A stretch of 28,031 bases of DNA, taken from positions 1 to 28,031 of the IMG/VR virus record IMGVR_UViG_3300038974_000468; one strand, written 5' to 3'. Below the pieces are notes generated by a model. It worked only from the letters and a program-made list of their open reading frames with translations. It ran no database searches and had not been told where the DNA came from. The translations under genes were made by a program, and so were the position numbers. The DNA is from a virus (lineage: Duplodnaviria > Caudoviricetes). Positions 1-28,031 of the stretch are shown here, one piece after another. How positions within the stretch are numbered: the first letter of the stretch is position 1; each line of letters opens with the position of its first letter.

Positions 1-4
1 GGCA

Positions 5-30
5 AGAAAAAAGAGCCTCGTCAGAGACTC
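5..30 (-). terminator. Rho-independent terminator after the leftmost ORF
   Basis: Minus strand GAGTCTC-TGAC-GAGGCTC followed by TTTTTT directly after the stop at 31. Confidence 0.7.
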
Positions 31-366
31 CTATGGTTCGGTGCCTAATATGTATGCAGCCAATATTACATAACCTCTGCGGTCTGGGAGAACCAACACA
101 CCGTCATGGCTGCCGCGCTGACGGATTAGCAGGCAGTGAAGCACGCCGCCTGCATCTTTTCCGCAAAGGCCGGCATTATCCTCCAGATATTGGCGCTCAA
201 CGCAGAAATCCGTAATAAAGTTCTCATAATCGATTCTGGCAAGCGTTATGGTCTTCGCAATTGAGTAGGACTGTTGATCGCTCCAGAGGTAAGGACGCCT
301 CAGGTCTTCCAGGCGGGAAGGAAACCGCACAAAATGCGCCCGGCTGTTCACGTACGGTCGTTCCAT
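31..366 (-). CDS. Hypothetical phage-associated protein (resembles DUF6329-type)
   Basis: 111 aa ORF overlapping the upstream ORF end and followed by a terminator; 'HCLLI...DGVLV...GY...AAY' pattern recalls DUF6329 proteins. Confidence 0.55.
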   Translation of the reverse strand: MERPYVNSRAHFVRFPSRLEDLRRPYLWSDQQSYSIAKTITLARIDYENFITDFCVERQYLEDNAGLCGKDAGGVLHCLLIRQRGSHDGVLVLPDRRGYVILAAYILGTEP

Positions 367-623
367 CCCAGCAGGAACCGTACCGCATCATGGAATCCTG
401 CCCGGTAATAGTAACGCATTTCCTCTCCGGTCTGCCGACTGAGCGCGTCTTCCAGTTCGCGCCAAAGCGAAAACTGCGATTCCATAAGCGTTTCTTCCAG
501 CTTTTTCGCACAGCACCCCACTTCCGTTATGGTTTCCGCCACATAAGCGGGCGCATCTGCCCCAAGGTCATCCATTCTCTGCGTGATAAAGTCCTCAATT
601 GCTCTGTAAAGTTTTTCATTCAT
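348..623 (-). CDS. Hypothetical helical protein (91 aa, MNEKLYRAIEDF...)
   Basis: Start placed at ATG 623 after AAAGGTGGGG RBS; C-terminal YYYRAGFHDAV motif. Confidence 0.6.
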   Translation of the reverse strand: MNEKLYRAIEDFITQRMDDLGADAPAYVAETITEVGCCAKKLEETLMESQFSLWRELEDALSRQTGEEMRYYYRAGFHDAVRFLLGWNDRT

Positions 624-712
624 GGAATTCCCCACCTTTCTTAAGGTGGGTATATCTATCACTCTATATTCGAAAAATAGCAAGTTCATTTCGTATAATA
701 ATCCGTAGAAAA

Positions 713-1834
713 TCAGACGGCCTTTTTGGCCTGTTTTTGTTCATACATCAATCTGTCGACATCCGCCAACGCAGCCTGGACCCTAAAGTAATTGTCGAAT
801 ACCTTCGAGCCGATGCTACATTCCAGCCGATACGGTTTATGTGAGGTTTGGTTATACCCTTCGAGGGCGGATTCGATTTTTCGCTTAATGGCCTGCAAGT
901 CCTCCTGCCCGCCCACAGACGCCACAATAACAAATTCATCCCCGCCCAAGCGCGCGAAAACATCGCTTTTCCGGAGTTGTGAGCGGACAATTTCCGAGAA
1001 TGCACGAAGTGCCGCGTCGCCCTCTAGATGACCGTACCGATCATTGATGGCTTTGAATTCGTCAAGATCCAGAAACAAAATACCTATAGGTTCCTTTCGG
1101 CATTTTCCGGCCATCTTGCTGAAATGCTGGCCAAAAGATAATCTTGTCAACGCACCGGTCAGACTGTCAATCTGAATCATTCGCTCCTGCAAATACATAT
1201 ACATGATCATTAAAGAGCCAGCTGTCAGGCTCCACATCAGCAGAACGCCGCAAAAAAGCACCTGAAGCGCGCCGCCAAGAAGCGGAAACAGATAGATGGA
1301 GCCCAGAAGCGTAAAATCCCCGCGCAACTGCGTGCTTCTATGGCGAACCAATACAACGAAGCCCATGAGCAAACAACCCGCGGTAATCATCAAAAACACG
1401 GGGAACAACGGACCACGATGATAAACATTGCTATCATCAATAAAAAACAACCAATGGAAGTGCGCAGAAAAAAGTGCCATGCCAAGGCTGACACTTACAG
1501 GAAACCAGCAAATCGACATCAAGCGGTTCGATTGACAGCCGTCGTCCGTCAGGGCGCGTGCAAGCAGAACCCAGAGCCACGCTAGGACTGGCGGCAGCAT
1601 GTACAGCATGGTAAAAAGAATTTGCAGCAGGTTTTTTACCCAGGCAGAGGACCGGCCATCCAGAACACAAACGAGCGCTTCAAGGAACAGGGCCGCCAGC
1701 ACGAGACGGCAAGCCCCTATGAATAATTTATAAAATTGATCACGCTTTTCAAGTCGGCGGTTTGCAACGCGAACAACAGTAGCCAAAAGTATAAAGGCAA
1801 CAAGGTTGCCTGAGATTTGCATCAATACTTTCAA
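713..1834 (-). CDS. Membrane-bound diguanylate cyclase (GGDEF domain)
   Basis: About 6-7 hydrophobic N-terminal helices; DSLTG, DLDEFKAINDRYGHLEGD and ARLGGDEF motifs; TTG start with AAGGAG RBS. Confidence 0.93.
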   Translation of the reverse strand: MKVLMQISGNLVAFILLATVVRVANRRLEKRDQFYKLFIGACRLVLAALFLEALVCVLDGRSSAWVKNLLQILFTMLYMLPPVLAWLWVLLARALTDDGCQSNRLMSICWFPVSVSLGMALFSAHFHWLFFIDDSNVYHRGPLFPVFLMITAGCLLMGFVVLVRHRSTQLRGDFTLLGSIYLFPLLGGALQVLFCGVLLMWSLTAGSLMIMYMYLQERMIQIDSLTGALTRLSFGQHFSKMAGKCRKEPIGILFLDLDEFKAINDRYGHLEGDAALRAFSEIVRSQLRKSDVFARLGGDEFVIVASVGGQEDLQAIKRKIESALEGYNQTSHKPYRLECSIGSKVFDNYFRVQAALADVDRLMYEQKQAKKAV

Positions 1835-1887
1835 ACACGGGTACTCCTTCCTTAATTCAGCGTACTTAAAATAAGTACATTTTCAAC

Positions 1888-1916
1888 ATTATAGCTCATT
1901 TTGTACTTAAAATCAA
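1888..1916 (-). promoter_or_regulatory. Sigma-A promoter for the GGDEF gene
   Basis: Minus strand TTGATT(1916-1911)-N17-TATAAT(1893-1888). Confidence 0.6.
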
Positions 1917-1962
1917 CTCATACTATCTTTAATAAAGTATAAGTTGAGATTGGAGTGCCGTC

Positions 1963-2148
1963 ATGGAAAAAAACAAGCATTTGGGTATTCGGATTGACGA
2001 CGAACTGCATTACAAGCTCCATTATGTTGCCAAATACGACGGACGTTCGGCTAACGGTGAGATTCTGTATCTGCTTCGCAAATATATCGCCGAATTTGAA
2101 GAAAAGAACGGTGAAATTGTCATCCCGGAAAATCCGAAGGAACAGTAA
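1963..2148 (+). CDS. Arc/ribbon-helix-helix DNA-binding protein
   Basis: 61 aa; alternating beta strand HLGIRI, then 'AKYDGRSANGEILYLL' matching the Arc-type GRSxNxEI pattern; GGAG RBS. Confidence 0.82.
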   Translation: MEKNKHLGIRIDDELHYKLHYVAKYDGRSANGEILYLLRKYIAEFEEKNGEIVIPENPKEQ

Positions 2149-2186
2149 ACAAAAAAAAACCAATGCAAAGGCGCTGAAAAATATGG

Positions 2187-3416
2187 CTACGAATGTTTCT
2201 TCAGCGCCTTATCGCAGGGGATCGTTTCTCCATCCCTTATCAGAAAAACTCCGTCCGTGTTCCCGGTCTGCCCGATATACCGTTTCACGATAACATCGGC
2301 ATAGCGCTCATCCAACTCGATCATATAGCAAATGCGTCCCGTCTGCTCACAGGCAATGAGAGTACTGCCGCTGCCGCCGAATGGGTCAAGCACAATGTTG
2401 TTTGTCAGCGAGCTGTTCACCATCGGATAGGCGCACAGCGCCACAGGTTTCATGGTAGGATGATGTTTGCTTTTTGTTGGCCGGTCAAAGTTCCATGTCG
2501 TCCGCTGCTTGCGGTCGGCATACCAGTTGTGACCGGCTGTTGGCTTCCAGCCCACAAGAATAGGTTCATGGTTGTATTGATAATCGCAGCGCCCCAAGAC
2601 CGGTGTATTCTTTATCCATATACAGGTCTGATGACAGAAGAAGCCTGCTTCCGTAAATGCTGTCCTGAAATTGACTGTCTCACGATCAGCGTGGAAAACA
2701 TAAATGCCGCCACCGTCTACCAACGCATCATACATACACCGATATGCCGAGAGCAGGAATGCGTGGAACTTGGTACTTTCCATATTGTCATTTTTAAGTT
2801 TTCCCGCAGTGCCTTTATAGTCCACGTTGTATGGTGGGTCAGTAATCACGAGATTTGCTTGCTGACCGTCCAGCAGCTTTTTATATGTTTCCGCTTTCGT
2901 AGCATCGCCGCAGATAAGGCGGTGCCGTCCAAGCAGCCAGATGTCTCCCTGCTTAGAAATGGGCGTTTCAGGTAATGGCTCGTCAAAATCATCCTCTTTG
3001 ATACCTCCGACTATACTATCCCTGAACAACGCATCCATCTCTGCAGCGTCGAAACCCGTAAGAGATACATCAAAGCCACTTGCACCGATATCCTTCAAAA
3101 GGTCGGTCAAAAGCGGGATATCGAACTCGCCAGATATCTTGTTGAGCGCCACATTTAAGGCTTTTTCCTTTTGCTCATCGATGTCCAGCACCACGCAATC
3201 CACATCGGTATATCCGAGTGCCACCAATACTTTGTACCGTTGATGGCCACCCACAATATTGCCCGTGCGTTTATTCCATATGATAGGCTCAACATAACCG
3301 AACTCCTCAATGGAGCGGCGCAGCTTTTCATATTCAGCATCACCGGGTTTAAGGTCTTTTCGCGGATTGTATGCTGAAGGGTTTAACTTCTCAATTGATA
3401 ATTTCTGTATATCCAT
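2187..3416 (-). CDS. ParB-N domain + N6A/N4C DNA methyltransferase (DPPY)
   Basis: N-terminal YNPR...GGHQR ParB-like domain; ITDPPY catalytic motif, HPTMKP, and LDPFGGSGST SAM-binding motif (beta-class order). Confidence 0.92.
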   Translation of the reverse strand: MDIQKLSIEKLNPSAYNPRKDLKPGDAEYEKLRRSIEEFGYVEPIIWNKRTGNIVGGHQRYKVLVALGYTDVDCVVLDIDEQKEKALNVALNKISGEFDIPLLTDLLKDIGASGFDVSLTGFDAAEMDALFRDSIVGGIKEDDFDEPLPETPISKQGDIWLLGRHRLICGDATKAETYKKLLDGQQANLVITDPPYNVDYKGTAGKLKNDNMESTKFHAFLLSAYRCMYDALVDGGGIYVFHADRETVNFRTAFTEAGFFCHQTCIWIKNTPVLGRCDYQYNHEPILVGWKPTAGHNWYADRKQRTTWNFDRPTKSKHHPTMKPVALCAYPMVNSSLTNNIVLDPFGGSGSTLIACEQTGRICYMIELDERYADVIVKRYIGQTGNTDGVFLIRDGETIPCDKALKKHS

Positions 3417-3417
3417 A

Positions 3418-4716
3418 TCATACCTCCAGCTTTACAGCAGTCTCACCGGTGAATGTCTCCCAGCGCTTTACAATGAGGTCACAATAGACCGGCGAAATTT
3501 CCATCGCATAGCACCTGCGTTCGGTCTGTTCACAGGCGATGAGCGTCGTTCCACAGCCCGCGAAAGGTTCAAGTACCACGCCGCCACGGTCAGAATGCAT
3601 TTTAATGCATCGCCACGGCAACTCGACAGGAAACATAGCGGGGTGATCTTTATTGGCTCGCACGGTAGATATTTCCCAAATTCCGGCATAGCCCCATTTT
3701 TTACGCTCATCCTTGGTGAGCCGCTTCACAAACTTATAGGAATGGCCGGCGAATGCCGAAACCCAGGCAAACTCTTGGTCGTTGTATTCATCAGTTTCCT
3801 GCGCAGCCAGCGCCGTGATATATTCGTACTGCTGCACCGGTTTATTTGTCACAAGGTGATAGGGTGAATTACCGAAGTTCATGCCTTGCTTTTTCCAAAT
3901 GCGAATCCAGATAGGACGAAAGCCGTTGTCACCAAAAAGCCCAATGCTATACATTTCGGTTGGTTCAATAAACTGGGTACCTGTGGCATATAGGTCTCCG
4001 ATGTTCCAACAGACGATATCTGCATTTTTACAGATGTTCTTTATAGCGGGGCGCATAGTTTCAAACCACGGTTCGATCCCGGCTTTTTCATATTCTTTTC
4101 CGACGCCGTATGGAGGAGAGGTAACTGCGCACTGAGCGTGGGCACCGTCCATCAGATGGTCGAAATCCACCTCGCTGGTACTGTCGCCGCACAAAAGCCG
4201 ATGCTGTCCAAGCAGCCAGAGATCTCCTGAATGAGTTCGTGTTTCGCCAGCAGCTTCAATGGCTTCCTTTTCTTTGTATACGTTGAAGTCATCCTGTATG
4301 GCTTCTTTCGAGTAAAATTTATTTAAGAGCGCGTCTACTTCGTCAGCATCGAAGCCTGTTAGGGATACGTCAAATGTAGATGCGTCAAACTCTGCCATGA
4401 GCGATGCCAGCTTTGCTTCGTCCCAATCGCCCTGTATTTTATTAAGTGCAAGGTTAAGAGCCTTTTCACGTTTGTCATCAAGCTCAACAATCACGCAGTC
4501 GATTTCCGTCTGCCCAAGGTCGAGTAGCACTTTCAACCGCTGGTGACCTCCAACCACGTTACCGGTGGTCTTATTCCAGATGATCGGTTCCACATAACCG
4601 AACTCCGCAATAGAGCGCTTGAGCTTTTCGTATTCCTTGTCACCTGGCTTCAGGTCTTTTCGTGGGTTATATGCAGCTGGATTGAGCTTTGCCGCGGGTA
4701 TCTTTTCAATCAGCAT
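3418..4716 (-). CDS. ParB-N domain + DNA methyltransferase (SPPY, possibly N4-cytosine)
   Basis: Same ParB-like N-terminus; VTSPPY, HPAMFP and LEPFAGCGTT motifs. Confidence 0.9.
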   Translation of the reverse strand: MLIEKIPAAKLNPAAYNPRKDLKPGDKEYEKLKRSIAEFGYVEPIIWNKTTGNVVGGHQRLKVLLDLGQTEIDCVIVELDDKREKALNLALNKIQGDWDEAKLASLMAEFDASTFDVSLTGFDADEVDALLNKFYSKEAIQDDFNVYKEKEAIEAAGETRTHSGDLWLLGQHRLLCGDSTSEVDFDHLMDGAHAQCAVTSPPYGVGKEYEKAGIEPWFETMRPAIKNICKNADIVCWNIGDLYATGTQFIEPTEMYSIGLFGDNGFRPIWIRIWKKQGMNFGNSPYHLVTNKPVQQYEYITALAAQETDEYNDQEFAWVSAFAGHSYKFVKRLTKDERKKWGYAGIWEISTVRANKDHPAMFPVELPWRCIKMHSDRGGVVLEPFAGCGTTLIACEQTERRCYAMEISPVYCDLIVKRWETFTGETAVKLEV

Positions 4717-5869
4717 ATTTCTCAGCCGCCTTTCTTAACTCCTTATAACAATCCACGTTTTCCCACGGAAAGAGACAGGAATTGAAATGACCATATGCCG
4801 CCGTGCTTTCATATATGGCTGTACGCAAACGCAGCTTTTCAATGATAGCGGCAGGACGCAAATTAAAGACTTCCTGCACAATCAATGTAAGCTGCTCATC
4901 TGTCAGTTTGCTTGTTCCAAATGAAGTGACCGCCACTGCCACGGGACTTGCCTTACCGATGGCATAAGAAAGAGCGACCTCGCATCTTTCAGCTAAGTCG
5001 CTCCACACAATGTTCTTCGCGATATACCGTGCCATATATGCACCGCTGCGGTCAACCTTCGTCGGATCTTTGCCGCAAAGGGCTCCGCCGCCGTGAGACG
5101 CAAGACCACCATAAGTATCCACCATGATTTTTCTGCCCGTCAGTCCTGTGTCAGCAGCGGGGCCGCCCTCTACGAAACGCCCGCTGGGGTTAATGAGTAT
5201 TTCGGTATCATCGTCCATTGGGAAATCCTCAAAGCATTGCCACAAGACATTATTCATAATATCCGTGCGCAGCTGCTCCTGCGTTCTATTCGCCTCATGC
5301 TGAACAGAAATCACCACAGCTTTCACACGTTTGGGTTTACCATCTTCATATTCGACAGTAACCTGACACTTGCCGTCCGGTAGAATGCCTTTGATGAGTT
5401 TACCTTCGCGGCATTCATCAATGCGCTTGGCAATGCGATGCGAGAGCACTAGCGGCAAAGGCAAATACTCTCGCGTTTCCTTTGTTGCGTACCCGTATAC
5501 TGTGCCTTGGTCACCTGCGCCGACAGATCCGTAAGGATCGCATATGCCGTTTCGCGCTTCAATTGCCGTATCCACACCGGCTGCGATATCCGCACTCTGT
5601 CGATGAACGAATACGAACACAGTAAACTTCCAAGGATTATACCCGACCTCGCGCAGGACATTTCGCACGATAAACCGAATATCCACTTTTTCGCTACAGG
5701 TGATTTCGCCCGCTACGATAATTTTGCCCTTAGTCGCCATAACCTCGCAAGCTACGCGAGAAGCTCTGTCCTTTCTGAGACAAGCATCCAAGATATTGTC
5801 GGCAATCAGATCGCAGAGTTTATCCGGATGTCCTTTGCATACACTTTCTGCTGTTTTGTAAGTTGTCAT
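4706..5869 (-). CDS. metK: S-adenosylmethionine synthetase
   Basis: ESVxxGHPDK, GAGDQG, GRKIMVDTYG and GGGALCGKDPTKVDRS signatures; 387 aa. Confidence 0.97.
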   Translation of the reverse strand: MTTYKTAESVCKGHPDKLCDLIADNILDACLRKDRASRVACEVMATKGKIIVAGEITCSEKVDIRFIVRNVLREVGYNPWKFTVFVFVHRQSADIAAGVDTAIEARNGICDPYGSVGAGDQGTVYGYATKETREYLPLPLVLSHRIAKRIDECREGKLIKGILPDGKCQVTVEYEDGKPKRVKAVVISVQHEANRTQEQLRTDIMNNVLWQCFEDFPMDDDTEILINPSGRFVEGGPAADTGLTGRKIMVDTYGGLASHGGGALCGKDPTKVDRSGAYMARYIAKNIVWSDLAERCEVALSYAIGKASPVAVAVTSFGTSKLTDEQLTLIVQEVFNLRPAAIIEKLRLRTAIYESTAAYGHFNSCLFPWENVDCYKELRKAAEKYAD

Positions 5870-5887
5870 TTCACATTCCTCCGTTTA

Positions 5888-6442
5888 TTATAGTGCGCCC
5901 CGACGGGCATTGAGTAACTTTTCCATTGCATCGTCTTGAGGTGTTACACCGCGATATTCTGTTGTGCAGTTTTCCCGTACCACCTGATAAATCTGGAACC
6001 AGATGTTGTTGGCCTGCTTCATGAAATTTTGAGACATTGAAACATAGGGGGACGGAATAGCATTGCCGGTGGTGGGGTGCTTAGCAAGGAAGCCAAACTC
6101 ACTGATTGCCTGCTCGCACTGGATCCACCGTGCCACACTCTGAGCGTATTGTTCTATAAGCTGAGTAGTTACTAACTGTGCGCACCCCCGCTCCTTGAGC
6201 CATTGCCATGTATTGTTGAAAATCTCCGCCGCCAGTGTTGTGGAACCGTCTTTCTGTTTCGCGGTAAGATAGCCTCGTGGTTTTGGCATTGATTCTCCGG
6301 TAAGCTCCGTCATGTCTGTAAAGTCCATGATGGTCAACTTCCGATTACCGGGATTGCCATCTAAAATTTTGTCGGCGAGGGCTTTCTTTTTTTGCCCTGA
6401 GCCGATTCTTGCACCACCTCTGTTGGTGCCGTCTTTTGCCAT
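5888..6442 (-). CDS. terS: Phage terminase small subunit, P27 family
   Basis: MAKDGTNRGGAR...GNPG N-terminus, 'IEQYAQSVARWIQCE' and 'PSPYV'; follows an HNH gene; RBS AGGAAGGAG before ATG 6442. Confidence 0.85.
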   Translation of the reverse strand: MAKDGTNRGGARIGSGQKKKALADKILDGNPGNRKLTIMDFTDMTELTGESMPKPRGYLTAKQKDGSTTLAAEIFNNTWQWLKERGCAQLVTTQLIEQYAQSVARWIQCEQAISEFGFLAKHPTTGNAIPSPYVSMSQNFMKQANNIWFQIYQVVRENCTTEYRGVTPQDDAMEKLLNARRGAL

Positions 6443-6633
6443 ATTTATCACACTCCTTCCTGATGGGGGATATTAGCCGTTTGAAACTGCGATTTCTCGC
6501 ACGAAGCCCCACGCCGCTGTCCGCTTTTAAAAGTTTTGAGGATTTAGATGCCCCCACCGGGGCAAAGACCGAGTGAATATATTTTCGATCAAAGTGATTA
6601 TGTTTTGGTCTGTATCACATTTTGCTACAGACC

Positions 6634-6993
6634 TCACCGGTCGTGCCAGCGGTCGCCGGACTCCGCTGTGATGCGGGAGTGGCAGCTATGACACAGCGCC
6701 ATGAGATTGCTCTCGGCATTGGTACCGCCGCGAGATAGCGGAAGCATATGGTGTACTTCCTCGGCGGGTGTCAGCCGACCAGCCTTCTTGCATTCTTCGC
6801 AGAGTGGGTGCGCTTTGATGAAGCGGTCTCGGATACGCTTCCACGCACGACCATACCTTTTATTTGTCTCCGGCTCACGCTGGAAATGGTTGTAATGATA
6901 ATCCGCCTGTCGCTGATGCTCCGGGCAGTAAAGACCGCTCGTCAGCTTCGGGCAGCCGGGGTGCTGGCACGGTCGCTGCGGTTTTCTGGGCAT
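6634..6993 (-). CDS. HNH endonuclease (terminase-associated, HK97 gp74-like)
   Basis: CxxPGC...YCxEH zinc motif, LCEEC, EVHH...GG...NLMALCHSCH; located immediately upstream of terS. Confidence 0.92.
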   Translation of the reverse strand: MPRKPQRPCQHPGCPKLTSGLYCPEHQRQADYHYNHFQREPETNKRYGRAWKRIRDRFIKAHPLCEECKKAGRLTPAEEVHHMLPLSRGGTNAESNLMALCHSCHSRITAESGDRWHDR

Positions 6994-7014
6994 GATGTCA
7001 CCTCCTTGAGGGCA

Positions 7015-7049
7015 TAAGAAAAGCCCTGCGGGATTGCTCCCACAAGGCT
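7015..7049 (-). terminator. Rho-independent terminator-like hairpin
   Basis: Minus strand AGCCTTGTGGGA-GCAA-TCCCGCAGGGCT-TTTCTT (G-U pairs favour the minus strand). Confidence 0.7.
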
Positions 7050-7070
7050 CTCTCGGATTCTGTTTTCCTG

Positions 7071-7111
7071 ATTATATACTACCACAAAGGACTACATGAC
7101 AAACAGTGACA
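7071..7111 (-). promoter_or_regulatory. Putative late promoter with TGTCA direct repeats (activator site)
   Basis: TATAAT at 7076-7071 without a consensus -35; two TGTCA repeats 10 bp apart (7111-7107, 7101-7097) right after the regulator gene. Confidence 0.5.
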
Positions 7112-7124
7112 TTTACTGCTGAGT

Positions 7125-7529
7125 TTACGGAAGTATGATTTTTTCCGTCGCTTCATCGTGGAGCCGGTACACATGACGCACATTGTAGCCCATGTCCACG
7201 GCAATCTGCTCCCACGTTTTGAAACACAGGTAACGCAGTTCCAACAGCGTCTGATACTCGGTATTGTCCACTGCCTTGATAAGCCTGACCATCTCACGCT
7301 TCAGGTCAACGAGCCGGTCGATGTCGCGGTTGATCTCCGCTTGCAGGTCTACGATTTTACCCACAGCGTCAGCCATTGTGGAGGTGCCGCGATTGGGATT
7401 GCGGGGCATACCCGTGAGCGTCGAGGTGCATTTTGTCGCCAGCTCGTTGAGGGAAGCGACCTGCTCCAGCTTGGAGTTGATGCGCTGGTCGAGGCGGTAC
7501 GCCTGACCGAGATATTCCTTCACCGTCAT
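7125..7529 (-). CDS. Phage late transcriptional regulator (DUF1492 / RinA-ArpU-like)
   Basis: MTVKEYLGQAYRLDQRI start after GGAGG; C-terminal 'LLELRYL...WEQIAVDMGYNVRHVYRLH' sigma-4-like HTH; located before HNH-terS. Confidence 0.85.
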   Translation of the reverse strand: MTVKEYLGQAYRLDQRINSKLEQVASLNELATKCTSTLTGMPRNPNRGTSTMADAVGKIVDLQAEINRDIDRLVDLKREMVRLIKAVDNTEYQTLLELRYLCFKTWEQIAVDMGYNVRHVYRLHDEATEKIILP

Positions 7530-7744
7530 GCTGCCACCTCCGCCTTCAGCTTGCTGATGAGCAGCTCCGGGTCGAGGCGGGTCAGCACTCCAAACCAGCC
7601 GGAACGGAAGAACTGCTCGATGCTCCGGCATTCGTACTGTGCCGAGCGGTTATGTGGGTTGAGCGAGAGGGTGCGCAGCGCCTTGCGGTAGTCCTTCGCC
7701 GCCTGAAGGATGATGGCGTTGGCGAGGTTTTCGTAATTGTTCAT
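7526..7744 (-). CDS. Conserved phage hypothetical protein (NLANAIILQAAKDYR)
   Basis: AAGGAG RBS before ATG 7744; ATGA overlap with the next gene. Confidence 0.75.
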   Translation of the reverse strand: MNNYENLANAIILQAAKDYRKALRTLSLNPHNRSAQYECRSIEQFFRSGWFGVLTRLDPELLISKLKAEVAA

Positions 7745-7846
7745 GAGACACACTCCTTATCTGGATTTTGTAATTCCAGCGAAGCGATGCCGCAGTGTGA
7801 GCATTGTATATGTAAAGCACAGGTGTGTTGTTTTCATAGTCAGTGT

Positions 7847-8131
7847 TCATTGCAGAGAGCCGTTTATCACAGCTCGCACCTCGTCAACCGAACGAACGAC
7901 CGCAGCCGTACCGCCACAGGCGAGGATTTTTCGGATAGTTGCCGCTTGAAGTGCCGTTGTTTTCCCGACCGGCGTCTTCACCTCAAAGGCGAAAAACCTG
8001 CCGTCGATACAGGCGATGATGTCGGGAATACCTGCCGTGCCATACATCCCGCCATGCTCCTTCCAAGCAAAGCACCTTGGCACGGCTTTGAGATAGCGCA
8101 GGATCGCGCTCACGATTTCTTTTTCTGCCAC
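7847..8131 (-). CDS. VRR-NUC domain nuclease
   Basis: 'EKEI...GIPDII...AFEVK...Q' PD-(D/E)xK motif; GTG start with AAGGAG RBS. Confidence 0.9.
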   Translation of the reverse strand: MAEKEIVSAILRYLKAVPRCFAWKEHGGMYGTAGIPDIIACIDGRFFAFEVKTPVGKTTALQAATIRKILACGGTAAVVRSVDEVRAVINGSLQ

Positions 8132-8139
8132 AGTGTACT

Positions 8140-8392
8140 CCTTGTAACTTTTTTGGGGTTTGTAACCGTGTAACTGCCTTTTATAGAGGTCTGCGTATAT
8201 TCACACGCGCACACGCGCTCGCGTATGGAATGAAAGTTGCTCTCGCGTATGTACCTATAGTTTTTTTGAAGCTACAAAGTTACAAAGTCATCCGACTACC
8301 CTGAAATGTGCTCTATATAGCGGCTTTTGGGGCGTAACTTTTCCTGTAACTTCTGTGCTCCGAGAGGCTACATCACGAGCAATTAAGTTACG
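8140..8392. repeat. Cluster of GTAAC/GTTAC repeats, candidate replication origin
   Basis: GTAAC cores near 8144, 8162, 8170, 8334, 8346; inverted GTTAC at 8279 and 8387; GCTAC variants at 8271 and 8367; directly downstream of the primase. Confidence 0.6.
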
Positions 8393-10944
8393 GATTGTGC
8401 CGAACATAGCGGTTCAACCTCTGTGATTTCAAAGCCGGACACATCGCACCGCGTTTTGAGCAGACCATAATTGAGCGTCCACACGCGCCGATTCTCTGAG
8501 CCAATGCGTTTTTGCACATTGCTCTCCAGAAAATAATCCGAGTGCTGTAGCTGCTTTTTGAATTGTGCATAGGTCAGCGTTTCTCCGGCGATAGCGCAGT
8601 CCTTGCGGTACTTGGTATAACGGTCATAAACGTGATTGAGCCACAGCGCCAGCACCTTGCCGTCGTCGAGAATGGCAAACTCGCTCTTCGGGTCAAGTCC
8701 CATGCGCGACATCACCTCAAGCGTCTGCTCGACCACACTCTTATTGCTGGTGCCGCCGTCCAGCAGGTATTCCTTCGCCGCATACTCGATGTACTTTGTG
8801 CAGGGAGCGATGGCATACGGAAACGTCTCATGCCACGAAAGCCCGAGCGAGGAGCACAGCTTTTCCATGAGCCGCAGCCCTGCGACCATACAGGCGAGAT
8901 TGTTGACGACACGCGACGGCAGCTCCTTGTTGAAACCGCTCAGCGCCTCTTCGTACCACGAATAGCATTCTGCGGGCTTAGTTTTCAGCGCGATGCCGAG
9001 TAAGCTATGCCCAAGACCGCCAAGTAAATCGGCGCTGGCGCACAGCCTCTGGAATGCCGCACGATATTCGACCGTCTTCAGGTCTTTCTTGGAAAACAGC
9101 AGCTCAATACTGCGCTCCCGAATTGCCGCTTCGTCCGGCGATTCCTCACCGGCGACCACGAGCGGAGCCAGCAGCTCATAGCTCACGGTCGTCTGATCGG
9201 CGCGACCACGGATGCCCTCCTGACCGTCGTAGCTGTTGCGGAAATGGTTCAGCAGCGGCGCAAGGCGATAGCTGTCGATTTTCGAGGGCTTGAACTCGTC
9301 TAGCGCCATCGGAATGGTGTTCGAGGACGCCGAGTCCTTCATCAGCGTAAAGGCAGTCGTTTGTCCCGCCGCCACGATCTTTGACTTGGAGAACACCGGC
9401 ATAATGACCCGCTCCAGCGTATTGCTCTTGCCGCTTCCGGCTTCGCCGATGAGCATGAGGTGCGGGTATTTCACGTTCTTCTCCCGCAGGTGCTCTTTTA
9501 TGAAGCAGCCGCTGATCCACGCCAGAATCGACACTGCCTTCGCAGGTTCGTTGTAGGACATGAGCACCTCGCCGAGCGTTTGAAGCTGGGTCGCGGTGAT
9601 GAGCTTCGCGCCAAGAATATCACTGCAGTTGCTGCGGTATTTGTCCAGCTGAATAATGTCCTCGACAGCCGCGCTGTTTTCGTCCACCGCACCCTCGACC
9701 GAAACGAATACCATCCCGCCGCCATGCTCGTAAATGCCCATCGCCTTGACGCCGCGCTTCATTTTCCATTCCAGCTCCGAGACGTATGCCTTGAGTAGCT
9801 CCAAATCACCGTCCGAGCCGGTATAGCTCAGAGCGATGGTGCGCTTGTTGAGGGCATTCTTGAATTTCTGCTGATTGGCGAAGTCCGTCGTCATAAAGGT
9901 CAGGCGGTAGGTTTCGCCACGCACGGTCACAAGGTCGGCGGTGAGCTGCGTCTCCTCCTCGGCGACGATCATCTCAACCGGCACGAATACGAAGTTGGTG
10001 ATGGGATAGATGCTCTCGCCCTTACTGCGGAAATACATACCCTTGTACTCAAATACCGGCGCATCGTTACCGGGCGTATAGGTATCCTCGGTCAGCTCAC
10101 AAGCCTTGTCCAGCGTTTCCTCGCCGTAGGTCGCACCGCTGGCATGATGCTTCGTGTCCCACTTTTCCCGAAACAGCCCGCTCTGGCGAAAGAGCCTGTC
10201 CATCTGCGCCTTGTCCTTGCCCGACCAGAACGCCAGCCGACAGCACATCGCCATATCCGCCTCCGATTGACTCGAATAGGCGTCCTGCCAGTCGCCGTCC
10301 CAGAGCTTCGAGAACGCTTCGCCGTTATCTGCTCCACGGGCAAGCTCCAGAAGCTCGTCGTCGGACAGCTGCACGGGTGCGCTCTTTTTCGACTTCTTTT
10401 GCTGCTGATTTTTCGGGGCGCGGATGTAGGTTTCATGAATCCATTTAAGCGTACCATTGTCCTCGGCGATGGTGTCCGTCGCACAATCGAGCCTTTTGCC
10501 CGTCATCGTAAAGTAGCGGGTATGCTCGTACATCTCCACGCCGGTCTTGGCGTTTTTGTTGCCGGTACCGGGTATCGCGCCCTTGAAGAAGAGATGAATG
10601 CCGGTGCCGGAGGGCGAAAACTCCATATAGGTAGGCTGCCTTGCGATGATTGCCTTCGCCGTCTCATTGAAGGTTTTCGTTTCGGGGTCATAACAGTGGT
10701 CGACGTCCACGCCCACAAGGTTGTCATCTTTCGAGAACATAAAGCCCAGCCCCGTAAAGCCATAGCGCTCCAGCGCGTCGGCAGCGGTGGCGTAGTCCGT
10801 CCATGTCGCGGGGTTATTGGATTGTGCGCCTTTGCCCGTGATGGGGTTATACGGCATCTTTTTATCCTTGCCGCCGTCCTTGTCGGGGATGAGCCGCCAG
10901 TTGACCCATTGCTTTCGTTCAAGCAGCTCCTGCGGATAGCTCAT
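8383..10944 (-). CDS. Primase-polymerase (NrS-1-like N-terminus) fused to P-loop ATPase/helicase
   Basis: GVDVDH, EFSPSGTGIH, EMY...RYFTMTG AEP-like motifs; SQSEAD...MDRLFRQSGL helical domain; Walker A GEAGSGKS and Walker B MALDE. Confidence 0.88.
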   Translation of the reverse strand: MSYPQELLERKQWVNWRLIPDKDGGKDKKMPYNPITGKGAQSNNPATWTDYATAADALERYGFTGLGFMFSKDDNLVGVDVDHCYDPETKTFNETAKAIIARQPTYMEFSPSGTGIHLFFKGAIPGTGNKNAKTGVEMYEHTRYFTMTGKRLDCATDTIAEDNGTLKWIHETYIRAPKNQQQKKSKKSAPVQLSDDELLELARGADNGEAFSKLWDGDWQDAYSSQSEADMAMCCRLAFWSGKDKAQMDRLFRQSGLFREKWDTKHHASGATYGEETLDKACELTEDTYTPGNDAPVFEYKGMYFRSKGESIYPITNFVFVPVEMIVAEEETQLTADLVTVRGETYRLTFMTTDFANQQKFKNALNKRTIALSYTGSDGDLELLKAYVSELEWKMKRGVKAMGIYEHGGGMVFVSVEGAVDENSAAVEDIIQLDKYRSNCSDILGAKLITATQLQTLGEVLMSYNEPAKAVSILAWISGCFIKEHLREKNVKYPHLMLIGEAGSGKSNTLERVIMPVFSKSKIVAAGQTTAFTLMKDSASSNTIPMALDEFKPSKIDSYRLAPLLNHFRNSYDGQEGIRGRADQTTVSYELLAPLVVAGEESPDEAAIRERSIELLFSKKDLKTVEYRAAFQRLCASADLLGGLGHSLLGIALKTKPAECYSWYEEALSGFNKELPSRVVNNLACMVAGLRLMEKLCSSLGLSWHETFPYAIAPCTKYIEYAAKEYLLDGGTSNKSVVEQTLEVMSRMGLDPKSEFAILDDGKVLALWLNHVYDRYTKYRKDCAIAGETLTYAQFKKQLQHSDYFLESNVQKRIGSENRRVWTLNYGLLKTRCDVSGFEITEVEPLCSAQSVT

Positions 10945-11375
10945 AGGGTTTTCACCTCACATTCCTCGGTAAAATACTTGATGGGCATATTATGCTTTTG
11001 CGCCTTGCGGATTTCGTGGCTCATGCCCTCGGAGACCGTATCTCCAAACACCCACAGCTCCTGACATTTTCCCAGCAACACCCGCCCGAAGAACAAGCCC
11101 AGCTTACGGCTGTCAGGGTCGTCTTCATCCATGAACTGCGGGTAGAGCAGGTGCGGCGCAAGCGGTATCGCGTTTTGCACGACAGCAAAGCGGCAATAGT
11201 CCCGTGTGCGCTCTGCGTTTTTCTCCATATCACCGGCGAAGGGCGAACAGATAAAAACGAGCGGTCGGTACTCTGTACCGTAACGATGCAGCAAATCCTC
11301 GCGCATCAGCCTTCGCATAGCCTCGTAGGTCGTCGGGTCGCTGTAGCCCTCGGCGTTTCGTTTATCTATCCACAT
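10941..11375 (-). CDS. DUF4406-like protein (nucleoside deoxyribosyltransferase-like fold)
   Basis: 'VFICSPFAG...APHL...CQELWVFG..SEGM..EI' pattern; TGATG coupling to the polymerase stop. Confidence 0.7.
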   Translation of the reverse strand: MWIDKRNAEGYSDPTTYEAMRRLMREDLLHRYGTEYRPLVFICSPFAGDMEKNAERTRDYCRFAVVQNAIPLAPHLLYPQFMDEDDPDSRKLGLFFGRVLLGKCQELWVFGDTVSEGMSHEIRKAQKHNMPIKYFTEECEVKTL

Positions 11376-13309
11376 CACACGTCCTCCATTTCCTTCAGCT
11401 CGCCGAAGCTCTCACCGTAGGCGGCTTCCGCGATGATCGGCACGTCAAACGCCGGGAACGGCTGCACCTCCATGCAAGCCTTCACGAAGCCGATCGCCTC
11501 GTCGAGCTTGTCCGCCGGTATCTCGAACACCAGCTCGTCGTGAATCTGCAGGAACGGCTTTAGCCACGGTCGCTCCTTGATGCCCGCTACGATGCGTCCC
11601 ATCGCCAGTTTCAGAATATCCGCCGCCGTACCCTGTATCGGCGTATTCATGGCGCAGCGCTCGGCAAAGGAGCGCTTGCCCCAATCGGTCGAGAGGATGC
11701 CGATAATATACCTGCGGCGACCGAGCCACGTTTCCGCATAACAGGTATTGGCGGCGCGGCGCTTGGTCTCGTCCTGCCAATCGGTCAGGCGCGGATAGCC
11801 GTTTTTCAGATTGTCGATGATACCGGCACAGGCGTCATTCGACATATCCAGACCCGCCTTGAACTTCAGCGTCTTCTGCAGCCCGCTGGGGAAAAGCCCA
11901 TAAAACACACCGAAATTGCAGTTCTTGGCGATGGTGCGGCGCTCCTTATAGTGCGGCGCATTCTTGTCCGCTGCCTCGCTGAACGGCACATGAAAGATGA
12001 CCGATGTTGTCGCCGCGTGGATGTCTCCTCCGGCACGATAGGTTTCGAGCATCTTCTTATCGCGGCAGTAGAACGCGCCCACGCGAAGCTCGATCTGGGA
12101 GAAATCCAGCGAGATGAGCAGCTTGCCCTCCGGCGCGGCGATAAACTTCCTCACGCCTATCGGGTCGTTATCCTTGCGCAGGCAGTTTTGCAGATTGGGA
12201 TTGCGGGAAGCGAAGCGCCCTGTTTCGGTCCCGAGCGGCATGAGGTCTGGGTGAATACGTCCCGTGGCGCTATTGACGCAGCGAAGATATCCATCAATGT
12301 AGGTGCTTTTGAGCTTGCCCCACTTACGGTATTCCTGCACCAGCTCGAACAGGCGCACCAGCTCCGGGCGATGCTCGCGGCAGTACTCCGTGAGCAGGAT
12401 CATCGTCGCGTCGTCAGCTGCCTCCTGATGCTTTTCCGTCGTCTTCAGCACCGGCAAGCCGAGGTCGGTATACAGATACTGCTTGAACGCCGAGGTCGAG
12501 GCGTTTGCGCCGATGTCTATGTCGCCAGTCATCTCATCAATTGCTGAGCGTAACTCCGTAAGTTTTCGTTCTGCTTCGACTTTTTTTGACATCATTGCAT
12601 CCGTATCCATCGGAACGCCGTTGTACTTCATCATGCCGACATAGACCGCCGTCGGCGATTCCACCCGCTCCACAATGTCCTGATGCTGCGGGAGGTTCTT
12701 TGCAAACCAGCCGTTGAATTTGTGATAAAGCCGCAGGGTGTAATCACTGTCGGCACAGGCATAGCGCAGCGTTTCCTGCTCGGCGGGGTTCATCTCGTCG
12801 AAATGCCGTCCCGCCGTCACCGTATTGAAATCCGGCATATTTGCGCCGAAAAGCGAGGTGGAGAGCAGCTTCAAGCCGCTGTCCGATAACCCACGAAACT
12901 CAAACTTGCTCTTGAGCGTGAGCTGCGCCGCCGCGATGGTGTCGTAGCAGGGTTCGCATACAACGATGCCCTGCGCATACAGGAACATCGCCTCAAAAGC
13001 CAGGTTGTGCGCCACCTTTACGACGTCGGGGTTTTCAAAGACAGCGGTCGTGAGATACTGCATAAGCGCATCGCGGCTCTGCACATTTTTTCCGACCTTA
13101 TGTGCAAAAGGCAGATATACCGCGCTGCCTTCCGAAACCGAAAGACTGATGCCGACGATATGCGCCTTGTGCGCGTCCAGCGCCGCCTTCGGCTCGTCTC
13201 GCCATTCATCATCCGGCGCGGTCTCGAAGTCGAATGCAATAACGCCCGCGCCCTCGATATACTCGCGCAGCTCATCGGGTGTATATATAAGGTTGTAATA
13301 CATGTTCAT
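11375..13309 (-). CDS. Family A DNA polymerase with 3'-5' exonuclease
   Basis: Exo AFDFET, AHN, YACAD; TGRFAS, motif A DFSQIELR, motif B RTIAKNCNFGVFYG, motif C IHDEL; start moved to ATG 13309 (GAAGGAG RBS). Confidence 0.95.
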   Translation of the reverse strand: MNMYYNLIYTPDELREYIEGAGVIAFDFETAPDDEWRDEPKAALDAHKAHIVGISLSVSEGSAVYLPFAHKVGKNVQSRDALMQYLTTAVFENPDVVKVAHNLAFEAMFLYAQGIVVCEPCYDTIAAAQLTLKSKFEFRGLSDSGLKLLSTSLFGANMPDFNTVTAGRHFDEMNPAEQETLRYACADSDYTLRLYHKFNGWFAKNLPQHQDIVERVESPTAVYVGMMKYNGVPMDTDAMMSKKVEAERKLTELRSAIDEMTGDIDIGANASTSAFKQYLYTDLGLPVLKTTEKHQEAADDATMILLTEYCREHRPELVRLFELVQEYRKWGKLKSTYIDGYLRCVNSATGRIHPDLMPLGTETGRFASRNPNLQNCLRKDNDPIGVRKFIAAPEGKLLISLDFSQIELRVGAFYCRDKKMLETYRAGGDIHAATTSVIFHVPFSEAADKNAPHYKERRTIAKNCNFGVFYGLFPSGLQKTLKFKAGLDMSNDACAGIIDNLKNGYPRLTDWQDETKRRAANTCYAETWLGRRRYIIGILSTDWGKRSFAERCAMNTPIQGTAADILKLAMGRIVAGIKERPWLKPFLQIHDELVFEIPADKLDEAIGFVKACMEVQPFPAFDVPIIAEAAYGESFGELKEMEDV

Positions 13310-13367
13310 GCTCCTTCTGCCGCTGTAGGTCGGGCAGCAGCTGCCACCCGACCTTGCGGCGGTGTAT

Positions 13368-14123
13368 TTAGGCGAGAGGTTCAATGACCTCGCCGATTTC
13401 GTGGTCAACATTGACGGCGGGAACATCCACAGTGGATTCCGTGTCATAGCCGACGCGGGTGGAGAAGCTCTTGACCTGCTCAGTCAGCCCTGAGATAAGC
13501 GCGTATTCCTCGGCAGTCAGGTCGCGGTCGACCGAAAACTGCGCCTGTGAATATGCGATGCCGCTGTTATTGATCGCCTTCTTCAACGCGAATTTGGTGA
13601 CTACGGCGTTGGACTTCTTGCCCTTGGAGAGCAAGCGCATGATATAGCGGGTGAAATCCTTAAGAGAGCCGGTCGGCAGGGAGAGTATCATCGGGAAAAT
13701 CTCTCCCTCGCGCAGCAGGTAGATGCGGCGGCGGTTCTTACACGCCTTGGCACCGTTCTCGCCGGAGCCGAATTTGTTATACGGACACTTGGCGCAGTCG
13801 CCGCCGGGGTTGCCCTCGCCTGTAACTCCGTCGAAGCTGCCACAGTCGGGAGGATTAGATCCGCCCGTATACTTGTCCGTGTAGTAGGCATACAGCGGGT
13901 GATGATGCAGGATAACGGCGGAGAACTCCTTGACCGTTTCCGGGTTATCGGGGTTTTCGCCGGGGATCTCAAACACCGTCATACCTCCGGCGGGGATTTT
14001 AATTCGCTCGAAGCTGCCGGACAAGCCGGACAGCTCCTCGGAAAGCGCGTCGTTCAGATTGAAGTCCTTCAGCGCCATAAACGCGCTGTTCGTAGTGGCA
14101 AGAGCCTTGTTTTCGTTTTTCAT
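13368..14123 (-). CDS. Phage replication-module protein, possibly ssDNA-binding (Cys motif, acidic tail)
   Basis: PPDC...CAKCPYN.FGS...KACKN; C-terminal VDHEIGEVIE; located upstream of the polymerase; AAGGA RBS. Confidence 0.6.
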   Translation of the reverse strand: MKNENKALATTNSAFMALKDFNLNDALSEELSGLSGSFERIKIPAGGMTVFEIPGENPDNPETVKEFSAVILHHHPLYAYYTDKYTGGSNPPDCGSFDGVTGEGNPGGDCAKCPYNKFGSGENGAKACKNRRRIYLLREGEIFPMILSLPTGSLKDFTRYIMRLLSKGKKSNAVVTKFALKKAINNSGIAYSQAQFSVDRDLTAEEYALISGLTEQVKSFSTRVGYDTESTVDVPAVNVDHEIGEVIEPLA

Positions 14124-14143
14124 GGTATCATTCCATCCTTTCA

Positions 14144-14566
14144 TTATTTGCGGGTCGCCTTACGGACGCCCACGGTCGTTTTTTCGAATACGCTGACCAG
14201 CCCTTCAAGCCAGTCGGGTAACACATCGTCGTTCTCGGATATCTGCTCCCGCACGAAAGCCGAGAGGGAGTTGGCGTTGACGGTCTCATATACCAGTCCG
14301 CCGTAGCCCTCTGCGCGAAGCGCCTCAAAGAGCTCTTCCTTGCGGTCGGCGGTCGCCGAGGCACGGGTCGTGTTGGTGAGGCAGAACATCGTGCCGGAGC
14401 GGGTGAAGTTCTGCGTTTCGGTATCGGTCATCAGCTGCGCCAGCGCAGCGTCGGTTTCATCGAGCGCGGCGTTTAGCTCCTTCACGTGCTGCTCGGCGTC
14501 CTTTTTCTCATCCCGCAGAGCCTTGAGCCGGTCTGCGAGTTCAAACATTTTTTCAGAATTGTCCAT
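14144..14566 (-). CDS. Conserved phage coiled-coil hypothetical protein
   Basis: 140 aa; N-terminal coiled coil, 'ETVNANSLSAFVRE' motif; AAGGAG RBS. Confidence 0.75.
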   Translation of the reverse strand: MDNSEKMFELADRLKALRDEKKDAEQHVKELNAALDETDAALAQLMTDTETQNFTRSGTMFCLTNTTRASATADRKEELFEALRAEGYGGLVYETVNANSLSAFVREQISENDDVLPDWLEGLVSVFEKTTVGVRKATRK

Positions 14567-14580
14567 TGAAATAAGCTCCT

Positions 14581-15925
14581 TTACATAAATGGGTTATTGC
14601 CGTAGCGGTAGTCGTCGACCAGCGCCTTGGCGAGGTTCGCCTTGTTCTTCAGGGCTTTAAGCACCTTCTCATCGACCGTGCCCTGAGCGGTTAGATAGAT
14701 GTAGGTACACGGCATCCGCTGACCGGCGCGGTGAATACGGGCTTTGCATTGCTCGAAGTTCGACATCGAGTAATCCAGCGAGTAAAAGACCATCGTGCTT
14801 GCCGCCGTGAGCGTCAGCCCCAGACCGGCGGTTGCGATCTGCCCGACAAAAATGGGGACATCGGGGTCGTTCTGGAAGCGGGCGACCTGCTCGTCACGGT
14901 CTTTTACGCCGCCCTTGATGAGGGAGTAGTTGACGCGCTTCTTTTCGAGCATGGCGCAGATAGCGTCAAGCTCCGGCACGAAGCGGGCGATAACAACGAG
15001 CTTGCGGTTTTCCTCGATTGCCGCGTCAAGGATGTCCTCCAGCACGTCGAGCTTTGCCGTGCTGACCTGTTCGGCGGCGCTGCTCTCATCTCTGCCGATG
15101 AAGCCGCCCGTGAGCTGCGATAACCGCAGCAGCTTGGTAAGCACGTTGGTGATGGTGACCTCGCCCTCGGATAGCTCGGCGTAGCTTTCCTGCACGAGGC
15201 TTTGGTAGAGCTTCAGCGCCCTCGGCTCCAACTCGACCTTACGGATGATGTCGGTCGTTTCCGGCAGGTCAAGGCAGTCCTTCTTTGTCGCCCGAAACGC
15301 GATGCTGTGCATACGGCGGGTCAACTCCGGCTCCATCGACTTTTTGAGCACCGGCGTGTGATTGCCGTAGCCGGTCATGTAAAAATAGGTGTTACGGAAG
15401 CTGTAAAACGACTGTCCAAAGATACGCGGGTCGAGGAACTTGTACTGAGAGAAGATATCAATTGCCTTGTTCGTGACCGGCGTTCCCGTCAAAAGCAGTC
15501 GATATTTTGCCGCCGCGCCCAGCCGGTGCATCGCTTTGGAAGCCGAGATGTTGTGCGTTTTGATTTTGTGTCCCTCGTCGGCGATAATCAGGTCGGGACG
15601 CCATGCCGCAAGCTCCTTCTCCAAGCGCCACGCCGATTCGTAGTTGATAACAGCCACCTGCAGCGCGTCGCCGGTCATGTGCCGAAGCGTATCTGCTTTC
15701 TTTTCGCCGCTACCCTTAAGCACGGCGAGGGTGTAATCAAAACCGGCAAACTTACCGAACTCCTCGTCCCATATGCCGACGACCGACAACGGTGCCACGA
15801 CCAGCGCTCTTTTGATGCGTCCGGCGTTAAACAGCGCACCGGCTGCGGCGATGGACACCAGCGTTTTCCCGGTGCTAACCCATTTCCATTAGGAGAGCGA
15901 CGCCCTGACTTCTGGAAATATTCAT
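14581..15925 (-). CDS. SNF2/DEAD-like helicase, main body; reading frame interrupted within Walker A (MEMG-stop, then TGKT in another frame)
   Basis: VAPLS, INYE, IADEGH, LTGTP, RIHRAGQ motifs in 14581..15873; upstream mini-ORF 15925..15875 encodes MNISRSQGVALLMEMG*. Either a pseudogene or recoded. Confidence 0.85.
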
Positions 15926-15930
15926 GTACA

Positions 15931-16353
15931 TCACCTGCCTTTCTTCTTCCCGAAGCCGTGTATTTTGCAATGCTCCGACTGCGACGGGAGCACCTCAAGG
16001 TTTGCGGGGTCGTTGTTGAGCTTGTTGCCGTCTATGTGGTGGACAACCTCGCCCTTTTTGAGCGGTCTGCCGAGTATGGCTTCGGCGATCCTGCGGTGCG
16101 CGTGTTTGCCAAGCAGCTTTGAATACGCCTTGCCCTCGCCGGTGCCACGGAGCTTGCGACTTCGTTTCACACGTGACTCCATCACACCGCCAGGCTTGTT
16201 CATGGGGTTATCCGTGCGGTTGTACTCGGTCATGCGCTGCGAGTTCCAGTGGTAAAAATGCTCTCGGCAGCAGAAGTTGTTCTCACGGACTTGGCTTTCC
16301 GACCGCTGGAATGCTTTCCCGCATAGGGCGCATTTCACCGTGGCTTTCGTCAT
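15931..16353 (-). CDS. Free-standing HNH homing-type endonuclease inserted in the helicase gene
   Basis: CxxCGK...FCCxxH zinc finger; HRRIAE...GEVVHHIDGNKLNNDPANL; GGAGGTGA RBS before ATG 16353. Confidence 0.9.
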   Translation of the reverse strand: MTKATVKCALCGKAFQRSESQVRENNFCCREHFYHWNSQRMTEYNRTDNPMNKPGGVMESRVKRSRKLRGTGEGKAYSKLLGKHAHRRIAEAILGRPLKKGEVVHHIDGNKLNNDPANLEVLPSQSEHCKIHGFGKKKGR

Positions 16354-16477
16354 CGGAATCACCTCCCGTCGAAACCAGACCGAACAGCTCGCAAACGAAA
16401 TTGAAAGCGGCGACCTGATGTGCATAGGGCTTTGCCTTGATTGGCATTGGAAGCAGCGGAGCAGTGTCTTTTTTCAT
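16283..16477 (-). CDS. N-terminal fragment of the SNF2 helicase (Q-motif)
   Basis: 'PMPIKAKPYAHQVAAFNF' is a PYxHQ Q-motif; ATGA-coupled to the upstream gene; runs out of frame into the HNH gene after GGD. Confidence 0.75.
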   Translation of the reverse strand: MKKDTAPLLPMPIKAKPYAHQVAAFNFVCELFGLVSTGGDSDDESHGEMRPMRESIPAVGKPSP

Positions 16478-16671
16478 CGGAGCTCGTCACCTCCGGGCAG
16501 TTCCGTGATGGAAACGCTCTCCACGGTGTCGCCGGGAACGATGACCATTACCCGACGCTTTTCGCCGAACAGGTAACGGAGCAATCGTTCTCGAAGCGCT
16601 ATGCGCTTGCATCTGACGACGCCGTCTTCGGGGGGCTTCTTGGAAACGCTGATCTTCAAATCGTGCTTCAT
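16474..16671 (-). CDS. Small conserved phage hypothetical protein
   Basis: 65 aa MKHDLKISVSK...LRERLLRYLFG..VIVPGDTV; stop overlaps the next start. Confidence 0.75.
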   Translation of the reverse strand: MKHDLKISVSKKPPEDGVVRCKRIALRERLLRYLFGEKRRVMVIVPGDTVESVSITELPGGDELR

Positions 16672-16751
16672 CTTTCATCCGTCCTCTCCGAGGGACGGTT
16701 TTGTGTGTCCCTCGGCATACGGAGAAATGAAAGGCGTTTTGGGGAGGTGTT

Positions 16752-17138
16752 TTAGAAGTTCTTTTTGAATTTCTTTCTTGCGGCTTCGATTGATTCGCGA
16801 ATGGCTCGGTGGTCGACACCCTCACGTCGGGCAATTTCCCGCATTGAAAGCCCGTCCGCAAGCATCAGCAAGCGACGCTGCTGCGTTTCCGAGAGCTTGT
16901 CCAAAGCGGCGTTGACCCGAGCGGCATACTCCTTGCTTGACATTTCGGTTTCAGGGGTAGTGTCCGTCGCGTACTCCAGCCCCTCATAATCAATGGCGTC
17001 GAGTGAATAGCTGTGATAGCGCTCCTTGCGGTCAAGATTGCTTTCCTCGCGACGCGACGCGGTTATGTAGCTGGCGATTTCCTCGTTGACCTCAACTTCC
17101 GATGTGGTACCGTCTGCAAATTTCCATGTGATTTTCAT
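16752..17138 (-). CDS. Sigma-70 region 4-type HTH protein (sigma-factor-like regulator)
   Basis: 'ALDKLSETQQRRL...GLSMREIARREGV..AIRESI..ARKK'; AAAGGAG RBS. Confidence 0.82.
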   Translation of the reverse strand: MKITWKFADGTTSEVEVNEEIASYITASRREESNLDRKERYHSYSLDAIDYEGLEYATDTTPETEMSSKEYAARVNAALDKLSETQQRRLLMLADGLSMREIARREGVDHRAIRESIEAARKKFKKNF

Positions 17139-17172
17139 TGTGCATAGCTCCTTTGAATTTCAAATTTCTGAA

Positions 17173-17281
17173 ATCCGCCAGAGCCAGCCAATCCGCACAA
17201 AACAGAAATGGACGGCAGTAGAACCCACCTCTCCTGAGAGAAGTAAAGATTCCGCACTGCCGTCCAAGCGTTCTGGCGGAT
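17173..17281 (-). ncRNA. Candidate structured cis-regulatory RNA upstream of the sigma-like gene
   Basis: Nested perfect inverted repeats 17173-82/17272-81 (10 bp) and 17209-19/17256-66 (11 bp), plus inner stems with G-U pairs on the minus strand. Confidence 0.55.
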
Positions 17282-17291
17282 ATTCGGTTGT

Positions 17292-17456
17292 TTATGCGAC
17301 TTTTTCGTTCTTAATCTCTAATGTTCCATCGTCGCGGAAATGGATTAGAGTCCGTATGCCCTTAAGCACAATTTCAACGAGTCTGTGCTTGGCATCCACA
17401 CGGCAGACCTTTTTGCCGTCTTTGTTTCTGATCTCCTCGAGAACAACATCGTCCAT
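17292..17456 (-). CDS. Small hypothetical protein (54 aa), absent from the ORF track
   Basis: Manual translation MDDVVLEEIRNKDGKKVCRVDAKHRLVEIVLKGIRTLIHFRDDGTLEIKNEKVA*; AAGGGA RBS; fits exactly between two hairpins. Confidence 0.72.
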   Translation of the reverse strand: MDDVVLEEIRNKDGKKVCRVDAKHRLVEIVLKGIRTLIHFRDDGTLEIKNEKVA

Positions 17457-17481
17457 ATAAGCCATCCCTTCTTTTCGTAAT

Positions 17482-17566
17482 AAAGAGAAAAGCCGCTATG
17501 ACGTATGCAGATAAACTCCAGATTTACACCTGAAGAGTTCTGCAATTTAGCACGTCACAGCGGCTT
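17482..17566 (-). terminator. Long hairpin followed by U-rich tract (terminator/attenuator-like)
   Basis: 15-bp stem 17566-17552/17504-17490 (one G-U on the minus strand), inner TGCAG/AACTC/CAG stems, then TTCTCTTT. Confidence 0.55.
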
Positions 17567-17586
17567 ATTTGCAAGCATTCAATCTT

Positions 17587-17754
17587 TTAGGGTGGTCTCT
17601 CACCAATAACTATAGGCACATCTTTGCCTTTGGCAGCTACACACTTCACGAGCACTGGTAAAGGCTGTTTTAAACGCCCCGGTACTTTCAAGACGAAGCA
17701 GTGCTTATTAAGCGGACATTTCTTATTACATCGGTAAATTGTACTGGTCTCCAT
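17587..17754 (-). CDS. Small Cys-rich hypothetical protein (55 aa)
   Basis: AAGGAGG RBS before ATG 17754; METSTIYRCNKKCPLNKHCF...KC has 4 Cys, possibly a zinc ribbon. Confidence 0.65.
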   Translation of the reverse strand: METSTIYRCNKKCPLNKHCFVLKVPGRLKQPLPVLVKCVAAKGKDVPIVIGERPP

Positions 17755-17791
17755 TGATTTTTCCTCCTTGATATGATAGAATGTAGCAAAC

Positions 17792-17807
17792 AAGCTTGTT
17801 CGCTTAT
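17792..17807. promoter_or_regulatory. Putative repressor operator copy 2
   Basis: AAGCTTGTTCGCTTAT, 14/16 identical to AAGCGCGTTCGCTTAT at 18991-19006. Confidence 0.55.
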
Positions 17808-17823
17808 TTACTACACTATGGGT

Positions 17824-17860
17824 AAAAAAGACGGGAATGCACAAATAAACGCACATTCCC
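17824..17860 (-). terminator. Rho-independent terminator after the immA-like gene
   Basis: GGGAATGTGCG-loop-TGTGCATTCCC then GTCTTTTTT. Confidence 0.75.
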
Positions 17861-17864
17861 AGCG

Positions 17865-18587
17865 CTAACTGCAAAGATACTCCTCGATTGACACTTCCTC
17901 ACGCGAGAGAAGCCCCAGATTTTGGAGTCGGTACTTCATCGGTGAGTAATTGACGCTGAACAACTCCGCCATTTTCTCGATGATGGAATCAATATGAACA
18001 TTAAGCTTGATAGGCATTATCGGAGTGGTTGAAAGACCAGCTTTCGCCGAGAACATCGTCTCGACAGCATCTTTGGGCATGAGAAAAGCTGCCGCACAGT
18101 AGTTAGCTTGAGCCTCTATTCGTTCTATCGCCGTCATATTTTTTCGCTTGCCGGACTCAGCGCGGAAGTCCTTCTTCTGGCAGTAATGCTGATAGTTCGC
18201 CGTTCTTGTCCGGAAACAGCGCTGGTGAAGGATTTGATGAAAGCACTCATGTATGACTGTGAAGTTCTCGATGCCGCGATTGCTGCCTTCACTTATGGTC
18301 CGGTCAATAAGTATCGTACCCGCATGAACAGCGATCTTTTCAGGCAGCATACCCGCCTCAAAATAAGGCGCAGGCCATGCCCACCAGTATCCTTCGTTAT
18401 ATGCAGTCAATCCCAGATATGACTGATCCGGCGTAAGGTAAACCCAGTCAGGCGTACACTTGATAAGATCAACCACATCATATACATCAATAGGCTTTGG
18501 GCGAACAAGGCGTTCTTTATCAAAGTCCTGCGTCAGTTTGATTGCCTTGTCCTCAAGCTGAGATGGCGAAAACTCGTAGTAAATCAA
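17865..18587 (-). CDS. ImmA/IrrE-family metallopeptidase (anti-repressor)
   Basis: NFTVIHECFH (HExxH), 'EAQANYCAAAFLMP', C-terminal HTH; overlaps the XRE gene stop. Confidence 0.9.
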   Translation of the reverse strand: MIYYEFSPSQLEDKAIKLTQDFDKERLVRPKPIDVYDVVDLIKCTPDWVYLTPDQSYLGLTAYNEGYWWAWPAPYFEAGMLPEKIAVHAGTILIDRTISEGSNRGIENFTVIHECFHQILHQRCFRTRTANYQHYCQKKDFRAESGKRKNMTAIERIEAQANYCAAAFLMPKDAVETMFSAKAGLSTTPIMPIKLNVHIDSIIEKMAELFSVNYSPMKYRLQNLGLLSREEVSIEEYLCS

Positions 18588-18967
18588 GTATCCGATTCCC
18601 CTTTTTCCTTTGTTTCAAGCATTTCGATTACTTTCTGCCACTCCTGATCGCCGGCATTGATGTCACGTGCCATTCTTAAAGCGACACGCGCTTTCTCACT
18701 ACCCATGATGTATTCGGGCAGATCAGGCGACACGGTGTTTTCTTTTGCAAGAGCTGCTAAATCGAACATCTCGTTCATTTCGGTATCGGTAAGATGCAGC
18801 ACTTCTGCGATTTTGTACAGCTTGTCTTTGTCCGGCGGATAACGCCGTCCCTTTTCTATATCACTCATGTAGGCAGGGACAATACCAAGCAGTTCGGCGA
18901 GCTTTCGAAGGTTGACACCCTTCTCCATCCTTTTCGCCTTAATGTATTCTCCAAACTTCGTATCCAC
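18584..18967 (-). CDS. XRE-family HTH repressor (ImmR-like)
   Basis: FGEYIKAKR...LRKLAELLGIVPAYMSDIEKGRR; GTG start with AAGGAGG RBS. Confidence 0.92.
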   Translation of the reverse strand: MDTKFGEYIKAKRMEKGVNLRKLAELLGIVPAYMSDIEKGRRYPPDKDKLYKIAEVLHLTDTEMNEMFDLAALAKENTVSPDLPEYIMGSEKARVALRMARDINAGDQEWQKVIEMLETKEKGESDT

Positions 18968-18989
18968 AGTAAAACCTCCTTGTTGTGAT

Positions 18990-19043
18990 TAAGCGCGTTC
19001 GCTTATCTGCTTATATTATACACCGCGTTTCGGCTGTTGTCAA
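18990..19043 (-). promoter_or_regulatory. Consensus sigma-A promoter of the repressor operon with downstream palindromic operator
   Basis: TTGACA(19043-38)-N17-TATAAT(19020-15); palindrome TAAGCG-N4-CGCTTA at 18990-19005. Confidence 0.8.
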
Positions 19044-19160
19044 TAGGCTCTCGGAAGTTTCAAAAAATTCACATTTTGAATCGGGTAAGAATGAGAGGAC
19101 AGCTCGCCAAATTAAATATTCGTAAATCTAAATATTATTTCCTTATAACTGGATATGATA

Positions 19161-19189
19161 TTGACTTTTGCGCATATCCGTGCTATGCT
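19161..19189 (+). promoter_or_regulatory. Sigma-A promoter for the XRE/R-M operon
   Basis: TTGACT-N17-TATGCT with extended TG. Confidence 0.6.
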
Positions 19190-19256
19190 ATTATTGTTTT
19201 TTCTGTGCCGTGATGAAAACGGGCTTGAAACTGCTACCGAAAGAGAGGCGTAGAGC

Positions 19257-19475
19257 ATGGCTGTGAGCTATAAAAAACTCTGGAAATTATTGATAGACAA
19301 AAACATGAAACGCACAGACCTCCGTGCTGCAACAGGTATTAGTACGACTACTCTCGCCAAGTTAGGGAAAGACGAGAATGTCAGTACAGAAATCCTCGCC
19401 AAAATCTGCAAAGCATTGGAGTGTGACGTCGGTGACATCATGGAGATGGTGAACGATGAATGCGCAGATAATTGA
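19257..19475 (+). CDS. Small Cro/C1-type HTH regulator
   Basis: MAVSYKKLWKLLIDKNM...GISTTTLAKLGKDENVS...IC..L.C.VGDIME; GAGG RBS. Confidence 0.9.
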   Translation: MAVSYKKLWKLLIDKNMKRTDLRAATGISTTTLAKLGKDENVSTEILAKICKALECDVGDIMEMVNDECADN

Positions 19476-19508
19476 GTCTAAAAAACCGAACAGGAGAGTT
19501 TCCTTATC

Positions 19509-22088
19509 ATGAATCAGACAACCTATAATTCCTTGAAAGCTTTTATTTGGGGCATCGCTAACGATTGCCTTGTTGATGTATATGATGTCGGTGATTACCG
19601 AAAGGTTATCCTGCCGTTCTTTGTTATCCGCCGCTTTGACGCCGTTCTTATGCCGAAGCACGACGATGTGGTGAGAAAGAGAGTGGAGTTTGAGAAGAAG
19701 GGCATCACGGTCGATATCGACCCGGCGCTCTGCACGATAGCTGGGCAGGCTTTTTGCAATCGCTCCGACTATACACTGACTGATCTAAAATCCCGTACCA
19801 ATCAGCAGCAACTGAAGCGTGATTTTATCGCCTATTTGGACGGGTTCTCGCAGAATGTGCAGGAAATTCTGAGCAAGTTTAAAATCCGTAATGAAATCGA
19901 TACGCTTTCCGAACATGATCGCTTGGGACTACTTATCGAAAAGTTTGTTGACCCTCGCTATAACTTCAGCACAGAGCCGGTGCTTAACGATGATGGTACC
20001 GTTCGTATAGAAGGTCTGGACAACCATTCGATGGGAACGCTGTTTGAGGACGTTATCCGGCAGTTCAACGAAGAAACGAACATCACCGATGCCGGACGCC
20101 ACTTCACGCCGCGAGACATTGTGGAACTGATGGCTGACCTCGCGTTCATTCCGGTTCAAGACCAGATTCAAAGCACTACATACCGCATTTACGACGGAGC
20201 TTGTGGAACGGGCGGTATGCTTACAGTTGGAGAACAGCATATTCAGACGCTTGCTGCTCGTCGCGGTAAACGTGTCTCAATAAAGCTGTTCGGTCAAGAG
20301 AACGCCGACGAGACCTACGCCATTGCCCGTGCAGATATGCTTGTTAAGGGCGAAGGAGCGCAGGCGAATAACATAAGGTACGGTTCGACAATATCTGAAG
20401 ATAGATTTGCCCATGAGGAATTTGACTTTATGCTTTCAAATCCCCCGTTCGGAACATCGTGGAAGTCTGAACTCAAGGCTTGGGGAGATATAAAGAAAAC
20501 GGATATTACTGACCCGCGTTTTGTTATAGAATATGCTGATACTCCCGAATACTCTCTTATTCCTGATATTGGCGACCCGCAGATGCTGTTTTTAGCGAAT
20601 AATATCAGCAAAATGAAGAGAACAACCACACTTGGTAGCCGGATTGTCGAAGTACATAATAGTGCTTCATTATCAACTGGTAAGGCTGGTAGTGGACCGA
20701 GTAATCTGCGCCGAATGATTATCGAGCAGGATATGCTTGAGGCTATTATCGCACTTCCAGAAAAGATGTTTTACAACACGCCTATTAGTACTTACTTGTG
20801 GGTTGTAACTAACCAAAAGAGCGCCGCCAGACGTGGAACAGTTCAACTTATAGATGCTACATCTATGAAATCAGGTATCAGAAAGAATCTGGGAGATAAA
20901 AACTGTGAAATAAGCGAAGAAACTCGTCGGGAAATACTACAACTCTATTTGGCGTATACTCATGCCGATTCCCGCTTTAGTCGCGTGATCCCAAATGCGG
21001 AGTTTGGATATTGGGATGTGCCAATTATGCATCCGCTTCTTGACGAGCACGGTTCTCCTGTCATAGAAATGAAAGGTAAGAACAAAGGAAAGGTTAAAGC
21101 CGATAAAAAGCAAATTAATAGAGCCAGAGTTCCGTTTTCTTACGATGGCGGTATTGCTGGTTTCTTTGAAACGGAAGTAAAGCCGTTTTCTGACGCCGCA
21201 TGGATTGATGAGTCTGATGTAAAAATTGGCTACGATATAAGTTTTACAAAGTATTTTTACAATCCTGATGAATTACGAAAAACTGCTGATGTTATTAACG
21301 ATTTAAGAGAAGAACACGATATGTCTACATCTCTCTTGTCAGATATTGTACGAAAGGCAGCTGCTGATAGTGTCGGACGCACAATACAGATGCAAGATAG
21401 TGGAAATAAATGGCTTGGACAAATCCCAGCACACTGGGAGCTCGTTTATCTGTGGCAGGTTTGTTCTGAGCAAAGTAACAAGAATAAAGAGCTCACTGAG
21501 ACTAATGTTCTGTCCTTAAGCCACGGAAATATCATCCGAAAAAAGGACATAAATTACGGGCTTGTTCCAAAGGGATATGATGGATACCAAATTGTTGACC
21601 CGGGTAATATTATTCTTCGTTTAACAGATTTACAAAATGACCAGAAAAGCCTTCGCACAGGCTTAGTCAGAGAACGAGGCATCATTACATCGGCATATAC
21701 GTGCCTTAAGACAACGCAAAACCCTCGTTTTATACAGTTGATACTTCATGTTTATGACATTAATAAGTTTTTTTATGGACTCGGTGGTGGAGTAAGACAA
21801 TCTATCGGTTTTCAAGACCTAAAGACAATGATAATACCGATTCCTCCGATTGAGGAACAGAATAAAATTGCAGCGTTTGTAGATTCAAAATGTGCTGCTG
21901 TTGGTGTCGTTATCGACGATATGATAGCGCGGTTAAAAAGCGAGATCGCTCTTCTTGGACAGTATAAGACTCAAATGGCTGCAGATATCATCACTGGTAG
22001 AACTGATCTTGACGAAATTGAATCTACGCAGCTTTCAGAAGATGAGTATGTTGAAGAAGATGAGAATGAAGAACAGGAGGTAGATTAA
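19509..22088 (+). CDS. hsdM: Type I R-M methyltransferase HsdM fused to a single-TRD (half) HsdS
   Basis: HFTPRDIV, YDGACGTGG, FGQE, SNPPFG; from ~21390 HsdS repeat 'MQDSGNKWLGQIPAHW...PIPPIEEQ...IITG'. Confidence 0.9.
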   Translation: MNQTTYNSLKAFIWGIANDCLVDVYDVGDYRKVILPFFVIRRFDAVLMPKHDDVVRKRVEFEKKGITVDIDPALCTIAGQAFCNRSDYTLTDLKSRTNQQQLKRDFIAYLDGFSQNVQEILSKFKIRNEIDTLSEHDRLGLLIEKFVDPRYNFSTEPVLNDDGTVRIEGLDNHSMGTLFEDVIRQFNEETNITDAGRHFTPRDIVELMADLAFIPVQDQIQSTTYRIYDGACGTGGMLTVGEQHIQTLAARRGKRVSIKLFGQENADETYAIARADMLVKGEGAQANNIRYGSTISEDRFAHEEFDFMLSNPPFGTSWKSELKAWGDIKKTDITDPRFVIEYADTPEYSLIPDIGDPQMLFLANNISKMKRTTTLGSRIVEVHNSASLSTGKAGSGPSNLRRMIIEQDMLEAIIALPEKMFYNTPISTYLWVVTNQKSAARRGTVQLIDATSMKSGIRKNLGDKNCEISEETRREILQLYLAYTHADSRFSRVIPNAEFGYWDVPIMHPLLDEHGSPVIEMKGKNKGKVKADKKQINRARVPFSYDGGIAGFFETEVKPFSDAAWIDESDVKIGYDISFTKYFYNPDELRKTADVINDLREEHDMSTSLLSDIVRKAAADSVGRTIQMQDSGNKWLGQIPAHWELVYLWQVCSEQSNKNKELTETNVLSLSHGNIIRKKDINYGLVPKGYDGYQIVDPGNIILRLTDLQNDQKSLRTGLVRERGIITSAYTCLKTTQNPRFIQLILHVYDINKFFYGLGGGVRQSIGFQDLKTMIIPIPPIEEQNKIAAFVDSKCAAVGVVIDDMIARLKSEIALLGQYKTQMAADIITGRTDLDEIESTQLSEDEYVEEDENEEQEVD

Positions 22089-22090
22089 AG

Positions 22091-25078
22091 ATGCCAACTA
22101 ACACCAGAGAAAACGGTTTTGAAACTCTGATTGTCGACTGGCTCGTAAATCAAAACCATTACGAGCAGGGCAGCAACGACGATTACAATCAAGAGTACGC
22201 CATTGATGAAACGCGGCTGTTCCGTTTTTTGCTTGATACGCAAAAACCCTATATGGATGAGCTGCGCATACTGGAATCGGAGACGGAAAAGAGGAAGTTT
22301 CTTGACCGTCTCAGTAAGAAGCTGTCCGATTCCGGCGTGATTGAGGTCTTGCGTAAGGGCTTCAAGTACAAACACCGTACTCTGGAACTGTATATGGTCT
22401 TGCCTTCAGAGGGCAATCACGATGCCCAAGTCCTCTATAACAAGAACATATTCAGCGTTACGCGGCAACTTCAGTATTCCAAGGAATACGGTCGCCTTGC
22501 ACTTGATTTGGCTGTGTTTACTAATGGTCTGCCCATCATGACTTTTGAACTGAAAAACCAGTTCACCAAGCAAAACGCTTCCGATGCCGAAGGCCAGTAT
22601 AAAAAAGATAGGTCATCGGCAGAATTGATCTTCAGCTTCAAGCGGTGTCTGGTGCATTTTGCCGTTGATGATAATGAAATCCGTATGTGTACGGAACTGA
22701 AAGGCGAGAAGTCTTTCTTCCTGCCGTTCAACAAGGGCTTTAATGACGGCGCCGGCAATCCGCCCAACCCTGATGGAATCAAAACCGACTATTTGTGGAA
22801 GGAGATATTAACTAAGCGGGAGCTATCCAACATCCTTGAAAACTACGTGCAGGTCATTGAGGAAAAGGACGAAGACACCGGGAAGAAATCATACAAACAG
22901 ATTTTCCCGCGCTATCATCAGCTCCATGTTGTAAAGGCCCTGCTTTCTGATGCTGCGCGCGACGGAATCGGACATCGTTATCTCATTCAACACAGCGCCG
23001 GATCAGGAAAGTCAAATTCTATCGCATGGTTGGCACATCAACTTGTCACGTTAAAGAACGCCGAGGGACAGGCGTTTGACACAGTTATCGTTGTCACCGA
23101 CCGTATCAACCTCGACAAGCAGATAAAAGACACGATTCGTCAGTTCATGCAGGTGTCTTCCACTGTCGGCTGGGCGAAGGACTCAGGTGAACTGCGGCAA
23201 CTGCTTGATGATGGGAAGCGCGTTATTATTACCATCGTCCACAAATTCCAGTTCATTCTCAATGACATCTCCGACGCCTACAAGCACAAGAAATTTGCCA
23301 TCATCATCGACGAGGCACATTCCAGCCAGAATGGTAGTCTCTCTGCAAAAATGAACATTGTCCTCTCCGGCAATGTTTATAACGACGATGATGAACTCGA
23401 AGATAAGATTAACAGCTTGATTGAGGGGAAACGGATGGCGTTAAACGCCAGCTACTTTGCCTTCACAGCCACGCCAAAAAACAAAACACTTGAAATGTTC
23501 GGTAAGACTATCGTCGACGAGAACGGCAATCCGATTCTCAATGAAGACGGCACCAAGAAATCGGAACCGCACTATGTTTATACCATGAAGCAGGCAATCG
23601 AGGAGCATTTTATCCTCGACGTTTTGAAATACTACACGCCCTACCAGAGCTACTACCACATCGTCAAAACCGCAGCAGATGACCCGCTGTTTGACAAGAA
23701 GCGCGCACAAAGTGTCCTTCGCTCATATGTTGAAAATCAGCCGTATGCCGTCAAGGAGAAAGCCGGAATTATTGTTGAGCATTTTCATAATGCGGTGAAA
23801 AACAAGATCGGCGGGCAAGGTCGCGCAATGGTGGTAACCGGCAGCATCCAGCGTGCTATTGAGTATTACTACGCGATTACAGAGGCGCTTCAAGCTCGGA
23901 GAAGCCAATATCGAGCTGTCGTCGCCTTTTCCGGCGATGCCAATTATAACGGGGAAACACTCAACGAAGCAAGAATCAATGGTTTCCCCAGCGCTCAGAT
24001 TGAGAAGAAGTTCAAAAACGATCCATATCGTATCCTTGTTGTCGCCGATAAATTCCAAACAGGCTATGATGAGCCGTTGCTCCACACGATGTATGTGGAT
24101 AAGGGGCTTGCCGATATTAAGGCGGTTCAAACACTCTCACGCCTGAACCGCTGTTACAGTGGCAAAAACGATGTCTTTGTCTTGGATTTTGCCAATGACC
24201 CAGCTGAAATACAGAAAGCCTTCGAGCGATACTACAAAACCACAGTTCTCTCTGGTGAGACTGACGCGAATAAGCTGAATGACCTGATTGACACAATGGA
24301 ACCGATGCAGGTTTATACACAGGAGCAAATAGACACCTTTGTCGGGTTATACCTTGGCAATGCACCGAGAGAAGAGCTTGACCCTATTATTGATGTTTGC
24401 GTGGAAGCATATAAGGCGCTTGATCTCGAAGACCAAATTGCATTTAAGAGCAGCGCTAAGACGTTTGTGCGCACATATAATTTCCTCTCGTCTATTTTAC
24501 CTTACGGCTCACATGATTGGGAGAAGCTGTCCATCTTTTTAAATCTGCTTGTTGCAAAGCTGCCGCGTCCGCAGTCAGAGGAAGACGACATTCGAAAAAT
24601 AGTTGAGGATGTCGATTTGGAGAGCTACCGCGTGGTCGCTCAGGATACGATATCAATCCGGCTGGCTGATGAGAACGCCGAGATTGATGCGATTCCCGTA
24701 AAGACTGATGTTGGTATTCCCGTCCCGGAGATGGATACGCTCACGAATATTATTGCGACCTTCCACGATATATGGGGCAATTGCGAATGGACAGACGAAG
24801 ATAAGATTAAACGTCAAATCGCCGACCTGCCAGATATCGTGAGGGGCGACGAAGCGTATCAGAACGCTATGCGTTATTCTGATGCACAGAACGCCCGCGA
24901 CGAGAGCGACCGAGCTGTGTTTGAAGCCATTATGAAAACAATGTCGAGCGGTATGGAACTGTACACCGCTTTTCAAGACGACATGAGAAACAGCAATAAC
25001 CAATCGTTTAAAAAGTGGCTCTTGGATATGGTGTTTAATTCTACATACCGCCCCGGCGGTGACACAACACGACCGTAA
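22091..25078 (+). CDS. hsdR: Type I restriction endonuclease subunit R
   Basis: Nuclease D...NGLP...ELK; RYHQ, HSAGSGKS, IIDEAH, FTATP, QTGYD, QTLSRLNR motifs. Confidence 0.95.
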   Translation: MPTNTRENGFETLIVDWLVNQNHYEQGSNDDYNQEYAIDETRLFRFLLDTQKPYMDELRILESETEKRKFLDRLSKKLSDSGVIEVLRKGFKYKHRTLELYMVLPSEGNHDAQVLYNKNIFSVTRQLQYSKEYGRLALDLAVFTNGLPIMTFELKNQFTKQNASDAEGQYKKDRSSAELIFSFKRCLVHFAVDDNEIRMCTELKGEKSFFLPFNKGFNDGAGNPPNPDGIKTDYLWKEILTKRELSNILENYVQVIEEKDEDTGKKSYKQIFPRYHQLHVVKALLSDAARDGIGHRYLIQHSAGSGKSNSIAWLAHQLVTLKNAEGQAFDTVIVVTDRINLDKQIKDTIRQFMQVSSTVGWAKDSGELRQLLDDGKRVIITIVHKFQFILNDISDAYKHKKFAIIIDEAHSSQNGSLSAKMNIVLSGNVYNDDDELEDKINSLIEGKRMALNASYFAFTATPKNKTLEMFGKTIVDENGNPILNEDGTKKSEPHYVYTMKQAIEEHFILDVLKYYTPYQSYYHIVKTAADDPLFDKKRAQSVLRSYVENQPYAVKEKAGIIVEHFHNAVKNKIGGQGRAMVVTGSIQRAIEYYYAITEALQARRSQYRAVVAFSGDANYNGETLNEARINGFPSAQIEKKFKNDPYRILVVADKFQTGYDEPLLHTMYVDKGLADIKAVQTLSRLNRCYSGKNDVFVLDFANDPAEIQKAFERYYKTTVLSGETDANKLNDLIDTMEPMQVYTQEQIDTFVGLYLGNAPREELDPIIDVCVEAYKALDLEDQIAFKSSAKTFVRTYNFLSSILPYGSHDWEKLSIFLNLLVAKLPRPQSEEDDIRKIVEDVDLESYRVVAQDTISIRLADENAEIDAIPVKTDVGIPVPEMDTLTNIIATFHDIWGNCEWTDEDKIKRQIADLPDIVRGDEAYQNAMRYSDAQNARDESDRAVFEAIMKTMSSGMELYTAFQDDMRNSNNQSFKKWLLDMVFNSTYRPGGDTTRP

Positions 25079-25136
25079 GTATGAATCTGAAATGGCATGA
25101 CAAAATGCACTGATTCTAAAGCTGGAGGAATGAGTA

Positions 25137-26911
25137 ATGGCGAAATCACATGACACCCCCATACAAGACATTCTAAAGGACATACATAACGGAACAACCC
25201 GCCTTCCCGATTTCCAACGCGGTTGGGTATGGGATGATGAGCGTATTCGTGCCTTAATAGCAAGCATAACGTGTTCGTATCCTGTCGGGGCTGTAATGTT
25301 CTTGGAGTATGGCGAGGATGGTATACGCTTTAAATCGCGGACATTTACAAGTGTGCCCGACGATGGAAAAACGCCGGAAATGCTTGTGCTGGACGGGCAA
25401 CAGCGGTTGACCAGCGTTTACTGCGCTATGTACAGCAAGTCTCCAGTACCGACGCAGACGATAAAAAAAGAGGACATTCAGCGGTATTACTATCTTGATA
25501 TTGAAAAGTGCCTTGACCCCAGTGTTGATAGAGTTGATGCTATAGTATCTATCCCTGCTGACAGAAAACCAAGGATGCTTTCGGACGCAATGTTATTACT
25601 GATCTCAGCACACGGCAAGGCGAGTTTCAACACCATATGTTCCCGCTAAACATTGTGTTCGATTCAATTGCATTGGATGAATGGAAAGATGACTACCGCG
25701 ACTTCCACAATGACCCGAATGTAAGCAAGCGGATACGCAGGTTTACTGCAGAAGTATTGAATCCGATAATTCTCTATACATTACCCGTGATTCAACTTGA
25801 TAAAAGCACTCCTAAAGAAGCCGTGTGTCAGGTTTTTGAGAATGTTAATACCGGCGGTGTAGCGCTTACTGTGTTTGAACTGGTCACAGCGACATTTGCT
25901 GCAGAGAATTATCCTTTGCGTGAAGACTGGGAAACACGAGCAAATAAAATGCAGACCGCTGACGGCACATTTGAACTGCTGTCGGTCGTTGCCGCCACGG
26001 ACTTTCTTGCATCCATGACTTTGCTGGCTCAAGTTAAAGGAAACAGAACGCTATCCGTAAAACGGAAAGATGTCCTGTCGCTTGCTTTATCAGATTACAA
26101 ATCCTACTCCGACGCACTAACTGATGGCTTCATCAGAGCAGCGCGCTTTCTTGTACAGCAGAGCGTCCTCGCTCCAAGAGACCTGCCATATACTACGCAG
26201 TTCATTCCGCTTGCAGTCCTGATGACTGTGTTAGGCAACAAAGCCGAGGATGGCGTCGTAAAAGCAAAATTGGCGTCTTGGTATTGGTGCGGAGTTTTTG
26301 GTGAAATGTACGGTTCTGCTAATGAAACCCGTTATGCCAATGATGTGTCTGGTGTGCTGGCATGGATAAATGGTGGTGATGAACCTGACACTGTCAACCG
26401 AGCATTTTTCCAGCCTACCCGGCTGCTCTCCCTCCAAACACGAAATGGCGCTGCTTATAAGGGAGTTATGGCATTAATCCTTGGTAACGGAGCGCGAGAC
26501 TTTATAAGCGGCGATAAAATGGATTTCACCAACTTCGTTGCCGACTACGTCGACATCCATCATATTTTCCCGCAGAAACACTGCGAGAAGCAAGGTTATG
26601 ACAAACGCAAGTGGAATTCCATCGTGAATAAAACACCAATTGCATATCGGACAAACAGAAAGATTGGCGGCGTTGCACCGAGTAAATATTTGAAAGCAAT
26701 TGAGGATACTAACGTATCTGCAGCCGCACTGAACACAAATCTCGAGTCTCATGGTATCGATGTCTCTGCGCTCCGTAGCGACGACTTCGATACGTTCTTC
26801 GCGCTTCGCGCAAAGTTGCTTCTCAATATGATAAGCAAGGCAATGGGCAAACAGATTGGCAATTTGGACAGTACCGAAGTAATAGATGCGTTTGGAATGT
26901 CATTAGTGTAA
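25137..26911 (+). pseudogene. GmrSD-like (DUF262 + DUF1524/HNH) nuclease, frameshifted near 25565
   Basis: FQRGWVW and LDGQQRLTS in the first frame; FENVNTGG and DIHHIFPQ...N in the second; adding one A at AGAAAACC joins them (…DRKTKDAFGRNVITDLSTRQGEFQHHMFP…). Confidence 0.8.
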
Positions 26912-27014
26912 TGCTTGCTTTATTAGTCAAATCTTATCACGCCGGACGAAGCCATGAGGGCGTATTGTTTGAAATTAATGGGCGCGATATGACTCAAAGA
27001 AAGAGAGGAATTTT

Positions 27015-28031
27015 ATGAGTGCGCAAAATGTCAATAGCTTAATTGCTGAATTCGACCAAGAAGCTCTCGCTGCAAAAGAACGAATAACCAGTATTTTGAC
27101 GAAGATATCTAATGGGATGGTTCCGTCAAAAGAAGAAATGACAACCTTGGACACAGTGGTTTTTGCTTTACAAGAAAAGTATCATTTCATTTGCGAAGTC
27201 ACCAAGTCCCTTGTTTCTGCAGATGAAATGCCTCAAGAGAACAGCCCTGTGAGCAGCTATGCTGATGCCGTAGAGAAAAGTCAGGCAAATGTTCTCAAAA
27301 TGCATATTGCGAGCGCAAAAACGATATTAGAGAAATTTGTATGTGTGAAGTCCCTCGTGTCGGCATATGCCGAAGCATTGGCACCATTCCAAGCGGATGC
27401 AACAGCAGTTCTGCAGCAACTAACCACCTCTGATACTGATAGTATTGAAAAAATGTTATCTGCATCTGAAGCTCCAGGTGCTTTCATTGATGCGCTTAAT
27501 TCGGATAGCATTAATACTCCTGAGGGCATACGCTTGCTGGAAAAAGTAAGCCAGCATTATCCGCTGCAGGTGCAATGGGGACTTGTTGGCAAACAATATT
27601 TCCTAGACGAAAGCTGTGCTGTCGTTGATCATCACCATTCACTTGACCAACATGATGTTGCACCTGCCATAGGCAGTAGCGAAAATGAGCCTGTGCAACT
27701 GCTTGAAGCGAACACTGACGAAATTGCTATGGATCGTACATCTCCGTTATCCGATACCGAATCCGATAGTTCATCAAACAAAGGACAAGCCGGGGAAAGC
27801 ACAGCAGTCGATGACGCAAACGGAGAAGCCGAACAGCCAGAGTCGAATGGCTTTATCATTCATGCAAATAATAGAATAAAGACAGCTACGCCGAGTGCAA
27901 GTGCATTTCGGAAAGACATTATTAACATGTCACGCGCAAACCCTTCAATACGAGCTATATTGCCATTGATGACGAATCTTGGCGCACTCACACTAAATCA
28001 GGTCTTTCTCTTCGGCGGGTATATGAATTGT
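27015..28031 (+). CDS. Large hypothetical protein, 5' part (runs off window)
   Basis: GAGAGGA RBS, ATG 27015; manual translation is open for 339 codons (MSAQNVNSLIAEFDQEALAAKERI...); helical N-terminus, then an acidic low-complexity linker. Confidence 0.8.
   Translation, partial: MSAQNVNSLIAEFDQEALAAKERITSILTKISNGMVPSKEEMTTLDTVVFALQEKYHFICEVTKSLVSADEMPQENSPVSSYADAVEKSQANVLKMHIASAKTILEKFVCVKSLVSAYAEALAPFQADATAVLQQLTTSDTDSIEKMLSASEAPGAFIDALNSDSINTPEGIRLLEKVSQHYPLQVQWGLVGKQYFLDESCAVVDHHHSLDQHDVAPAIGSSENEPVQLLEANTDEIAMDRTSPLSDTESDSSSNKGQAGESTAVDDANGEAEQPESNGFIIHANNRIKTATPSASAFRKDIINMSRANPSIRAILPLMTNLGALTLNQVFLFGGYMNC

Follow-up and report, generated by a model that had tools for sequence, protein, structure and literature searches.

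The window, which is the whole 28,031-nt stretch of viral DNA analysed (a 28-kb virus record), encoded an SNF2-type helicase on its minus strand. The helicase belonged to a phage replication module that also contained DNA polymerase A and an NrS-1-like primase-helicase. Neither a large terminase gene nor a capsid gene was recognised within the window. The helicase gene was broken at two places, and the following features were assigned to it, all on the minus strand:

16283..16477: ORF1, the helicase N-terminal piece (MPIKAKPYAHQ...), which matches intact relatives at their N-terminus, and a tail that derives from the cassette and overlaps the HNH gene
16359..16366: Shine-Dalgarno (SD) sequence GGAGGTGA of the HNH gene, within ORF1 (from the sequence)
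15931..16353: HNH endonuclease gene, 140 aa (Pfam HNH_3, E 4.7e-14)
15931..15936: second SD (AGGTGA), which overlaps the stop codon of the HNH gene and whose GGTGA core begins 55 nt ahead of the take-off codon (anti-SD duplex −15.5 kcal/mol)
15875..15925: mini-ORF MNISRSQGVALLMEMG-stop, a new N-terminus and the helicase ATPase domain's first strand (sequence, translation)
15881..15920: predicted 40-nt mRNA hairpin; the outer stem (15920-15913 / 15888-15881) ends at the base just before the take-off codon (folding)
15878..15880: predicted take-off codon GGT (Gly), read from the sequence
15874..15877: coding gap TAGC, 4 nt, an in-frame stop plus C; absent from intact relatives L010 and L011
15876-15874: predicted landing codon AGC, within the gap
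14581..15873: ORF2, the SNF2-type helicase body from TGKT, 430 aa (ORF, Pfam)
15845..16390: approximate extent of an inferred mobile cassette (tail, HNH gene, SD, hairpin, gap and about 30 nt beyond the landing site), from identity to L010

At the downstream break, the minus strand read ATG (15889) GAA ATG GGT (15880-15878) TAG (15877-15875) C (15874) ACC GGG AAA ACG, exactly as in an earlier sequence-only reading of this DNA, which had proposed a ribosomal hop over four bases inside the Walker A motif. That reading had given the mini-ORF its own ribosome-binding site, and AGGTGA (15936-15931) indeed ends 5 nt before the ATG at 15925. It had also held that the frame continues past a four-base skip; with the 4 nt written as one X step, the translation was MNISRSQGVALLMEMG-X-TGKT and then open to the stop at 14581. 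The downstream frame was a helicase, as claimed: both SNF2-type domains were present in its 430 aa, SNF2-rel_dom (Pfam, E 8e-31) and Helicase_C, and the best PDB match was 1z63 (E 5e-32). ORF2 had no in-frame ATG, GTG or TTG ahead of GKT in the window, the first GTG coming after GKT. An in-frame GGG (15870-15868, minus strand), 7 nt beyond the take-off codon, could compete as a landing site; landing there would give an inactive P-loop two residues short.

The second break had escaped the sequence-only reading. It was formed by the HNH_3 gene, which separates the N-terminal piece from the mini-ORF and splits the helicase 50 nt upstream of the gap. ORF1 contained a PYxHQ motif, which we take to be the 'Q motif'. 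The HNH gene had a dN/dS of 0.06–0.08 among close relatives, and ORF1 also looked conserved. The 140-aa protein is likely the homing nuclease of the cassette. The cassette edges were placed by comparison of the window with the intact L010: on the left, identity dropped from 11–14/15 nt to 8, 4 and 2/15 after about 16388, and on the right it was 10/15 and 6/15 nt just past the gap and then 14–15/15.

Elsewhere in the window, a GmrSD_N (DUF262-type) gene was split over two overlapping plus-strand frames (25137-25649 and 25637-26911), with Pfam domain positions 1–91 in the first and 137–198 in the second, a frameshift. An 859-aa ORF (19509-22088, plus strand) was a Type I HsdM fused to a short Methylase_S region, and was followed by HsdR. 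On the minus strand (2187-5869), a SAM synthetase gene and then two ParB_N plus N6/N4 methylase genes directly followed the terminase small subunit.

Recurrence of the gap and selection on the downstream frame

Four gap-blind searches were run with the downstream protein alone as the query. They yielded the best 80 of 98 viral loci, 13 new loci scored from 399 Clostridia-class genomes, the best 80 of at least 528 loci in a metagenome scan (2 dropped) and the best 80 of at least 590 loci in a second viral scan (3 dropped); the five dropped rows lacked upstream DNA. Among these best rows, a gap was found at ≥45% identity in 34/80 viral, 4/13 Clostridia, 16/78 metagenome and 4/23 second-scan viral loci. 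Together, 58 of the 194 best-ranked loci at this identity, or 51/178 distinct alleles, carried a gap of 4–11 nt at the same spot, so the allele of the window is not alone. The first viral set was rich in near relatives, with 11 of its 34 gapped loci carrying the TAGC of the window. Below 45% identity, none of 54 loci was gapped; automatic gap calls in two distant helicases (L479 and L500) were false, as open frames read through.

Pattern scans that demand a stop were added to the gap-blind sets, giving 45 gap types in all. They were used for diversity only, without drawing frequencies, and their matches were mostly chance (a helicase in 14/30, 37/52, 24/120 and 6/35, with 2 of the last 6 being distant intact genes). 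The gap types are related to each other, so that counts of types given below are not counts of independent events. Named carriers were Clostridia such as Desulfitobacterium sp., Hespellia stercorisuis, Lactonifactor sp., Thermotalea metallivorans and Oscillospiraceae; among cultured strains, H. stercorisuis DSM 15480 shares the four bases of the window and T. metallivorans B2-1 carries an 8-nt type. The best matches among named phages were 47–50% identical and annotated as single genes, and a search from a distant family member returned only 2 loci. In a clade at 46–51% identity (L345, L346, L421, L436-L443 and L508, the last from Faecalibacterium phage FP_Epona), the helicase began just before Walker A and no in-frame PYxHQ N-terminus was present, which suggests that the helicase body can work without the N-terminal piece in cis.

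The identical four bases were also found in 16 other contigs, 14 at 95–97% and 2 at 56% amino acid identity; some may be one sequence filed twice, and the close ones represent 10 distinct sequences including the window. An assembly error, one of the ways in which the hop might have been dismissed, was thus rejected. These relatives had diverged from the window by a dS of 0.26–0.48 with the four bases unchanged. Across 17 gapped pairs, ORF2 dN/dS was 0.036–0.110, far below 1, compared with 0.050–0.097 in three pairs that included an intact allele, two more pairs being saturated; for the window and its close gapped relatives it was 0.06–0.11.

These data bear directly on the view that the gene is dead, through a plain inactivating insertion (the alternative offered in the sequence-only reading) or through an assembly error. 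Truncation of ORF2 in two gapped alleles (L339 and L400) would fit such decay. Yet ORF2 was full length in 48/50 gapped alleles, and truncation affected 2/50 of them compared with 1/120 intact distinct alleles; one spot hosts 45 gap types; and TAGC persists in 16 other contigs at a dS of up to 0.48 with a dN/dS of 0.04–0.11. With the gap recurring and ORF2 under purifying selection, plain inactivation was rejected, and we regard a dead gene as largely refuted and barely credible. The gap is conserved and real, and it is probably functional.

Form of the gap and its upstream signals

A recurrent stop after MEMG with short, variable inserts and a downstream dN/dS below 1 had been named in advance as support for recoding, and both were found. 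A stop codon came first in 42/45 gap types (30/33 in the gap-blind sets), directly after the E, M or G of MEMG and once after T, followed by short variable inserts. TAG was used in 20, TGA in 15 and TAA in 7. The base after the gap stop was C in 28/42 types and U in none, compared with C in 14/134 at the real ORF2 stop, the single site used as control. A C at position +4 makes a weak termination context. In the three remaining types, a sense codon replaced the stop (CCA in L339 and L385, TTA in L441); at these loci (L339:1141-1155, L385:787-795 and L441:1493-1500), SD and hairpin were present and the hops may be triggered by a slow codon. L339 had further stops downstream. A fourth class was represented by L418 (around 1490-1500), with the stop after the Walker A Thr, a 10-nt gap, a perfect ACT/ACT match and a strong SD, and without the hairpin in the region tested.

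The last three bases of the gap, taken as the landing triplet, matched the codon before the stop at 2/3 positions or more in 44/45 types, compared with 0.37 in a null of random insertions conditioned on a stop. The match was full in 24/45 types, compared with 0.08 in the null, under a generous rule that takes third-position A/G and C/T as matches (ATG/ATA); L447 matched at only 1/3. In the window, AGC mismatches the take-off codon GGU at position 1. The re-pairing of GGU on AGC put forward in the sequence-only reading is plausible, because landing codons mismatched at the first position recur (12/45 gap types).

Gap lengths spanned all three frames (18/12/15 types), and 17/45 types were 9 nt long. 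No stop-free in-frame insert was found among the 45 gap types or in intact alleles, which suggests that the P-loop tolerates no extra residue. Since gaps occur in all three frames and stop-free in-frame inserts are absent, a single skipping mechanism would account for every type. The same observations weigh against frameshifting, in which a +1 shift at GGU-U/UAG, with readthrough or a −1 shift elsewhere, would leave one to four extra P-loop residues (MEMG-S-TGKT here). In the window the two frames overlap for five codons (WKWVS ahead of TGKT), a +1 shift and a 4-nt hop end in the same frame, and the weak stop context fits. However, three mechanisms would be required for gap lengths in three frames, stop-free in-frame inserts are absent from gap types and intact alleles, and the matched landing codons are left unexplained. 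We therefore consider a frameshift improbable.

Gapped alleles shared two upstream signals. A strong SD (anti-SD pairing ≤ −12 kcal/mol, 35–70 nt upstream) was present in 50/50 non-redundant gapped alleles compared with 11/103 intact ones, and the association held on independent pairs (16.4:0, p 3e-5). The second signal, an upstream hairpin of about 40 nt that had not been recognised in the sequence-only reading, covaried and was present in most gapped alleles. The eight bases before the take-off codon (−8 to −1) were paired with a partner at least 22 nt upstream in 47/50 gapped alleles, compared with 31/103 intact alleles, the latter scored at the best of three positions; on independent pairs the ratio was 10.0:0.8 (p 0.012). 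Pairing peaked at −8 to −1 relative to the take-off codon in each of the E, M and G classes and moved with that codon. With a structure derived from the same sequences, 98.3% of cells in the stem were paired, none of 500 shuffles was as good and slid controls reached 28–50%. GAA/GAG/GAC changes in the stem were compensated, and the Leu wobble base was paired in 15/16 M-class alleles, with all four Watson-Crick pairs in use.

The hairpin of the window itself was modest (MFE −13.1 kcal/mol, z −1.68, 9/200 shuffles as good), and the window (0.45, 63-nt test) was one of three gapped alleles that failed the pairing cut-off, together with L126 and L418. A 3' hairpin across the landing site was rejected (z 0.15). 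The SD was kept in 18/48 gapped alleles without an in-frame start behind it and is therefore not only an initiation signal. Because SD and hairpin travel with the cassette, association alone is no proof of function.

The SD and hairpin could also serve termination followed by assisted re-initiation, which would yield a split protein whose pieces assemble. An ATG follows the E-class gaps, the landing codons of the M class (ATA, ATC, CTG and ACG) are near-cognate starts, the hairpin would draw the SD close, and split genes are known in MobA/MobE elements. The G class, which comprises 29/50 alleles including the window, stands against it, having no start-like codon from the stop to GKT. Re-initiation is thus very unlikely.

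Removal of the gap from the RNA, by hairpin-driven polymerase skipping or a tiny splicing event, was considered as well. RNA polymerase, too, could respond to a hairpin located immediately behind the skip point, and short direct repeats flank many gaps. Metatranscriptome contigs bridged the site without a deletion or joint in 7/8 RNA-library runs; these were contigs of relatives that may hold DNA and drop minor forms. In the eighth run (X8) the site was not covered. Query words made up a small share of each run, and no habitat or expression level is claimed from them. Rfam covariance models applied to 14500-17500 gave two sub-threshold viral matches, none at the junction, and a self-splicing intron or structured RNA family was accordingly rejected there. 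With the undeleted site in RNA contigs, no Rfam intron match, signals that track codon position and a gap whose opening in-frame stop stands in a context weak for termination, RNA-level removal is disfavoured and has, in our estimate, only a slight chance of being correct.

Mobility and the predicted bypass

The distribution of gaps was examined on a FastTree phylogeny of 115 helicase bodies trimmed of their first eight residues. It held 40 gapped rows; ten more, with ORFs <400 aa and mostly from short loci, were left out. The gapped state of the 40 rows required 29 changes, compared with a shuffled mean of 33, gain and loss being indistinguishable, and supported branches forced at least 19 changes. 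Several gapped alleles had close intact sisters, that of the window being L010 (92%). Gapped alleles were scattered across the helicase tree, and a single inherited origin along it was not supported.

An HNH gene lay upstream in 17/43 gapped compared with 2/90 intact alleles, though on independent pairs this link fell short of significance (median p 0.06). In 21/50 gapped alleles, the nuclease was lost and the N-terminus re-fused in frame. The two non-redundant HNH-bearing alleles without a gap were L020 and L027. Together with L040, they were HNH-split helicases (upstream of 2501, 2236 and 1251, respectively) with the SD, without a gap and with a degenerate hairpin arm; they may have lost the hop or may carry the nuclease without it. 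The upstream HNH proteins of L039, L043, L317 and L447 were only 29–37% identical to that of the window, which suggests that more than one nuclease lineage carries the cassette. L039 and L043 had near-identical helicase bodies and different take-off classes. By analogy with T4, the link between HNH gene and cassette points first to protection from self-cleavage, ahead of the recoding control suggested in the sequence-only reading; the gap would be the end of a mobile HNH cassette and would shield the site from its own nuclease.

On these grounds, we predict from sequence that the four bases are a programmed translational bypass, with a probability of roughly 0.78. The competing readings each fail for at least one allele class. 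A ribosome would start at 15925, reach GGU with UAG-C in the A site and pause at the weak-context UAG. It would then let go of GGU while keeping peptidyl-tRNA-Gly, move forward by four bases, pair again on AGC and continue at ACC, producing the exact MEMG-TGKT Walker A. The 3' arm of the hairpin would be the mRNA just behind the P site; forming next to the SD as mRNA exits the ribosome, the hairpin may push the ribosome forward and bar its return to the take-off codon. The gap may form the right-hand terminus of a mobile HNH cassette, one that interrupts the helicase gene and replaces the Walker A coding stretch. It would protect the replaced stretch from the nuclease, and the HNH gene would often be lost later while gap and signals stay.

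A bolder extension is tentative, and we hold it to be possible at best. Upstream SD and 40-nt hairpin would form a minimal, portable bypass device acting as tether and ruler, in which geometry more than codon match sets the landing and hops down to 4 nt can end on first-position mismatches. It would have spread by HNH homing into Walker A and, once the nuclease was lost, persisted to tune helicase output, and hence phage replication, through competition with release factors.

Comparison with known bypass systems

The best reading of the locus is that a miniature bypass rides on a mobile HNH cassette, resembling T4 gene 60/MobA and the Hau3 terminase. Natural bypassing is on record from very few systems, namely T4 gene 60 with its kin, the Hau3 terminase and yeast mitochondria. 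In the T4 case, MobA (269–279 aa) is inserted in the topoisomerase large-subunit gene, and the gap is reported to protect from self-cleavage. T4-type gaps are 50 nt, the shortest 20 nt, with a take-off stem-loop and a mini-SD 5–7 nt before the landing site, and take-off and landing codons are always read by the same tRNA (bioRxiv 10.1101/2022.08.31.505936).

The helicase cassette resembles that system in several respects. An HNH gene divides a conserved gene of DNA metabolism into ORF1 with a tail and ORF2 with a new N-terminus, a homologous stretch is replaced, and a gap is present. A stop or rare codon directly follows a Gly or neighbouring take-off codon (a stop in 42/45 helicase types, CCA or TTA in 3), and the take-off site shifts by one codon between clades. 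Insertion is repeated alongside intact sisters, with loss of the nuclease while the gap is kept, and with re-fusion. Unlike the T4 system, which lies in the topoisomerase of myoviruses, the target here is the SNF2 Walker A in Clostridia-associated elements, and the nuclease is a 140-aa HNH_3 protein rather than a MobA of 269–279 aa. The helicase gap of 4–11 nt (4 in the window) has no room for a take-off stem-loop or an in-gap mini-SD; its SD lies about 55 nt upstream, 5' of the conserved hairpin. The landing codon is often mismatched, as in the GGU/AGC of the window, with a full wobble-aware match in 24/45 types. A nascent-peptide signal is part of the T4 system; the mini-ORF here has just 16 codons, and in 21/50 gapped alleles the N-terminus is a different, re-fused one. 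That forward movement is driven by pairing of the exiting mRNA is an idea from bioRxiv 10.1101/2024.12.09.627546.

The terminase of the Streptomyces phage Hau3 carries a 10-nt gap in a conserved motif, with a proposed 5' stem-loop and flanking internal SD. Bypass there is triggered by a hungry UUA codon linked to the cell cycle of the host, and it was detected by mass spectrometry in E. coli with a stop in place of UUA (PMC10732093). The helicase shares the short gap in a conserved motif, the 5' stem-loop and the flanking SD, a likeness by description rather than by exact SD and stem geometry. Unlike the UUA-triggered terminase, the helicase hop would be stop-triggered, with TTA in L441 only. 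The helicase gap is tied to an HNH gene, whereas no nuclease cassette is described for Hau3 in the portions of the source available.

Synthetic stop-hops, in which a stop lies between matching codons and one residue is specified by 9 nt, resemble the 9-nt helicase gaps (17/45 types). A 2016 review stated that no natural in-frame stop-hop was known (PMC5009743), and the 9-nt in-frame helicase gaps would be the natural example it lacked. Unlike synthetic stop-hops and the mitochondrial bypass elements of Magnusiomyces, the helicase case is natural and bacterial, with conserved covarying signals and a mobile nuclease. A published report of this helicase bypass was not found in the literature searched, which leaves out most subscription papers.

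The helicase gap is thus probably a new variant of programmed bypassing, carried on a nuclease cassette. By implication, roughly one in four of these helicase alleles would be mis-called as truncated or as pseudogenes. One phage and prophage gene family offers 45 natural hop variants of 4–11 nt whose covarying signals fit within about 70 nt. With it, one could test what the minimal bypass signals are, what degree of codon match is needed for landing, and whether the SD-plus-5'-hairpin design proposed for Hau3 is general. It would also show, independently of T4 gene 60/MobA, a homing nuclease partnered with a bypass rather than with an intron or an intein.
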